The position numbers and the translations under genes were made by a program. Below, piece after piece: positions 1-64,000 of a stretch of 64,000 nt of DNA (the stretch's first letter is position 1; the number at the start of each line of letters is the position of its first letter). Under the pieces are notes generated by a model. That model ran no database searches and was not told the DNA's origin. It saw only the letters and a program-made list of their open reading frames with translations. Where the stretch lies: NCBI GenBank assembly GCA_022775985.1, contig JALFIM010000071.1, positions 45,006 through 109,005 of the forward strand. The letters run 5' to 3'. The stretch is from Prevotella sp. Its GTDB lineage: Bacteria > Bacteroidota > Bacteroidia > Bacteroidales > Bacteroidaceae.

Positions 1-1340
1 GGGTCAAGGCGGTGGCAGATGTCTTGTAGATGCTTGGCGATGTCGTGCCCCTCGATGCTGCCCTGCTCTGGAATCTCATTGCCGATGCTCCACATCACTA
101 TGGAAGGGTGGTTGCGGTGGTTGCGCACAAGGTTCTCTATATCCCTGTCACCCCACTCCTTGAAGTCCTTGGCGTAGCCGTTCTTGCATTTGGGATAAAT
201 CCACATGTCGAAGCTCTCCGCCATGACCATCATGCCCATTGAGTCGCACACCTCCATTTGCCATGTTGAAGGCATGTTGTGCGCTGTGCGGATGGCATCG
301 CACCCCATCTCCTTCAGCGTGCGTACCTGGCGGATGAGGGCGGCCTTGTTGATGGCGGCACCAAGCGGCCCAAGGTCGTGGTGCAGACAAACGCCCTTAA
401 TCTTTCTTGTCACCCCATTCAACTGAAAACCGTCATACTGCGCCACCTTCACGGTGCGTATGCCCACCTTCTGCTGCGTCTCGTCGATGAGTTTGTCATT
501 GCGGTAAAGACGTGTGACGAGCTTATATAAATAAGGAGACTCGGGCGACCACAGTTGTGGGTTGTCTATGGTTAGTCTCTTCATGACGTTGCCTTGCGCG
601 TCGAAGTCGCCGTAGCTGTATTGCGCCACCACGTTGTCGTCGCGGTCGATGAGCTGGTTCTTGATAGAGAGAGTCTTGTCTATGTTGTTGGCATTGGTGC
701 AGATGCTGATTTCAGCCTTGCCGTCGCTGATGTACTCGGTGCGGAAAAAGCTGCCCCAAGGGTTCAGTGTTGCTGCATCGGCATTGGTGACAAGCTGCAC
801 TGGGCGGTAGAGACCGCCGCCCGGATACCACCGCGAACTCTCCTCATGGTTGTTGAGGCTCACGCTGATTTCGTTCTTGCCGTTCTTCAGATAGGGCGTG
901 GCATCCACGCGGAAAGCGTTGTAGCCGTAGACCCAGTGCCCAGCGAGATGCCCGTTGACATAGACGTGTGGGTCTGCCATGGCACCGTCGAACTCCAGTA
1001 TTGCGGTTTTCGGCACACGGCTCAGATTAATCGTAGTCTTATAAAAGCCACGTCCAATCCAAGGCAGAGCTCCAGAGCGTCCCGATTTCTCCGATTTCTC
1101 GGTCTCGCCATTCTGCTCGATGGCGACTCTCTGCAAGTCCCATTTCTTGTCGAAAGGCCCGCTGATGGCCCAGTCGTGGGGAATGGTCACAGCTTGATAG
1201 TGAAGGCTGTCGCGTGAGAACTGCCACTGCTTGAGGTTGATGACCTGGCGTTGGGCGAAAATAGAAATAGGTAGGGATAGGGCTAAGAGAAAGCCATACC
1301 CCTTCAGTATTGCGGAGAAAAATGAAATATGATGCTTCAT
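1..1340 (-). CDS. Glycoside hydrolase family 2 (beta-galactosidase-like), 5' part; runs off left edge
   Basis: Manual translation from ATG at 1340: signal peptide MKHHISFF..., then TIPHDWAI, LEFDGAMA, SSRWYPGGGLYRPV and the acid/base motif MWSIGNEIPEQ near 66-96. Not in the ORF track because it is open at the window edge. Confidence 0.9.
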   Translation of the reverse strand, partial: MKHHISFFSAILKGYGFLLALSLPISIFAQRQVINLKQWQFSRDSLHYQAVTIPHDWAISGPFDKKWDLQRVAIEQNGETEKSEKSGRSGALPWIGRGFYKTTINLSRVPKTAILEFDGAMADPHVYVNGHLAGHWVYGYNAFRVDATPYLKNGKNEISVSLNNHEESSRWYPGGGLYRPVQLVTNADAATLNPWGSFFRTEYISDGKAEISICTNANNIDKTLSIKNQLIDRDDNVVAQYSYGDFDAQGNVMKRLTIDNPQLWSPESPYLYKLVTRLYRNDKLIDETQQKVGIRTVKVAQYDGFQLNGVTRKIKGVCLHHDLGPLGAAINKAALIRQVRTLKEMGCDAIRTAHNMPSTWQMEVCDSMGMMVMAESFDMWIYPKCKNGYAKDFKEWGDRDIENLVRNHRNHPSIVMWSIGNEIPEQGSIEGHDIAKHLQDICHRLD

Positions 1341-1411
1341 ATACCCATTGGTGGAATTATGTTAAGAGACGTATGTTGGCATGAGTGCTTATTGTGTGGG
1401 GTGTGTATGCC

Positions 1412-2476
1412 TTAGAGCTGGGTGCGTCGATAGAAGTCTACGTTCTCTTTAGTGAGCAACTCTATGGGCATATAGTTTACGGGCTGTACTTTCTTCTTGA
1501 GCACTATGGCCTTGAATAATGTGTCCACGCAACTGTACCCTTGCTGATATCCGTGCTGTGCTATTAAGAAAGATATGCTTCCCTCACGCAGACATTCTGC
1601 ATTCTTTGCCACCATGTCGTAGCCCATAATCTGCACGTCGCGCTTGTTGTTGCGCAACAAGAACTCTCCTACGATATGTGCTTTGGAGTTGAGTGATATG
1701 CAGTTGTGTATGTGTGGATGCTCGGCGAAGAACGTCCTCAGCATGGCATCGTATTCCGACCGTGATCCGTAGAAGGGCAGGTGCAGCTCTATGATTTCTG
1801 TGCCTGGAAAATGGTCGTGCATGTAATGGCGGAACCCCACCTCGCGGTTTGCTTGCTGCTTACTCGTGACGCGTCCGTTCTTCATCTGCTTTACCAGAAG
1901 TATCTCACTGTCGTTGTAGGCCAACAGCATGAGCATGCGTGCGGCAAAATATCCACTGCAGAATGAGTCCTGACCGAAAAACGACAACGGTTTGAGGTCA
2001 GGCATGTATGAGTCTAACAGTATGAACGGTATCTGTCGGTCGTGAAGCTGGTTTGTGAAAACCCTTGTTACCTCAAGCTCTATGGGCACGATGATTATGC
2101 CGTCAGGATTTGAATCAAGGCATTTGGTGTATGCGTCGATGAATGACTGATTGTCGAAGCGGTGATAATAGAGAAATTCCACATCGATATGGAAGTCGCG
2201 CCGTGCCTCAATGGCTTTTCTTACGCCTTGCTCTATCTCTTCCCAATAGGCTTCAGACTCATGCTTGGGTATTAGCAGCGAGAATGTGTATGACCTGTTG
2301 TATGCCAAGGCACTCGCATATACATTCGGCTGGTAGTTCATCTCCTTCAGTGCTTTCTCCACTTTCTCTCTCGCAGGTTTTGACACATTGGGACGGTCGT
2401 GCAGCACCCTGTCTACAGTTCCCACTGAGACGCCTGCCCTTTGGGCGATGTCTTTGATTCTTATCTTGTCTGTCAT
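1412..2476 (-). CDS. LacI family transcriptional regulator
   Basis: N-terminal HTH IKDIAQRAGVSVGTVDRVLHDR plus periplasmic-binding-protein-like sensor domain; directly upstream of the GH2 gene. Confidence 0.93.
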   Translation of the reverse strand: MTDKIRIKDIAQRAGVSVGTVDRVLHDRPNVSKPAREKVEKALKEMNYQPNVYASALAYNRSYTFSLLIPKHESEAYWEEIEQGVRKAIEARRDFHIDVEFLYYHRFDNQSFIDAYTKCLDSNPDGIIIVPIELEVTRVFTNQLHDRQIPFILLDSYMPDLKPLSFFGQDSFCSGYFAARMLMLLAYNDSEILLVKQMKNGRVTSKQQANREVGFRHYMHDHFPGTEIIELHLPFYGSRSEYDAMLRTFFAEHPHIHNCISLNSKAHIVGEFLLRNNKRDVQIMGYDMVAKNAECLREGSISFLIAQHGYQQGYSCVDTLFKAIVLKKKVQPVNYMPIELLTKENVDFYRRTQL

Positions 2477-2789
2477 TCTTGGAAATAAAGAATATTTTTG
2501 TTTGTTGTCGCATCAATTGTGCTTTCACACATTCCACGGCATTGTGTCGTGGATTTTAGCATACACCTTTTGTGATAGCCATTGAAATGTCACTGCACCA
2601 TGGCTACGCTATGTCACGGCCGAAGCACATGACCGTATATGGTCTTTAAATGTGTGCAAAATTAATAATAAAACTTGGATTGTGCTAAAGCACAGAAGTC
2701 AAAATTGTGCAATTATCATAATATATGTGCTTTTGCATGCTTTTTTGTCGGTGATGTTTCTGCTTTTCAATCATTTTTGATAATTTTGT

Positions 2790-5700
2790 ATGATATATGG
2801 GGCTGTGCGCCTCTTGTTTATGCGACATCATGGCATTATTATGACAATAAGAGCACTCAAGACATTATCTATATTACTAATCGGTCTGCTTTTGACGGCA
2901 TCTTGTACTGACAGGGAGGTGCGTGCTAAAGTTGACAGGCTCAATGAGTTGTCTTACACCAGCCATTACCGCGACCTTGCCAAGACTAAATATTTTGCCA
3001 ATGAGGCCTTGAAGTGCTCTGACGGCTACGATGCCGGCACCGCAGAGGCTTATAATAACCTCGCGTTCGTAAGCATAGCCAAAATGCAGTATGCCGAGGC
3101 AAGGCGTTATCTTATGAGTGCCATAGATGTCACCGACAACCTCGTGGAGCAGTTAGTGGCTGAGGTTCAGCTTATGCGCTTGTGCCAACGGCAGTCAGAC
3201 AACAAGGACTTCTATACCCACATGCAGACTGCGGAGCAATTGATTAAGCGTATATGTGATGAGCAGTCTGAGCTTGACGCGCACCAGGCAGGACGGTTTG
3301 TGTATGCCGAGAGCGAGTTCAGCATAGTGGCCTCTACTTATTTCTATTATGTGGGACTTGACACTGATGCCGCAGACATGCTCAATCGTATAGACCCCAA
3401 TGGCCCTGTGGTCAAGGACACTGCCCAACTGCTCAACTATTACTACAACATAGGGTCGGGCGGCATATTGCATGACGGCACGAGCGATGACATCTGTCAG
3501 GCGGAGTTCAACTATCTGGTGAGGTGCTATCTGTTGTCCCGTCAGTACAATTATCCTTTCTGGGAAGCCAACTCCATGCAGGCTCTCAGTGAGCATCTCG
3601 TGGATAAGGACGCATGCACGACGCTTATGCACAACAATCCGCAGGAGATAGAGTTTCTCAATGTAGACAACATGCCCGACTCCCTGCTGGCAGGAAACCT
3701 CGCTTACCGCTCACTTGGCGTGTTCCGACAGTTCGGTGATGTCTACCAGATAGCCGGTGCCTACCGCACACTCGCCCAGAGCTATTGGGCCATACGCGAC
3801 TACAATTCCGCTCTCATCTGCCTTAACGACGCGCTTAGCGACAAGCGGGTGGAGCGTGCTCCTGACTTGGTGGCTTCCATACGGGAGAAGTTGTCAATGG
3901 TGTATTCGGCGGTAGACGACAAGAAACACAGCGACTACAACCGCAACATTTACCTTGACTTGCAGGAGAACACGCGTCAGGACCGCCAGCTTGAGGCCCG
4001 CGCAGACATGCTTGAGCGTTCGGCGGTGCAGCTCAACGCCATGATAGTGGCGGTGTGTCTGCTGATAGTGCTTGTCATAGGCATGCTCGTGTGCTTCGAC
4101 TACAAGCGCCGCCACGACCGTAAACTGGTGTCGCAGGCTTCGCTTGACGCGCCTCTCGCGCAGTGGCGTGACATGGTGAGCCGTGAGGACGAGGGGCTGC
4201 AAGCCGGCAATGAGGAGCTGCAGGAGCGCATACTCGTGGGAGAGAACGAACTCGAACGTTACAAGATAGTAAACCTTGAGCAGCGCACTAAAGTGTCATT
4301 GGCCAATAGCACTATGCCGCTTATAGACAGGATAATACGTGAGGTCGGCAAGCTGACGGGCAAGAACGAGGCATCGGAAGTGGTGGACTCGCGCTTCAGG
4401 TATCTTGCAGAGCTTGCAAACAAGATAAACGAGTATAACGACTCTCTTACGAAGTGGATAAAATTGCGTCAAGGGGAAGTAAGGCTGCATATTGAGAGTT
4501 TCCCGTTGCAGAGCGTCTTTGACGTGGTAAGGCAAAACCGCACGGAGTTTGCCGTCAAGGGCGTGGAACTTGTAGTTGAGCCTACGGAGCTTATGGTCAA
4601 GGCCGACAGGGTGCTCACGCTGTTCATGGTGAACACCATAGTGGAGAATGCACGGCGTTTCACGTCGGCAGGGGGCACCGTGAGGGTGGTGGGTCATGAG
4701 TGCGATGACTGTGTGGAGATTGTAATCTCAGACACAGGAACAGGCATGACACAAGAGCAGATGGCAGGATTGTTCAGCAAGAAGGTGATAGTAGATAAGG
4801 ATGGGGCAACCTCTGGGCAGTCTGCTGCGGACGGCAGGACATCACATGGATTTGGATTGCTCAACTGCAAGGGCATAATAGACAAGTACAAGAAGACAAG
4901 CTCGCTCTTCTCGGTATGCAGCATATCCGTTGACAGCGAGGTGGGTAAGGGCAGCAAGTTCATGATAAGACTGCCCAAGGGCATAAGAAAAACCATCATG
5001 CTCATCGCGCTCCTGTGCGGTATGTCGTCCGGTGCGTCTGCGGCCACTGACAGTTCTTGGGCATTGTCCAAGGCCGGGGCCTTTGCCGACAGTGCCTATT
5101 TCAGCAACGTGTCTGCCGAATACCGCAAGGCATTGGTGTTTGCCGACAGTTGCGTGCATTATCTCAACATGTATTATCTGAAGGCATATCCAGGCAGCAA
5201 GTGTCTGATGCGCAGCACAGGAGACGGCACAGGCGGCACCGCTGCTGAGATATTGTGGTACAGAAATCATTTCAAGTGCAACTACAATATCATCCTTGAC
5301 ATACGCAATGAGAGTGCCGTGGCCGCCCTTGCGCTGCATGAGTGGGACGTATATACATATAATAATAAGGTGTACACACAGCTATTCAGGGAGTGCAGTG
5401 CCGACGACACCCTGTCCGACTATGTGCTCATAATGCAGAAGTCTGAGAGCAACAAGAACATAGCCATATTCATGCTGTTGGCGTTGCTGCTCTCCATATT
5501 CCCTATATACTACATGCTCTATTACCGCCACAGGTTGTATTACAGGTACGCCTTTGATAAGGTAATGCATATAAATAACGTGTTGGTGAGCCATAAGCAG
5601 TCTGAGGCCAAGCTGTCGGAGATACGTAAGATATGGAACACTGACGCTATCAGCGGCAATACACAGGGCATCCAGCGTCTTAAACAGGTGATACATGACA

Positions 5701-6341
5701 TACAGCAGGGACTGGTGCAGGACATCAGGCAGAAGGCTGCTCTCCATGAGCGCAGCCTGTCGTTGACTGACGAACTGCGGCGTGTGGAGTTTGAGAAAGA
5801 CAGGTATTATGTCAGCAACAATGTCCTTGAGAACTGTTTGTCTGCCTTGAAGCACGAGACCATGTATTACCCGAGCCGTATAATGCAGCTTGTCGCCAGC
5901 GGTACTGACGGTGTGCCACAACTCAAGGACGTGGCTTGCTACTACCGCGAGCTATACTCAGTGCTGAGCGAACAGGCGTTGAGGGCTGTGGCTGTGAGTC
6001 AGCGCGTAGACTATTCGCTCGCTGGCTACATGCTCAGTCTGCTGAGTCAGGTGGCTGGAGTGCGCAGACTGGCGACCACCGAACAGGCGTACGGCCCCGT
6101 GTATGTCAAGCTCACGGCACGTATGGATAACATGCGGCTGACGCAGGAGCAGATAGTAGACCTGTTCACGCCATCTACGACAGACTTCAGATTCCTCGTC
6201 TGCCGGCAGATAGTGCGTGAGTTTGGTGAGCAGACCAACGCACGCGGTTGTGGCATACAGGCTTATGCGGCTGCCGACGGCGCTCTGATGATAGAAATAA
6301 CGATAACAAATACGATATGGAAAAATTTAAAGTTGTCATAG
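2790..6341 (+). CDS. Large membrane sensor histidine-kinase-like protein (DUF5112/DUF5113-type architecture)
   Basis: Signal/lipoprotein-like N-terminus, helical periplasmic region, TM at about aa 415-437, HATPase motifs VENARRFT, ISDTGTGM, HGFGLLNCK, then a second periplasmic region, TM and degenerate kinase-like tail. Exact start uncertain. Confidence 0.8.
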   Translation: MIYGAVRLLFMRHHGIIMTIRALKTLSILLIGLLLTASCTDREVRAKVDRLNELSYTSHYRDLAKTKYFANEALKCSDGYDAGTAEAYNNLAFVSIAKMQYAEARRYLMSAIDVTDNLVEQLVAEVQLMRLCQRQSDNKDFYTHMQTAEQLIKRICDEQSELDAHQAGRFVYAESEFSIVASTYFYYVGLDTDAADMLNRIDPNGPVVKDTAQLLNYYYNIGSGGILHDGTSDDICQAEFNYLVRCYLLSRQYNYPFWEANSMQALSEHLVDKDACTTLMHNNPQEIEFLNVDNMPDSLLAGNLAYRSLGVFRQFGDVYQIAGAYRTLAQSYWAIRDYNSALICLNDALSDKRVERAPDLVASIREKLSMVYSAVDDKKHSDYNRNIYLDLQENTRQDRQLEARADMLERSAVQLNAMIVAVCLLIVLVIGMLVCFDYKRRHDRKLVSQASLDAPLAQWRDMVSREDEGLQAGNEELQERILVGENELERYKIVNLEQRTKVSLANSTMPLIDRIIREVGKLTGKNEASEVVDSRFRYLAELANKINEYNDSLTKWIKLRQGEVRLHIESFPLQSVFDVVRQNRTEFAVKGVELVVEPTELMVKADRVLTLFMVNTIVENARRFTSAGGTVRVVGHECDDCVEIVISDTGTGMTQEQMAGLFSKKVIVDKDGATSGQSAADGRTSHGFGLLNCKGIIDKYKKTSSLFSVCSISVDSEVGKGSKFMIRLPKGIRKTIMLIALLCGMSSGASAATDSSWALSKAGAFADSAYFSNVSAEYRKALVFADSCVHYLNMYYLKAYPGSKCLMRSTGDGTGGTAAEILWYRNHFKCNYNIILDIRNESAVAALALHEWDVYTYNNKVYTQLFRECSADDTLSDYVLIMQKSESNKNIAIFMLLALLLSIFPIYYMLYYRHRLYYRYAFDKVMHINNVLVSHKQSEAKLSEIRKIWNTDAISGNTQGIQRLKQVIHDIQQGLVQDIRQKAALHERSLSLTDELRRVEFEKDRYYVSNNVLENCLSALKHETMYYPSRIMQLVASGTDGVPQLKDVACYYRELYSVLSEQALRAVAVSQRVDYSLAGYMLSLLSQVAGVRRLATTEQAYGPVYVKLTARMDNMRLTQEQIVDLFTPSTTDFRFLVCRQIVREFGEQTNARGCGIQAYAAADGALMIEITITNTIWKNLKLS

Positions 6342-7042
6342 TAGAGGACGTGCCATTGGAGCTGAAAGGCACTGAGGGCATATTGAAGAACGACATACCT
6401 GAGGCTGAGGTCATAGGTACGGCCTCTACGGAGACGGAGTTCTGGGCTATATTGAAGAGGCAATTGCCCGACTTGGTGCTCCTTGACCTTGGGCTTGGCG
6501 GGTCTACGACTGTGGGCGTGGAGATTTGTCGCCACGTGAAGGACTTGCATCCTAAACTGAAAGTCCTGATATTCACGGGTGAGATACTGAACGAGAAATT
6601 GTGGGTAGATGCTCTTGATGCAGGATGTGACGGCATAATACTCAAGACGGGTGAGATGCTTACGCGAAATGATGTCAACAGCGTCATGGACGGCAAACGC
6701 ATGGTGTTCAATCAGCCTATACTCAATAAGATAGTGGAACGCTTCAAGCAGAGCATAGGCAGTGAGATAGCCCATCAGGAGGCTGTGGTCAACTACGAGA
6801 TAGACGAGTATGACGAGCGTTTCTTACGTCATCTCGCCTTGGGCTATACCAAGGAGCAGATATCCAACCTGAAGGGAATGCCATTTGGCGTGAAGAGCCT
6901 TGAGAAGCGGCAGAATGAGATAGTGCAGAAACTGTTTCCTAACGGTAACGGCCGGCTTGGCGTGAACGCCACACGGCTGGTGGTAAGGGCTTTCGAGCTG
7001 CATATATTGGATATTGACAACTTAGCTGCTGACGCAGAATGA
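6317..7042 (+). CDS. Response regulator (receiver plus LuxR-like HTH)
   Basis: MEKFKVVIVEDVPLE, LVLLDLGL (phosphoacceptor Asp), ILKTG; start at 6317 overlaps the sensor gene end (track start 6248 likely too long). Confidence 0.88.
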   Translation: MEKFKVVIVEDVPLELKGTEGILKNDIPEAEVIGTASTETEFWAILKRQLPDLVLLDLGLGGSTTVGVEICRHVKDLHPKLKVLIFTGEILNEKLWVDALDAGCDGIILKTGEMLTRNDVNSVMDGKRMVFNQPILNKIVERFKQSIGSEIAHQEAVVNYEIDEYDERFLRHLALGYTKEQISNLKGMPFGVKSLEKRQNEIVQKLFPNGNGRLGVNATRLVVRAFELHILDIDNLAADAE

Positions 7043-7070
7043 CAGGGGTAGGCATTATGGATGTGGCGTT

Positions 7071-7700
7071 ATGAGGAAAAGACATGTTATGCTCGGAGTA
7101 TATGGCCGCCGTGTCATAGCCTATTGCGTATGCGTGGCGGCTGTGGCGCACCTGCTCGTTATGCTGCTGTCATGGATAGTAGCGTCTGTCTGTCCTGAGA
7201 TGCACATACGGTCGCTGCTCAGTGGCGACGGCATAAGGTGGATGTTCGGCAAGTTTATGGAGGGCATGGCCTCCGAGGTGCTTGTCGGGCTGATGCTCGT
7301 GTGCATAGCAGTGGGGGCTTTTGTCAGGAGTGGGCTTATGAGTGCGGTGCGTAGCCGTGGCCTACGCTATAAGGAGCGGTATGCGCTAAGGCTCGTCGTG
7401 GGCGAGCTGTTGGTGTATGTGGCGGTCATGTCGCTGCTTACGATAGTGCCGCATGCTCCGCTGCTCAGCGTCACGGGGGCGTTGTTCCCAAGCAGTTTCT
7501 CTCACAGCATAGTGGCCCAGTTGTCAATAATGACGTGGGTAGCATCGCTGACATACGGCATAGTAGCAGGCTTGGTGAGGAGTGTGGATGATGCCTTGAA
7601 GGTACTCACCTTTGGCGTGGAGGCGTTCGCGCCGCTGTTCATACTCTATTTTTTCGTGTGCGAGTTGGCACAGTCGGTGGCCTATGTCATGATGTGGTGA
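7071..7700 (+). CDS. Small polytopic membrane protein, AbgT-family N-terminus-like
   Basis: About five hydrophobic segments; SLLSGDGIRWMFG resembles the AbgT/YdaH N-terminal motif but the protein is only 209 aa. Confidence 0.55.
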   Translation: MRKRHVMLGVYGRRVIAYCVCVAAVAHLLVMLLSWIVASVCPEMHIRSLLSGDGIRWMFGKFMEGMASEVLVGLMLVCIAVGAFVRSGLMSAVRSRGLRYKERYALRLVVGELLVYVAVMSLLTIVPHAPLLSVTGALFPSSFSHSIVAQLSIMTWVASLTYGIVAGLVRSVDDALKVLTFGVEAFAPLFILYFFVCELAQSVAYVMMW

Positions 7701-7724
7701 GCACGGTAGGTACGTATGCGGCTC

Positions 7725-8996
7725 TTAGAGCCAAGGTGACAGCAGGTGTGCAAACCATCCCACAAACTTCTTCCACGGTGTGCGGAACTCATTCCACGAC
7801 TGTGGGGTGAGAAGGAATGAGTCTGCCTTGTCGTTCTCGAACATGGTCTCCAGCTCATGTGTCGTGGGCTTGTCTATGATGACGGCATTCTCCTCGTAGT
7901 CAAACCGCAGACTTCGCGCGTTGAGGTTGGCGCTGCCCACAGTGCAGAAACGTCCGTCCACCATTATTATTTTCGTGTGGTGGAATCCGGGCTTGTACAT
8001 CCATACCGTAGCTCCGTGCTTCATCAGCTTATGCACATTGTAGAACACGCAGTCGGGTGTTAATGGTATATCGCTGTGCGTAGATACCATCACCTCCACT
8101 TTCACGCCTCGCTTTATGGCGTCATATAATGATTTTTTCAGTTTATGTGACAGCGTAAGGTACGGGTTCACAATCTTTATGCTGTCCTTTGCGTCATTGA
8201 TGGCATCTATATAGAACTTCCTTATAATCTTGTTGGTAGTGCGCGGCTCACGGTTTATGATGCCCACCATCTTGCGTCCTGCGGTGGCAGTGGTGTCTTT
8301 TCTCAGACCGTCAAACCGCTCAGGGGTGAGGTAGCCACGGTAGTACTTGCTGCCGCTCAGTTGCTCACCGGTCACCTTCTTCCAAATCCTGAGGAATATG
8401 CTCTGCAGGGTGTTCACTTCCTGACCCTCAATGCGGCAGTGCATGTCGCGCCATGAGCCTACGGCCTCCGTACCCTTGATGTAGTAGTCTGCCACGTTCA
8501 TGCCGCCAGTATATGCTATCTTGCCGTCGATGATGACAATCTTGCGGTGGTCGCGGTGAAATACATGGTTCACCCACGGAAACCTCAGAGGGTCGAACTC
8601 ATGTATGTCTATACCCCTTGAGCGCAGCTCCGAGATATGCCGCTTCTTCAGCGGCTTGTTGTTGGAGTCGTTGCCGAACCCGTCAAACAGGGCTCTCACC
8701 TCCACACCGGCAGCGGCTTTCTCTGCCAGTATGTCGAAGAGCAGTGATGCTATGGAGTCGTTTCTGAAATTGAAGTATTCGAGGTGTATGCTGCTCTTGG
8801 CCTGTCTCACTGCCTTGAACATGTCGTCGAACTTCTCTTGTCCGCTCTTCAGCAGCACTACGGAGTTGTCGTGTGAGAATTTTATCCCCTCGTTACGTAA
8901 TTGCCTGACAATGACAGAGTCGCTCGTCTGTGCTGATATTGCAGTCGTTGACATGGTAAGACATACTGTGAGAGCCAGTATTGAAAACTTTTTCAT
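7725..8996 (-). CDS. cls: Cardiolipin synthase / phospholipase D family
   Basis: Two HKD-type motifs: DHRKIVIIDG and HHTKIIMVDG; probable start MKKFSIL at 8996. Confidence 0.88.
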   Translation of the reverse strand: MKKFSILALTVCLTMSTTAISAQTSDSVIVRQLRNEGIKFSHDNSVVLLKSGQEKFDDMFKAVRQAKSSIHLEYFNFRNDSIASLLFDILAEKAAAGVEVRALFDGFGNDSNNKPLKKRHISELRSRGIDIHEFDPLRFPWVNHVFHRDHRKIVIIDGKIAYTGGMNVADYYIKGTEAVGSWRDMHCRIEGQEVNTLQSIFLRIWKKVTGEQLSGSKYYRGYLTPERFDGLRKDTTATAGRKMVGIINREPRTTNKIIRKFYIDAINDAKDSIKIVNPYLTLSHKLKKSLYDAIKRGVKVEVMVSTHSDIPLTPDCVFYNVHKLMKHGATVWMYKPGFHHTKIIMVDGRFCTVGSANLNARSLRFDYEENAVIIDKPTTHELETMFENDKADSFLLTPQSWNEFRTPWKKFVGWFAHLLSPWL

Positions 8997-9068
8997 CAAA
9001 GTCGTCTGTTGATATGTGTCAGTATTGGATGCTTTGCGCGTTTCGCCTAGTATGCTCACGCTTGTAGG

Positions 9069-10043
9069 TCACAGCATGCAGCGGTAATGGTCTACGACCC
9101 CCAGCAGATGACCGGCCTCGTCGCTGACCAATACGGAGTGTATCTTGTATTTGTTCATTATATGTTGTATCTCGCTGATCTTAGTCGTGGGCAGGACGGT
9201 CTTGGGCGAAGTGGTCATTATGTCGCAGACGGTCTTGTTGAAGAACTGCGCCTGCCATTTCTCCATGGCACGCCTTATGTCGCCATCGGTGATGAGTCCT
9301 GCTATCTTGCCGTCGATGAGTGCCACTCCCAGTCCGAGCTTTCCCTTGCTCACATGTATGATAGCCTCGCCGAGATGCATCTCCTTCGGTATTATGGGCA
9401 GGTCGTCGGTGCGCATCACGTCGGCGGCTGTCGTCAGCAGACGCTTGCCGAGCTCACCGCCGGGGTGGAACTGTGCGAAGTCCTTGGGCTTGAAGTGGCG
9501 CACCGTCATCAGTGCCACGGCCAGCGCGTCACCCATCGACAGCACTGCCGTGGTGCTGCTTGTAGGGGCAAGGTTGAGGGGGCACGCCTCCTTCTCCACG
9601 GCCACGTTTATGTGTACGGTGGAGTATTTTGCCAGCAGCGAGCTCGGGTTTCCGCTCATGCCTATGATGGGTATCTTGCTGTGCAGCAGCATGGGTATGA
9701 AGCGGAGCAGCTCGTCGGTCTGACCTGAATTGCTTATAGCCAGTACTATGTCCTTATGCGACACGGCCCCTAAGTCGCCGTGGTATGCGTCGAGGGGGTT
9801 CATGAAGAACGATGGCGTGCCGGTGCTCGACAGTGTTGCCGCTATCTTCGCGCCTATGTGTCCGCTTTTTCCTACACCTGTCACGACGACCTTTCCCTCA
9901 CACTCAAGCATCATCTTTACTGCCTTGTTGAAGTTGTCATCGAGTTGGGGAATGAGGGCAAGTATGGCGTGGGCCTCCTCGGTGAGGCATTTCACGGCGT
10001 ACGGCCTTACATCCTCTATGTTGTCATGTGCTGAGTTGCTCAT
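9069..10043 (-). CDS. kdsD: Arabinose-5-phosphate isomerase KpsF/GutQ family (SIS + 2 CBS)
   Basis: VTGVGKSGHIG, EACPLNLAPTSSTT, FHPGG; adjacent to kdsA. Confidence 0.93.
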   Translation of the reverse strand: MSNSAHDNIEDVRPYAVKCLTEEAHAILALIPQLDDNFNKAVKMMLECEGKVVVTGVGKSGHIGAKIAATLSSTGTPSFFMNPLDAYHGDLGAVSHKDIVLAISNSGQTDELLRFIPMLLHSKIPIIGMSGNPSSLLAKYSTVHINVAVEKEACPLNLAPTSSTTAVLSMGDALAVALMTVRHFKPKDFAQFHPGGELGKRLLTTAADVMRTDDLPIIPKEMHLGEAIIHVSKGKLGLGVALIDGKIAGLITDGDIRRAMEKWQAQFFNKTVCDIMTTSPKTVLPTTKISEIQHIMNKYKIHSVLVSDEAGHLLGVVDHYRCML

Positions 10044-10050
10044 CTCATGA

Positions 10051-10806
10051 TTATTTTAGCAATTCTTTAACGATGTTTTCCAATTTGTCTACATTCAGCA
10101 TGTTGGGCCCATCGCTGAGTGCATTGTCTGGAGAGGGGTGTACCTCAAAGAAGTAGCCCGTGGCCCCAAAGGCTTTCGCGGCCATGGCCATGGCTGGCAC
10201 GAACTTCCTGTCTCCGCTTGTCGTGCCGTTGCCGGCACCGGGGCGCTGCACGCTGTGTGTGCAGTCCATGATGACGGTGGGTACGATATGCTTCATGTCG
10301 TCTATGTTGCGGAAGTCTACTACGAGGTTGTTGTAGCCGTATATGTTGCCGCGCTCAGTGAGCCAGATGTCCTTGGCGCCAGCATCACGCGCCTTCTCTA
10401 CGGGGTATCTCATGTCCGTGCCGCTGAGAAACTGTGCCTTCTTGATGTTCACTATGCGCCCTGTCTTGGCGGCGGCTGTCAGCAGGTCGGTCTGCCGGCA
10501 CAGGAATGCCGGTATCTGTATCACGTCAGCTACTTCGCCCGCGGCCTCGGCTTGCCAACTCTCGTGTATGTCAGTGAGAATCCTCAGACCGTATGACGAC
10601 TTGACGTCACTGAGCATCTGGAGCCCTTTCTCGAGTCCTGGGCCTCTGAACGACTTTATTGATGTCCTGTTGGCTTTGTCAAATGATGCCTTGAATATGA
10701 TGTCGATGCCGAGCCTGGTGTTTATGTCCTTTATCACCTTGGCTACCTCCGACAGCAATTCCGCTGATTCAATGACGCATGGGCCTGCTATGAAAACTGG
10801 ATGCAT
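10051..10806 (-). CDS. kdsA: 3-deoxy-8-phosphooctulonate (KDO8P) synthase
   Basis: IAGPCVIES, KASFDKANRTS, QIPAFLCRQTDLL, NIKKAQF, DCTHSVQ. Confidence 0.96.
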   Translation of the reverse strand: MHPVFIAGPCVIESAELLSEVAKVIKDINTRLGIDIIFKASFDKANRTSIKSFRGPGLEKGLQMLSDVKSSYGLRILTDIHESWQAEAAGEVADVIQIPAFLCRQTDLLTAAAKTGRIVNIKKAQFLSGTDMRYPVEKARDAGAKDIWLTERGNIYGYNNLVVDFRNIDDMKHIVPTVIMDCTHSVQRPGAGNGTTSGDRKFVPAMAMAAKAFGATGYFFEVHPSPDNALSDGPNMLNVDKLENIVKELLK

Positions 10807-10972
10807 GTAATAAAATATATTTTGTTATTGCAAAATTACTGAAAAACTGTTGTCGTGCCAAATCTTTGACATACATTTTAAGAACCAGCCGAAGGAAATG
10901 GTCGTGCGTGTGTTCGGCTCCTGTAATGGCACGTTATCGGTACGCTTCTGTAACGTTTTGATTCACAACGTA

Positions 10973-11061
10973 TTGCAAAACGGCCCATTTCGCATCGTAA
11001 AACGGCCCGAATCACAGCGTGAAATGGACCGAATCGCAATACGAAATGGGCCGTTTTGCAA
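10973..11061. repeat. Palindromic 22-bp-unit repeat element, copy A
   Basis: Four imperfect 22-bp units bounded by a perfect 20-bp inverted repeat TTGCAAAACGGCCCATTTCG / CGAAATGGGCCGTTTTGCAA. Confidence 0.9.
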
Positions 11062-11174
11062 ATCGATTTGTATCAGTGCGTATAATTACAGGAATATGAT
11101 ATGTAAAGCACGAATAGTAAAGCACGAAAATAAATATTTCCAATGATTTATTCTTTTGTCTAAATAAGATTCTT

Positions 11175-11182
11175 TATCTTTG
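11175..11182 (+). promoter_or_regulatory. Bacteroidetes -7 promoter box (TAnnTTTG) for the island operon
   Basis: TATCTTTG upstream of upxY-like gene; nearest TTTG (11155-11158) is 16 nt away, shorter than the usual 19-21. Confidence 0.55.
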
Positions 11183-11290
11183 TAGTCAATAATTGGCAAT
11201 TTCATCAAGAAAAGTCTATTGGTTTAATCTAATCTCTGAGCAATTACATTGTGAGATAATGCCAAACAACCTCCAACGGCTGACGCTTCA

Positions 11291-11971
11291 TTGTATAATG
11301 GGCAGCCTACCGACACAGACTTATCGTGTCCAAGTGCGAGACTTACCTCTTGTACGCCCTCCATCTCAAAGAACAGAGGTGGGGTGTCGGTAGAGAATGT
11401 GCCTACTGCAAACAGGCAATGGTTTGTTTTAAAAGTTTCGTATGGGCGTATCGTCAAGGCTAAAGCATTCGCAGAAGCTAAAGGACTTGAATGTTATGTT
11501 CCTATGCGATACAAAGAGATTAGGAAACAAGGCAAGAAACGAATCATCACAGAGCCTCTTCTTCCCTCATTTCTATTTGTTCATGCTGCAGCAGAACAAG
11601 TTGAAACATTACTCAATGAAATCAAAGTAAGTTCAGATGAGAGCAGAAACCTACTAAGTTATTACTTTAATCATACAGTCCATCTCCAAGACAACCCTGA
11701 ACGCAATCCTCCACTCATCATACGTGATGAAGCGATGGACAACTTCATCAGACTTACATCCATAAAGAATCCGCATATAATCCCTGTTACGACAGAAATT
11801 ATTCAGTATAAATTAGGAGATATGGTCATTGTGACAGATGGTGAATTTAAGAATATTCGTGGCAGAGTGGCAAGAATAGCAGGACAGCAGAGAGTGGTCG
11901 TGGAATTGTTTGAAGGATGCTTGGTGGCAACAGCCTATATACCAAAGAATGCCATGAAATTGCATGTTTGA
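11291..11971 (+). CDS. upxY: UpxY-family (NusG paralog) transcription antiterminator
   Basis: NGN domain WFVLKVSYGR...ECYVPM...EPLLPSFLFVH and KOW motif GDMVIVTDGEFKNIRGRVARIAGQQRVVVEL. Start codon uncertain (TTG 11291 or GTG 11399). Confidence 0.88.
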   Translation: MYNGQPTDTDLSCPSARLTSCTPSISKNRGGVSVENVPTANRQWFVLKVSYGRIVKAKAFAEAKGLECYVPMRYKEIRKQGKKRIITEPLLPSFLFVHAAAEQVETLLNEIKVSSDESRNLLSYYFNHTVHLQDNPERNPPLIIRDEAMDNFIRLTSIKNPHIIPVTTEIIQYKLGDMVIVTDGEFKNIRGRVARIAGQQRVVVELFEGCLVATAYIPKNAMKLHV

Positions 11972-11992
11972 CATTTAATCATCACAATATCA

Positions 11993-13612
11993 ATGACTGG
12001 AAAAACGAAAAACATACTGAGCTTCAATCATAAGGAGGCTATGGATTTCTTCTTGAAATCAGAGCAATATCACGGATTTGAATTACCTGAATATTTCGTA
12101 TTCGATGACTTGCTTCAAAGAGTCAAGAATGCAGTTGACGATACGCCCTATGAGAAATGCTTAAATGAAGAAACTTCACCCGAACAATTATCAGATGTAA
12201 ACCTCAACATTCTGCTAAACAAGGATGGACGTTATGCTGTTCGCCCCATTATTCTTGCTAATCCGTTCCTTTATTATTTTCTTGTTAGGGAAATTTGCAA
12301 TGAGCAATCATGGACGGTTATAAAGCAACTATTTGAGAAGTTCAGCGTTCCACATATTACATCTTGCGCTCTGCCTGTCATACCTAAAGAGAAAGAGCCA
12401 TTTCATAAATCCACCACTATCCTCAATTGGTGGAGTTCCATGGAACAACGAAGCATCGAGTTGTCCTTGGAATATCGTTATATGTTCGTTACGGACATCA
12501 CCAACTGTTATGGTTCAGTAAATCCACAAGTTTTTGATTGGGCTTTCTCATTCAGAGGTACAAAGTACGAAACGGAACAAGTAAGCCCCATTGCCAAGAA
12601 TATCCAAAAGTATCTTCGTGCCTTCCAACAAGGGCGCAACATTGGCATTCCCCAGGGGAGTGCCATATTCGACTTTATAGGCGAAATTATTCTTGGCTAT
12701 TCTGACTTATTACTTCACGAAGCTATAAAGAGAGAGGGTATCAAAGCTCCTTACGAAATCATCCGTTACCGTGATGACTACCGCATATTCTGTAACGACA
12801 AAGATGAACTTGAAAAGATTTCATATATTCTTCAACACGTGCTGGAGAGTTTGAACTTCCGCATGAATAGCAAGAAGACCAAGATTAGTGACAGCATAGT
12901 TACCGATGCTGTCAAGCCCGACAAACTTGCCTATATCTACAACACACCTATATTTAACAAGAAAGGTTGCGACTTTGACAGTTTCGAGAAACACCTGCTT
13001 TACATTTTGCTGTTTGCTCGGCAATATCCCGACAGTGGTTCTATAAAAACTATGCTCTCGGACATAGACAAAAGAATCGAAGATTGGCTCAAGCCTTATG
13101 AAGAAGAGGTTACCACCATACCTATTCTTGAAGGAGGTGAACCAAAGGCTGAAAAAATAATGAAGCAACGCAGACTTATAGGAGGCAGCATCCGAGCCAT
13201 GTCAGCGGTCTGTGCACAAATAGCCTTAGAGAATGTTGGCTGTTGCCATTACGCCCTGCGAGTTCTTAGTCGAATGGTGGACTCCTTAAAAGGCAAAAAG
13301 GAAAAAAGCGCTATCATCAGTCTCGTTTATTCAAAGCTCTGCAACCAACCAAACTCCGACTACAACCAGCTCTGGCTACAGAACATGACGTATCAACGAG
13401 ACAAAAAAGGCACATCACCGTATAAAGTGCGGCTGTGCCGTGTGGTAGCAGGGGACAAGGATGTGGAATTGTGGAATAATGAGTGGGTGAAGCCTCAATT
13501 CTTGTCAGGCTTGCATATGAATGGAATTATCGATGAAAAGACCTTGAAGAAGGTTACACCAGTGATTACGTTTAGGGAAACGAGAATGTATAATGAGTTT
13601 ACAGTTTGCTGA
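11993..13612 (+). CDS. Reverse transcriptase, UG/Abi defence class with helical C-terminus (DRT4/UG15- or AbiP2-like)
   Basis: TDITNCYGS (D168), GIPQGSAIFDFIGEIILGY, RYRDDYRIF (YRDD at 12767-12778), NSKKT; about 230-aa helical C-terminal region; no maturase/HNH domain. Confidence 0.9.
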   Translation: MTGKTKNILSFNHKEAMDFFLKSEQYHGFELPEYFVFDDLLQRVKNAVDDTPYEKCLNEETSPEQLSDVNLNILLNKDGRYAVRPIILANPFLYYFLVREICNEQSWTVIKQLFEKFSVPHITSCALPVIPKEKEPFHKSTTILNWWSSMEQRSIELSLEYRYMFVTDITNCYGSVNPQVFDWAFSFRGTKYETEQVSPIAKNIQKYLRAFQQGRNIGIPQGSAIFDFIGEIILGYSDLLLHEAIKREGIKAPYEIIRYRDDYRIFCNDKDELEKISYILQHVLESLNFRMNSKKTKISDSIVTDAVKPDKLAYIYNTPIFNKKGCDFDSFEKHLLYILLFARQYPDSGSIKTMLSDIDKRIEDWLKPYEEEVTTIPILEGGEPKAEKIMKQRRLIGGSIRAMSAVCAQIALENVGCCHYALRVLSRMVDSLKGKKEKSAIISLVYSKLCNQPNSDYNQLWLQNMTYQRDKKGTSPYKVRLCRVVAGDKDVELWNNEWVKPQFLSGLHMNGIIDEKTLKKVTPVITFRETRMYNEFTVC

Positions 13613-15692
13613 TTATAATATGGACTATAAGAATAATTCAGAAATAATGAACAATATGGAACTTACAACTCAACAAAATAAAGTCTTTGAACAAATTAAG
13701 GCATTTCTTAATAGTGATGCATCTGTTTTTATCCTTCGAGGCTATGCAGGTACTGGTAAAACCACTATGGTAAAAGTTGTGGCTGACTATATAACTAAAA
13801 GCCGCCAGTTGACTATGATGGCTCCTACAGGACGAGCAGCGAGAGTACTTTCTGCTAAAACAGGATATGAAGCAACAACGATACACAAAGCTATTTATGA
13901 AAAAGCACATATTGTACCTAAAAAAGTCAAAGATATTGCAGAGTCAGAGTTCAAGTTCATGTTTCCTATTCATCAATCTGAAAATGGAGGTAATATAGTT
14001 GCAATAGTGGATGAGGCTTCTATGGTTTGCTCTCGAAAGATTGAACATGAGTTGTTTGTATTCGGAACCGATAATCTAATGGATGATCTTCTTACATATG
14101 TACGTCCGAATTTTGGTGGCAAGGTTATCTTTGTTGGTGATCCTGCGCAGTTGCCACCTGTAGGAGAAGCTGTTTCAAATGCATTACGGGCAGATTTTTT
14201 CCAAAAGAAAGGTTTGAAAGTTATAGAAACAGAACTTACCGAAGTGCTCCGTCAAAAAGGTGACAGTATTATCCTTAAGAATGCTATGATGATACGCGAT
14301 CTTCTCAACAAAGATAAGCGTAATCAACTTGTATTTGAAGAGCAAAAGGATGACGTAGAAACTGTTCCTTCTGAACAATTCCTTGACAAATACCTTAATT
14401 ACAGGAGGAAATCAGGGAAAAATGACAGTGTTGTCATCTGTTATTCTAACAAATCTGCAAACAGATACAACAGGGATATTCGTAAGGCTCTCTATGGTGA
14501 AGATGTGCCGATTAGAGAAAATGACATTCTGCTTATTACACAAAATAACTACATGCTAAATCGTATGAATGGAGAGTTTGTTCCTGTACTTTCTGTAGGA
14601 GCAAGAACACAACAGTCTGCTCCTGTATATATTCAGAGAGGAGGAATAAAACAGCGTGTTATCATTACATTGAACTTTGTGCAAGTAACAGTAACAGATG
14701 GTGATGGAAATCCAATGTTGTGCATGTTGATAGAAGATTTACTGACAAGTGATAAGGCTACAATTTCTATTGATGAGAATAGGGCTCTATATATCAATTT
14801 CTGCATGAGGCATCCAAAATTGAAACAGGGCACAGAGGATTTTGCAGAAGCCCTTCTATCTGATGAGTATTATAATGCAATACGTGCCAAATATGGCTAT
14901 GCTGTAACAGGGCATAAATGCCAAGGTGGTGAATGGGGAAAAGTATTTGTTGACTATACTAGTAGAACAGGACTAGATAACGACAGCTTAAGATGGGCAT
15001 ACACAGCTACAACACGAGCACAAAAAACACTTTATGTAGCAAACCTTCCACACATCACACCGTTTTCGAAATTCAGAATTGACCCTGTACAAAAGTGCAA
15101 AAACATAGATCTGGAATGCAGAATCCTTGACGAAGTTCCACTAACACCATTCCACGATAAAAATGTAGACAATGGCGTAAGGGCTAAGTTCCATTGTATT
15201 ACAAAAAACATGGAGTATACTCCTTACAAAATCTTAAGTGTACAAAGTCGTCCTTATTTGGAAATTTACAATGTACAAACACCTGATGGGGTTGATAGGT
15301 ATGACCTTCATTACAAGGCTGGGAGTATATTTTTGCCGGCAAAAGCTACATCTCCAAATCAGCATACACCGCTCATTAATATGATGCTGAATGACGAACG
15401 ATGTATATCTTACAAATTTAATTATGTTCCTTCTGACGAATCCCACAGCAAACTGTTTGATCTGATAAGATCTGCTTGTGATTCTATAAGCGTTCAAATT
15501 ACAAATGTTGTTGAACATCCAGAAGATTTTAGTACTTTATTTTACATGCGTACTAGTGAAACCTTCTCCTATATAAAGGTGTATGTAAATTCTGACGGAT
15601 TTATCACATATGCCAAACCTATGTCTCTGAAGGGTAAAGAAGATGGAGAACTTAGTGCAATAATAGAAATTATAAATTCACATTTCATATAA
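13593..15692 (+). CDS. RecD-like SF1B helicase with C-terminal duplicated beta-rich (putative TBP-like) domain
   Basis: Walker A GYAGTGKT, APTGRAA, IVDEASMV, VGDPAQLPPV, YAVTGHKCQGGEW, WAYTATTRA; about 160-aa tail with two similar repeats. True start may be 13620-13656. Confidence 0.9.
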   Translation: MSLQFADYNMDYKNNSEIMNNMELTTQQNKVFEQIKAFLNSDASVFILRGYAGTGKTTMVKVVADYITKSRQLTMMAPTGRAARVLSAKTGYEATTIHKAIYEKAHIVPKKVKDIAESEFKFMFPIHQSENGGNIVAIVDEASMVCSRKIEHELFVFGTDNLMDDLLTYVRPNFGGKVIFVGDPAQLPPVGEAVSNALRADFFQKKGLKVIETELTEVLRQKGDSIILKNAMMIRDLLNKDKRNQLVFEEQKDDVETVPSEQFLDKYLNYRRKSGKNDSVVICYSNKSANRYNRDIRKALYGEDVPIRENDILLITQNNYMLNRMNGEFVPVLSVGARTQQSAPVYIQRGGIKQRVIITLNFVQVTVTDGDGNPMLCMLIEDLLTSDKATISIDENRALYINFCMRHPKLKQGTEDFAEALLSDEYYNAIRAKYGYAVTGHKCQGGEWGKVFVDYTSRTGLDNDSLRWAYTATTRAQKTLYVANLPHITPFSKFRIDPVQKCKNIDLECRILDEVPLTPFHDKNVDNGVRAKFHCITKNMEYTPYKILSVQSRPYLEIYNVQTPDGVDRYDLHYKAGSIFLPAKATSPNQHTPLINMMLNDERCISYKFNYVPSDESHSKLFDLIRSACDSISVQITNVVEHPEDFSTLFYMRTSETFSYIKVYVNSDGFITYAKPMSLKGKEDGELSAIIEIINSHFI

Positions 15693-15693
15693 T

Positions 15694-17178
15694 ATGGCAA
15701 ATGTTAGAGATATAACGACAAAGTGCAAGGAAGGTCAAGTGCAGGAGGCATACGATATTGCTAAAGCTGATTTCGTGGCTATGCCAACCGATGTTTGGAA
15801 ACAAAGAGAGCTTGGTTGGGCACTATATTACATGATAAAAGCTGATTCCGAAAAAGGGGATTACACAAAGTTATTGGGACATATTGACGAACTGAAATCA
15901 TTGAGTCAACTGACATTAACTAATGACAATATGATTTTTGACAATGTCCAATTTCAAATAGCAAATTATATTAGGGTTCATATACCCTTTACTGATATAG
16001 AAGCATCAACAAAACTTTCAACATTTTTTCTGAAGCTAAAGGATTATAACTTCAAATCATCTGTTGGACATTCCTACCTTCTCCAATCCTTTCTCAAATT
16101 TGGGAATTGGCCTGAAATGCCTGACTTCTTTGACTGGTGGAATTTGGACAATCTAACTTCTGGAGACTATACACCATACGTCAATCAGAAAGGGCAAAAA
16201 ATGATGACCCTTGCGGAGCGTGCTTTCATAGCAAATTCCAAGGCATTGCTTAAGCTAAATGATCTTGGACGAATTGAGGAATTCCTTCCCAAGTTGGATA
16301 TTCTTATGAATAACCATAAGGAAATGATGTATCCAGGTTATTTCTACGGAAAACTTCTCCTGGCTTTAGGAAGTAATAGTGATGAAGCTTTAAAAGTTAT
16401 TATACCTTTTGTGAGAAAAAAAACTACTGAGTTTTGGGCCTGGCAGCTTTTAAGTGATGTTTTCACGGATGATGAGGAAAAGCAACTAGCTTGTCTGCTA
16501 CGTGCTGTTCATTGCAGAACAAAAGAAACTTTTCTTGGCAAAGTTCATATCAAATTAGCCAATTTGTATATAAAGCGTAGACAATTTAACTCTGCACGCT
16601 ATCATATCGATGCTGTAATACGATGTTATGTTTCACAAGGCTGGAGACTACCAACCGAAATAGATTGCTGGATACATCAACCTTGGCTTAATTCTACTAT
16701 ACCAGACGGAAATGCCCCTATTGATTATATGTCCATTACGAATGACATATTATGCAATGGCGCAGAAGAATGTATTGCAGTCGTTACATACGTTGATCAA
16801 ACCAATCATAAGGCTTTTATTATTTATGGCAAAGAGAAACGTACTGTTCAGAAGTTACGATTTAGAGTACAGGCGGGAAGTACATTGAAATTACATTATA
16901 TTACAGATAGTGAAGGCAGAATGAAAATTATTAGTTCAACAAGACTTCAGCTGCCTTCGAATCTAAATTATGCAAAATATGTAGAGGGAAAGATTGACAA
17001 AAGAGATGATAAAGAATTTGCATTCTTGAAGTCGGATTCTATAAGTTGCTTTGTTTCACCTAATATTGTGAAAAAATACGACTTAAAGAATGGGGATAAT
17101 ATCAGAAGTCTGATTATCTATGATTATGACAAGAAGAAGGATATGTGGAATTGGGTTTGTGTAAATGCAAAGAAGTAA
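15694..17178 (+). CDS. Helical-repeat (TPR-like) protein with C-terminal S1/CSD-like OB folds
   Basis: Helical repeats (QEAYDIAK..., WAWQLLSDVF, LKLANLYIKRRQFNSARY); C-terminal beta-rich modules IAVVTYVDQ and VEGKIDKRDDKEFAFLKSDSISCFVSPNIV. Confidence 0.65.
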   Translation: MANVRDITTKCKEGQVQEAYDIAKADFVAMPTDVWKQRELGWALYYMIKADSEKGDYTKLLGHIDELKSLSQLTLTNDNMIFDNVQFQIANYIRVHIPFTDIEASTKLSTFFLKLKDYNFKSSVGHSYLLQSFLKFGNWPEMPDFFDWWNLDNLTSGDYTPYVNQKGQKMMTLAERAFIANSKALLKLNDLGRIEEFLPKLDILMNNHKEMMYPGYFYGKLLLALGSNSDEALKVIIPFVRKKTTEFWAWQLLSDVFTDDEEKQLACLLRAVHCRTKETFLGKVHIKLANLYIKRRQFNSARYHIDAVIRCYVSQGWRLPTEIDCWIHQPWLNSTIPDGNAPIDYMSITNDILCNGAEECIAVVTYVDQTNHKAFIIYGKEKRTVQKLRFRVQAGSTLKLHYITDSEGRMKIISSTRLQLPSNLNYAKYVEGKIDKRDDKEFAFLKSDSISCFVSPNIVKKYDLKNGDNIRSLIIYDYDKKKDMWNWVCVNAKK

Positions 17179-17184
17179 AAAAAT

Positions 17185-17586
17185 ATGAAAGAGTTAACAC
17201 ATAATGCTAAGATAGCAGTATTAAAAATATTGAATGACATCGTTAATGCAGATAACATTGTAAAAGATGTAGAGGTAGATTATATGAATGAAATTGCACG
17301 TTATTTCGAACTTGCAGATAATTATATGGACGAGGTAAACAATATCGTTACTTCGCAAGCTTTGTCAATAGTAAGAACTCTCCCAACTGATTTAAAAGAG
17401 AAAATTACCAAGATGATGGGAAAGATGATTGTTATTGATAAAGATATTAATTATAACGAGGTAAAACTATATAATGCAGTCTGTGAGTCATGTAATATTG
17501 AACAAAATTTCAATATTGAAGATTATTCGTGGTGTACTTTTAGTGGAACATTAGTTAATCCTGAAGACTTTGCGAATATTATTTGA
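17185..17586 (+). CDS. TerB-like (tellurite-resistance B fold) protein
   Basis: IAVLKILNDIVNADNIVKDVEVDYM and KMIVIDKDINYNEVKLYNAV fit the duplicated AD(G)xxxxxE pattern of TerB. Confidence 0.7.
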   Translation: MKELTHNAKIAVLKILNDIVNADNIVKDVEVDYMNEIARYFELADNYMDEVNNIVTSQALSIVRTLPTDLKEKITKMMGKMIVIDKDINYNEVKLYNAVCESCNIEQNFNIEDYSWCTFSGTLVNPEDFANII

Positions 17587-17617
17587 TTAGTTACTTAACA
17601 CTTGAAACCAAGCATAT

Positions 17618-18449
17618 ATGAACATAGCAGACCAAATACGTCTAAAACTCCAACTGAAGGAGAATTCAGAAGTGGAATATAAGTCACTGCTGGCGGCTTT
17701 CCGAAAGTTGAATTTTGGCGTTCTTTCTCAGCCTTGGCCAATACCAACGGCGGCACGATTGTATTAGGAGTGAAAGAGAAGAACCATAAATTCACGCCAG
17801 ATGGTCTCTCTGAAGAACTTGTCGCAAAATACAGAAAGCAGTTTTGGGATGATGCACACAATAAGTCGTGTGTGAACATCCCGTTATTGGTTGAGAGGTG
17901 ATATCGAAGAAATAAAGACTGACGGAGGGCAATATCTACTTGCCTTTAGAATACCTCGTGCCCAATACGATTTGCGCCCAATACACCTTACACTAACTCC
18001 ATTTGGACATACCTATAAGCGTAGGGACGAGGGCGATTATCTGTGCAGTGACGATGAGGTGAAGCAGATGTATTCGGATGCCAATAATATGAGGGCATCC
18101 AACTATTGAGGAAAAGAATAATCCTGACAGAATTGAAACTTACCTGTCTTTGGTAAATCATACCAATATAGCTACGGAAACTTCTACTGTAACTACAGAA
18201 ACTTCAGCAAAAACTACGGAAACCACTACGGAAACTTTATCAGATACTGCGGAAACTCCAACAAAAACTACCGAAACTATTATTGATTCTATCCGAAATA
18301 ATCCGAAAATAACAACCAAAGAGATAGCTGCTGTATGTAGAATTACTGAAGATTGTGTTTCTTACCATATCAAGAAACTGAAACAAATGGGTAAAATAGT
18401 CCGTGTTGGTGGCTCTCGTAATAGAGGAGAATGGAAAGTCGTTGAATAG
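17618..18449 (+). pseudogene. Decayed AlbA_2/Schlafen-domain plus winged-HTH gene
   Basis: MNIADQ...ENSEVEYKS (frameshift) GGFPKVEFWRSFSALANTNGGTIVLGVKE... (frameshift near 17897) GDIEEIK...YKRRDEGDY, stop at 18109, then DRIETYLSL, a T/E-rich linker and HTH NPKITTKEIAAVC...GGSRNRGEWKVVE. The usual middle ATPase-like part is missing. Confidence 0.8.
18171..18279 (+). repeat. Short tandem repeat ACTACGGAAACT (TTET) in linker
   Basis: About six imperfect copies, mostly 21-nt period. Confidence 0.7.
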
Positions 18450-18484
18450 GTTTATATCAAAATTTAGCAACAACAACAAAGAAT

Positions 18485-18562
18485 ATGTTATTAGAAAACA
18501 AGACAAGGCCTCTTAGAGATGAACAATGAATATTGCAGCGCCAAGTGGCTGCATACTTAGGA
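18485..18562 (+). pseudogene. Truncated XRE-family HTH gene remnant
   Basis: Reads MLLENKTRPLRDEQ*ILQRQVAAYLG; premature TGA at 18527, and similarity to the recalled Bacteroidales XRE pattern (MLLGNKI..LRDEQG.LQRQ.AAYLEID) stops after YL. Confidence 0.6.
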
Positions 18563-18578
18563 TACTGTGACTTTGAAC

Positions 18579-18740
18579 TTACTGTAACGTTACCACTTTA
18601 TACTCATGCCCTGTGGCTGGTACAAACTTTTCCAAGAGGTCTCGGATGCTAAGTTTCAGCGTGGAGGTGTTGATGCAAGGGTGGCAACCGAAATATTCTG
18701 TATTCAGCAGGTATTCATTCCTTTCCGTTAAAATATAATG
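18579..18740 (-). pseudogene. 3' remnant of prolyl-tRNA editing (YbaK/PrdX-like) gene
   Basis: Reads LTERNEYLLNTEYFGCHPCINTSTLKLSIRDLLEKFVPATGHEYKVVTLQ*; HPxxNTxT motif; no start codon (in-frame TGA just upstream). Confidence 0.65.
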
Positions 18741-18782
18741 TCATGGCGCGTCACTCTGCAGAGCGTGATGATGGTGCTGAGG

Positions 18783-19688
18783 TTATTCGGCAGCGTCTGT
18801 CGGGTGGGGCAGTGCGCCTGTATTTTTGAGTATGAGGCAAGCCCAGTCGTTAGATGACTTGCTGGCGGTAGCGGTCAGTCCGCACTTTGCCGCTTCCTGC
18901 TTGAGAACGGGTATATCGGAAGTGTAGAAACCGCTTAGTATGAGTGTGGCATCGACTTTCATCTTCTTGCAGAAGTTGTGCATGTCTGCGATGAGTATAT
19001 TGCGGTTGATGTTGGCGAGCACTATGTCGAATTCGCGGTTTACATCGTCCAGCACGTCTGATGTTCCGTGCAGTACGGTCAGGTTGCCGATGCCGTTGAT
19101 TTCAGCGTTGTGCATGGCGTTGCTTACGCTCCAGTCGTCTATGTCGTATGCTGTCACGTCACGTGCTCCGAATAAAGATGCGGCAATACAGAGAATGCCA
19201 GTGCCGCATCCGCAGTCAAGCACCGATTTGCCGTTGAGTGGCATGCTGCGGAGGGTAGACAGTATCATCTGCGTGGTGTCGTGTGTGCCCGTTCCAAAAG
19301 CCTGTCGGGCATCTATCAGAATGGGGTACTTGCAGTTTTTGTGCGCGTCAATAGCCTGTGGGTCTTTTGCATCGTAGACGATGCATTCGCCGTCTATTGC
19401 TATGGGCTGGAAACCCTGCTTCTCCCATTCGTGGTTCCAGTCCTCATCGGGGGCTTCCTCGGCTTTGTAGCGTATGCTGACATTCTCTATAGGGAAGAGG
19501 CGTATGGCCTCGGCGAGCGCGGCCTCGTCGTATGCGTCTGACTGTATGTAACCCTTCAGTCCGCCATCGGTGTCGATGAATGCCTCGAAACCGCATTCTC
19601 CAGCCATGTCTGCCAGCAGTTCTGATGATATGTCAAATATGTCTTTTTGACAGTCTATGGTAAATGATACTTCTAAGTATTTCATCAC
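18783..19688 (-). CDS. prmA: Ribosomal protein L11 methyltransferase
   Basis: EDWNHEWEK, AFGTGTHDTT, LDCGCGTGIL, LANINRNIL. Confidence 0.95.
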   Translation of the reverse strand: MMKYLEVSFTIDCQKDIFDISSELLADMAGECGFEAFIDTDGGLKGYIQSDAYDEAALAEAIRLFPIENVSIRYKAEEAPDEDWNHEWEKQGFQPIAIDGECIVYDAKDPQAIDAHKNCKYPILIDARQAFGTGTHDTTQMILSTLRSMPLNGKSVLDCGCGTGILCIAASLFGARDVTAYDIDDWSVSNAMHNAEINGIGNLTVLHGTSDVLDDVNREFDIVLANINRNILIADMHNFCKKMKVDATLILSGFYTSDIPVLKQEAAKCGLTATASKSSNDWACLILKNTGALPHPTDAAE

Positions 19689-19838
19689 TTTTATTGCTTA
19701 AAGTCTGTTTTCAAGCACAAAAATATAAAAAAATAGGGGAAAACCTACCGCTGTTTAGGGTTTTTCCTTAAATTTGCATGACAAAAAAGTGGTTATTTTG
19801 CAAAAGGAAAAGAAACAAGATAAAAGGAGACATTTATT

Positions 19839-20765
19839 ATGAAAAGGATAGGTTTTGTTTTGATGCTCCTCACGCTGACAACTCTTGCCAGCAGGGCTCA
19901 GAATGACGACATGTATTTTGTTCCTAAGAAGTCAAAGGACATGCCTGCCATGAAGAGGCATCCGGCCTATGACAGGCCAGTGTATTATGCGGGCAGCGAC
20001 AGGGACGTGGACGAGTACAACCGCCATGGCCGCTTCCGCAGCTCGTACCAACGTCTCGGCAATGACTCTATCGCAAATGACGTAATAGACTTCAGTGGAG
20101 GTAATGGCATTTATCCAGACAGTACTTATCTGGACAGCACTACTGTGTACTACTCCAAGGACGGTTATGACGGCGGCAGCTACTACGATGACGATGACTA
20201 CCGCTATTGCCGCCGCATGCACAGGTTTGACGGATGGTATGACCCGTTCTATGCCAGCAGCTATTACCTGTATGGCCCCGCCTACTGGCGTTCGGCCTGG
20301 TATGGCGGATGGTATGACCCATGGTATTATGACCCATGGATGTATTCCTATTATGGATGGGGCTATCCGTACTACTCATCATATTATTGGGGCGGCTGGG
20401 GCTATCCGCATTACTGGGGTGGCCCGGTTGTGGCATACCGCCGTGGGCATACGGGTACGCTCGGCTATTATGACAGGTCGCATTATGCAGGAGGCGTGAG
20501 ACGTGATAACAGTGGCTCACGGAGAGATTATGCCAGCGGCTACGCCCGTGGCAATTCCAACACCTCTTTCGGTACACGGCGCAGCACGACCTCCGCATAC
20601 GGCAACCAAAACTCTTTCGGCAATGTGAGATACTCTCAGCCATCGTCTCCGTCGTTCAGCCGTGGCTCTGCATCTGGAGGCTTCAGCGGCGGTGGCTCAT
20701 TCGGTGGAAGCCGTGGCGTTGGAGTAGGCACAGGTGGCGGTGGCGTGCGTATGGGCCGCAGATGA
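19839..20765 (+). CDS. Secreted low-complexity protein (Y/W/G-rich core, S/G/R-rich tail)
   Basis: Signal peptide, QNDDMYFVP, YYDPWMYSYYGWGYPYY..., GGFSGGGSFGG tail. Confidence 0.8.
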   Translation: MKRIGFVLMLLTLTTLASRAQNDDMYFVPKKSKDMPAMKRHPAYDRPVYYAGSDRDVDEYNRHGRFRSSYQRLGNDSIANDVIDFSGGNGIYPDSTYLDSTTVYYSKDGYDGGSYYDDDDYRYCRRMHRFDGWYDPFYASSYYLYGPAYWRSAWYGGWYDPWYYDPWMYSYYGWGYPYYSSYYWGGWGYPHYWGGPVVAYRRGHTGTLGYYDRSHYAGGVRRDNSGSRRDYASGYARGNSNTSFGTRRSTTSAYGNQNSFGNVRYSQPSSPSFSRGSASGGFSGGGSFGGSRGVGVGTGGGGVRMGRR

Positions 20766-20818
20766 TGGTGTGCTGCTTGTGCTTGATTGGTTAAACGACA
20801 ATTTATGAGAAAACAATT

Positions 20819-22435
20819 ATGAGAAAAAGATTTATATTTGCTTGTGTCGTCTCTATGTTTATGGTGCATGCCAATGCTCAGGAAACGTATGAGAACACGA
20901 AAATGGTGGATAATGACTTGAATGGAACGGCTCGGTATGTGGGCATGGGCGGTGCCATGGAGGCACTTGGTGCTGACATCTCCACGATAGCGTCAAACCC
21001 TGCTGGAATAGGACTGTTTCGCAGTTCGTCGGCAAGCCTCTCGTTTGGGCTCGTATCACAGGATGCCGCGCCCGACTTCAAGTACGGCAACAAGACAAAC
21101 ATGAGTTTTGACCAGGGTGGCTTCGTGTACTCTATGCGCAGCGGCAACAGGTCGTTCATGAATCTTGCGTTCAATTACAAGAAGAGCAAGAACTTTGATT
21201 ATATCCTGTCGGCGGCTGACGCTCTTAACGGGTCATCGCAGAACCGCCTGTCTTTCATAAAGGCCCTCGGCAACACTGATGGCAATGGCGTTACTCCTGT
21301 AAACATAGAAAAGGCTTCATGGGGGTATCGTGGAACCAACTATTATACATCTCAGCTTGACAACTTGTACTACAACTCGTTGATGATGAGTGGTGGAGGC
21401 TTCTATTACAGCAATGCCAGTGGCTATGTGTTCGGCCGCAGCGATACAGGCTATATCGGTGAGTACGACTTCAATATAAGTGGCAATATCAACGACCGCG
21501 TGTATCTTGGCATGACGGTGGGCATACATGACGTGCATTATCGCGGTCAGAGTCTCTATACTGAGCAGATACTCGACGGCAATGACAAGGCTAACGGTGA
21601 CCTCACGGTGTCTGACGAGCGCAGGATAACAGGTACGGGGTACAGTATATCGGCAGGAGCTATATTACGTCCCGTGGAGGCATCGCCGTTCCGTATAGGT
21701 GTGTATGTGTCGTCGCCTACATGGTATGACCTCACTACCACCAATTACACGATTATTGCCAACAACACTCCAAACAAGGGTGACTACCCGGGTTCGGCTG
21801 GTGCTACGTACGACTTCAAGGTGTACACTCCTTGGAAGTTTGGCTTGAGTCTTGGGCATACTATCGGCAATAATGTAGCTTTGGGTGCTACTTATGAGTA
21901 TGCCGACTATAGCTCGCTGGACTCACGTGTCAATGACGGCACCTATGAGGATGGTTGGGGTGATACGTACACCGACAGCCATAGTGATGATGCTATGAAC
22001 AGGCACACAAGGGAGACGTTGAAAGGCGTGTCTACATTGAAACTGGGTGCAGAGTATAAGCCGTATAAGGCATTTGCTATACGTCTGGGCTATAACTATG
22101 TGTCTCCGATGTTCAAGTCTAATGGATTCAAGGACGGTAGTGTTGACTCGTATGGATCAAACTACAGTTCGGCTACAGACTACACGAACTGGAAGGCCAC
22201 TAATCGTTTCACATTGGGATTCGGATATACGCTTGATAAGTTCTCGGTGGATTTCGCCTACCAATACTCTGTCACGGACGGAGATTTCCATCCTTTTATG
22301 GATGCCTATACTGATTACTATGTTAGGGATGATAACCAGAACTTGCAGAAGGTATCGCTTGACAACTATGCCGGGGCGGTAAAGGTCAGCAACAAGCGCA
22401 ACCAGTTGTTGCTTACTCTGGCTTACAAATTCTAA
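20819..22435 (+). CDS. Outer membrane beta-barrel, FadL/OmpP1-like
   Basis: Signal peptide, GTARYVGMGGAMEALGADISTIASNPAGIG, C-terminal aromatic LTLAYKF. Confidence 0.85.
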   Translation: MRKRFIFACVVSMFMVHANAQETYENTKMVDNDLNGTARYVGMGGAMEALGADISTIASNPAGIGLFRSSSASLSFGLVSQDAAPDFKYGNKTNMSFDQGGFVYSMRSGNRSFMNLAFNYKKSKNFDYILSAADALNGSSQNRLSFIKALGNTDGNGVTPVNIEKASWGYRGTNYYTSQLDNLYYNSLMMSGGGFYYSNASGYVFGRSDTGYIGEYDFNISGNINDRVYLGMTVGIHDVHYRGQSLYTEQILDGNDKANGDLTVSDERRITGTGYSISAGAILRPVEASPFRIGVYVSSPTWYDLTTTNYTIIANNTPNKGDYPGSAGATYDFKVYTPWKFGLSLGHTIGNNVALGATYEYADYSSLDSRVNDGTYEDGWGDTYTDSHSDDAMNRHTRETLKGVSTLKLGAEYKPYKAFAIRLGYNYVSPMFKSNGFKDGSVDSYGSNYSSATDYTNWKATNRFTLGFGYTLDKFSVDFAYQYSVTDGDFHPFMDAYTDYYVRDDNQNLQKVSLDNYAGAVKVSNKRNQLLLTLAYKF

Positions 22436-22487
22436 TGCGCAGTATATACATTATATAATATAGCGATGTGAACCGCTAAGTCTGATG

Positions 22488-22527
22488 GCGGCAGGATGTG
22501 GGGCTTGTGCCCATATCCTGCCGCTTT
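22488..22527 (+). terminator. Hairpin terminator after FadL-like gene
   Basis: GCGGCAGGATGTGGG / CCCATATCCTGCCGC followed by TTT. Confidence 0.65.
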
Positions 22528-22645
22528 GCTGCTTGTCTGGCGGTCATGTCGCATGGAAAAGTAGGCTTTGGAAACGCAAGGAGTAGGCGAGAATGACATA
22601 AAAGTGCTGTTGACAGGCAATTAATTCAAAAAACACTTGAAATAT

Positions 22646-22677
22646 TTTGATGGTTCGGCCGTTTTTTAGTAACTTTG
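22646..22677 (+). promoter_or_regulatory. Bacteroidetes sigma-A promoter for infC operon
   Basis: TTTG (22646-49), 20-nt spacer, TAACTTTG (22670-77). Confidence 0.75.
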
Positions 22678-22701
22678 CAGCCGCTTATATAAAGTGAATT
22701 G

Positions 22702-23391
22702 ATGAAAAATGACAAAATGAAGTATCAGTACCGCGTGAATGAGCAGATTCGCGTTAGGGAAGTAAGAATCGCGGGTGAGGACGGGTCTATGGTATTGCCA
22801 ACTCGCCAAGCATTGGAAATGGCTCGGGAGCAGGGCGTTGATCTTGTTGAGATATCACCGAATGCGCAACCTCCAGTTTGTCGTATCATTGACTATAGCA
22901 AATTCTTGTATCAACAGAAAAAGCGTGCTAAGGAAATGAAACAGAAGCAGGTAAAGGTTGATATCAAGGAGATAAGGTTTGGGCCGCAGACCGATGAGCA
23001 TGACTACCAGTTCAAACTCAAACATGCACAGGAATTCCTTACCGAAGGCAACAAGGTGCGTGCCTATGTGTTCTTCCGTGGCCGCTCTATCCTGTTCAAG
23101 GAGCAAGGTGAGGTGTTGCTGCTTCGCTTCGCTAATGATTTGGAGGAGTATGCTAAAGTAGAGCAGTTGCCGAAACTTGATGGAAAGAAGATGTTTCTTT
23201 ATCTCGCTCCCAAGAAAGCTGGCGTAGCCAAGAAGAGCCAGCAGAAGATGGATCGCGAGAAGAGAGAGGCAGAGGCAAAGGATGCTGTTGCCACAGACAA
23301 GCCAGTAGACGAGAATTCGGGACTCCTCGCCAATGCCAAAATCAGCGATGAGGCTATGCGAAAGCTCAAATCAGCTGCAGATAACGAGTAA
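22702..23391 (+). CDS. infC: Translation initiation factor IF-3
   Basis: [44 protein letters not shown]. Confidence 0.97.
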
Positions 23392-23460
23392 TACGAGAAT
23401 TGTGCGTAACGCCGGGTATATGCGTTGCCACAAATATAACAATAATTAAAATTTAAAAAA

Positions 23461-23658
23461 ATGCCAAAAGTTAAGACAAACTCCGGTGCTAAAAAGAGAT
23501 TTAGATTCACTGGTACAGGTAAGATCAAAAGACATCATGCTTACCACAGTCACATTCTGACTAAGAAGACAAAGAAGCAGAAGAGAAATCTGGTTCATCA
23601 GGCAATCGTAGACAACAGCAACCTCAAGCAGGTTCGTGATTTGCTCTGCCTCCGTTAA
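23461..23658 (+). CDS. rpmI: 50S ribosomal protein L35
   Basis: [24 protein letters not shown]. Confidence 0.97.
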
Positions 23659-23695
23659 TCCATTAGTCAAAAAACTTTAAAGGAAAAGAAAAACT

Positions 23696-24040
23696 ATGCC
23701 AAGATCAGTAAATCACGTTGCTTCGAAAGCAAAGAGAACTCGTATTCTTAAGCTTACCAAAGGTTATTTTGGTGCAAGAAAGAATGTATGGACGGTAGCA
23801 AAGAACACATGGGAGAAGGGTTTGACCTATGCCTATCGTGACCGTCGTAACAAAAAGCGTAACTTCCGCTCACTGTGGATTCAGCGTATCAATGCCGCTG
23901 CCCGTCTCGAGAACATGAGCTATTCTACACTCATGGGCGCTCTCCACAAGGCAGGTATCGAGATTAACCGCAAGGTCCTCGCTGACCTCGCAGTAAACAA
24001 TCCCGAGGCATTCAAGGCAATCGTAGACAAGGTGAAGTAA
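23696..24040 (+). CDS. rplT: 50S ribosomal protein L20
   Basis: [10 protein letters not shown]...[22 protein letters not shown]. Confidence 0.97.
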
Positions 24041-24064
24041 ATCATTTGCTTCCGATGAAAGTAT

Positions 24065-24097
24065 AAGGCTGTGCTGTACAAAGGCACAGCCTTTTTT
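24065..24097 (+). terminator. Intrinsic terminator after rplT
   Basis: AAGGCTGTGC / GCACAGCCTT plus T run. Confidence 0.85.
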
Positions 24098-24452
24098 GCT
24101 TCTTTTGTATTTCGCTTTTTGTTTGGCGGTCATTTATGACTTGGTGAAAATCCATACTTTTAATGTTGACTTATTGTTGCTTGCTATGCCATGACGCACC
24201 TTAATGTTGGGCGCATTTCGTTTTTATAGGCAAAAAAGTGATATTTCGGAATTTTTGTCTAATTTTGCAGAATAGTATTTTACGGCATGTACGTATGCTG
24301 CTGTGGCAGCCTGTTGTGGAGCATGTATTCATGGGGCGATAGGTAAAACAGTGTATGGGCGTGTATGACTGCCTCTCACGTTGGCAATGGTGTCTCGTAA
24401 TACATGTAAGGCGGCATGCTGTGATGTTTTTATGTTATAATATTAAAAGGAA

Positions 24453-26765
24453 ATGCGTAAAGCTATAATTCACTTTTTGTGGGCTCTTATACTTATAGGA
24501 TTCTTGACCGTAGGTGTTGCGTTCACGGCAATATGGAATGGCTGGATAGGATATATGCCACCCATAGAGGATCTTCAGAATCCTATCAACCGTTTTGCGA
24601 CACAGGTGTACACTGAGGATGGTAAGGTGATAGGTACTTGGAACTTCAATCGCGAGAACCGCGTGTGTGTAGACTATGATGAGTTGTCGCCGTATCTCGT
24701 ACAGGCACTTGTGGCTACGGAGGACTATCGGTTCTATTCACATTCTGGTATAGACTTCATCGCGTTGTGCCGTGCCTTGATAAAACGTGGAATACTCGGT
24801 CAAGCCAGTGCTGGCGGTGGGTCTACTATAACACAGCAGTTGGCCAAACAACTCTATTCTGGTACAGCTTCAAGTACTCTTGACCGCCTTTTCCAGAAAC
24901 CGATAGAGTGGGTGATAGCTGTGAAGTTGGAGCGGTACTATACGAAAGAGGAAATTATAGCCCTGTACCTCAATTATTTTGACTTCCTGCATAACGCAGT
25001 GGGCATCAAGACCGCAGCGAATACGTATTTCAACAAGGAACCAAAGGATCTTAATGTCTGTGAGGCGGCCACACTTATCGGGCTCTGTAAGAATCCTTCG
25101 CTGTTCAATCCTGTCCGCTACCCAGACAGATGTACCGAGCGCCGCAATGTGGTGTTGGCACAGATGGTGAAGCAGGGCTATTTGTCGGATGAGGAGTTTG
25201 ATAAGTATAAGTCGGAATCTCTTGCGCTCAATTTCCATCGCATAGACCATAAGGATGGTACGGCGCCTTATTTCCGTGAATTCTTACGTATGTATATGTC
25301 GGCAACTAAGCCTGACAAATCTGACTATCCTGCTTGGAACAAATCGCAGTATGTGCTTGATTCCATCGCGTGGGTCAGCGACCCATTGTATGGATGGTGT
25401 AACAAAAATTTCAAGAAGGACGGCCGTCCATACAATTTGAATATGGACGGACTGAAGGTCTACACCTCGATAAACTCCCGTATGCAGAAATATGCCGAGG
25501 AGTCTGTCTACGGACATGTAGCCAAGGCCCTTCAGCCAGAGTTCTTCAGAGAAAACCGCACTAAGCCAAACGCGCCTTTCACGGAGCAGCTCACCACGAA
25601 ACAGGTGAACCAGATAATGGAGAAGGCTGTCGTCCAGAGTGAGCGTTACCGTGCATTGAAAGCGGCTGGCGCATCGAACGACGAGATACACAAGTCGTTC
25701 CATACCCCAACTATGATGTCGGTGTTTACTTATCATGGTGATATAGATACGCTGATGGCTCCCATTGACAGCATACGCTATGCCAAGTCGTTTCTTAGAA
25801 GCGGTTTCATGAGCATGGATCCAAAGACGGGACTTGTGAAGGCTTATGTGGGGGGATTGAACTATACGCACTTCATGTATGACATGGTGATGACTGGCCG
25901 TAGGCAAGTAGGCTCTACTATAAAGCCATTCCTCTATTCGCTGGCTATGGAGAGCGGATTCTCTCCTTGCGACAAGGCTCCAAACGTGCAGCAGACGTAC
26001 ATGGTGGCCGGCAGACCATGGACACCGCGTAATGCGAGTCGTAAGCGGTATGGGGAGATGGTCACGTTGAAGTGGGGGCTTGCACAGTCTAACAACTGGA
26101 TATCGGCTTATTTGATGAGCAAACTAAACCCGCAGCAGTTTGTCAACCTGTTGCATGCCTATGGTCTCAACAACCCGGACATACATCCGTCTATGGCTCT
26201 GTGTCTCGGCCCGTGCGATGCCTCGGTGGCCGAGATGGTGAGCGCGTACACCACTTTCGTCAATCACGGCATACGCACGGCTCCGCTTTTTGTGACGCGC
26301 ATAGAGGATAACGATGGCAATGTAATAGCGAAATTCCAGCCTCGTATGAATGAAGTTATAAGTTCTGAGAGTGCAAACAAGATGCTTGTACTTCTCAAGG
26401 GCGTTGTGGATGGTGGAACGGCTGGAAGGCTGCGCTTCAAGTATGGACTCACTGGTGAGATGGGCGGAAAGACAGGAACCACCAACCGCAACTCAGATGC
26501 TTGGTTTATGGGGGTAACGCCAGAACTTGTCAGCGGTTGTTGGGTTGGCGGTGAGGACCGTGACATACATTTCGACTCCATGCGTATGGGGCAAGGCGCG
26601 TCAATGGCTCTGCCTATATGGGCCTATTTCATGAAAAAGGTTTATGCTGACAAGTCGCTTGGGTATAGTCAAGCTACGACTTTCGGTATTCCTGCCGATT
26701 ATAATCCTTGCCTAAAGGAGGACAACTACGGAGGAGCAATGGATATAGACGAGGTGTATGAGTAA
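24453..26765 (+). CDS. Class A penicillin-binding protein (PBP1A-like)
   Basis: Transglycosylase EDYRFYSHSGID, GGSTITQQLAK; transpeptidase GSTIKP, SNN, KTGT. Confidence 0.93.
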   Translation: MRKAIIHFLWALILIGFLTVGVAFTAIWNGWIGYMPPIEDLQNPINRFATQVYTEDGKVIGTWNFNRENRVCVDYDELSPYLVQALVATEDYRFYSHSGIDFIALCRALIKRGILGQASAGGGSTITQQLAKQLYSGTASSTLDRLFQKPIEWVIAVKLERYYTKEEIIALYLNYFDFLHNAVGIKTAANTYFNKEPKDLNVCEAATLIGLCKNPSLFNPVRYPDRCTERRNVVLAQMVKQGYLSDEEFDKYKSESLALNFHRIDHKDGTAPYFREFLRMYMSATKPDKSDYPAWNKSQYVLDSIAWVSDPLYGWCNKNFKKDGRPYNLNMDGLKVYTSINSRMQKYAEESVYGHVAKALQPEFFRENRTKPNAPFTEQLTTKQVNQIMEKAVVQSERYRALKAAGASNDEIHKSFHTPTMMSVFTYHGDIDTLMAPIDSIRYAKSFLRSGFMSMDPKTGLVKAYVGGLNYTHFMYDMVMTGRRQVGSTIKPFLYSLAMESGFSPCDKAPNVQQTYMVAGRPWTPRNASRKRYGEMVTLKWGLAQSNNWISAYLMSKLNPQQFVNLLHAYGLNNPDIHPSMALCLGPCDASVAEMVSAYTTFVNHGIRTAPLFVTRIEDNDGNVIAKFQPRMNEVISSESANKMLVLLKGVVDGGTAGRLRFKYGLTGEMGGKTGTTNRNSDAWFMGVTPELVSGCWVGGEDRDIHFDSMRMGQGASMALPIWAYFMKKVYADKSLGYSQATTFGIPADYNPCLKEDNYGGAMDIDEVYE

Positions 26766-26944
26766 TGGGAAACAAATACTGTTGCACATAGACTGGCGTT
26801 GATAGATTGGCAGACACTGCACGTTGCTTAGTGGGGTGTCTGCCATATCTGTATATTGCTTCTAAATACAACTAATACCAAATAAATAAAATATGCTCAA
26901 ATGTGGTAAATCGTAAGGAATAGTGCTAAAAAAGTAATAATTTC

Positions 26945-26975
26945 TTTGTCTGTTGTAAAAATATTATTATCTTTG
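26945..26975 (+). promoter_or_regulatory. Promoter of leu operon
   Basis: TTTG (26945-48), 19-nt spacer, TATCTTTG (26968-75). Confidence 0.75.
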
Positions 26976-26998
26976 CAACTGTAAAAAGAGATAATAAA

Positions 26999-27094
26999 AT
27001 GTCAGAAACAATGATTAGCATGAATATCCTACTAAACGCACAGTTAAACATCCGCCTCCAAGTCGTGAGCGGACAAGTGAGTCGTGCAGTATGA
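26999..27094 (+). CDS. Putative leu operon leader peptide
   Basis: MSETMISMNILLNAQLNIRLQVVSGQVSRAV*, 11 of 31 residues I/L/V including ATC CTA CTA; alternative starts 27011 and 27020. Confidence 0.6.
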   Translation: MSETMISMNILLNAQLNIRLQVVSGQVSRAV

Positions 27095-27113
27095 TATACA
27101 TTAGTTATATGTT

Positions 27114-27156
27114 GAAGAGCCTTTCTCACTTGCAAGTGTGTGAAAGGCTCTTTCGT
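27114..27156 (+). terminator. Attenuator terminator upstream of leuA
   Basis: AAGAGCCTTTC / GAAAGGCTCTT stem with inner CACTTGCAAGTG palindrome, followed by TTT. Confidence 0.7.
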
Positions 27157-27179
27157 TGACATGAAAATTATATGAGAAG

Positions 27180-28682
27180 ATGAGTGACAGATTATTTATT
27201 TTTGACACGACATTGCGCGACGGTGAGCAAGTCCCGGGATGTCAGTTGAACACAGTAGAGAAAATCCAAGTGGCCAAACAACTGGAGCAATTGGGCGTGG
27301 ATGTCATAGAAGCGGGTTTCCCTATATCCAGTCCTGGCGACTTCAATTCTGTTATAGAGATAAGCAAGGCTGTGACATGGCCTACTATATGTGCTTTGAC
27401 ACGTGCCGTGGAGAAGGATATCGACGTGGCTGCGGAGTCACTCAGATACGCCAAGCACAAACGTATACATACAGGTATAGGCACAAGCGACAGCCATATC
27501 AAGTATAAGTTCAACTCAACGCGTGAGGAGATACTTGAGAGAGCTGTGGCTGCCGTAAAGTATGCAAAGAAGTATGTGGAGGACGTGGAATTCTATGCTG
27601 AGGATGCTGGGCGCACGGATAATGAATACTTGGCAAGTGTCGTGCAGGCTGTCATCGCAGCTGGTGCAACCGTTGTGAATATCCCTGATACGACAGGTTA
27701 CTGTCTGCCGACAGAGTACGGCGACAAGATAAAATATCTGATGGAGCATGTAGACAACATCGACAAAGCCATAATATCTACACATTGCCACAATGACCTC
27801 GGCATGGCCACAGCCAACACATTGAGTGGAGTGATGAATGGTGCCCGTCAGGTGGAGGTTACTATCAACGGAATAGGTGAGCGTGCCGGCAATACATCGC
27901 TTGAGGAGATAGCAATGATACTGAAGTGTCATAAGGGACTTGACATTGACACCAATATCAATACCACGAAGATTTATCCTACAAGCCGTATGGTGAGTTC
28001 GCTCATGAACATGCCCGTGCAGCCTAATAAGGCTATCGTCGGCCGTAATGCTTTCGCACACTCCAGCGGCATACATCAAGATGGTGTTCTTAAGAATGTG
28101 CAGACATACGAAATAATGAATCCGAAGGATGTGGGACTTGACGACAACATGATAGTCCTTACTGCCCGTTCGGGACGCGCGGCACTGAAATACCGTCTGC
28201 ATGTACTTGGTGTCAATGTGGAAAATGAGGATAAACTTGATAAATTGTATCAGAACTTCCTCAAACTTGCCGACCGGAAGAAAGAAGTCAACGACGACGA
28301 CATACTCATGCTCGCAGGAGCAGACACCGCAGAGGCACATGCTGTGAAACTCGACTTCCTGCAAGTCACGACAGGCATGGGCGTAAGGAGCGTGGCAAGT
28401 ATTGGCCTTGACATATCAGGTCAGAAGTTTGAGGAGGCATCGACCGGCAACGGTCCTGTTGACGCAGCCATCAGTGCGCTTAAGAAAATCATTCAGAAAC
28501 ACATGATTCTGAAGGAATTCACAATACAGGCTATATCCAAGGGCTCTGATGACATAGGTAAGGTACACATGCAGGTGGAGTACGACGGCAATGTCTATTA
28601 TGGATTCGGTGCTAATACGGATATAGTGACAGCCTCGGTAGAGGCATATATCGACTGTATAAACAAGTTCAAAGTAAAATAA
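27180..28682 (+). CDS. leuA: 2-isopropylmalate synthase
   Basis: [38 protein letters not shown]. Confidence 0.96.
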
Positions 28683-28703
28683 ACGTAATTTTGCAGACTT
28701 ATT

Positions 28704-30098
28704 ATGAATACATTGTTTGATAAAATCTGGGACAAGCACGTCGTGCAAATCGTAAAGGATGGCCCCACACAGTTATATATAGACAGACTCTATTGTCATG
28801 AGGTGACTTCTCCACAGGCGTTTGATGGATTGCGGAGACGTGGTCTCAAATGTTTCCGCCCTGACCATATCATATGTATGCCAGACCATAACACCCCGAC
28901 GCACGATCAGGATAAGCCTATCGCCGACCCTGTGTCTAAAAAGCAGGTAGATACACTCGCGGCTAATTGCAAGGAGTTCGGGCTTACTCATTATGGAATG
29001 ATGTCTCAAGACAATGGTATCATACATGTCGTAGGCCCAGAGAAAGGTTTGTCTTTGCCTGGCATGACCATCGTGTGTGGCGACTCTCATACTTCGACGC
29101 ATGGTGCGGTGGGTGCTGTCGCATTTGGTATAGGCACATCTGAGGTGGAGATGGTTATGGCTTCAGAGTGTATATTGCAGCAAAAGCCGAAGTCCATGCG
29201 TATCAAAATCAATGGCAACCTTAGAAAAGGAGTCGTTGCAAAGGACGTTGCTCTCTATCTGATGTCAAAGCTGACTACGAGTGGAGCGACAGGATATTTT
29301 GTGGAGTATGCTGGTGATGTAGTGGAGAATATGTCCATGGAAGGCAGACTTACTCTCTGCAACCTTTCCATAGAGATGGGAGCACGTGGTGGATTCGTTG
29401 CCCCTGACGAGACTACTTTTGAGTATATCAAGGGCCGTCAATATGCTCCCAAGGGTGATGAGTGGGATAAAGCCGTAGCCTATTGGAATACACTGAAAAG
29501 CGGTGCAGATGCAGTGTTTGACAAAGAACTTGTGTTTGATGGGGCAGACATAGAGCCGCGTATCACGTATGGCACAAATCCAGGAATGGGCATAAGTATC
29601 ACAGGTACCATACCTACTCTCGATGAGATAGATGAGGCAGGACGCGCATCATTTGTCAAGAGCCTTCAGTACATGGGGCTTAATCCAGGTGAGAAATTGC
29701 TTGGACATAAGGTGGACTATGTGTTCCTTGGAGCTTGTACCAATGGACGCATCGAGGATTTCAGGGCTTTTGCTTCCATAGTGAAAGGTCGGCACAAGGC
29801 AGCAGACGTAGTGGCTTGGCTTGTGCCAGGCAGTTGGGCTGTTGATAAGCAGATACGTGAGGAAGGGCTTGACAAAGTGATTGAGGCTGCTGGATTTGAG
29901 ATACGTCAGCCCGGATGCTCTGCATGTCTTGCCATGAATGATGATAAGATTCCTGCGGGTAAGTACAGTGTCAGCACAAGCAACCGCAACTTTGAGGGCC
30001 GTCAGGGGCCTGGGGCACGCACTATGTTGGCAAGCCCGCTTGTTGCAGCGGCAGCGGCAGTGACGGGGGTGATAACAGACCCGAGAGAATTGATGTGA
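28704..30098 (+). CDS. leuC: 3-isopropylmalate dehydratase large subunit
   Basis: [51 protein letters not shown]. Confidence 0.97.
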
Positions 30099-30172
30099 TA
30101 ACAGTTTGCCGACATGGCATGACAGATTAAGTGTTAAGCAGATATTGACATTTTATTCTTAAAAACAAGAAA

Positions 30173-30763
30173 ATGAAACAAAAATTTGATGTTATAACAA
30201 GTCGGTGCATACCGTTGCCACTGGAGAATGTTGACACAGACCAGATAATTCCAGCACGATTCCTTAAAGCTACGGACAAGGAGGGAATGGGTGACAATTT
30301 GTTCAGGGATTGGCGATACAATCGTGATGGTTCGGTTAATAAAGACTTCGTGTTGAATAACCCCGATTATAGTGGCGTGATTCTTGTTGCTGGTAAGAAC
30401 TTCGGTTCTGGTTCATCGCGCGAGCACGCTGCATGGGCCATTGCAGGATATGGTTTCCGCGTAGTGATAAGCAGTTTCTTTGCAGATATCCATAAGAACA
30501 ACGAACTCAATAATTTCGTCTTGCCTGTTGTTGTCAGCGAGCCATTCCTTAAGGAGTTGTTCGACAGTATAGCGGCAGACCGTACTATGGAAGTTGAGGT
30601 GGACTTGCCTAACCAGACTGTTACGAACAAGGCCACAGGTCACAGCGAGCATTTTGAAATCAATGAGTATAAGAAACATTGTCTTATGAACGGACTCGAT
30701 GACATAGACTATCTGTTGCAGAACAAAGACAAGATTGTGGAATGGGAGAAAGCGAACGCTTGA
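30173..30763 (+). CDS. leuD: 3-isopropylmalate dehydratase small subunit
   Basis: NVDTDQIIPARFL, NFGSGSSREHA. Confidence 0.97.
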   Translation: MKQKFDVITSRCIPLPLENVDTDQIIPARFLKATDKEGMGDNLFRDWRYNRDGSVNKDFVLNNPDYSGVILVAGKNFGSGSSREHAAWAIAGYGFRVVISSFFADIHKNNELNNFVLPVVVSEPFLKELFDSIAADRTMEVEVDLPNQTVTNKATGHSEHFEINEYKKHCLMNGLDDIDYLLQNKDKIVEWEKANA

Positions 30764-32313
30764 CACGGCATAAGGCCGACGGTGGACCGTATGTCGAGAT
30801 TATGGACTCAACACTCAGGGACGGAGAGCAAACCAGCGGAGTGAGCTTTCTGCCCCATGAGAAACTCGTCATAGCCAGAAAACTGCTCAATGACGTGAAT
30901 GTAGACCGCATAGAGGTGGCTTCTGCAAGAGTGTCTGAGGGCGAGAAAGAGGCCGTGAGTATGATTTGCCGGTATGCAAGGAGCATAGGCAAACTCGAAA
31001 GGGTAGAGGTGCTCGGGTTTGTAGACGGGCATTTGTCTGTAGACTGGATACGTGATTGTGGTGGAAGGGTCATCAATCTTCTTGCCAAGGGCTCACTGAA
31101 GCACTGCGTACACCAGTTGAAGAAAACCCCAGAAGAGCATCTCTCTGATATCTTGGATGTTATGGAGTATGCTCAGTCTGAGGGGCTTGACGTGAACCTG
31201 TACCTTGAGGATTGGAGCTCGGGTATGAAGGACTCGCCTGACTACGTGTTCTACATGATGGATGCTCTGTGCAAGACGGGTATAAAACGGTTTCTTCTGC
31301 CAGATACTCTTGGCATAATGAATCCTCTTCAGTGTGTTGAATACATGCGCAAGATGGTTCGACGGTACCCAGCCACACACTTCGATTTCCATGCCCATAA
31401 CGACTACGACCTTGCTGTAAGCAATTCGCTCGCTGCCGTATTATGTGGCGCAAGAGGCTTGCATGTCACGGTCAATGGATTGGGTGAGCGGTGTGGAAAT
31501 GCTCCATTGGCGAGTGTTCAGGTGATACTCAGAGACCACTTCCACGCCAGGACATCCATTCATGAGAACCAGTTGAACGATATAAGCAGACTCGTAGAGG
31601 GATATAGCGGCATAGCCATTTCTTCAAATCAGCCCATTGTCGGTGAGAATGTGTTTACTCAAGTGGCTGGCGTGCATGCCGACGGCGACAACAAGGACAA
31701 TCTCTACTGCAATGAGTTGATTCCTGAGCGTTTTGGGCGAAAGCGTGCATACGCTCTTGGCAAGAACAGCGGACGGGCAAACATTGCCAAGAATCTTGAA
31801 GAACTTGGGCTTGAGCTGACCCCAGAACAGACACGTAAAGTGACAAAGCGTATCACTGAACTTGGTGACAAGAAGGAACTCGTGACGCAGGACGATTTAC
31901 CGTATATAGTTAATGATGTACTCAAGCATTCCGTACCTGAGGATAAAGTCAGGCTTATAAGCTACATGGTGTCTACAAGTTATGGTCTGAAGCCGCTCGC
32001 AAGCATCAAGGTGAGCATCAATGGTGCTGACTATGAGGCCGACTGTACGGGCGATGGACAGTATGATGCTTTTGTCAAGGCTTTGCGTAAGATATACAAG
32101 ACGCGGCTTAACCGTACTTTCCCGACGCTTGAGAATTACTATGTGACGATACCGCCCGGCGGACGTACCGATGCCCTCGTGCAGACAGTAATCACTTGGC
32201 GTAATGGCAGTAAGCTGATGCGTACACGTGGGCTTGATGCCGACCAGACAGAGTCGGCTATAAAGGCTACGTTCAAGATGCTTAACATGATAGAGGAGGA
32301 GTTTCATGACTAA
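30742..32313 (+). CDS. cimA: (R)-citramalate synthase-like LeuA paralog
   Basis: DSTLRDGEQT, HAHNDYDLAVSN, GLGERCGNA; second LeuA-like gene within the leu operon. Confidence 0.75.
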   Translation: MGESERLTRHKADGGPYVEIMDSTLRDGEQTSGVSFLPHEKLVIARKLLNDVNVDRIEVASARVSEGEKEAVSMICRYARSIGKLERVEVLGFVDGHLSVDWIRDCGGRVINLLAKGSLKHCVHQLKKTPEEHLSDILDVMEYAQSEGLDVNLYLEDWSSGMKDSPDYVFYMMDALCKTGIKRFLLPDTLGIMNPLQCVEYMRKMVRRYPATHFDFHAHNDYDLAVSNSLAAVLCGARGLHVTVNGLGERCGNAPLASVQVILRDHFHARTSIHENQLNDISRLVEGYSGIAISSNQPIVGENVFTQVAGVHADGDNKDNLYCNELIPERFGRKRAYALGKNSGRANIAKNLEELGLELTPEQTRKVTKRITELGDKKELVTQDDLPYIVNDVLKHSVPEDKVRLISYMVSTSYGLKPLASIKVSINGADYEADCTGDGQYDAFVKALRKIYKTRLNRTFPTLENYYVTIPPGGRTDALVQTVITWRNGSKLMRTRGLDADQTESAIKATFKMLNMIEEEFHD

Positions 32314-32450
32314 AAGCACATACGTGCGTCCCTTTATCGTGTTTGGTACGGAAAACAGCATGCCTATAAGAGCTCTTCATCATGTATGGTACGGAAAATA
32401 ATCATGTTCAGAATAGAAAAATTGTAAATTATTAATTGTTAGAATATATT

Positions 32451-33512
32451 ATGAAACTAAAGATTGCGGTTCTTGCGGGCGATGGTATAGGCCCCGAGAT
32501 AATGAGGCAAGGTGTAGACGTACTTGACGCGGTAGCAGCAAAGTTCGGCCATGAGGTCAGCTACGAGGAGGCTTTGTGTGGAGCTGCCGCTATCGACAAG
32601 GTCGGTGACCCGTTCCCTGAGCAGACATTCAGCACTTGCAAGAATGCTGATGCAGTGCTTTTCGCAGCCGTCGGTGACCCGAAATTCGACAATGACCCTA
32701 CGGCCAAGGTGCGCCCAGAGCAGGGCTTGCTTGCCATGCGCAAGAAACTCGGCTTGTTTGCCAACATACGTCCTATACAGACATTCAAGTGCTTGCTCCA
32801 CATGTCGCCGTTGAAGGAGTCGCTTGTCAAGAATGCCGACTTCGTATGTATAAGGGAGTTGACTGGCGGTATGTATTTCGGTGAGAAATACCAGGACAAT
32901 GACAAAGCCTATGACACCGACCTCTACACGCGCCCCGAGATAGAGCGCATACTGAAGGTGGGATTCGAGTATGCCCGTAAGCGCAGACATCACCTCACAG
33001 TCGTAGACAAGGCCAATGTGCTTGCATCCTCACGTCTGTGGAGGCAGATAGCCAAGGAGATGGAGCCGTCTTATCCCGATGTCAATGTAGACTATATGTA
33101 TGTTGACAATGCGTCAATGCGCATGATTACAGAGCCCTCATTCTTTGATGTGATGGTGACTGAAAACACATTCGGTGACATACTTACTGATGAGGGAAGC
33201 TGCATCTCTGGCTCAATGGGATTGCTGCCTTCGGCCTCTACAGGCGAGAGCACACCGGTCTTTGAGCCCGTTCACGGCTCATGGCCGCAGGCTACGGGCA
33301 AGAATATCGCCAATCCGCTTGCACAGATACTTTCGGTGGCTATGTTGTTTGAGTATTTCGACCTTAAAGAAGAAGGGGCACTCATTCGTAAGGCTGTCGA
33401 TGCGTCGCTTGACGCTAATGTGCGTACTCCAGAGATACAAGTGCCTGGAGGTGCTGAGTATGGCACCAAGGAAGTGGGCAAGTGGATTGTAGACTTCATC
33501 AAGAAAGCATGA
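32451..33512 (+). CDS. leuB: 3-isopropylmalate dehydrogenase
   Basis: [39 protein letters not shown]. Confidence 0.96.
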
Positions 33513-34213
33513 GACATACGATGACGGGATGCCTCATCATCGTCTTTGTCATGCTGTGCTCTGTGCCTATGAGTTCTATGGCGCAGAGCAAGCAACAGCT
33601 CCGTGACAGCTTGAAGGCTGCCTCGGAGCTTTTGGACTATTACCCCGACTCTGTGGACTTACGTCTGAGGAAGGCTGCATGGAATGTGCAGTTGGAGCAG
33701 TGGGAATATGCCAAAAGCGAGTATGACAAAGTCATCATGCGCTATCCTGAGAATATAACGGCACGCTATTTCAGGGCATTTGTCAATGAGAAACTGAAAC
33801 GTTATGATTTCGCAAGGCTCGACTATCAGTCTGTGCTGACTGTCGTTCCCGGTAATTTTGAGGCAAGACTTGGTCTGGCTTTGCTCAATTATAAGGACAA
33901 GCACTTCACGGAGGCGATGGATCAGATAAACCAGTTGGTCAATCAATACCCCGACAGCGCCATTGTCTATGCTGCTCGTGGTGGCTTTGAGCAGGAAAGC
34001 GGTAAGCTGGAACTTGCGGAGTATGACTTCAAGGAGGCTATAAGGCTTGACGGCTCTAATACAGACTATCGCTTAAATCACATAAAGGTGCTTATAGCCT
34101 TGAAGCGTCGTGATGAGGCCGTGGGCGAGCTTGACGCATTGCAGAAGAATGGTGTGCCGCAAGGCATGCTGCTCGATTTGTACAGACAAGCCCGGGCGCG
34201 TAGAGAAAAATAA
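33509..34213 (+). CDS. Secreted tetratricopeptide repeat protein
   Basis: Signal peptide then TPR-like repeats; ATGA overlap with leuB stop. Confidence 0.8.
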
Positions 34214-34290
34214 AGACGATAAGCATACTCATCAGCTTGATGATGTATGGCGAATATGGAAAACTTGTGGTGTGACTGATTCCATAACTC

Positions 34291-34357
34291 ATCCTGCACT
34301 ATAAAGGGAGCCCCTGACAACAATGTGTTGACAGGGGCTCCCTTTATAGTGTAGGAT
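34291..34357. terminator. Long hairpin between convergent TPR gene and thrS
   Basis: CCTGCACTATAAAGGGAGCCCCTG / CAGGGGCTCCCTTTATAGTGTAGG, near-perfect 24-bp stem. Confidence 0.75.
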
Positions 34358-34432
34358 GTCTTTTGCCTCAGTATGGACTACGCCAATGCCTGTTGAGAGG
34401 TAATATGCAGTCCGTCAATGGCATGTTATGAA

Positions 34433-36385
34433 TTATGCCTTTGTGGTCTCGAGCTGTGCGGCCACTTCCTCGTTTATGTGCTTAGCAAACTCTTCCATTG
34501 TCATAGTGGCCTGCTCTCCACCACCTTGCTTACGCATGGACACGAGTCCGTCAGCGGCTTCTTTCTCGCCAACCACTACCATGTACGGTATGCGCTTTAT
34601 CTCGTTGTCGCGTATCTTGCGGCCGATTTTCTCGTTTCTGTCATCGATAAGTGCGCGTACCCCCACCTTGTCGAAGTATGCGGCCACCTTCTTGGCGTAG
34701 TCGTTGAACTTCTCCGAGATAGGCAGTATGGCCACCTGATCAGGAGTGAGCCACAACGGGAAGTGTCCTGCAGTGTGCTCGATGAGGACGGCTGTGAAAC
34801 GCTCCAGTGAGCCGAACGGGGCACGGTGTATCATCACAGGCGTTTTCTTGGTGTTGTCCTCAGCCGTGTACTCCAGACGGAATCGTGACGGGAGGTTGTA
34901 GTCTACCTGTATAGTACCGAGCTGCCAGCGGCGGCCGATGGCGTCTTTCACCATGAAGTCGAGCTTCGGGCCGTAGAAAGCAGCCTCGCCAATCTCCTCG
35001 TGGGCGTTCAGACCTTTCTCCTTGCATGCCTCGCGGATGGCATTCTCACTCTCTTCCCATATCTCAGGACTGCCTATGTATTTCTCAGTGTCCTTGGGGT
35101 CGTGAAGTGATATCTGTGCCTCATAGTTGTCGAATCCGAATATACCGAACACTTTCAGAATGATGTCGATTATGGCCTCAAACTCCTTTTTCACCTGATC
35201 GGGGCGAACGAAGATGTGCGCATCGTCCTGTGTGAATGTGCGTACACGTGTCAGTCCATGAAGCTCACCGCTCTTCTCGTAGCGGAATACCGTGCCAAAC
35301 TCAGCGATACGTAATGGCAGGTCTTTGTATGAGCGCGGCTTGCGTGCGTATATCTCACAGTGGTGAGGACAGTTCATAGGCTTGAGCATATACTCCTCAT
35401 CCTCCTCGGGCGTGTGTATGGGCTGGAATGCGTCCTTGCCGTAGTGGGCGTAGTGGCCGGATGTCACGTAGAGACTCTTGCCGCCGATGCCTGGAGTTAT
35501 CACCTCCTGGTAGTTGTATGGGCGCAACAGGCTGCGGAGAAGTTCCTGAAGGCGGAGGCGGAGCTGTGTGCCCTTCGGCAACCAGATGGGGAGTCCCTTG
35601 CCTACGCGGTCAGAGAACATGAACAGTTCCATCTCCTTGCCTATCTTGCGGTGGTCGCGTTTCTTGGCCTCCTCTATCATGGCAAGATACTCATCGAGCA
35701 TCTTCTTCTTCGGGAAACTTATACCATAGATACGGGTCATCTGCTCGCGCTTGGCATCGCCACGCCAGAAGGCACCGGCTACACTCGTTATCTTGATGGC
35801 CTTGATAGCGCCTGTACTCATGAGGTGCGGGCCACGGCAGAGGTCGGTAAACGCCCCCTGCGTATATGTGGTGATAGTGCCGTCCTCAAGATCCTGCTCA
35901 ATGTGCTCGCACTTATATTCTTGTCCAGCGGCCTTAAACTCCTTCAGGGCATCGGCCTTGGATATCTCCTTGCGTACTACAGCCTCGTTCTTCTTGGCAA
36001 GTTCCTTCATCTTCTCTTCTATCTTGCCGAAGTCGCTTTCGCTGATGACATCGCCCTTCTTGGGCATTACGTCATAGAAAAAGCCATTCTCTATGGCAGG
36101 GCCGAATCCGAACTGTATGCCTGGATACAGCTCTTGGAGTGCTTCAGCCAACAGGTGTGCAGATGTGTGCCAGAAGGTGTGCTTGCCTTCCTCGTCGTCG
36201 AATTTGTAGAGAGCTATCGCCGAATCCTCGTTGATGGGGCGGTTAAGCTCGACTGTCTCGCCATTTACACCGCAAGATACAATGTCGCGGGCGAGAGCCG
36301 GCGAAATGCTCTCTGCGATTTGAAGCCCAGTAACGCCCTGTTCGTATTCACGGACTGAGCCATCTGGAAATGTGATTTTAACCAT
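34433..36385 (-). CDS. thrS: Threonine--tRNA ligase
   Basis: TGS domain, [35 protein letters not shown]. Confidence 0.98.
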
Positions 36386-36523
36386 AACAAATTAGTATTT
36401 AATCAAATTGATTGCAAAAATACGACATTTTTTTTATATGCTTGGCGTGGAAGAGCCTAATTTTTAGGACTATTGCTTAATAAAACATAATTTGTGGTGA
36501 CAGACATGGCGGCCGTCCGAATG

Positions 36524-38548
36524 TCACCATTGTCTGAACAGCTCAAATCCAAACCGTACGCCAAAGCCATCAAAGCGTCCGTTCTTCTGACCTACGAACA
36601 TTCCTGCTGACAGTATGTGCGTGGCTATGCCGTACCCGTACTCTATGTATGGGTGGAGCCGTGTCACGTCGAGAGTGTTTATGTATATGCGCTCTTTCTC
36701 TATGAAGCGGCCTATAAACGGAATCCATGCTATGGCTATCACTGGCGACTCGTATGTGACGTTGGCGCGTACATAATAGCGTGAGGCGTTGTACCAGTTG
36801 GAGTTGAGCAGTTCGAAGTCGTTGGTCCAGTTGTCGTTCCACCCGCCGATGATGTTCTCCTCGTGGAAGTTGGAGTAGTCGAGGAAGTACCAGTCCTTGC
36901 CCTTATTGGTGTAGAAGCCTGTGCCTATCCTCATCTGTAGTGACGACAGGCTCTTGAGGGCGTGCCTGTATTGAGCGTCAAACTCATATCTCTCGTAGCC
37001 TATGTTGGCAGTCATGAATCCTTTTATGCTGCGCTCGTAGTTGGCGGTGATGACAGGGCCGCTATATCCTGTCGGGCGGAACTGCAGCTCTATTGTCGGA
37101 GCGGCTGACACGAAGTGCGGCGACATGCCTGACGTGACGAACGACTGCTTGTCTATGGCCGTGCGCCTGTGAAGCACCATGCCGGCCTGGATGCCGAACT
37201 TGTCGCTAAGGTCGTAGTGGGCGTTGAGCTTATAGCTCATGTCCTTGAAGTACTCAAGCCCCATCTTGCTCCATATCACGGAGTCCTGTGACTGCTCTTT
37301 CAGTTTCTGTGCCACCTCCGAATTGGTGATTCTGTTGCCATTACCGAACTCCATCTCTATGAAACCGTTGCGCTTCCTGTTGAAATAGAATACGGTGGGG
37401 ATGTTGAAGTAGAACAGGTGCTGCTTGAACGAGTAGCCGGCTTTTACGCGCATGGCTATGTTGCTGTTGTCTGAGAATGAGTAGTTGGCTCTCACGTCAA
37501 ACTTGTATGTTATGCCCTTGCGTCCGCTGTAACCGAAATACAGAGGGTTCAGTATGGGGCTTATGCGCACATACCCCTGCTTGTTGTGCCCGAAGTCCGA
37601 CTTTATCCTGCCTATGAGGTTTTCTCCTATGTTGTCCCACAGGAAGGCGGCGAAGCTGCTCCGCCTCTTCTCTGATGCCGTGTCCTCCGTCTGTGCCACA
37701 CGTCTGCTTACCATTGCCAGCTCATCGGTAGTGAGAGGCAAAGGGCGCACGGAGTCCATGTCGGCCATGTCGTGCTGCGTGTGTACGGCAGTGGAGTCGG
37801 GCAGACCCTTGTGCAGCCCGTACATGGCCATGTATCTGGAGGTGATGCGGTTGCCCATGAACTTGAATCGGGCTTCAAGGCGGCATGACTTGGGGTATAG
37901 AGACAACTTGCCGCTGTCGTTCATGTCAAGCTCGAGGAAAAACTTTATCATGTCATATTCGCCGTCAAAGCACGTCCTCACTATCCGGCCTGTGGCCGCG
38001 TCTACTACTGCATAGCCCGCTATGAACTGCGCACTCCTCACCTTCGGCTTGAATATGATGCTCGCCGTGCCGTCGGCCATCTGGCTGACGGTGTACCTGT
38101 AATACCGGCGGTTGTGGCGGTGGAAGGGCGACAGTATGCTGTTGCCTATGATGGTAGTGCCATATACATTCGGGGTGAGGTATTTCAGCAGGGTGGTCAT
38201 GGCCGTCTTGTTGTGCGGTATGGTAGTGAGCTGCAGCAGACGGCTTGCGGTCATGTTGCCCATGCTGTCTATCACCGTCTTGTCATAGGTCTCGCCGATA
38301 TGTGTGCGCTCGCCGCTGTGTGCTATGGCATACATCGTAGGCACGGCCAGCAGTATGGGGTTGCGCCTCTCTGTGGAAATGCTGTATTTGGTATAGGCAT
38401 ACTCCTCGCGCTCGGTCATGCAGCAGGTGTCCATCCGTCTGCCGTATGCGAACGTCTTTTCCAATATGCCCATACGGTTCTTTGCCATGCTTCCTGACAG
38501 GGCGCATAGCCAGAAGAGTGTTATGAGTATAATGCGCATATTGGTCAT
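36524..38548 (-). CDS. Outer-membrane protein of unknown function (DUF5686-like)
   Basis: Signal peptide; beta-barrel-like alternating pattern; C-terminal VRFGFELFRQW. Confidence 0.6.
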   Translation of the reverse strand: MTNMRIILITLFWLCALSGSMAKNRMGILEKTFAYGRRMDTCCMTEREEYAYTKYSISTERRNPILLAVPTMYAIAHSGERTHIGETYDKTVIDSMGNMTASRLLQLTTIPHNKTAMTTLLKYLTPNVYGTTIIGNSILSPFHRHNRRYYRYTVSQMADGTASIIFKPKVRSAQFIAGYAVVDAATGRIVRTCFDGEYDMIKFFLELDMNDSGKLSLYPKSCRLEARFKFMGNRITSRYMAMYGLHKGLPDSTAVHTQHDMADMDSVRPLPLTTDELAMVSRRVAQTEDTASEKRRSSFAAFLWDNIGENLIGRIKSDFGHNKQGYVRISPILNPLYFGYSGRKGITYKFDVRANYSFSDNSNIAMRVKAGYSFKQHLFYFNIPTVFYFNRKRNGFIEMEFGNGNRITNSEVAQKLKEQSQDSVIWSKMGLEYFKDMSYKLNAHYDLSDKFGIQAGMVLHRRTAIDKQSFVTSGMSPHFVSAAPTIELQFRPTGYSGPVITANYERSIKGFMTANIGYERYEFDAQYRHALKSLSSLQMRIGTGFYTNKGKDWYFLDYSNFHEENIIGGWNDNWTNDFELLNSNWYNASRYYVRANVTYESPVIAIAWIPFIGRFIEKERIYINTLDVTRLHPYIEYGYGIATHILSAGMFVGQKNGRFDGFGVRFGFELFRQW

Positions 38549-38581
38549 AAGAGATGCTCTTTTACATGTATGGCGCGTGTG

Positions 38582-40045
38582 CTACTGCACGTCTCCACTT
38601 ACCGTACTGCTTGATGGTGGCAGGCTTGGCTCCAGATCAGGAATTTCCTGTCCTTCAGCACTCGCTATTGACGGGATGGGATTGCGCGAGTTCTGGCGTG
38701 CTCCGAGCTTCTGCAGCTTGGCACAGGTCTGTATGATGCTCTGCCCATTGGGGCTCAGCTTCTTGCCAGCATCTTCGTATGCCTTGCTGGCAGACTCCAG
38801 TGCCTTGCCTATGGCATGGTACTTCTTGATGAACTGCCCTACGCGGTCGAGCATCTCGTTGGCGAGTTCGTACACTCTCTCGTGGTTTTGTGCCTGTGAT
38901 ATCTGCGTCCATGTGAGGCTTACTATGCGCAGGGCCGCAAACAGCGTCTGCTCATCGGCAATAAACACATTCTTCTCCATGGCACGTCTCCACAGGTCTG
39001 GCTGTGCGTTAAGGGCTGTCCATAGGGCCCCGGAGTGGGGGACAAACATTATCACGTAGTCCATCTTCACTTTCGGTGGCTGTATGTACGATGAGTAGTC
39101 CTTGGCAGACAGTTCCTTGACATGCTTTTGCAGGCTCTCTATGTGTGCCTTGAGGTACTTGTCCTTATCGGCCGGCGTGTCTGCATTGACGTAGTCTATG
39201 AAGGCCGTCAGCGACACCTTTGAGTCTATGATCACCTCGCGCTGCTTGTCGAGGTGCAGTATGATGTCGGGCCGCAGTATGCTGCCGTCTGCCGACTTCA
39301 CGGTATCTCCATTTGCGTTTTTGATTACCGACTGCGTGTCGTAGTGTATGCCGCGTGTCAGTCCCTGCGACTCAAGGAGCTCGTCAAGTACGGTCTCGCC
39401 CCAGTCGCCCTGCACCTTGCTACCGTGCTTGAACACGCGTGTCAGTTCCTCGGCACTGAGCTGGGCAGCACGGCTTTGCTTGAGCATGTGGTCTATGTTC
39501 TCCTTCATGGCAGCTCCCATCTCCGTCTGTCTCAGGGTGCTCTCGCTCATGGTTTTCTTCATACTTTCTATCGTCTCGCGCAGAGGGTTGAGTATGAGGC
39601 CGATGCTGCTGCTGCTCGACTCCTCAAACTCCTTCTGGCGGCGTTTGAGCATGTCGTTGGTGGCATTGGTCGCTTGTTCAAGAACCTTTTTCATGGTCTC
39701 GTCGAATCTCTGCTGCTGTGCTGCTATTACCTCCGTGTGTCTCTTCTCCTGTGCTTCCAATCCATCGTGGTAGGCCCTCTCCTTGGCCTCCAGCATCTCA
39801 TCGTAGACTTTCTCCTTGGCGAGCAAGTCGCTGTCGTACTGCGCTCTCAGCTCCCGCTTCGTAGACTCGAGTCTCGCTTCGGCCTCGGCTTCTTTCTTCT
39901 GCTCTTGCCTCCGTGCCTCCTCGGCCTGTTCCAGCATCATATTCAGACGCTCAGTGAGTGCGGAGTGCTTACTCTTGCCGAGAAGATAAGATATTGCAAA
40001 TCCTAATATGAAGCATAATATGCATGTAATCAGTGTGATAGTCAT
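38582..40045 (-). CDS. rmuC: DNA recombination protein RmuC
   Basis: N-terminal TM, coiled coil, QGDWGE, RPDIILHL, IIDSKVSL, VIMFVP. Confidence 0.92.
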   Translation of the reverse strand: MTITLITCILCFILGFAISYLLGKSKHSALTERLNMMLEQAEEARRQEQKKEAEAEARLESTKRELRAQYDSDLLAKEKVYDEMLEAKERAYHDGLEAQEKRHTEVIAAQQQRFDETMKKVLEQATNATNDMLKRRQKEFEESSSSSIGLILNPLRETIESMKKTMSESTLRQTEMGAAMKENIDHMLKQSRAAQLSAEELTRVFKHGSKVQGDWGETVLDELLESQGLTRGIHYDTQSVIKNANGDTVKSADGSILRPDIILHLDKQREVIIDSKVSLTAFIDYVNADTPADKDKYLKAHIESLQKHVKELSAKDYSSYIQPPKVKMDYVIMFVPHSGALWTALNAQPDLWRRAMEKNVFIADEQTLFAALRIVSLTWTQISQAQNHERVYELANEMLDRVGQFIKKYHAIGKALESASKAYEDAGKKLSPNGQSIIQTCAKLQKLGARQNSRNPIPSIASAEGQEIPDLEPSLPPSSSTVSGDVQ

Positions 40046-40095
40046 TTTTATTTGATTTTATGTTTAATGCGTTATCTGCCAATTGTACATCCTCG

Positions 40096-40695
40096 TCATA
40101 CTTCCTTTCGCAAGTCATCAAGACTCAGACCGAATTTGCTTACAAGCTCCGAGTATATCCGCTGCACGGGCAGTCCCATCACGTTGAAGTAGCTGCCGTG
40201 TATTGACTCAACACCTATGTAGCCTATCCACTCCTGTATGCCATACGCCCCAGCCTTGTCCAGCGGCTTGTAGTTGGTTACGTAGAAGTCTATCTCCTCA
40301 TCGGTAAGGGTGCGGAATGCGACATCGGTGGTCACGGAGAATGCCGACTGGCGGTCTTTGGACGTGATGCAGACACCAGTTGTCACCTGGTGCTTGCGCC
40401 CACTTATGGTATGCAGCATCCTGCGTGCATCGTCAGCATCGTGTGGCTTGCCCAGTATCTCATTGCCTACTATGACCAGTGTGTCGGCCGTTATCACTAT
40501 CTCATCGTCAGCTATCTTATACGCAGCGGCCTTCTTCTTGGCTATATACTGAGGGACATCTGATGCTGGGAGGTCGTGCGGATAAGACTCGTCTATGCCA
40601 CCGATGACATGCACTCTGAAATCGAGCCCCAAGCCCGAAAGCAACTCTTTGCGGCGTGGAGAATTACTTGATAAAACTATATTTAACTTGCTCAT
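40096..40695 (-). CDS. maf: Maf family nucleoside triphosphate pyrophosphatase
   Basis: LSSNSPRRKELL, TADTLV, LGKP, DKAGAYGIQ, NVMGLP. Confidence 0.94.
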   Translation of the reverse strand: MSKLNIVLSSNSPRRKELLSGLGLDFRVHVIGGIDESYPHDLPASDVPQYIAKKKAAAYKIADDEIVITADTLVIVGNEILGKPHDADDARRMLHTISGRKHQVTTGVCITSKDRQSAFSVTTDVAFRTLTDEEIDFYVTNYKPLDKAGAYGIQEWIGYIGVESIHGSYFNVMGLPVQRIYSELVSKFGLSLDDLRKEV

Positions 40696-40740
40696 TTACT
40701 TTATGTTATGATGCGTGTATTTTTATGGTGCTATAACGCA

Positions 40741-40830
40741 TTTCAAAACGGGCCGTTTTACATTGCGAAATGGGCCGTTTGGGCTTGCGAAATGGGCCGA
40801 ATCGCAGCGCGAAATGGCCCGTTTCGGAAA
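40741..40830. repeat. Palindromic 22-bp-unit repeat element, copy B
   Basis: Four units such as GCGAAATGGGCCGTTTGGGCTT and GCGAAATGGGCCGAATCGCAGC, between kdsC and maf. Confidence 0.88.
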
Positions 40831-40836
40831 GTGGTG

Positions 40837-41355
40837 TCACCACCCGAAAGCCTTGTTGTCGGCCATCCACTTGCCTTGGGCCCGCAACACCTGTTCTATG
40901 ATGTCGCGTGCGCATCCGTTGCCTCCTGCCATTTGGCACACGTATGTGCTTATGTCCTTTATCTCGCTGCACGCGTCAGACGGGCAGCAAGGGCATCCTA
41001 CGCGTTGCATCACCTGGTAGTCGGGTATGTCGTCGCCTACGTATATCACTTCGTCATCGGTGAGTCCGTATTTGCTTAGAAACTCATCATAGGTGATGAT
41101 TTTCACGGCGCAGCCCATATTCACGTCCTTTACCCCGAGGCCTTCGTACCGTTTCCTTACAGACTCGGTGTTGCCTCCCGTGATAATGGCTATTCTCAGG
41201 CCGAGTTTCATGGCCAGTTGTATGGCATAGCCGTCCTTGATATTGACGGTGCGCATGGGCTCGCCTGTCGTAGACATGGGTATGGTGGCGGTAGACAGTA
41301 CTCCGTCTACGTCGAACACTATGGCCTTTATCTTCTTCAGATCGTAATTTATCAT
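40837..41355 (-). CDS. kdsC: KDO-8-phosphate phosphatase (HAD)
   Basis: [36 protein letters not shown]. Confidence 0.9.
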
Positions 41356-41463
41356 GTTGTGGTTTGTTGAAATAGTTTGCTTGATTGATGATATGCGGCA
41401 TGACCATCAGCACGGCATTTGACGGATGGATGTGCGTGCGGTGAGGCTACGGGAGCCGCATGG

Positions 41464-42234
41464 TCAGCTATGTCTGTCGTGTATTCCGGCAGACATAAGC
41501 CTGTATATGTCTTGCCACTTGGGTTTGTCCGAGAGCAAGTCCAGTTGGCGTTGCATTACACCCTTGTCGTATCTCACGGCAGGGCCTGTCTGTGCCTCGA
41601 AGGGGGAAAACTCTCTCAGCTTGGCTACCGACTCCTCTATGAGCGGTGTGAAGTCGCTGAAGGGGATGCCCTTTTCTCCGACTATGGCCGCCGCGATGTC
41701 GTAGCAGTAGTTGGTGAAGTTGCAGGCGAACACGGCTGCAAGGTGCAGATAGCGGCGGTCTTGGCTCGTCATCTCCCTTACATTGCCGAATATGCTGGCA
41801 GCAAGGGCGTTGATTTCGTGGAGTGTGGCTTCGTCTGAGCCTTCGGTGTAGCATGGTACGCGCCGCAAGTCCATGGACTTGGCTTTGGAGAATGTCTGCA
41901 TGGGGTACATCACACCATATCTGGTGGCATGTCCTCTGAGTATGTCTATAGGCACACTGCCAGCCGTATGTGCGTATATGGCATTGTCGTTGAGTGGGCC
42001 TATGGCATTTATAATATGTGCTATGGCATCATCGCAGACGGATATGATGAACATGTCGGTATCTGCTCTGACATCGGCCAGACTGGTGGTGTATGTGGCC
42101 GCCACCTTGTCGGCAAGTAGTTTGGCCGACTGCTCCGTGCGGCTGTACACTTGTGTTATCTCATTACCATTGGCCCTCAAGGCCTGTGCCAGATGTGTCG
42201 CGACATTTCCGGCTCCTATAAATGTTATTCTCAT
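41464..42234 (-). CDS. Rossmann-like plus DUF2520 oxidoreductase-like protein
   Basis: IGAGNVATHLA, HTAGS, YPMQTFSK, HLAAVFACNF, QTGPAVRYD. Confidence 0.88.
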   Translation of the reverse strand: MRITFIGAGNVATHLAQALRANGNEITQVYSRTEQSAKLLADKVAATYTTSLADVRADTDMFIISVCDDAIAHIINAIGPLNDNAIYAHTAGSVPIDILRGHATRYGVMYPMQTFSKAKSMDLRRVPCYTEGSDEATLHEINALAASIFGNVREMTSQDRRYLHLAAVFACNFTNYCYDIAAAIVGEKGIPFSDFTPLIEESVAKLREFSPFEAQTGPAVRYDKGVMQRQLDLLSDKPKWQDIYRLMSAGIHDRHS

Positions 42235-42331
42235 CGTGTATGTCCTGTGCTATGATACAAAATTAAGCAAATTTGTCAAATAACGGTTGCTAAAGAGTCA
42301 TTAATTAGAAAAGAATTGCTATTTTTGCCGT

Positions 42332-43309
42332 ATGAATGATGTCAGTGTACGGTTAATAACACGCAGTGGCGACCTGCCTGTGATGCAATGTCGCAATTTT
42401 TTCCACAGCGTGGCTTTCTTCAAGATTCTTGAGGGCACTTCCGGCATGACACCGTGCATGGCTGTCGTACAGAATGGCATCGGGGAGGTGGTAGCCCACA
42501 TGCTGGCGGTAATCAGCCGCCGCCGTACACTGCTGCCACCGTTTCTCTTCAGGTTTGCCCACGTGTATGGTGAGGGCGAGTATGAGGAGGGCACTGATGT
42601 CAAGTCGGTGTTCTCTCGGATGCTTGAGGCCCTCACGTCAAGGTTCCGTCGCGCCATGTGCCTGTACTGTGAGTTCAGCGAGCTCAGTAGCAAGATGTTC
42701 GGCTACGGTGCCTTTAGGGCGAATGGGTATTTCCCTATACCGTGGCAGGAAGTGCACAACTCCCTTCACAGCATGCACCCTGACAACCGCCTTGGGGAGC
42801 GTATACAGAGGCGTGTGGCGGCATCGCATCGCTATGGGGTACAGACTGCGCCTTCGGACAGCGATGCTGACACTGCCGCATACATCAAGCTGCTGCGTCG
42901 GTATTTCAAGTTCAAGTCGCGTAGGCACATACCTTCAAATACTCTTTTTCAGACACTTGCCGCTACGAAAAACGGCGTGAATATAGTGACGAAGCTCAAA
43001 GGGCGGGTCATCGGCGGCTGCACCATGGTGTTCTCCGGGCGCAATGCCTATATGTGGTTTATGGCATCGCGCCGCAAGTCATACCATTTCTGCTACCCGG
43101 CAGAGCAGACGGTCATCGGAGCTTTGAGGTATGCCTACGACAAAGGCTACGACCACATGTTCTTCCTTGATGCCGGGCTGCCGTTCAAACGGAGTCCTTA
43201 CCGCGAGTTCGTGATGAGCTTCGGGGGCAAGCCTGTAGCCAAGTACCACTGGTTCAAGTTTCCGCTGCCTTGGCTTAACAGGGTGTACTCCTGGCTATAT
43301 AACGAGTGA
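42332..43309 (+). CDS. GNAT/FemAB-like acyltransferase family protein
   Basis: Two GNAT-like halves; C-terminal FLDAGLP...FVMSFGGK. Confidence 0.6.
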   Translation: MNDVSVRLITRSGDLPVMQCRNFFHSVAFFKILEGTSGMTPCMAVVQNGIGEVVAHMLAVISRRRTLLPPFLFRFAHVYGEGEYEEGTDVKSVFSRMLEALTSRFRRAMCLYCEFSELSSKMFGYGAFRANGYFPIPWQEVHNSLHSMHPDNRLGERIQRRVAASHRYGVQTAPSDSDADTAAYIKLLRRYFKFKSRRHIPSNTLFQTLAATKNGVNIVTKLKGRVIGGCTMVFSGRNAYMWFMASRRKSYHFCYPAEQTVIGALRYAYDKGYDHMFFLDAGLPFKRSPYREFVMSFGGKPVAKYHWFKFPLPWLNRVYSWLYNE

Positions 43310-43359
43310 GGGCCGGCGATACTTTACAGAACACATATATAATATAAAAAACACACATT

Positions 43360-43929
43360 ATGAGAAAACTAAAGGAACGGATACTTAAAGACGGCAAGTG
43401 CTATCCTGGCGGCATCCTTAAAGTAGACAAGTTCATCAATCATCAGATGGACCCGAACCTGATGAAGGACATCGCCGTGGAGCTGATACGCCGTTTCGCT
43501 GCTTCCGAGGTCAACAAGATTATCACCATAGAGGCTTCGGGCATCGCCCCTGCCATAATGATGGGATTCCTGCTCAATCTGCCCGTGGTATTTGCGAAGA
43601 AGAAGAAACCAAGCACCATGGGCGACATGTATGTCACTACCGTATCTTCGTTTACTAAGCAGCGCGATTATACGGTGGTCATCAGCAAGGAGTATCTCAA
43701 GAAGGGTGACAAAGTGCTGTTCGTAGACGACTTCCTGGCCAACGGCAACGCAGCCAAGGGCATAATAGACCTCGTGACACAGGCAGGAGCAGAGCTCGTG
43801 GGCATGGGATTCATCATAGAGAAGGCGTTTCAGGATGGAGGTGAGTATCTGCGCAAGCGTGGCATACATGTGGAGTCGCTCGCGATAATAGAGTCGCTGG
43901 ACGACTGCCGTATAAAGATAAGAGACTGA
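43360..43929 (+). CDS. xpt: Xanthine phosphoribosyltransferase
   Basis: [30 protein letters not shown]. Confidence 0.93.
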
Positions 43930-44101
43930 CGACGGGGCGCACGTCTTGCGTATGGTGTAGTGCCAGCCTTTCCTCTCATGTGCATGGCACCGCTCGTGGC
44001 AAAAGCATGCCATGCGGTGCGTGTGGTAATTTTCTTCTATATAAAATTGCGTGTTTGGCAGAAAATTCATACATTTGCAATAAAATAGAAAAATCAGGAA
44101 G

Positions 44102-44710
44102 ATGAAGCTTGTGATAATGACCAAGTCCACGTTTTTCGTGGAGGAAGACAAGATACTTGCGGCTCTCTTCGAACATGGGATGGACAATCTGCACCTATAT
44201 AAATATGAATCGTCGCCAATGTATGCCGAGAGGCTGTTGTCTTTATTGCCTGACGACAGCTACGACAAGATAACGGTGCATGACCATTTCTATCTGAAGG
44301 AGGAATATGGGCTTGCGGGAATACATCTTGACAGCGTGGACGCGTCGGTGCCTGACGGCTATCGCGGTCGGCGTGGGCGCTCGTGCAACGACCTGCGGCT
44401 GTTGCGGGAGGCTAAGAAAAATGCCAATTACGTGTTTCTTCACAATGTGTTTGACGGTATCTCAGACAGTTCGGAGAAGGCAAGTTTCAGCATGGCACAG
44501 CTTGAGAAGGCCGCTGATGACGGACTCATTGACAAGAAGGTGTATGCCATGGGTGGCATGAGTCTGGCGAATGTGCGTATGGCACGTGAGCTTGGTTTCG
44601 GTGGAGTAGTGATACGTGGAGATATCTGGAACAGGTTTGACATACACAACCAGACAGACTACAAGGAAGTGCTAAGCCACTTTGACAAACTCCGCAAGGC
44701 GACAGATTAG
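44102..44710 (+). CDS. Thiamine phosphate synthase-like (TenI/ThiE fold)
   Basis: VHDHFYL, GIHL, YAMGG; Bacteroidetes-type short form. Confidence 0.7.
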   Translation: MKLVIMTKSTFFVEEDKILAALFEHGMDNLHLYKYESSPMYAERLLSLLPDDSYDKITVHDHFYLKEEYGLAGIHLDSVDASVPDGYRGRRGRSCNDLRLLREAKKNANYVFLHNVFDGISDSSEKASFSMAQLEKAADDGLIDKKVYAMGGMSLANVRMARELGFGGVVIRGDIWNRFDIHNQTDYKEVLSHFDKLRKATD

Positions 44711-44744
44711 GAAAATCGTTATTTCAACAATAATCACAATTTCA

Positions 44745-45689
44745 ATGGAAATGAGTGCAAACAACTCTTTTTTGGTTTTCTCGGGTACAAACACGAGATA
44801 CCTGGCAGAAAAAATCTGCGCAAGTTTAGGCTGTCCATTAGGCAATCTGGTGGTCACCAAATTCTCTGACGGAGAATTCGCCGTGTCCTATGAGGAGTCA
44901 ATCCGTGGACGCGATGTGTTCTTGGTGCAGAGCACATTCCCTAATTCGGACAACCTCATGGAGCTCCTCCTGATGATTGATGCCGCAAAGCGTGCTTCGG
45001 CCCGTCACATCATCGCCGTAGTGCCTTACTTCGGATGGGCTCGTCAGGACCGCAAGGACAAGCCGAGAGTAAGCATCGGTGCCAAACTTGTAGCCGACCT
45101 GTTGAGCGCTGCCGGTATCGACCGTCTTATCACCATGGATCTCCATGCTGACCAGATACAGGGATTCTTCGATGTGCCTGTTGACCATCTCTATGCATCA
45201 GGCGTTATCCTGCCTTATCTTCAGAGCCTCCATATCAAGGATTTGGTGATAGCATCGCCTGACGTTGGCGGTTCGAAGCGTGCCAGCACATTCGCTAAGT
45301 ACCTCGGTTGTCCGCTCGTGCTTTGCAACAAGACACGTGCAAGGGCCAATGTGGTGGAGAGCATGCAGATTATCGGTGATGTGAAGGACAAGAATGTGGT
45401 GATTGTTGATGATATGGTTGACACCGCAGGCACTATCACCAAGGCTGCTGACATCATGAAGGCTGCAGGCGCGAAGAGCGTAAGGGCGTGTGCATCTCAT
45501 TGCGTCATGAGCGGTCCTGCGTCAGAGCGTGTGCAGAACTCCGCACTCGAGGAGATAGTGTTTACTGACTCTATTCCCTACTCAAACCGCTGTGCTAAGG
45601 TCAAGCAGCTGTCGGTAGCCGACATGTTCGCAGAGACTATACGCCGCGTGGTGTGCAACGAGAGCATCAGCTCGCAGTATCTCGTATAG
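44745..45689 (+). CDS. prs: Ribose-phosphate pyrophosphokinase
   Basis: KFSDGE, PYFGWARQDRK, MDLHADQIQGFF, SPDVGG, VDDMVDTAGT. Confidence 0.97.
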   Translation: MEMSANNSFLVFSGTNTRYLAEKICASLGCPLGNLVVTKFSDGEFAVSYEESIRGRDVFLVQSTFPNSDNLMELLLMIDAAKRASARHIIAVVPYFGWARQDRKDKPRVSIGAKLVADLLSAAGIDRLITMDLHADQIQGFFDVPVDHLYASGVILPYLQSLHIKDLVIASPDVGGSKRASTFAKYLGCPLVLCNKTRARANVVESMQIIGDVKDKNVVIVDDMVDTAGTITKAADIMKAAGAKSVRACASHCVMSGPASERVQNSALEEIVFTDSIPYSNRCAKVKQLSVADMFAETIRRVVCNESISSQYLV

Positions 45690-45731
45690 GATATAGCAGG
45701 CAGACATTTTCTGAAAGAGAATACGTATATG

Positions 45732-45873
45732 ACCGCAGGTCTCGTGAGTATCGCGAACGGGACTTGCGGTAATACATAAAAGCGGCAGCCGTCTTTAAGT
45801 AAGAAGCGGACAGATGAGGCCATTGATGTGGCTGATGTCCGTAACACTTAAAAGACGGCTGCCGTTTTTTTAT
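45732..45873. terminator. Two adjacent long hairpins between convergent genes
   Basis: ACCGCAGGTCTCG/CGGGACTTGCGGT and AAAAGCGGCAGCCGTCTTTAAGT/ACTTAAAAGACGGCTGCCGTTTT. Confidence 0.6.
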
Positions 45874-45942
45874 GTCTTTTTGTTTGTATTGTAGTGTGTT
45901 TTTTGCTTGTATTGTAGTGTCGGGGCGGAGCGCAAGCAGAGG

Positions 45943-46740
45943 TCACTTCATTATGGCATACTTGCTCACCTTGCCATTGAAACTTACCACCATCTCCACG
46001 AGGTAGCTTGTCATAGTGTCGGGAATGGCAAGTGTGGCGATGTAGTGGAATCCGGCTTTGTCTATCTTATTGAGCGATAAGTCGCTGAAAACGGTTTGGC
46101 TCAATATTTCATTGCTCAGCACTTTGCTGAATTCTCTTTTCAATACGTTGCGTGAGAATACCTTGTTACCTTCCTGGAAGATGCTCAAGTGCAGAATGTT
46201 GTCGTAGTAGACATTGTCTACTTCTACGCCGTTGTCGTTGTAGCTGGCCTTGATTACCTTGTAAGTGGTGGGATTCACCTGCACGTAGCAGTGATAGCGT
46301 TTGTCATTGAAACTTACTATCGTGTCACGCTTCACTATCCTGTTCTGGTTGATAGAGAGGGTGGTGTTCTGCCGGTCGAATATGTGTAGATATGATTTGT
46401 CGTCAGACTTGACGAGCCTTATCTGTTCTCCATTTTGGTTGGTGAATACGAACAGGTGCGGTGTGCGCTTGGATATGGGGTATGCTATCCTGTTGGCCCC
46501 ACATAGATAGAACGTGTCATTCCTGACAATGAAGCGCATGGGCATACTCGTTGAGTCGGGGAAATATACGGAGTCGCCCTTTATTCTGAAGAACACGTCC
46601 TCCCCGTCGCCGTCAAGCCATACGCCTTGTAGCCCTTTCTTGGCCGTGAGGTCCTCTTGCTCGGTCTTTTGTCTTTGCCCATTGCCGCATCCTATGCAGA
46701 CCATGGCAAATACTACAAAAACAATATTTAATCTATTCAT
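45943..46740 (-). CDS. Lipoprotein of unknown function (DUF4738-like)
   Basis: Lipobox CIGC; motifs YVQVNPTTYKV, VYYDNI. Confidence 0.7.
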   Translation of the reverse strand: MNRLNIVFVVFAMVCIGCGNGQRQKTEQEDLTAKKGLQGVWLDGDGEDVFFRIKGDSVYFPDSTSMPMRFIVRNDTFYLCGANRIAYPISKRTPHLFVFTNQNGEQIRLVKSDDKSYLHIFDRQNTTLSINQNRIVKRDTIVSFNDKRYHCYVQVNPTTYKVIKASYNDNGVEVDNVYYDNILHLSIFQEGNKVFSRNVLKREFSKVLSNEILSQTVFSDLSLNKIDKAGFHYIATLAIPDTMTSYLVEMVVSFNGKVSKYAIMK

Positions 46741-46918
46741 AAATGCTTGTATATGGAGTCATTGTAGAAGGGCGGCGTATGTGATTGTGCCCGTGCCTTC
46801 GTTCGTATCCTTCCTTGCTGTTGGCATCCACGGTTTGTCGTACCTTGTCGTCTCTTGTGTGGATGATCGTGTTCGCCACGCTATTAATATGTGGCGCCTT
46901 GGTGTTGGTATGCCAGTG

Positions 46919-48235
46919 TCAGCGGCCTATGCAGTGGTATTCAAAACCTAATCCACGCAACTCCTCTGCATCGAATATGTTGCGACCGTCGAGGATGAGA
47001 GCACGGTTCATCATTGATTTTATCCTGTTCCATTCGGGCAGTCTGAACTCCTTCCATTCCGTCAGCAGCAGCAGCGCGTCGGTGCCATTGACAGCATCGT
47101 ACATGTCATTGCAGTAGGTCACAGCGTCTCCGATGCGTCTCTTGCACTCATTCATGGCAATGGGGTCGTAAACCTTCAGCTTGCATCCGGCATTGAGGAG
47201 CAAGTCTATCATGACGAGGGCGGTAGATTCGCGCATGTCATCGGTCTCAGGCTTGAATGCGAGCCCCCATAGCGTCACGGTCTTTCCGCAGAGAGATTCG
47301 CCGTGCATGGCATTTTGCAGCTTCTTGAAGAGAATGCTTTTCTGGCTCATGTTGACAGACTCTACGGCCTTGAGTACTTCCATGGGGTAGCCGTTGTCAT
47401 TGGCTGTCTTGATGAGGGCCTTGACGTCTTTCGGGAAACAAGACCCGCCGTAACCGCAGCCTGGGTACAGGAATTTTCTGCCTATGCGTGCATCACTTCC
47501 TATCCCGTCGCGCACCATATTGACATCGGCACCTACGAGTTCGCACAGGTTCGCAATGTCGTTCATGAATGATATTCTGGTGGCGAGCATGGAGTTAGCT
47601 GCATATTTCGTCATCTCCGCACTCGGTATGTCCATGAAAATGACGCGGAAGTTCACCACCATGAAAGGCTTGTACAATTTGGTGAGCAGTTGCTTGGCCC
47701 TGTCGCTGTCAACGCCTACCACCACGCGGTCGGGGCTCATGAAGTCTTTTATGGCACTTCCTTCTTTCAGAAACTCCGGGTTGCTGGCTACATCGAAGTC
47801 GATGTCTACATTGCGTTTCGCCAACTCGTTGCTGATGGTGTTGCGGATCTTCTGCGCCGTGCCTACGGGAACGGTGCTTTTCGTCACTACTACGACATAG
47901 CGGTTGAGGTTCTGCCCGATGGTCTTGGCTACTTGCAGCACGTATCTCAAGTCGGCAGATCCGTCCTCATCGGGTGGCGTGCCTACTGCTGAGAATACTA
48001 TATCCTGCTCATTGAGCACCTCTTCAAGCGAAGTCGTGAACTTGAGTCGTCCTGCTGCGTAGTTCTTGGCTACCAATTCGTCGAGGCCAGGCTCATATAT
48101 CGGGATGATGCCCTTCTTGAGATTCGCTATCTTTGTGGCATCAACGTCTACACATGTTACGTTGACTCCTGTGTCGGCGAAGCATGCTCCTGTCACCAAG
48201 CCTACGTAACCCGTTCCAACTATTGCTATATTCAT
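46919..48235 (-). CDS. ugd: UDP-glucose 6-dehydrogenase
   Basis: VGTGYVGL, KSTVPVGT, NPEFLKEG, GYGGSCFPKD, AFKPETDDMRES. Confidence 0.95.
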   Translation of the reverse strand: MNIAIVGTGYVGLVTGACFADTGVNVTCVDVDATKIANLKKGIIPIYEPGLDELVAKNYAAGRLKFTTSLEEVLNEQDIVFSAVGTPPDEDGSADLRYVLQVAKTIGQNLNRYVVVVTKSTVPVGTAQKIRNTISNELAKRNVDIDFDVASNPEFLKEGSAIKDFMSPDRVVVGVDSDRAKQLLTKLYKPFMVVNFRVIFMDIPSAEMTKYAANSMLATRISFMNDIANLCELVGADVNMVRDGIGSDARIGRKFLYPGCGYGGSCFPKDVKALIKTANDNGYPMEVLKAVESVNMSQKSILFKKLQNAMHGESLCGKTVTLWGLAFKPETDDMRESTALVMIDLLLNAGCKLKVYDPIAMNECKRRIGDAVTYCNDMYDAVNGTDALLLLTEWKEFRLPEWNRIKSMMNRALILDGRNIFDAEELRGLGFEYHCIGR

Positions 48236-48438
48236 GTCGTTTGATTTAATCTTTTATCGTGTTTTGGGAATAAATGCCTTGAATGTTTTGGCGTGTCCCG
48301 TTGTACATGTGTCTGAAAACAATGCAAATATAACGCTTTTAAGTTGAATGGCAAAACAATATCTCGATTTTCGGATGCGGCTGCTAAAAATGGTGGATAA
48401 AAGTTGGCCGTCTCACTATTATTTCTTAATTTTGCAAT

Positions 48439-49452
48439 GTGATGGATATTGAAAAACATATAGTGAAGTTGCTGTTAAGCAACGACTGCGTTATAGTTCC
48501 CGACTTCGGAGGTTTCATGGCTCACCACCTTGATGCTTACTATGATGAGGGGGACAAGCGATTCTATCCTCCGCGTAGGATGATAGGATTTAACCCACAG
48601 CTGATGATGAACGACTCGCTGTTGGCACAGTCGCTCGTGGAGGCTTGTGATATGAGCTACCCGGAGGCTATGAGTGCCATAGAGCGTGATGTGTGTGAGT
48701 TGAGGCACATCCTTGAGACGAGAGGGGAATATGCCATAAGTGGTATAGGTGTACTGATACTGACGGCTGACGGTAAGTATGACTTCAAACCGTGCGATGC
48801 TGGATTGCTTACACCATCGTTGTATGGTCTTGACGTTTTGGATGTGCAGAAGGTCGGTTGTGGAGCATTGGAGCTACAGCTGCCGTTGGACGAAACAGAA
48901 GAAATAGCAGAGGAAAAAGAGACACTTCCTAAGACAAAGTATTTCCCCATGTGGCTCTTGCGTGATGTCGCAGCAGCTTGTATCGCAATAGCCGTGTTCC
49001 TTCTTGTGCCTAAGAACAACAGCGTAAGAAATGATGCGCCTACAACTGCCAGCGAGGCCAGTGCGTCTATTCTGATGGGCGTGATGCCGCAGGCAGCATC
49101 CACGGCTACATCAAAACCAGCAATCCTTGCCCTTAGAGACAAGGTTGATAATGAGAAAGAAAACATTTCGGTTTCTGATACGACGGTTTCACGGCAAGAG
49201 AAAGTGGCGGAGCAAAAGCGTCAAGGCTATTTTACCATCGTGTTGGCAAGTAGGGTGTCGCGTAAGGGGGCTGAAGCCTATGTGCGGCAACTGAATGGAG
49301 AGGGCTACCGTGATGTGTCGATAGAAGGCGCCGGGACTACAATAAAAGTCGTGTATGGCAAGTTTGACAGCAAGGAGAAAGCCCAGAAATGTTTGCGGCA
49401 GTTGATAGACCGTCAGGAGTTTGCTGATTGTTGGGTGAAGTTTATTGATTGA
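48439..49452 (+). CDS. HU/CCDC81-like N-terminus, TM, C-terminal SPOR domain
   Basis: LLLSNDCVIVPDFGGF...FNPQLMMNDSLL; C-terminal YFTIVLAS...KVVYGKF. Confidence 0.78.
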   Translation: MMDIEKHIVKLLLSNDCVIVPDFGGFMAHHLDAYYDEGDKRFYPPRRMIGFNPQLMMNDSLLAQSLVEACDMSYPEAMSAIERDVCELRHILETRGEYAISGIGVLILTADGKYDFKPCDAGLLTPSLYGLDVLDVQKVGCGALELQLPLDETEEIAEEKETLPKTKYFPMWLLRDVAAACIAIAVFLLVPKNNSVRNDAPTTASEASASILMGVMPQAASTATSKPAILALRDKVDNEKENISVSDTTVSRQEKVAEQKRQGYFTIVLASRVSRKGAEAYVRQLNGEGYRDVSIEGAGTTIKVVYGKFDSKEKAQKCLRQLIDRQEFADCWVKFID

Positions 49453-49997
49453 AAAAGACTGGAATGAAAAGAGTTAGATGCCCAAAGTGTGACAATTTTA
49501 TCACTTTCGACGAGACAAAATATACCGATGGACAATCGCTTGTGTTCGCATGCCCTACTTGTGGCAAGCAATTCGGTATAAGAATAGGATTGTCAAAGCT
49601 CCGTGACCGTGTGAAGGATGAGAAACCAGAGGATTTAGTCGCTGACAAGTCGTGTGGCAGTATTGTCGTCATAGAGAACGTATTTCATTATAAGCAAGTG
49701 CTTCCCTTGAAGATGGGCGATAACTCTATCGGCCGTTACATGAAGGGTAGTGGGGTGGATTGCCCTATTGAGACAAATGACCCGAGCATAGACATGCATC
49801 ACTGCTATATCAACGTGAGCCGTGACAAAAAAGGAAAATTGAAATATGTGCTTAGAGATGGGCCGAGCAATACGGGTACTTTCGTTGATAATGAGATTCT
49901 GGGTGACCGTGAGAGACGCGTGGTCAGTGATGGGACTTTATTCACGATTGGGGCCACGAGCGTGATATTGCGTGAGGCTGAAAGCAAGGAGGAATAA
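49449..49997 (+). CDS. Zinc-ribbon plus FHA domain protein
   Basis: CPKC...CPTC; IGR, HC, SNTGTFV. Confidence 0.8.
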   Translation: MKKTGMKRVRCPKCDNFITFDETKYTDGQSLVFACPTCGKQFGIRIGLSKLRDRVKDEKPEDLVADKSCGSIVVIENVFHYKQVLPLKMGDNSIGRYMKGSGVDCPIETNDPSIDMHHCYINVSRDKKGKLKYVLRDGPSNTGTFVDNEILGDRERRVVSDGTLFTIGATSVILREAESKEE

Positions 49998-50074
49998 TGT
50001 GACCGTATGTGTTGGTTTCTCTAAAGCGTAAATTTATTTAAACCGAAACTATTGCTATTTCAATTGGTTTATAT

Positions 50075-50214
50075 TATCTTTGCACGAGATAAGCTGCGGC
50101 TCGGCAATTGAGACAAGTTTCATTGCTCTCGCACTTGCAATATCTTTGCATAAGATAGGTCGCACCTCAACAATCAAAGCAAGTTCTATTGCATTTAGTT
50201 TGTACTATCCTTTG
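50075..50214 (+). repeat. Tandem 65-66-bp imperfect units each starting with TATCTTTG
   Basis: Boxes at 50075, 50141 and a variant at 50206; internal hairpin in each of the two full units. Confidence 0.65.
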
Positions 50215-50247
50215 TAGACGTTTAAATTAAAAAATGTATTTGTAAAC

Positions 50248-51543
50248 ATGAATCTGAAATTTCGTCTTGCGTTAATGAATTTCCTGGAATTCGCAGTTTG
50301 GGGTGCATACCTCACGTCAATGGGGAATTATTTTGGCAGAGCCGGGATGGGTGAAAGTATCTCATGGTTTTATGCCATGCAAGGTGTCGTTTCCATATTT
50401 ATGCCGACTCTGATGGGAATCGTTGCTGACAAGTATGTGCAGCCACAAAGACTTCTCGGGTTGTGTCATCTTGCGGCTGGACTTGGCATGATAGCCCTAT
50501 TCCTCATAGGAATGCTTAACCCTCATCCAGATAAGTCGTTGTTCTTCGGTGTATATACTATCAGTGTGGCTTTTTATATGCCAACGCTCGCGCTGTCTAA
50601 TACGACGGCTTTCACTATATTGAAGAAGAACGGGTATGATACGGTATCGGCTTTCCCTCCGATACGCGTGCTTGGCACTGTCGGATTTATCGCTACGATG
50701 TGGTTTGTCAACTGTGCAGTATGGCAGGACGGGCACTTTATGCTGACGTTATCAGAAAATTCAGATAAGTTCCAGTACACGTATATGCAGTTTTTCGTTT
50801 CGGGTGCCCTCAGCATACTGTTTTTTTTGTACAGCATGACACTTCCTGCGTGTGAGCTTGTTGTTGACAAACGCAAGAAGAGCTTTACTGAGATGTTGGG
50901 GCTTGATGCCTTCAAGCTGTTCAAACAGAAAAAGATGGCGCTGTTCTTTGTGTTCTCGGCATTGCTTGGAATGGCTCTGCAGGTCACAAACAGCTATGCT
51001 ACTCCGTTTATAACGAGTTTTAAGAGCATACCAGAGATGGCCAATACTTTCGCGGCTAATAATGCCACATTGCTTGTGTCTTTGTCGCAAATCAGTGAGG
51101 CTCTTTGCATACTTATGATACCATTCTTCTTGCGTAGGTTTGGCATAAAGATGGTGATGCTTATAGCTATGATGGCATGGGTCATGCGTTTCGGATTCTT
51201 CGGGCTTGGTAACCCGTCCATGCCTGGTGTGCTGTTGTTCATCCTTTCATGTATAGTATATGGAGTAGCATTTGATTTCTTCAACGTGTCGGGTGGACTG
51301 TTTGTTGACCAAAAGTGCGAAGAGAATATTAAAGCATCGGCACAGGGCTTGTTCATGCTTATGACAAATGGATTAGGTGCTACTGTCGGTACATTGCTTG
51401 CAGGAGAGATTGTAAACCATTATTGCTCATGGAATGAGGCTGGTTACCTCCTTGGAGATTGGCAGACATGTTGGTATATCTTCGCAGGGTATTCGCTTGT
51501 AGTATGCGTTCTTTTTGCATTGGTTTTCAATCATAAGGATTGA
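50248..51543 (+). CDS. Nucleoside:H+ symporter (NupG/XapB-like MFS)
   Basis: MNFLEFAVWGAY, FPPIRVLGTVGF, SQISE, DFFNVSG. Confidence 0.9.
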   Translation: MNLKFRLALMNFLEFAVWGAYLTSMGNYFGRAGMGESISWFYAMQGVVSIFMPTLMGIVADKYVQPQRLLGLCHLAAGLGMIALFLIGMLNPHPDKSLFFGVYTISVAFYMPTLALSNTTAFTILKKNGYDTVSAFPPIRVLGTVGFIATMWFVNCAVWQDGHFMLTLSENSDKFQYTYMQFFVSGALSILFFLYSMTLPACELVVDKRKKSFTEMLGLDAFKLFKQKKMALFFVFSALLGMALQVTNSYATPFITSFKSIPEMANTFAANNATLLVSLSQISEALCILMIPFFLRRFGIKMVMLIAMMAWVMRFGFFGLGNPSMPGVLLFILSCIVYGVAFDFFNVSGGLFVDQKCEENIKASAQGLFMLMTNGLGATVGTLLAGEIVNHYCSWNEAGYLLGDWQTCWYIFAGYSLVVCVLFALVFNHKD

Positions 51544-51544
51544 C

Positions 51545-52129
51545 ATGTCAAGGTCTAAGCTCATATTCAAGTCTGTATCCAATATAGTAGGATTTAATCA
51601 AGGCGGACTTATTGTCTTAGTTGATGAGACGGAGACCCGTCAACTGTCTGTATTGTGCGACAAGAGCATGCTGTATCAGATAGGATTGCGCTTGTCTGGC
51701 AATGTGATAGCAAAGACGTTGCTGCCCGAAGCGTTGCTGGGAGCATTCGGTTTCGCACGTGGAGACAATGATATGGAGCTCTTCGTGTATAATATCGTAG
51801 ATGGCCAATACAAAGTGATACTGACAGATAATAGGCAGTCTACTTCTGTCCGCATCAGAATGAGTGATGCCGTTCTGCTTACATTGATATCGGATATACC
51901 TATGTTTATATCTGAGCCATTGCTTGAGCAGCAGGGCACTCCTTATATAGAAGGCAGTAAGAATTTGTCTGTCCCGCTCAATTCGTTGAGCAATGCCATG
52001 CTTGATGAGGCTCTTGGCATGGCTGTGCGCTCAGAAAACTACGAGTTGGCATGCCGACTACGTGATGAGAAACAGAGACGTGCTGACGGAAACATGAGCA
52101 TTGGTGGTTTTGAAACGGATGTAAAATGA
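51545..52129 (+). CDS. Bifunctional nuclease (DUF151) plus UVR domain
   Basis: RMSDAVLLTLI; C-terminal AVRSENYELACRLRDE. Confidence 0.75.
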   Translation: MSRSKLIFKSVSNIVGFNQGGLIVLVDETETRQLSVLCDKSMLYQIGLRLSGNVIAKTLLPEALLGAFGFARGDNDMELFVYNIVDGQYKVILTDNRQSTSVRIRMSDAVLLTLISDIPMFISEPLLEQQGTPYIEGSKNLSVPLNSLSNAMLDEALGMAVRSENYELACRLRDEKQRRADGNMSIGGFETDVK

Positions 52130-52845
52130 AAGAAGCAAGATATTTCTATGTGCCAAATGCTGCTGACAGTATGGAGCTGCCGGCAGAAGAATCAACTCAT
52201 GCTCTTCGCGTGTTGCGATTGCAGCCTGGTGACGAGATGTTTCTTCTTGATGGAGAGGGACACGTGTACAAGGCCGTAGTCACGATGACAGGCAAGCATT
52301 GCTATTATGAGATAGTAGCAAATGAGAGCCAACAACGCACATGGAGTGTGGATATAAGACTCGCGATAGCTCCAACAAAGATGATGGAGCGTATGGAATG
52401 GCTCGCCGAGAAAGCTACGGAGATAGGCTTTGATGAACTTGCATTCCTTGATTGTAAGTTCTCAGAACGTAAGACTTTGCGTATAGATAGAATAGAGAAG
52501 ATAGTGGTGTCGGCAATGAAGCAGAGCCGAAAACCGTTTCTTCCCAAAGTCAAGGCCTTATGCAAGTTTGATGATTTTGTGCAGAATGCAACCGAGGGAC
52601 ATAGGTATATAGCCCATTGTTATGCCGAAGTTGAGCGCAAGGACTTGTTTGAAGAATTGACCAATATAGATGATGACGCTCCTGTTACGGTAATGATTGG
52701 ACCTGAAGGTGATTTCTCTATTGAGGAAGTGCGGAGGGCCGTTAGTGCAGGTTTCGTCTCGGTGTCATTGGGCAGCAGCAGACTACGCACGGAGACGGCA
52801 GGGCTGTATGCTGTCATGATGAGTCAACTTGTAAAGCGTAATTGA
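52126..52845 (+). CDS. rsmE: 16S rRNA m3U1498 methyltransferase
   Basis: HALRVLRL, EKATEIG, IGPEGDFS, RLRTETA. Confidence 0.94.
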   Translation: MKEARYFYVPNAADSMELPAEESTHALRVLRLQPGDEMFLLDGEGHVYKAVVTMTGKHCYYEIVANESQQRTWSVDIRLAIAPTKMMERMEWLAEKATEIGFDELAFLDCKFSERKTLRIDRIEKIVVSAMKQSRKPFLPKVKALCKFDDFVQNATEGHRYIAHCYAEVERKDLFEELTNIDDDAPVTVMIGPEGDFSIEEVRRAVSAGFVSVSLGSSRLRTETAGLYAVMMSQLVKRN

Positions 52846-52927
52846 GGGATTGCAGGATAACTATCATTTGTTTCGTATTATAGAGAGGCTGCCGTATGCA
52901 GTCGTATATTGAAACTTAACTGTTTAG

Positions 52928-54295
52928 ATGAAAATGAATGAAATCAAGAGATTATTCAGACTTGGCGTGTTGTTGATGGTAATTGCCATCATGGCATCAT
53001 GCTCCAAGAACGACTATAAACTTATTGTTCCGTCAAATTGTACTGCGTTGATGTCGGTAGACCTAAGCCAATTGTCTGCTACTGGAATAGGACAAAAAAT
53101 CGGTTCGTTGCTGATGGTGGACAATGCGGACAATAGCGGTATAGATTTCAAATCCAAACTGTATCTTTTTGAGACTGCAGATGGTGACATGGGAGTATGT
53201 GCCAGTATTGACAGCAAGTCTGATTTCACGGATATGCTGGAGTCGTTGGCAAAGAAAGGCAACTGCACTCGTATCACCAAACGACATGACATAAACTATG
53301 CCTTGCTCAGAAATTCGTGGCTCGTCGGCTTTGATGACAGCCGTGTCGTGCTTATCGGGCCGATAACACCTTCTCAGCAGACCGATGCTATGCAGACTGT
53401 GAGAAAGTATTTCGGCCAAGATGAGGAGCACAGTATGCTTGTAACGCGAATGTACGAGCGGCTTGACGCAATGGAAAGTCCTGTCGGGTTGGTGTGCCGT
53501 GTTGATGCTCTTCCTGAGAAAATAGCCTTGCCGTTCTTGCTTGGTGCGCCGAAAGACGCTGATGCCTCGCAGGTAATGGTTGCCGCTACTATTCGTAATG
53601 AGGCAGAGACTATGATTGTAGAGTATGACACATATTCTGACAATGCGCGTATAGATGAATCGTTGAATGCCGCAAGAACAAATTTTCGCCAGTTAGGTGC
53701 GAATGCCTTTGACAGGTATGACAGCAACTCTGCTTTAGGACTGTTCTTGGATGTAAATGGCAGCTCTTTCTTGCCTTATCTTCAGAACAACAAGGCCACG
53801 CAAAGTCTCTTGGCAGGAATAAACACGATAATAGATATTGACAATATCTTGCGCAGTGTAGATGGCGAGCTTGTTGTAAGCATTCCAAAAGTTATGAATA
53901 ACGACAATGTGTCCCAAGTGAGGCTCATGGCAAAACTCGCGAGCTTGGAGTGGATGAAGGATATAGACTACTGGAAAAAATCATGTCCTTCAGGCGCGAG
54001 CATCTCAGACGTAGGGTCAAGGGCTTATTGTTGTTCTAATGGGAATATGGAATTCTATTTCGGCGTAACTCCCAAGCAGTATTTCGTGAGCGGCAATAAT
54101 GCTTCTGATGTCACCGATGGTGATGAGGCCGTATCCGCACAACTTCCACAGTCTGTGAAAACGCAGATGGCTGGCCACAGGTTGGCACTGGTGCTGAACG
54201 TGAAATCTGTTATTGGCAATGACAATAAAGGCGTAGAGCAAATAATAGGCTCATTGCTTGGGGATGTAAGGTATATATGTTGTGTTAAGAAATAA
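52928..54295 (+). CDS. Lipoprotein of unknown function (DUF4836-like)
   Basis: Lipobox MASC; coupled to ABC genes. Confidence 0.65.
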   Translation: MKMNEIKRLFRLGVLLMVIAIMASCSKNDYKLIVPSNCTALMSVDLSQLSATGIGQKIGSLLMVDNADNSGIDFKSKLYLFETADGDMGVCASIDSKSDFTDMLESLAKKGNCTRITKRHDINYALLRNSWLVGFDDSRVVLIGPITPSQQTDAMQTVRKYFGQDEEHSMLVTRMYERLDAMESPVGLVCRVDALPEKIALPFLLGAPKDADASQVMVAATIRNEAETMIVEYDTYSDNARIDESLNAARTNFRQLGANAFDRYDSNSALGLFLDVNGSSFLPYLQNNKATQSLLAGINTIIDIDNILRSVDGELVVSIPKVMNNDNVSQVRLMAKLASLEWMKDIDYWKKSCPSGASISDVGSRAYCCSNGNMEFYFGVTPKQYFVSGNNASDVTDGDEAVSAQLPQSVKTQMAGHRLALVLNVKSVIGNDNKGVEQIIGSLLGDVRYICCVKK

Positions 54296-54297
54296 CA

Positions 54298-54942
54298 ATG
54301 GACAAGATATTCTTTAATTCAGTATTGCCGAGTGTATTCAGCAAACGTAGTGACCTCTGTTCTGAGATATGGAACTCAGAGACTTGCTTTGATAAAGGTC
54401 ATCTCTATCTTGTTGAGGCTGAAAGCGGCAAGGGCAAGAGCACATTCTGTAGCTATATCCTCGGGTACAGGCATGATTATTCAGGTGATATCCGTTTTGA
54501 TGATGTGGATATCAGTAGTTTAGGGGTCAGCCAATGGGTCGAGATAAGGCAACGGCACATCAGTCATTTGTTTCAAGAACTCAGGTTGTTTCCAGAGCTG
54601 ACGGCATGGGAAAATGTCGAAATCAAGAACAATATATCACACTTTCATGATTCTGCTACAATCAAGCGTTGGTTTGACGCGCTCGGTATCGCAGACAAGG
54701 TGGACAGCAAGATAGGCAACATGTCATTCGGACAGCAACAACGTGTGGCTATGATAAGAGCGCTGTCACAGCCATTTGACTTCATCGTGGTAGATGAGCC
54801 TATCAGTCATCTCGATGATGCTAATGCCGCGGTGATGGGAGATATCATGATGGCAGAGGCCAAACGTCAGGGGGCGGGTGTCATTGTGACGAGTATTGGT
54901 AAGCACATGAACCTTGACTACGAGAAAATAATTAAGCTATGA
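54298..54942 (+). CDS. ABC transporter ATP-binding protein
   Basis: ESGKGKST, SFGQQQR, VDEP. Confidence 0.92.
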   Translation: MDKIFFNSVLPSVFSKRSDLCSEIWNSETCFDKGHLYLVEAESGKGKSTFCSYILGYRHDYSGDIRFDDVDISSLGVSQWVEIRQRHISHLFQELRLFPELTAWENVEIKNNISHFHDSATIKRWFDALGIADKVDSKIGNMSFGQQQRVAMIRALSQPFDFIVVDEPISHLDDANAAVMGDIMMAEAKRQGAGVIVTSIGKHMNLDYEKIIKL

Positions 54943-56138
54943 GTCTTATTTGGAAATTATTGAGGCAAAATATCAGTATACCTCAGTTTGTGGGGTTCTT
55001 CTTCTCCAACCTGCTTGGTATGTTTATCGTGCTGTTCGGCTTTCAGTTTTACCGTGACGTATTGCCTGTGTTTACACAGACAGACAGCTTCATGAAGTCT
55101 GAGTATGTCATAATAAACAAGAAGATAAGTGCCACGACAACTCTTTCGGGGCGTATAAACACGTTCAGCAAGTCGGAGATAGCGGACATAGAGAATCAGA
55201 AGTTCGTCAAGAGCGTAGGCTCATTCACGTCTACCAATTACAAGGTAGATGCCGCAATGGGAGTGAATGGCGTGTCAATACTCAATACCGAGCTCTTCTT
55301 CGAGAGCATACCAGACGCATTTGTTGATGCCCCCTCCGACCAATGGCATTATACCCCAGGCGAGACAACAGTACCCGTTGTGCTGCCTAAGTCGTACATC
55401 ACAATGTACAACTTCGGCTTCGCTCAGACGCATTCACTGCCGAAGATTTCAGATGGACTTGCGGGCATGATAGACATAAACATTTATGCCAACGGCAATG
55501 GGAGGCATGGAGAGTTTAAGGGCAAGGTCATAGGTTTCTCAAGCAGACTCAGTTCTATTCTCGTCCCAGAGGCGTTTATGAAGTGGAGTAATGGGTATTT
55601 CGCCCCAGGAACCTCTGATGAGCCAACACGGCTGATGCTTGACGTGTCCGACCCTACCGACAGCAGACTCGCCCAATACATTGACAACAATGGGTATGAG
55701 ACCCAGACAGACAACGGCAATGTAGCCAAGATGGCATCATTTCTTAAGTTCATGGTGCTTATAGTCGTGATAATAGGTCTTACTATTTCCGCACTCAGCT
55801 TTTATATACTCATGCTCAGTATATATCTGCTTGTGCAGAAAAACTCATACAAGCTCGAGAACTTGCTGCTTATCGGGTATAGTCCTTCGAGTGTGGCACG
55901 GCCATACCAGTGGCTGACGATAGGCTTGAATGCAGGAGTGCTCATCATAGCCTTGGCATTGTTGTGGGCAGTAAGGAATACTTATCTTGACGTGTTGCTC
56001 ACCCTGCTTCCAGATATTGACGACGTGTCTTTCATACCGACGGCATTGTTGGGATTGGCATTGCTGATGGTAGTATCAATGATAAATGTTGTTGTCATAA
56101 GACATAAGGTGCTGACCTTATGGAAAAATAAAGACTGA
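54939..56138 (+). CDS. ABC transporter permease (FtsX/MacB-like)
   Basis: One N-terminal TM, large periplasmic loop, three C-terminal TMs, LLLIGYSP. Confidence 0.82.
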   Translation: MSLIWKLLRQNISIPQFVGFFFSNLLGMFIVLFGFQFYRDVLPVFTQTDSFMKSEYVIINKKISATTTLSGRINTFSKSEIADIENQKFVKSVGSFTSTNYKVDAAMGVNGVSILNTELFFESIPDAFVDAPSDQWHYTPGETTVPVVLPKSYITMYNFGFAQTHSLPKISDGLAGMIDINIYANGNGRHGEFKGKVIGFSSRLSSILVPEAFMKWSNGYFAPGTSDEPTRLMLDVSDPTDSRLAQYIDNNGYETQTDNGNVAKMASFLKFMVLIVVIIGLTISALSFYILMLSIYLLVQKNSYKLENLLLIGYSPSSVARPYQWLTIGLNAGVLIIALALLWAVRNTYLDVLLTLLPDIDDVSFIPTALLGLALLMVVSMINVVVIRHKVLTLWKNKD

Positions 56139-56159
56139 GCATTGCCGACTCTGTAAAAA

Positions 56160-56198
56160 ACAACAGGCACGGCCCACAAGAATGGCCGTGCCTGTTGT
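56160..56198. terminator. Bidirectional terminator
   Basis: CAACAGGCACGGCC / GGCCGTGCCTGTTG between convergent genes. Confidence 0.75.
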
Positions 56199-56202
56199 CG
56201 TA

Positions 56203-56697
56203 TTATTTCGTACCTAATGTGATGACCTCGCAGTCAGTGAACTTATCTCCGTCAATAGTCAGTCTGACTATCGTCCTCTCCTTGTGCCACCCGTATGCCC
56301 CAGCTGCTCCAGGGTTGATGTGGAGAAGTCCAAGATGCTTGTCATATTGAATCTTCAGTATGTGCGAGTGCCCCGATATAAACAGTTTTGGCGGTGAGGC
56401 CATAATCTTTCCTACGATGCTTCGGTCGTAGTTTCCGGGATAGCCGCCGATGTGCTTCATCAGCACGTCTACATCCTCACACTTGAATCTCAGGGTCTCT
56501 TTGAACATAAGTCTCAGGTCTCCGCCATCGCAGTTTCCGTAGACACCGCGCAGCGGGCGAAATGCCGCAAGCCTGTCGGCTACTTCCGTAGTGCCGAAAT
56601 CGCCGGCATGCCATATCTCATCACAAGGCTCAAAGTAGTGCAGATACTTATCGTCCCACAGCCCGTGAGTGTCACTCAGTATTCCTATGCGTTTCAT
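56203..56697 (-). CDS. YfcE-type metallophosphoesterase
   Basis: LSDTH, HAGD, GNCD, GHSH, NPG. Confidence 0.9.
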   Translation of the reverse strand: MKRIGILSDTHGLWDDKYLHYFEPCDEIWHAGDFGTTEVADRLAAFRPLRGVYGNCDGGDLRLMFKETLRFKCEDVDVLMKHIGGYPGNYDRSIVGKIMASPPKLFISGHSHILKIQYDKHLGLLHINPGAAGAYGWHKERTIVRLTIDGDKFTDCEVITLGTK

Positions 56698-57755
56698 TAC
56701 TTGTTCTCGGAAGTGCGCTCTGCCAAAGCCCTAAGAGCCGACAGCAGGGTGTTGTTCTCATTTCTTGTGCCAATGGTTATGCGCAGACAGTTGCCGCATT
56801 TGGTTATCTTCGACCTGTTTCTCACTATTATGCCGTTGCTTATGAGATAGTCGTATATGGCATCGGCATCATTCATCTCCACCAATATGAAGTTGGCGTT
56901 CGACGGAAACACCTTCTCGCATATAGGCAACACGCTGATGGCCTCGGACATACGGTCGCGTTCCTGTATGATGGTGGCTACCCATTTGTTCACATTCAGC
57001 ACTTTGCTTATGGCCTCATTGGCACACTTCTGCGTCAGGTTGTTCACATTGTATGGGTACTTCACCTTGTTGAACACGTCTATTATATCCTTGTTGGCGA
57101 AAGCCATGCCCATGCGTATGCCCGCAAGTCCCCATGCCTTGCTCATCGTGTTGAGCACTATGAGGTTGGGGTATTGGTCAAGGACGAACCTGAATGCTTT
57201 TTGATTCGAGAAGTCAGAATATGCCTCGTCTATGATGGTGATACCGGGAAATGTGTCGAGAATTTTCCTTATCTCGTCAGCGTTAAGGTCGTTTGATGTA
57301 GGGTTATTGGGGGAACAAATCCACATCAGCTTAGTGTTGTCGTCACAGGCAGCAAGCATTCTGTCGGCATTGATGTCGAATTTGTCATCAAGCAGCACCC
57401 GTCGGTATTCCACGTCGTTTATGTCAGCGCACACCTTGTACATGCCGTATGTCGGCTCAATGGCTACGACATTGTCTTTTCCTGGTCGGCAGAAGCAGCG
57501 GTAGGCCAAGTCTATGGTCTCGTCACTGCCGTTGCCGATGCATATCTGCTCAGGTCTCACGCCCTTTATCCGTGCCAGATTCTGCTTCAGCTCTTTCTGT
57601 AAGGGGTCTGGATAGCGGTTGAGGGGAGAGTTGTACGGATTCTCGTTGGCATCAAGGAATACGTAGTCGCCTTGTCCCGAGAACTCGTCACGTGCGCAAC
57701 TGTATGGCTGCAGCTTGAGAATATTGGGGCGGAGCAACTGTTCTAATGTTTTCAT
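56697..57755 (-). CDS. hisC: Histidinol-phosphate aminotransferase
   Basis: [43 protein letters not shown]. Confidence 0.96.
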
Positions 57756-57784
57756 TGTCGTTGAGTTAGTTCATGAAAATCGTT

Positions 57785-59077
57785 TTACTCACGGCCAGTC
57801 ACGTCGCGAAGTCTCACTGTCATGGCGTTCTTGTGGGCATGCAGCTGCTCGTTCTCAGCCATCAGCTCCACGGTGCGCCCTATTGACAGCACTCCTTGCT
57901 CATCAAGGTGCTGGAATGTAATCTTCCTCATGAAACTGTCAAGGTTTACACCGCTGTAAGCCGTGGCATAGCCATGAGTGGGCAGTGTGTGGTTTGTGCC
58001 GCTGGCATAGTCGCCGGCACTCTCACAGGCATATTTCCCAAGAAACACGCTGCCGGCGTTGACCACTTTCTCGGCAAGCGACATATAGTCGTCAACGGCC
58101 AGTATCAGATGCTCTGGTGCATAGGCGTTAGACAGCGCCATGGCTTCGTCGAGGGTGTGCATGACGACGCACTTGCTGTTGGCGAGCGCACGTGTGGCAA
58201 TGTCTTTGCGTGGGAGCACGGCGAGCTGTGTCTCTATCTCGGCATTCACGGCATCGGCTATATGCTCCGATGTGGTGATGAGCAGCACCTGTGAGTCGCC
58301 GCCATGCTCAGCCTGCGACAGCAGGTCTGCGGCTACATACCGCACGTTGCTGCCCTCATCGGCTATGACGCACACCTCCGACGGGCCAGCGGGCATGTCT
58401 ATCGCCACGTCGCCGAGGCTCACCTGTTGCTTTGCAGCCATGACGTACTGATTGCCAGGGCCGAAAATCTTGCTCACCTTCGGCACGCTCTCTGTACCAT
58501 AGGCCATGGATGCGATGGCTTGTACGCCGCCTATCTTGAATATATCGCTCACACCAGCCACCGAGGCGGCAAAGAGAATGGCGGGGTTTACCTTCCCCCT
58601 CTTGTCAGGAGGCGTGCATAGCACAATGTTCTTGCACCCTGCTATCTTGGCGGGCGTGGCGAGCATCAGCACGGTAGAGAAGAGTGGGGCTGTGCCGCCC
58701 GGTATATAGAGACCTACCTTCTCTATTGGTACGCTTCTCTGCCAGCACTCCACACCGGGTGCCGTAGTCACCTTTATGCCGCTGAACGACTGCGCACTGT
58801 GAAACCTGTATATGTTCTCATGTGCCTGACGTATGGCCTGCTTCAGGTCGCCGTCAATCATATTCTCTGCCTCGTCTATCTCCTGCTGGCATACCTTGAG
58901 GTCTGTGAGGGCTACATGGTCGAACTTCTCCTCATAGCGTCTTATGGCATCATCACCGCCAGCCCTCACATCATTGATGACGGTACGTACCGTATCATTG
59001 AGCTGCGACATGTCAAGGTGCGGACGCTCTATGATAGACTTCCATGCATCAGCGGATGGGTATCTTATTATTCTCAT
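57785..59077 (-). CDS. hisD: Histidinol dehydrogenase
   Basis: GLYIPGG, GPGNQYV, DMPAGPSE, QAEHG, APEHL, GDYASGTNHTLPT. Confidence 0.97.
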   Translation of the reverse strand: MRIIRYPSADAWKSIIERPHLDMSQLNDTVRTVINDVRAGGDDAIRRYEEKFDHVALTDLKVCQQEIDEAENMIDGDLKQAIRQAHENIYRFHSAQSFSGIKVTTAPGVECWQRSVPIEKVGLYIPGGTAPLFSTVLMLATPAKIAGCKNIVLCTPPDKRGKVNPAILFAASVAGVSDIFKIGGVQAIASMAYGTESVPKVSKIFGPGNQYVMAAKQQVSLGDVAIDMPAGPSEVCVIADEGSNVRYVAADLLSQAEHGGDSQVLLITTSEHIADAVNAEIETQLAVLPRKDIATRALANSKCVVMHTLDEAMALSNAYAPEHLILAVDDYMSLAEKVVNAGSVFLGKYACESAGDYASGTNHTLPTHGYATAYSGVNLDSFMRKITFQHLDEQGVLSIGRTVELMAENEQLHAHKNAMTVRLRDVTGRE

Positions 59078-59925
59078 AATATCATCTTTTCTATCGGGCT
59101 TACAAGGATGCCTTGTGCGCCGAGCTCTTTCAGTTTACCTATAATCTCCCAGAAACATTTCTCGTCGAGCACCGTGTGTATAGAGCACCAGTCGCTGTCG
59201 GCCAATGGTATCACCGTAGGACTCTTTATGCCGGGCAGCACCTTTATTATGTTCTCTATCTGAGACTTCGGTGCATTCATCATGACATATTTCTTGTCAA
59301 TGGCCGAGCGCACGGCCTCGAAGCGGAACATCATCTCGTTGAGTATGTTGTGCTTCTCATCGTCCATGTTCCAGTTGCCTATGAGCAGGGCCTCGCTCTT
59401 CATCACCACCTCCACCTCACGTAGGTTGTTGCTCACGAGCGTGCTTCCAGAGCTCACGATGTCGAAGATGGCATCGGCAAGTCCTATGCCGGGGCTTATC
59501 TCCACGCTGCCGGTGATGACGTGTATGTCCGCATTTATAGCGTTCTTCTTTAGGTACTTTCTCAGTATGTTGGGGTAGGAAGTGGCTATGCGCTTGCCGT
59601 TGAACCATGTCAGATCCTTGTAGTTCACTTCTTTTGGTATGGCGAGTGACAGACGGCACTTGCTGAATCCCAGCCGTGAGATGACCTGTGCGTTCTCCTC
59701 TTTCTCCATATATTCGTTCTCGCCGACTATGCCTATGTCGGCCACGCCGTTGGCGACGCTCTGCGGAATATCATCATCGCGCAGATATAAGACTTCAAGT
59801 GGAAAATTGCTCGACTGAACGAGCAGCGTGCGTTTGCTTGAACTCACCTTGATGTCTGCTTCGGCGAGAAGATTCATCGTGTCCTCAAACAAACGGCCTT
59901 TTGATTGAACTGCTATACGTAACAT
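59074..59925 (-). CDS. hisG: ATP phosphoribosyltransferase (long form)
   Basis: IAVQSKGRL, RDDDIP, ATSYP, GSVE, DIVSSGSTL. Confidence 0.97.
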   Translation of the reverse strand: MLRIAVQSKGRLFEDTMNLLAEADIKVSSSKRTLLVQSSNFPLEVLYLRDDDIPQSVANGVADIGIVGENEYMEKEENAQVISRLGFSKCRLSLAIPKEVNYKDLTWFNGKRIATSYPNILRKYLKKNAINADIHVITGSVEISPGIGLADAIFDIVSSGSTLVSNNLREVEVVMKSEALLIGNWNMDDEKHNILNEMMFRFEAVRSAIDKKYVMMNAPKSQIENIIKVLPGIKSPTVIPLADSDWCSIHTVLDEKCFWEIIGKLKELGAQGILVSPIEKMIL

Positions 59926-60014
59926 AATTAATCGTTTTCGTGAAAAATCAAAGCAAAAGTACGTCTTTTTGGTTGAAATTCCAAAAAAAGAGCTAACTTT
60001 GTATTATAATTCGT

Positions 60015-61205
60015 ATGTATTTGAGAATTTTATTTATATTATCTACATTTATATTTATTGTAGGCTGCTCTGAACGCAAGCAACAGGTGACCACGCCTTG
60101 GGGAACATCCATTGGCGAGGACGACAGTGTGGGCGTGGGTATGAACTATTCCTATGACGACATCATAAGCAATGGCGAGCTGATAGTCCTCACCATGAGC
60201 GGCCCTGACACATATTTTGAGTATCAGGGGCGTAATATGGGCACACAGTATCTGCTGTGTGAGAAGTTTGCCCAGAAGATAGGCGTCAGTCTTAGGGTGG
60301 AGGTCTGTAAGGATACGGCGGAAGTAGTGCGGCGGCTTGAGGCCGGCGACGCAGACATCGCCATGATGCAGTTTCGCCGTGGCGGCGACTCACGGCTCCT
60401 CTATTGTGGGGCCAGCTCAGCCGATGATATGATGGCTTGGGCCGTAAGCGGCCAGAACAAAGAACTTGCCGACTCCCTTGACAAGTGGTACAACCCATCG
60501 CTCATGAGCGAGGTGCGCAGAGAGGAGCGTCGTGCGTACTCTTCAAACAGCGTACACAGGCATGTCTATGCTCCCGTGCTGAATGCTACGCGTGGTCAGA
60601 TATCTCCATACGATGAGTATTTCAAGATGTACGCCCCCGGACTGCGCTGGGACTGGCGGCTTCTTGCGGCACAGTGCTATCAGGAGTCCACCTTCGACCC
60701 CAAGGCATACTCATGGGCAGGAGCACGCGGACTCATGCAGATTATGCCGTCTACCGCTGCCAGTCTCGGGCTTGCTGAGACCGACATGTATTCAGCAGGG
60801 CCCAACATAGAGGCGGCCACACGCTACATAGCACGGCTTAACGGCTACTTCGCCGATGTGAGAAACGCCGATGAGCGTATAAACTTCGTGCTTGCCAGCT
60901 ACAATGGCGGCCATTTCCACATACGCGACGCGATGGCTCTGGCACGCAAGTACGGCCGCAATCAGTACTCATGGGCACAGGTGTCGGAGTTTGTCTCTAA
61001 GCTGTCGTCACCAACGTACTACCGCGACCCTGTGGTGAAGTATGGCTATATGCGTGGCAGTGAGACCGTAGGCTATGTGTCAAGCATACGCCAGCGATGG
61101 GACAAGTACAGGCGTACTGTACACGGTGGCAGCATGAATTTCGTAGGCGGCAGCTCCGACTATACGCCAAGGAAGGCGTCGCGTAAGAGCCGTTTCAGTA
61201 TCTGA
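60015..61205 (+). CDS. MltF-like lytic transglycosylase (SBP plus SLT)
   Basis: Lipobox; YQESTFDP, GARGLMQIMP, ASYNGG. Confidence 0.88.
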   Translation: MYLRILFILSTFIFIVGCSERKQQVTTPWGTSIGEDDSVGVGMNYSYDDIISNGELIVLTMSGPDTYFEYQGRNMGTQYLLCEKFAQKIGVSLRVEVCKDTAEVVRRLEAGDADIAMMQFRRGGDSRLLYCGASSADDMMAWAVSGQNKELADSLDKWYNPSLMSEVRREERRAYSSNSVHRHVYAPVLNATRGQISPYDEYFKMYAPGLRWDWRLLAAQCYQESTFDPKAYSWAGARGLMQIMPSTAASLGLAETDMYSAGPNIEAATRYIARLNGYFADVRNADERINFVLASYNGGHFHIRDAMALARKYGRNQYSWAQVSEFVSKLSSPTYYRDPVVKYGYMRGSETVGYVSSIRQRWDKYRRTVHGGSMNFVGGSSDYTPRKASRKSRFSI

Positions 61206-61274
61206 CAAGGTTTTCTGCCGTTTCTTCGAGTAACATTTATTTGCTTATATAACGTATTGATATACAGTATATTA

Positions 61275-61358
61275 TAAAACGGGCCGTTTTGCAGCGCGAA
61301 ATGGCCCGTTTTGGCGTGCAAAAGAGGCCGAATCGTAATGCAAAATGGCCCATTTCGC
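61275..61358. repeat. Palindromic 22-bp-unit repeat element, copy C
   Basis: Four units such as ATAAAACGGGCCGTTTTGCAGC and GCGAAATGGCCCGTTTTGGCGT; left flank resembles that of copy A. Confidence 0.88.
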
Positions 61359-61651
61359 CTGTTAATCTGTATGCGATGGGAGTAAGTCGGCCTTTTATCG
61401 CCTTTTATGTTGGGCATGTAAGCCGAGTGATTGTAAGCACACATCGTGGCTGTATGTGGTGTGGCGGAAGTGGTGTCAACATGACATGGCAACCCATTTG
61501 CTGAACCTTGAAATGCGCATTATCACTAAAAAATCGCTTGATTTATTCAGAAATTAGATACTTTTTAATATTATTTAGACAGTAATGTTCCTGTCTGTCT
61601 CATTTAAATTGTAATTTTGCGGTAAAATAAATTTACATAGTAGAAAACTAT

Positions 61652-62647
61652 ATGGCAGAATCTATTGATATCCGCGAACTGAACATGCGGATAGAGCAGC
61701 AGAGCGGCTTTGTCACAAACCTTGTGACGGGTATGAACCGCGTAATCGTAGGTCAGAAACATCTTATCGACTCTCTTCTCATCTCTTTGCTGAGTGATGG
61801 TCACATACTCCTTGAGGGCGTGCCGGGACTGGCAAAGACACTTGCAATAAAGACATTGTCACAGCTCATAGATGCCGACTTCAGTCGCATACAGTTTACT
61901 CCAGACTTGCTGCCGGCCGATGTCGTGGGCACTCTCGTGTACTCGCAGAAGGACAACAACTTCCAGGTGAAGAAAGGCCCCGTGTTTGCCAACTTCGTAT
62001 TGGCGGATGAGATAAACCGTGCCCCGGCCAAGGTGCAGAGCGCGTTGCTTGAGGCTATGCAGGAGCATCAGGTCACTATCGGTGACAACACGTTCAGCCT
62101 CCCGAAGCCTTTCCTCGTGATGGCTACCCAGAACCCGATAGAGCAGGAGGGCACCTATCAGTTGCCAGAGGCACAGGTAGACCGTTTCATGCTGAAGGTG
62201 ATTATAGGCTACCCCACACTGGAGGAGGAGAAACTCATCATCCGTGAGAATATCAACGGCAGTATGCCCAAGGTGACACCTGTGACTACGGCCGCCGAGA
62301 TACTGAAGGCGCGTGATGTGGTCAATGAGGTGTACATCGATGAGAAGATAGAGCAGTATATCGCAGACATCGTGTTTGCTTCGCGCTACCCCGAGAAGTA
62401 TGGCATGCCCGAGATGAAGGACATGATAACGTTTGGCGGTTCGCCGCGTGCGAGCATCAACCTCGCCAAGGCTGCCCGTGCATACGCTTTCATAAAGCGC
62501 CGTGGATATGTGGTGCCCGAGGATGTGCGTGCGGTCGCCCATGATGTGATGCGTCACCGCATAGGCTTATCTTATGAGGCAGAGGCCAGCAACATCACGA
62601 GCGAGGAAATCGTGTCGAAGATTATAAATAAGGTGGAGGTGCCCTGA
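61652..62647 (+). CDS. moxR: MoxR family AAA+ ATPase
   Basis: LEGVPGLAKT, RIQFTPDLLPAD, DEINRA, ATQNPIEQEGTY. Confidence 0.94.
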   Translation: MAESIDIRELNMRIEQQSGFVTNLVTGMNRVIVGQKHLIDSLLISLLSDGHILLEGVPGLAKTLAIKTLSQLIDADFSRIQFTPDLLPADVVGTLVYSQKDNNFQVKKGPVFANFVLADEINRAPAKVQSALLEAMQEHQVTIGDNTFSLPKPFLVMATQNPIEQEGTYQLPEAQVDRFMLKVIIGYPTLEEEKLIIRENINGSMPKVTPVTTAAEILKARDVVNEVYIDEKIEQYIADIVFASRYPEKYGMPEMKDMITFGGSPRASINLAKAARAYAFIKRRGYVVPEDVRAVAHDVMRHRIGLSYEAEASNITSEEIVSKIINKVEVP

Positions 62648-62807
62648 CATCTGCCGCGCCATTGCAGCAAGGGCCTGTGGCCTGTGGCAGCGGCGAGCGG
62701 TGCCTGTCGGCAGTATGGCGTGATGCCTCAGCCGGTAACGGCTGTGCCCAACGGTACCGAAACACGAGTAAATAATAATGGGACGTACATGGCCGGCCTC
62801 ATAATGT

Positions 62808-63716
62808 ATGGCAGGGATGGTGACCTCCCTAAATGTTGTGACTACTGTGGAAACTTCTGACGTACTAAAGAAAGTAAGGAAAATAGAGATAAAGACACGC
62901 GGCTTGAGCCGTAATATATTTGCGGGTCAGTATCATTCTGCGTTCAAGGGGCGTGGTATGGCATTCGCCGAGGTGCGCGAATATCAGTACGGCGATGACG
63001 TGCGTGATATAGACTGGAATGTGACGGCACGTTTCCAACGCCCGTATGTCAAGGTGTTTGAGGAGGAACGTGAGCTTACGGTCATGCTCCTCATAGATGT
63101 GTCGGGGTCTCTTGACTTCGGAACGATGCGTCAGACAAAGTCGGATATGGCCACCGAGATTGCCGCCACGCTTGCATTCAGCGCTATACAGAACAATGAT
63201 AAGATAGGCGTGATATTCTTCTCTGACAAGATCGAGAAGTACATTCCGCCGAAGAAGGGCCGCAAGCATATCCTGTATATCATAAGGGAAATGCTCGGCT
63301 TCCACCCCGAGAGCCACAGGACAGATGTCGGTATGGCGGTGGAATACCTGACACGCGTGATGAAGCGTCGGTGTACGGCTTTCATACTCAGCGATTTCTA
63401 TGACCGCAAGGACTTCCTGTCTGCCATGCAGATAGCCAACAGCAAGCACGACGTGGCCGCCATACAGGTGTATGACAAGCGTGCCAAGGTGTTGCCTGAC
63501 GTAGGACTTGTCAAGGTGCGTGATGCCGAGACAGGACACGACATGATTATAGACACGAGTTCCAGCAAGCTCCGCCATGCACATACCAAGTACTGGATGG
63601 AGCGTGAGGAGGCTTTGCGCCAGTTGTTTGCCAAGAGCAATGTAGACTGGGTGTCAGTAGCTACTGATGAGGATTATGTGAAAGCTATGATGCAGTTGTT
63701 CGCTTCAAGGAGCTGA
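62808..63716 (+). CDS. DUF58 (vWA-like) protein
   Basis: GRGMAFAEVREY, DIDWNVTAR, DVSGS; true start probably slightly downstream. Confidence 0.9.
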   Translation: MAGMVTSLNVVTTVETSDVLKKVRKIEIKTRGLSRNIFAGQYHSAFKGRGMAFAEVREYQYGDDVRDIDWNVTARFQRPYVKVFEEERELTVMLLIDVSGSLDFGTMRQTKSDMATEIAATLAFSAIQNNDKIGVIFFSDKIEKYIPPKKGRKHILYIIREMLGFHPESHRTDVGMAVEYLTRVMKRRCTAFILSDFYDRKDFLSAMQIANSKHDVAAIQVYDKRAKVLPDVGLVKVRDAETGHDMIIDTSSSKLRHAHTKYWMEREEALRQLFAKSNVDWVSVATDEDYVKAMMQLFASRS

Positions 63717-63803
63717 ACGTATGTGGATATATTCTCGATACGTGAGTGAATGATATACAAATGTCGCTGCAACAGTTAATTAGTGATTATATTTGAAGTA
63801 AAG

Positions 63804-64000
63804 GTGAAACAGAAAATCATATTGTGCTTTTGTCTGCTCATAAGTGTGTGCGCCATGCATGCGCAGGTACATGTGGAGGCAAGGATAGACTCTATGGAGA
63901 TATTCATCGGCCAGCAGGCATCTCTTACGGTTGATGTCACTGCCCCTAAAAACTCCAAGGTGGTGTTTCCGTCATACAAGAGGTCTCAGTATATAGTGCC
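63804..64000 (+). CDS. Secreted protein of Bat-type operon, 5' partial
   Basis: GTG start, signal peptide, AQVHVEARIDSMEIFIGQQASLTV; runs off right edge. Confidence 0.7.
   Translation, partial: MKQKIILCFCLLISVCAMHAQVHVEARIDSMEIFIGQQASLTVDVTAPKNSKVVFPSYKRSQYIV

Follow-up and report, generated by a model that had tools for sequence, protein, structure and literature searches.

The 64,000-nucleotide stretch of DNA analysed here (the window) carries a 7.4-kb foreign block, AT-rich and inserted between kdsA and prmA of a Prevotella-like gut bacterium, in which a reverse transcriptase (RT) gene, a helicase gene and three others follow one another on the same strand. The question raised by this arrangement is whether the genes form a single anti-phage system or whether separate defence cassettes have been brought together at one site. 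The initial annotation favoured the former and proposed a new five-gene system whose effector would be the RT and whose nucleic acid sensor would be a helicase/TPR-OB pair. From the comparative analyses described below we consider it fairly probable that the block is instead a mosaic defence island occupying a strain-variable kdsA–prmA slot, and not a single system.

Organization and promoter of the block

Five intact genes lie within positions 11291–17586, all on the + strand, as open reading frames (ORFs) at 11291–11971, 11993–13612, 13593–15692, 15694–17178 and 17185–17586, separated by 21 nt, approximately 43 nt (an overlap if the mechanical ORF start is used), 1 nt and 6 nt. GC content is 0.30–0.45 inside the block and 0.50–0.57 in the flanks, with kdsA (Pfam DAHP_synth_1) on one side and prmA on the other; no integrase or relaxase gene was found at the kdsA–prmA site. 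A Bacteroidetes-type promoter (11155–11182, + strand) was located by pattern position, with a −33 TTTG at 11155–11158 and a −7 box of the TAnnTTTG type, TATCTTTG, at 11175–11182. The TTTG core of this −7 box is invariant in 15 aligned heads from other genomes, and DNA homology to related islands begins at approximately 11132. A search of 10800–18800 detected three terminator-like sites, fewer than in shuffled sequence; all are on the − strand, which leaves the block without one on the + strand.

In these respects the initial annotation was accurate: the co-directional intact genes and their spacing, the AT-rich insertion between housekeeping genes, the single upstream −7 box and the absence of an internal terminator were all confirmed. 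PADLOC and Pfam searches of the ORFs, which it had recommended, returned AbiP2 and PDC-M16A/B and, together with NCBIfam, agreed with the identities it had assigned (UpxY, UG/Abi RT, helicase-TBP, TPR-OB, TerB-like and an AlbA_2 remnant). The proposal of a new system fared less well, as both modules, AbiP2 and PDC-M16/TOTE, are already catalogued in PADLOC. The content of the block is predicted to be defence-related and its expression is probably driven by the single promoter, from which one long transcript would run through a structured leader into the genes.

A conserved leader and a UpxY-family gene head the block

The leader extends for approximately 215 nt (11183–11398, + strand), as defined by alignments and a covariance model. 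It contains a palindrome, GTCAATAATTGGC (11185–11197), the motif AAGTCTATTGGTTTAATCTAA (11212–11232), an invariant 19-mer, GCTTCATTGTATAATGGGC (11285–11303), and a predicted three-way structure (11307–11393) closed by CUACCGACAC/GUGUCGGUAG. In the leader alignment 97.1% of cells pair, compared with 36–49% in slid controls, and double changes occur at 7 pairs versus 2.4 ± 0.9 in shuffles. The covariance model placed the leader at 44 positions in 64 sources, ahead of differing cargo; an Rfam scan gave no match to it. Rfam hits to mir-2574 and mir-304 were rejected as spurious, being far under their gathering scores and on a palindromic repeat at 10971–11063.

Variability across the three codon positions is flat in the leader (0.074/0.062/0.101) by comparison with the UpxY coding sequence (0.145/0.074/0.316), and for this reason the leader is probably untranslated. 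The mechanical UpxY ORF, of 226 amino acids, begins at a TTG at 11291; its upstream part was rejected as coding on the codon-position pattern, which led us to place the start, tentatively, at GTG 11399. This GTG is not conserved in locus L025.

The gene so delimited (11399–11971, + strand) encodes a UpxY-family NusG paralogue with a NusG NGN domain, a putative processive antiterminator. It scored 112 bits against NCBIfam NF033644 (cut-off 100) and 38 bits against Pfam NusG, above the cut-off, with KOW at 17.9 bits falling under its cut-off. Its position as first gene, with a long conserved leader before it and an extended, horizontally acquired operon behind it, is shared with the UpxY/UpxZ capsule operons of Bacteroides, where UpxY acts on its own operon at a leader pause site (PMC11685472). 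By analogy, UpxY would be expected to join RNA polymerase as it transcribes the leader and render it termination-resistant, so that approximately 6 kb of AT-rich foreign genes could be read. Unlike the capsule operons, the block has no UpxZ (the gene following UpxY, 21 nt downstream, is the RT), no glycosyltransferase or other capsule genes, no invertible promoter and no ops hairpin, the B. fragilis consensus YGCGNAGCR being absent from the leader by pattern search; its cargo consists of putative phage-defence genes. A further difference is that the same leader precedes cargo without UpxY in cis at three loci (L091, L092 and L114), and so its function may not be UpxY recruitment. In the window's own genome there are only two UpxY-family hits, both at the two copies of the leader.

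To our knowledge, UpxY-type NusG paralogues are known solely as capsule-operon antiterminators, and our literature search returned no paper connecting phage-defence operons with UpxY or NusG paralogues. A UpxY protein and one conserved structured leader heading many anti-phage cassettes would extend the role of UpxY to immunity, and the leader would offer a simple means of searching Prevotella and related gut bacteria for new defence genes.

The first cargo gene encodes an AbiP2-type reverse transcriptase

The RT (539 amino acids; 11993–13612, + strand) belongs to the AbiP2 type (class 1 UG/Abi). It matched PADLOC AbiP2 profile PDLC03744 with an E-value of 1.1e-164, over RT residues 4–535 and profile positions 3–485 of 489, a match that takes in both the RT domain and the C-terminal helical domain, and has 27.6% identity to the P2-EC30 RT over 98% of its length (tblastn). 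Its RT motifs are intact, with TDITNCY as motif A (D168), IPQGS, and YRDD at residues 259–262, in which D261 and D262 are the catalytic residues that had been named initially. A retron identity did not emerge: the RT scores best as AbiP2, with the top retron-type NCBIfam match (St85) at just 30 bits, and the Rfam scan gave no hit for an adjacent msr/msd RNA.

Published work describes AbiP2 as a defence protein that acts alone (PMC9226505). The window RT shares with AbiP2 of P2-like coliphages a full-length profile match, the RT motifs, residence in a hypervariable defence slot and the lack of a conserved partner gene; the 37 related RT loci that we compared have no conserved neighbour in common. 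It differs in belonging to a very divergent Bacteroidales clade, in which the gene is often preceded by UpxY, and in being co-oriented and, as judged from sequence, probably co-transcribed with a TOTE cassette. By analogy with AbiK/Abi-P2, this first module would act through protein-primed synthesis of untemplated DNA leading to abortive infection. An order-level census placed AbiP2 over threshold in 6 of 301 genomes, only about four of them strong, which is too sparse for statistics.

The helicase, TPR and TerB-like genes form a TOTE cassette

The next gene encodes an SF1B (Pif1/RecD-like) helicase with a C-terminal TBP-like domain (13656–15692, + strand). The N-terminus of its relatives, MELTTQQNK..., places the predicted true start at ATG 13656 and leaves 43 nt between it and the RT stop codon, in agreement with the earlier estimate of an overlap or a gap of at most ~45 nt. 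The protein matched PADLOC PDC-M16A (PDLC04476) at 5e-202 and Pfam AAA_30, PIF1, UvrD_C_2 and TBP-TOTE (PF22721; 53 bits, cut-off 27), and its Walker A motif, GTGKT, is intact. One nucleotide downstream lies the gene for a TPR protein with S1/cold-shock-like OB domains at its C-terminal end (15694–17178, + strand), which matched PADLOC PDC-M16B (PDLC04486) at 7.8e-143 and, above both cut-offs, Pfam DUF7017 (PF22860; 2e-36) and S1CSD-TOTE-2 (PF22707; 1e-12). An SF1B helicase with TBP-TOTE and an adjoining TPR protein with DUF7017 and S1CSD-TOTE are the features shared with TOTE/PDC-M16, as components A and B, and PADLOC PDC-M16, which is only a candidate system, is equivalent to TOTE. TOTE conflict systems take their name from TPR, OB, TBP and Effector (described by Aravind, Iyer and Burroughs in 2022, according to PMC12458937). 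PDC-M16 was unmentioned in the literature that we searched, and the search found no experimental test of PDC-M16/TOTE.

The third gene of the cassette (17185–17586, + strand) encodes a small helical protein of 133 amino acids that is probably TerB-like. Of the 51 related helicase/TPR loci, 49 have this gene after the TPR gene, one of them at only 40% identity, and the exact protein is present on 35 contigs. The match to Pfam TerB (PF05099) reached 22.0 bits, under the 24.4 cut-off, and covered residues 3–47 only. The AlphaFold model (pLDDT 84.6) has PDB entry 2H5N (PG1108) as its best match (TM 0.70, E 2e-4), which we take to be TerB-like from its SCOP class. Two (A/I)D..x..E motifs, ADN..E and IDKD..NE, are present, and one relative is labelled 'tellurite resistance protein B-like' by JGI. 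The TerB profile had no hit in distant TOTE loci, which makes TerB specific to the window's TOTE subfamily. The TerB-like protein is predicted to be a fixed third subunit of this subfamily, and as such lies outside the PADLOC definition of PDC-M16.

Domain searches recognized no nuclease effector in the window's TOTE cassette and found no RNase H domain, a domain described as common in TOTE in PMC12458937. The TerB-like gene is the only fixed third gene, and its product has no known enzymatic activity. Also missing from the trio are three kinds of gene that the distant TOTE relatives examined do have: retron-type RT, HisKin-conflict and iREC. In this second module the TPR-S1/CSD protein may bind single-stranded invader nucleic acid on which the helicase with its TBP-like domain would then act, with the TerB-like protein as a subfamily-specific third subunit, either regulator or effector.

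A decayed AlbA_2 gene lies at the end of the island

Downstream of the trio the initial annotation had recognized two decayed genes. The decay is real, but tblastn with an intact 508-amino-acid homologue (from locus L039) showed the two to be both ends of one AlbA_2-HATPase_c_4-wHTH gene (17618–18449, + strand): residues 1–161, frameshifted, map to 17618–18100, residues 400–508 map to 18099–18446 and the middle is deleted. The remnant keeps the C-terminal wHTH part. In 36 of the 49 loci with TerB the next gene is an intact one with these Pfam domains, and the decayed copy marks the end of the island.

The reverse transcriptase and the TOTE trio are separable

Whether RT and trio belong together was judged from the 37 related RT loci (44–89% identity) and the 51 related helicase/TPR loci. 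The helicase/TPR pair is present in none of the RT loci (0/37), and the RT lies beside the pair in only one of the 51. That RT homologues rarely co-occur with the pair had been named in the initial annotation as the result that would count against its five-gene system, and with co-occurrence at 0/37 and 1/51 we rejected that system, RT effector and helicase/TPR-OB sensor included, as the main reading. By comparison, helicase, TPR and TerB-like genes are found together in 49/51 loci. RT orthologues (82–89% identity) and trio orthologues (79–87%) are apart in almost all loci, and either module is found by itself with the same UpxY or leader in front of it; the trio stands directly behind its own UpxY without an RT in 20 loci, and elsewhere behind housekeeping genes. 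What follows the RT in its own loci includes Tiamat-like TmtA, Mokosh-like helicase, DarT-domain and DUF1848+DpdF-like genes. Comparative genomics thus shows the two predicted cargo modules, AbiP2 RT and TOTE trio, to be separable.

The best of the alternatives, which we nonetheless regard as unlikely, is that the five genes are one integrated system in which the helicase-TBP and TPR-S1/CSD proteins bind or monitor the DNA product of the RT, with TerB as a further subunit and the AbiP2 RT in the role of a retron-type RT. Such an RT stands first, with helicase-TBP and TPR genes following, in six of seven distant TOTE loci (L108–L110 and L124–L126; at the seventh, L127, the sequence ends upstream), an arrangement that occurs whether or not HisKin-conflict and iREC genes are present. 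In three of the 37 RT loci (L030–L032) a Pif1-like helicase with TPR lies upstream and AbiP2-like RTs, of 44–47% identity, begin 2–14 nt after it. The window's gene order recurs in L076 with the same RT–helicase junction, a 43-nt gap with no leader between, and has been kept there despite 14–21% protein divergence. Against this, L076 is the only locus with that order, and in L049 the modules are reversed, TOTE coming first and the RT following behind its own UpxY. RT–TOTE adjacency (2/51; 0/37) is rarer than adjacency of either module to TmtA-like genes (8/37 for the RT, approximately 6/51 for TOTE). Moreover, the retron-type RT profile had no hit in the neighbourhoods (to 8 kb) of the 51 Prevotella-type trios, so this trio subfamily functions with no RT in cis. 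Slightly less likely again is a bolder version, in which an AbiP2-type RT took the place of the retron-type RT in the lineage of the window and L076, giving a hybrid RT-TOTE that uses a third RT class, with protein-primed DNA read by the TBP/OB domains, on an undescribed cassette-swapping platform controlled by a NusG paralogue. The locus does raise the question of cooperation between a TOTE core, here with its TerB-like third subunit, and a reverse transcriptase.

We think it highly unlikely that UpxY and RT are a two-gene regulatory or sensing head that activates whatever cargo follows, TOTE here and Tiamat-like elsewhere. The two do form a conserved DNA block, from 11132 to approximately 13598, with varied cargo after it in 9/37 RT loci, and a TmtA-like gene follows the RT in eight. 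UpxY is, however, missing from most RT loci (~28/37), TOTE trios and TmtA-like cargo lie behind UpxY or a bare leader without the RT in many loci, and AbiP2 is known to provide defence as a single gene (PMC9226505). Least probable of all is that the block is a decaying mobile-element remnant, its genes no longer expressed or useful and the ORFs alone intact: the tail gene has decayed, the site lacks an integrase or relaxase and in other genomes the leader adjoins a Mob_Pre-like relaxase gene, but five long ORFs totalling approximately 6 kb remain intact in AT-rich DNA, as do the catalytic motifs, the same island type is found in other samples of the species (L120 and L122) and the identical TerB-like protein recurs on those 35 contigs.

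Cassette exchange between a common head and tail

The mosaic island that we favour belongs to a family with two constants, a head (promoter, ~215-nt leader and usually UpxY) and a tail (the AlbA_2-HATPase-wHTH gene), between which the cargo varies and includes Tiamat-like giants, WG-repeat/PLD genes and radical-SAM genes. Since head and tail are common to many other islands, cargo may be exchangeable by recombination between them. The P2/P4-type defence hotspots (PMC9226505) likewise have conserved flanks and strain-variable defence cargo at one site, with AbiP2 among the cargos. They differ from the present islands, whose flanks are the promoter/leader (with or without UpxY) and the AlbA_2-wHTH gene, whose site is chromosomal or on a mobilizable element and not in a prophage, and whose cargo lies in one predicted transcription unit. 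In eight relatives from other species of the genus kdsA does not adjoin prmA, and these are uninformative on the empty site. An exact look-up of the prmA product gave no match, probably owing to a misplaced ORF start.

A natural exchange is seen within one species, in the order leader, cargo, AlbA_2 tail, and illustrates how these bacteria may swap defence genes at a site that can be reused and that begins with a capsule-type antiterminator. Metagenome contigs from the same species, encoding an identical KdsA, share 97% identity with the window as far as 11393, where the leader structure ends. Beyond this they carry a 1132-amino-acid Eco57I-like type IIG restriction enzyme, then AlbA_2 remnants that match window positions 17618–17718 and 17988–18099, and then prmA. 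The joints of the swap fall at the 3′ end of the leader and the 5′ end of the AlbA_2 gene, to within a few bases, and exactly so at the leader end.

Gene content of the kdsA–prmA island

The AT-rich island bounded by kdsD/kdsA on one side and prmA on the other (GC 0.30–0.45 against 0.50–0.57 in the flanks) contains five co-directional plus-strand ORFs (11291–11971, 11993–13612, 13593–15692, 15694–17178 and 17185–17586), spaced in order by a 21-nt gap, an apparent 20-nt overlap, 1 nt and 6 nt. Because all relatives of the third gene product share the N-terminus MELT(T/N)QQNK, its true start is placed at ATG 13656, 43 nt past the stop of the second gene. A -7 box (TAnnTTTG, 11175–11182) is paired with a TTTG at 11155–11158, and the three terminator-like hairpins in 10800–18800 are all on the minus strand. 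The ORF list, GC content, domain searches and pattern positions thus agree with the initial annotation as to gene layout, AT-richness, flanks, -7 box and the lack of an internal terminator; the two decayed genes that it placed behind the five are, however, both ends of one broken AlbA_2-HATPase_c_4-wHTH gene (17618–18449) that carries a frameshift and has lost its central part.

NCBIfam, PADLOC and Pfam searches bore out the first four proposed identities. The first gene encodes a UpxY-family antiterminator (112 bits against a curated NCBIfam cut-off of 100) and the second an AbiP2-type reverse transcriptase (RT) that matches its PADLOC profile along the whole length (E 1.1e-164), is 27.6% identical to the P2-EC30 RT over 98% of its length and has an intact YRDD motif (residues 259–262). 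The third and fourth, a helicase-TBP and a TPR-OB protein, correspond to PADLOC candidates PDC-M16A (5e-202) and PDC-M16B (7.8e-143), and Pfam places TBP-TOTE, DUF7017 and S1CSD-TOTE-2 domains in the pair; TOTE is expanded in PMC12458937 (citing Aravind, Iyer and Burroughs 2022) as TPR, OB, TBP, Effector. The fifth gene product resembles TerB, though weakly in sequence (Pfam, 22.0 bits, below the 24.4 cut-off); its AlphaFold model (pLDDT 84.6) matches 2H5N at TM 0.70, and two acidic (A/I)D...E motifs are present.

The RT and the helicase/TPR/TerB trio are probably separate cassettes

The initial annotation had read the five genes as one candidate new anti-phage operon. Co-occurrence was examined in an RT-centred scan of one genome per species (37 loci, 44–89% identity, mainly Prevotella and other Bacteroidales) and a helicase/TPR-centred metagenome scan (51 loci), in both of which loci were chosen by sequence similarity and hence are not independent. 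A helicase-TBP or TPR-OB gene was found within 10 kb of the RT at none of the 37 RT loci, and the gene order of the window at only one of the 51 trio loci. As the RT and the trio are mostly found apart, the pattern is that of independent cassettes, the outcome that the initial annotation had itself named as contradicting a single system; the gene combination in the block is probably a mosaic.

DNA homology of the window to the RT loci runs from 11132 to ~13598, through the promoter, leader and UpxY as far as the end of the RT; UpxY lies 20–35 nt upstream of the RT at nine of them. The genes downstream vary: in eight loci a giant Tiamat-like (TmtA) protein, containing S1 and sacsin domains, is accompanied by an SF1-PIN helicase, and elsewhere there is a Mokosh-like helicase alongside a DarT-domain giant, DUF1848 alongside a DpdF-like helicase, or ordinary genes.

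The trio is together in 49/51 loci, the other two stopping at a contig edge, and is kept even in L088, where identity is 57/47/40%. It follows UpxY at 24 nt without an RT in 20/51 loci and unrelated genes in about 17/51; L049 has the trio first and then a separate UpxY-RT unit, and L076, the sole locus with the window's order, also has the window's RT–helicase junction sequence. In L061 and L065 (~5870–5962) a short head, consisting of the promoter and first ~75 nt of the leader including the motif AAGTCTATTGG, directly precedes the helicase gene without structured element or UpxY, and the last 30 bases upstream of the window helicase are common to this form. Behind TerB, 36 of the 49 loci have an intact AlbA_2-HATPase-wHTH tail gene, behind which there is usually a small XRE-type HTH gene. 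Further cassettes, with either a TmtA-like and a 250-aa gene or a radical-SAM cluster, stand before or after the trio in variable order, sometimes along with a second copy of the first 75 codons of the AlbA_2 gene. The alternative cargo seen most often in these islands is a TmtA-like giant; those at L013 11615–17770, L047 4699–8514 and L095 3473–7474 have 1271–2051 aa. Some of the giants combine four S1 domains with a sacsin-type ATPase, and the gene behind the giant is an SF1 helicase-PIN or a 250-aa gene.

Among seven TOTE helicase-TBP/TPR pairs in Bacteroidota outside this subfamily (L108–L110, L124–L127), six are preceded by a retron-type RT (1e-93 to 1e-103 on PADLOC retron RT profiles) and the seventh is cut off upstream; a 195–282-aa gene, or HisKin-conflict and iREC genes, stand between RT and pair, and Tenuifilum thalassicum has an RT-HisKin fusion ahead of the pair (one case). 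At L030 2199–5938, L031 23–3804 and L032 2047–5043, a Pif1-like SF1 helicase that carries a TPR segment at its C-terminus is followed at 2–14 nt by an AbiP2-like RT 44–47% identical to that of the window, which may represent a two-gene AbiP2 variant. These two sets of loci make RT–helicase–OB combinations a recurring theme, and would favour cooperation of the AbiP2-type RT with the helicase/TPR module in this block. We nevertheless consider such cooperation unlikely: each module has near-identical orthologues existing without the other, RT–TOTE pairing is rarer than other cassette pairings in these islands, and a profile search found a retron-type RT near the trio in 0/51 Prevotella-type loci. 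The TerB-like gene is absent from all seven distant loci.

A conserved head with a leader of predicted structure

The features shared by 15 aligned heads from different loci are the promoter, a palindrome right behind the -7 box, the AAGTCTATTGGTTTAATCTAA motif, a 19-mer that is invariant and, by prediction, a three-way structure with a 10-bp closing stem (11307–11393). Since the leader is less variable than the UpxY coding sequence and has no third-position excess, it is most likely untranslated, with UpxY starting near GTG 11399, a tentative assignment because L025 lacks the GTG. A covariance model of the leader, which has no Rfam match, gave 44 matches in 64 sources; 97% of cells pair, against 36–49% with partners slid, and double changes occur in seven pairs against 2.4±0.9 in shuffles, support for the predicted structure that is moderate because the alignment was fitted to the model.

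The leader was found in 8 of 401 family genomes, with two copies in the window's own genome, where UpxY-family matches occur only at these two sites. The second copy (contig C156, 6730–7206; L090 3031–3570) is 89% identical and, with its UpxY gene, adjoins a Mob_Pre-like relaxase gene where a 7.3-kb contig breaks off, so that its cargo is not in the assembly. At other sites the leader heads, among other cargo, TmtA-like giants, a 1114-aa protein with WG repeats alongside a PLD nuclease, DUF2971 (PDC-S31) alongside a DEDDh exonuclease with WG repeats, and a radical-SAM cluster, often without UpxY and frequently with a Mob_Pre-like relaxase gene upstream.

Proposed roles and relation to known systems

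AbiK/Abi-P2 RTs carry out protein-primed untemplated DNA synthesis. Judging from domains, the SF1B helicase, which has a TBP-like domain, may work on invader DNA or hybrids, the TPR-S1/CSD protein would bind single-stranded nucleic acid, and the TerB-like protein could be a regulatory or effector subunit. UpxY acts at a leader pause site, suppressing termination over its operon (PMC11685472), and by family analogy would load in this leader and suppress termination across the genes of the block. The AbiP2-type RT would act alone, AbiP2 being listed as a stand-alone defence protein in a UG/Abi survey (PMC9226505).

AbiP2 is a known module and PDC-M16/TOTE a catalogued candidate. Three features appear to be undescribed in the searchable literature: phage-defence cargo headed by a UpxY-family antiterminator and a conserved structured leader, the platform of cassettes held between a shared head and tail and, the original TOTE description aside, the TerB-like gene fixed in third place in this TOTE subfamily.

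Cargo exchange within the species

Contigs from other samples encoding an identical KdsA protein were of two types. In L120 and L122 the match to the window extends into UpxY and RT. L114–L119 are 97% identical to the window through 11393, the final base of the leader's closing stem, directly behind which, without UpxY, they carry a co-directional gene for a 1132-aa Eco57I/MmeI-like type IIG restriction-modification protein (L114 5947–9345); homology resumes at the AlbA_2 remnants (17618–17718 and 17988–18099) and then prmA (18779 onward). The exchange joints are the leader end and the tail-gene start and, because conspecific contigs hold different cargo there, the kdsA–prmA slot is a strain-variable defence hotspot.

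Beside kdsA of another species of the genus, L103 3440–4188 gives a weak leader-model match (27.6 bits); immediately downstream is a divergent UpxY-like gene (40% identity), followed by GNAT acetyltransferase and Bro-N genes, and insertion next to kdsA may thus be recurrent. The interval from kdsA to the island promoter contains a palindromic repeat element (10971–11063, units such as GCAAAACGGCCCATTTCG ... CGAAATGGGCCGTTTTGC), whose sole Rfam matches were spurious microRNAs, and which is part of the flank and not of the cargo, since the conspecific restriction-enzyme strains have it too.

Follow-up and report, generated by a model that had tools for sequence, protein, structure and literature searches.

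The gene at positions 11993..13612 of the 64,000-nucleotide window analysed here (Prevotella sp., contig JALFIM010000071.1) encodes a reverse transcriptase (RT)-like DNA polymerase of 539 amino acids that belongs, over its full length, to the Abi-P2 family (UG/Abi class 1). Within this family, it falls into a distinct branch from which a motif conserved in the related enzymes has been lost. Abi-P2 is among the few RT-like enzymes that make DNA without a template and without a primer, and the comparisons below, taken together, suggest that the protein is probably a stand-alone, protein-primed, template-independent polymerase of this kind and a self-sufficient antiphage gene heading a defence operon. 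The genes and motifs of the window that are given below with their coordinates lie on the forward strand.

Family assignment, fold and catalytic residues

The first-pass annotation had described a UG/Abi-class RT and placed it in a group called DRT4/UG15-AbiP2. The class and the AbiP2 part of this placement hold, but the DRT4 part does not. The PADLOC AbiP2 model aligns residues 4-535 with profile positions 3-485 of 489 at 547 bits (E=1.1e-164, well beyond chance), while the next-best RT model, UG14, reaches 127 bits and every other RT model scores no higher than that, including the best Drt4 model with 94 (94.5) bits and AbiK with 54 bits. The match to the Abi-P2 structure in PDB 7R08 has an E-value of 2.8e-57 by sequence and 2.2e-133 with a profile. 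Membership in DRT4 was rejected on the PADLOC scores, on the score of 72 (71.9) bits against the NCBIfam model NF041749 (Drt4), which has a cut-off of 450, and on a fold similarity of only about 0.5 in TM-score. Retron and group II intron RTs match the protein only weakly, in the palm domain, and it does not group with them; the profiles for retrons and DRT2 give 27-30 bits. Standard defence-finder profiles would identify the gene as AbiP2.

The AlphaFold (AF2) monomer model (pLDDT 88, pTM 0.88) predicts a bilobal protein, in which the fingers and palm are followed by a C-terminal helical domain that replaces the thumb, in agreement with the long helical C-terminus proposed earlier. A Foldseek search with this model aligned it to 7R08 over its full length (TMq 0.78, TMt 0.86, E=1.8e-28), and the top six matches are all Abi-P2 chains with TM-scores of 0.76-0.86, followed by DRT4, UG15, DRT6, AbiK and AbiA at 0.37-0.53. 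DRT4/UG15, the second-best structural match, likewise belongs to the class 1 UG/Abi RTs and has a helical domain. It is reportedly a hexamer that synthesises single-stranded DNA in a protein-primed, template-independent manner, but it differs from the protein studied here in its TM-score of only 0.44-0.51 and its sequence identity of 14-15%. AbiK and AbiA of Lactococcus share the mechanism class, namely protein-primed and untemplated DNA synthesis, and the architecture of an RT with a helical domain, but they are remote (TM 0.37-0.50), and AbiA has a HEPN domain and is dimeric.

The closest characterised relative is Abi-P2 of the P2-like prophages in E. coli (P2-EC30 ORF570; PDB 7R08), to which the protein is 27.6% identical across 98% of its length. 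The two have the same two-lobed fold, the same catalytic motifs and an equivalent position of the priming tyrosine, and both are single polypeptides without an ncRNA, encoded by mobile DNA within a variable defence region. Unlike the E. coli protein, which stems from an enterobacterial prophage, the Prevotella protein has a gut Bacteroidales host, is encoded after an UpxY antiterminator and before other defence genes, contains an insert of roughly 25 residues in the helical domain, and has SVNPQV for SIYTHS, AVRP for AWRP and NIGIPQGS for TNGIPQGS.

The catalytic motifs listed from the sequence alone are all present. A script check placed D168, the YRDD motif (Y259-R-D261-D262; 12767..12778), GIPQGS (218-223), NKDGRYAVRP (76-85), WWSSMEQRS (146-154), KPDKL (308-312), AVRP (82-85) and SVNPQV (175-180). 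The motif A region (12494..12532) contains D168 and Y173, the latter at the sugar-gate aromatic position, and ends with the SVNPQV segment. D168, Y173, GIPQGS and YRDD are intact in the protein and show little or no variation among 53 relatives, in which D168 and the longer stretch RYRDDYRIF around the catalytic motif are invariant. A gene caller selected an alternative start at Met17, giving a protein of 523 amino acids, but two observations favour the start at 11993, namely the clade-wide conservation of the N-terminus (M..K.KNILSL..EA..FFLK) and an alignment to Abi-P2 that begins at residue 6.

The N-terminal tyrosines are located at positions 26, 34, 53 and 81. Three of them had been correctly named as priming candidates, while the fourth, given as Tyr54, is Tyr53. 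Among these, Tyr34 (codon at 12092..12094) aligns with Tyr61 of Abi-P2 (ELPAYINF versus ELPEYFVF), which is the experimentally mapped priming tyrosine of that enzyme and whose Y61F substitution abolishes synthesis (PMC9508834). Tyr34 is thus the predicted site for covalent attachment of the 5' end of the DNA product, and together with P32 (P-x-Y) it is invariant in 53 sequences. The dN/dS ratios against five relatives are 0.05-0.08, indicating strong purifying selection. With its catalytic and predicted priming residues kept, the protein is most likely catalytically competent, as judged from its sequence.

A clade with an altered motif and a helical-domain insert

The suggestion that the SVNPQV and AVRP segments mark a distinct subfamily is borne out by the phylogeny. 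All 42 relatives that share roughly 40% identity or more fall into a single clade with an SH-aLRT support of 100, whose stem is long, at 1.08 substitutions per site. The segment reads S[VI]NPQ instead of SIYTHS in all 42 members, while Y-T-H is present in 41/41 of the other Abi-P2 sequences, and the change from AWRP to AVRP also marks the monophyletic clade. The conservation of SIYTHS is a family-wide feature of Abi-P2 rather than a formal criterion for membership. The Y-x-H motif is also found in the solved structures of Abi-P2, DRT6, DRT3b, UG15/DRT4 and the RT of PDB 26cz. Since the motif is replaced in the clade, though all other solved UG/Abi RTs that were examined keep it, the activity of the clade could differ from that of Abi-P2. 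No role for the motif was found in the Abi-P2/AbiK paper, in the active-site section of the DRT4 preprint or by a full-text literature search. The catalytic and priming residues are all kept while the Tyr/His motif is swapped, so the clade represents a natural mutant series for probing the role of the motif.

The clade also has a specific insert in the helical domain, here at about residues 365-392 (13085..13168), which is modelled as a β-hairpin with strands at residues 369-375 and 385-391. In the aligned window of residues 355-402, the clade members have about 45-90 residues, except one with only 24 (L050), versus about 20 in the Abi-P2 proteins that contain the YTH motif. The length of the insert varies between the clade members. 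The YTH-type proteins from Bacteroidota and other phyla (e.g. L009, L010 and L066) belong to the same family, have the same length and are 32-43% identical to the protein studied here. They have the top AbiP2 HMM scores within the order (633-686 bits), but differ in that they keep SIYTHS, lack the insert and have no adjacent UpxY in any case. Several of them are encoded within type I restriction-modification operons, with hsdS on one side and hsdR on the other.

Among the gut Bacteroidales of humans and animals, the clade is abundant, and hundreds of near-identical intact copies of the RT gene are present in gut metagenomes. Cultured carriers include Segatella bryantii DSM 11371 (L024) and a Parabacteroides isolate. 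Neither the motif change nor the position of the gene after UpxY overturns what is currently understood.

The UpxY-RT block and its downstream cargo

The gene upstream of the RT gene (11396..11971) encodes a NusG paralog of 191 amino acids, a transcription antiterminator of the UpxY family, as identified by the NCBIfam model NF033644 (antiterm_UpxY; 113 bits, above the cut-off of 100) and by the Pfam domains NusG and KOW. It probably starts with the GTG at 11396. The upxY stop codon (TGA, 11969-11971) is separated from the ATG of the RT gene by 21 nucleotides, as had been noted, and an adjoining ncRNA of the retron, DRT2, DRT3 or DRT9 type was rejected on the grounds of this short gap, the absence of a real Rfam match and the absence of conserved non-coding sequence. 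A scan of 10.5-19.9 kb against Rfam gave no family at E≤1 besides spurious matches to miRNA models, which fall on a palindromic repeat at 10971-11063, 900 nucleotides upstream of the RT gene, and an all-against-all blastn search of the 400 nucleotides upstream of the RT genes in the clade revealed similarity solely between loci that have the upstream gene in common. These results agree with the earlier claim that no ncRNA is located upstream.

A pattern scan identified a single Bacteroides-type -7 box upstream of the string of genes, TATCTTTG at 11175..11182, which is a match to the consensus only. It is a candidate promoter for the operon, from which a leader of about 215 nucleotides would extend. 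The DNA homology to related UpxY-RT loci starts at 11128-11175. Scans for sigma-70 promoters and terminators gave no excess of sites over shuffled sequence. The RT would be the first structural gene of the defence operon, probably transcribed from one promoter, and UpxY, encoded just upstream, probably keeps transcription of the operon running.

Copies of UpxY that are 67-80% identical are located directly 5' of the RT gene in L001-L007, L012-L014 and L016. A deep linkage between the two genes was rejected, as UpxY precedes only RTs with at least 84% identity, and even there it is missing in L015 and L017. A literature search on UpxY with defence RTs returned nothing relevant.

Three genes follow the RT gene. 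The first (13593..15692) encodes an SF1 helicase of the TOTE/PDC-M16A type with a C-terminal TBP-like domain (PADLOC PDC-M16A, 671 bits; Pfam AAA_30, UvrD_C_2 and TBP-TOTE). Its annotated ATG overlaps the RT gene, while the matches to HMMs and homologs only start at residue 22, and the start codon may instead be Met19 or Met22. The second (15694..17178) encodes TOTE/PDC-M16B, with DUF7017 and an S1/CSD-like OB domain (PADLOC PDC-M16B, 475 bits; Pfam DUF7017 and S1CSD-TOTE-2). The pair has the make-up of TOTE/PDC-M16, namely a helicase with a TBP-like tail and a helical-repeat protein with an S1/CSD OB domain, and the PADLOC entry for PDC-M16 consists of the A and B genes only, both of which are matched here. 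The third (17185..17586) encodes a small TerB-like protein of 133 amino acids, with a weak Pfam TerB match of 22 bits that is below the cut-off of 24.4. A TerB-like gene is also present in the cargo of L001.

The GC content is 29-41% from upxY through the TerB-like gene versus 52-54% in the flanking kdsA and prmA genes, and the operon is a horizontally acquired, low-GC segment. The conserved flank on its right side (17596..18560) is a broken gene with AlbA_2, HATPase_c_4 and HTH_24 domains, as shown by blastn and a reading in three frames. Its pieces are distributed over the three frames, and relative to L001, in which the gene is intact and encodes 505 amino acids, it lacks about 710 bp. Positions 17596-18099 are 87-89% identical to L001-L006, and positions 18095-18560 are 68-73% identical to L001, L002 and L006. 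In an empty-site comparison intended to delimit the island, a genome of the same genus (G356) showed 67% identity over kdsA and no synteny.

The UpxY-RT block recurs only among the closest relatives, and the cargo behind it differs. RTs with 84-92% identity precede unrelated sets of genes, including DUF1848 with a NERD/UvrD helicase and TerB, DUF1848 with a DpdF-like helicase of 1749 amino acids, a TmtA-like protein of 2325 amino acids, and an S1 protein with an AAA_11/12 helicase. In L012, there is no cargo between the RT gene and the right-flank gene, and in the deeper members of the clade the neighbours are located on the opposite strand or are unrelated. The TOTE/PDC-M16 pair and the TerB-like gene are thus most likely separate, exchangeable cargo and not obligatory partners. 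The placement of UpxY and the swappable cargo suggest a way in which foreign defence operons that are long and AT-rich may be expressed in Bacteroidales.

Proposed mode of action and alternatives

Judging from its homology to E. coli Abi-P2, the protein most likely assembles into trimers or hexamers, elongates a single-stranded DNA to which it is covalently bound, using neither template nor primer, and requires no ncRNA, and the gene most likely acts as a self-sufficient antiphage gene of the abortive-infection type. Abi-P2 has been described as a stand-alone system (PMC9226505), and the E. coli protein defends alone (PMC9226505, PMC11077055). This argues against an unlikely alternative, namely that the RT is the invariant part of a multi-gene system, providing protein-linked single-stranded DNA or sensing infection for interchangeable helicase, OB and TBP modules, so that RT and cargo work only jointly. 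The RT and cargo genes are on the same strand with tight spacing behind the single -7 box, as such a system would have it. RT and TOTE_A genes are adjacent in two loci, the present one and L019, whose TOTE_A homolog is divergent with only 39% identity, a helicase gene is present behind most of the closest RTs examined, several sets contain OB/S1 or TerB proteins, and the DUF1848 protein behind the RTs in L001-L006 matches the PADLOC model for RT-associated DUF1848 (RTasDUF1848). The repeated adjacency, the frequent helicases and the RTasDUF1848 match leave room for functional coupling, and single-stranded DNA made by DRT4 is reported as a signalling intermediate in a preprint (bioRxiv 10.64898/2026.10.27.754916). 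However, near-identical RTs are followed by cargo from families unrelated to each other, L012 is entirely without cargo, the deeper clade members have unrelated or opposite-strand neighbours, and the PADLOC entry for PDC-M16 lists its A and B genes only. A related and similarly doubtful reading is that UpxY and the RT form the conserved head of a modular immune locus in Bacteroidales, in which UpxY would ensure read-through into the inserted cassette and the RT-bound single-stranded DNA would be a shared signal or bait for the helicase, OB and TBP effectors, here TOTE. If so, the motif-altered clade would be the sensor of a multi-gene system and not a stand-alone Abi protein.

The preferred reading of a stand-alone polymerase also has to be weighed against a change in chemistry, in which loss of the Y-x-H motif has turned the clade into templated RTs that use an RNA encoded elsewhere, into enzymes that use other nucleotides, or into non-polymerising scaffolds. 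The replacement in 42/42 members of a motif that is otherwise kept as SIYTH[ST] in 41/41 YTH-type sequences and in the solved DRT6, DRT3b, UG15/DRT4 and 26cz proteins, the stem of 1.08 substitutions per site and the additional variable insert are consistent with such a change. It is nevertheless improbable, given that strong purifying selection has kept all catalytic residues as well as the gate position (Tyr173) and the priming tyrosine, that the overall fold is that of Abi-P2 and that the ncRNA search gave no candidate. That the gene is a decaying passenger without a current function is highly improbable: although the island is foreign, low-GC DNA and its right-flank gene is a pseudogene, the RT reading frame is intact, its dN/dS ratio is far below one (0.05-0.08), and the near-identical copies in gut metagenomes, which number in the hundreds, are intact as well.

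Family assignment and catalytic residues

The reverse transcriptase-like ORF (RT; 11993-13612, + strand) encodes 539 amino acids from an ATG start. One public gene call places the start at Met17 (523 aa), but 11993 is the better start, because the first 16 residues are kept across the clade described below and can be aligned to E. coli Abi-P2. Pfam identifies only a generic RVT_1 domain. The first-pass annotation had placed the RT in a DRT4/UG15-AbiP2 group, to be scored against DRT4 and Abi profiles. The PADLOC AbiP2 profile matches end to end (547 bits, E=1.1e-164), far above UG14 (127 bits), Drt6 (100 bits) and Drt4 (94 bits), and the NCBIfam Drt4 equivalog, which has a cut-off of 450 bits, scores just 72. 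Among solved structures, the Abi-P2 crystal structure 7R08 alone gives a strong sequence match (E=2.8e-57, improving to 2.2e-133 when a 53-sequence profile is used). The six chains of 7R08 are the top six Foldseek matches (TMq 0.76-0.78, TMt 0.85-0.86) to a confident AlphaFold2 model based on the 53-sequence alignment (pLDDT 88, pTM 0.88), followed by DRT4, UG15, DRT6, AbiK and AbiA (TM 0.37-0.53), while group II intron, retron and DGR RTs resemble the model in the palm only. Across 98% of its length, the RT shares 27-28% identity with the Abi-P2 founders in prophages P2-EC30 and P2-EC58. The RT is therefore a member of the Abi-P2 family, as one half of the earlier assignment had it, and neither a DRT4 nor a retron or intron RT.

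The previously noted catalytic residues, D168 and Y259-R-D261-D262, were recovered by script, as were the motifs NKDGRYAVRP (76-85), WWSSMEQRS (146-154), GIPQGS (218-223) and KPDKL (308-312). Figiel et al. (PMC9508834) found Abi-P2 to be trimeric, potentially hexameric, and to synthesize DNA without a template, an activity abolished by Y61F but not by Y46F. In the HMMER alignment, Tyr34 of the RT (“ELPEYFVF”) pairs with residue 61 of the 7R08 chain (“ELPAYINF”), which is numbered as ORF570, and Phe19 pairs with residue 46. The N-terminal tyrosines are located at positions 26, 34, 53 and 81; of the priming candidates first listed (Tyr 26/34/54/81), Tyr54 was a numbering slip for 53, and Tyr34 is the one that corresponds to the Abi-P2 priming position. 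P32, Y34, D168, Y173 and RYRDDYRIF are invariant across 53 relatives of 32-92% identity, and the pairwise dN/dS against five relatives is 0.05-0.08. As far as the sequence shows, this is an intact enzyme that is being maintained.

A clade that has lost the Y-x-H motif

A homolog scan at one genome per species yielded 80 loci. The motif table reveals a clade of 42 RTs, about 40% to 92% identical to the RT in the window, that have S[VI]NP[QE], or in a few divergent members other non-YTH variants, in place of the SIYTH[ST] of all other homologs. In most members, AVRP also replaces A[WY]RP, and IPQGS is preceded by NIG instead of TNG. In the maximum-likelihood tree, all 42 non-YTH sequences are placed on one side of a single branch (SH-aLRT 100, length 1.08), which implies one motif change, and their sister sequences are YTH-type Abi-P2 proteins from gut Bacteroidota. 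Members of the clade contain an insert in the helical domain: the aligned stretch 355-402 holds 45-90 residues in them (24 in locus L050), compared to about 20 in the YTH-type proteins. In the RT the insert covers residues 365-392, where the model shows a β-hairpin. The altered segments noted at first, SVNPQV (175-180) and AVRP (82-85), are thus present, and the distinct subfamily suggested from them is supported by the motif change, the single-branch clade and the insert.

The motif lost in this clade also occurs outside Abi-P2. Profile alignments place SIYTHS in E. coli Abi-P2 and DRT3b, SIYTHT in DRT6, HIYTHS in the RT of PDB 26cz and NIYSHS in UG15/DRT4. In the predicted model, the corresponding residues form a loop and the start of a helix directly past the motif A strand. 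We found no statement on the role of the Y-x-H residues in the Abi-P2/AbiK paper, in a preprint's account of the DRT4 active site or by full-text search.

The Abi-P2 family is rare in the order (AbiP2 profile matches in 4 of 401 genomes). Clade members are common in gut and rumen metagenomes, with one 91%-identical protein indexed in 146 collection blocks. Five of the contigs (L013, L020, L021, L027, L040) are binned as Oscillospiraceae, Bifidobacteriaceae, Pseudobutyrivibrio or Wujia (Firmicutes/Actinobacteria labels), which probably reflects mis-binned Bacteroidales contigs or cross-phylum transfer.

The UpxY-RT pair and its variable neighbours

The gene upstream of the RT (11396-11971) exceeds the NCBIfam UpxY threshold (113 bits versus 100), and downstream are PDC-M16A (13593-15692; helicase with a TBP-TOTE tail), PDC-M16B (15694-17178; DUF7017 joined to an S1/CSD-TOTE domain) and an ORF with weak similarity to TerB (17185-17586). 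TOTE stands for TPR, OB, TBP, Effector (PMC12458937). The flanking kdsA and prmA have a GC content of 52-54%, and the stretch from upxY through TerB one of 29-41%. A single Bacteroides-type -7 box, TATCTTTG, is located at 11175 ahead of the gene string; scans upstream of the RT, across the RT/TOTE junction and near the TerB end revealed no other. The TOTE helicase may start at the ATG at 13593, inside the last codons of the RT, or at Met19 or Met22 (13647/13656); the 20-nt overlap is uncertain because neither profiles nor homologs match before residue 22.

RTs of 84-92% identity on public contigs also have UpxY upstream, at 67-80% identity. DNA homology to these loci extends from about 11130-11175 to about 13580-13590, in the last RT codons, and returns at 17596, inside an AlbA_2/HATPase_c_4/HTH_24 gene. 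The genes in between differ from locus to locus, and include DUF1848 (PADLOC “RTasDUF1848”) with a NERD/UvrD helicase and TerB, DUF1848 with a 1749-aa DpdF-like helicase, a 2325-aa TmtA-like protein with a helicase-PIN protein, and an S1-domain protein with an AAA_11/12 helicase; locus L012 has none at all. No UpxY was found beside RTs at or below 82% identity or beside the L015 RT at 84-85%, and the pairing is therefore recent and narrow. UpxY also diverges faster than the adjoining RT in amino acid identity and in dN/dS (0.09-0.18 versus 0.05-0.08; window versus L001-L016), and might be co-evolving with its own leader sequences.

In L001-L006, the DUF1848 protein lies right behind the RT (9732-10796) and matches the PADLOC model for RT-associated DUF1848 with E=8.8e-36. 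This model has been tied to UG25 methylase-RT fusions (PMC9226505), whereas the partner here is an Abi-P2-type RT. The AlbA_2/HATPase_c_4/HTH_24 gene, intact as the conserved right flank in related loci (505 aa in L001), is a remnant in the window (17596-18560), with pieces in three frames and about 710 bp missing compared to L001. The closest complete genome is too divergent for an empty-site comparison. For two ORFs (308 and 538 aa) just past prmA (19839-22435), Pfam gives no match at E<=1e-4. The distant YTH-type genes are often placed between hsdS and hsdR; in six loci from Verrucomicrobiota, Pseudomonadota and Thermodesulfobacteriota (L066, L067, L069, L081, L086, L087), they are preceded by homologs of hsdM and hsdS and followed by one of hsdR (Pfam assignments confirmed in L066).

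Proposed function and the absence of an ncRNA

Taken together, we consider it probable that the RT is a stand-alone, template-independent ssDNA polymerase. It would prime on Tyr34 and act alone in abortive-infection-type defence. Its gene would be expressed from the first position of a horizontally acquired defence operon that is led by UpxY and has exchangeable genes further down. This sharpens the original reading to the Abi-P2 family, a predicted priming tyrosine and a defined clade. The main alternative, in which the RT functions jointly with helicase/OB cargo, draws on the recurrence of helicases among the cargoes, the adjacency of RT and TOTE helicase in both the window and L019, the RT-associated DUF1848, and a recent report of DRT4-made ssDNA as a signalling intermediate (bioRxiv 10.64898/2026.10.27.754916). 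However, the cargoes are mutually unrelated and the L012 RT does without any, and we regard joint action as unlikely. An altered chemistry following the loss of Y-x-H is slightly less likely again, and a dead RT gene is highly improbable.

The absence of an ncRNA fits the template-independent mechanism of Abi-P2. The first-pass annotation saw no room for one upstream, and the 21-nt gap from the upxY stop codon to the RT was reproduced by script. Across loci, similarity in the 400 nt ahead of the RT is confined to cases with the same upstream gene, and an Rfam E-value scan of 9.4 kb returned nothing but miRNA-model matches to a palindromic element (10971-11063). These spurious matches, on both strands, stem from an 89-93 nt element that lies at the island's left edge and ends in perfect 20-bp inverted repeats (TTGCAAAACGGCCCATTTCG...CGAAATGGGCCGTTTTGCAA).
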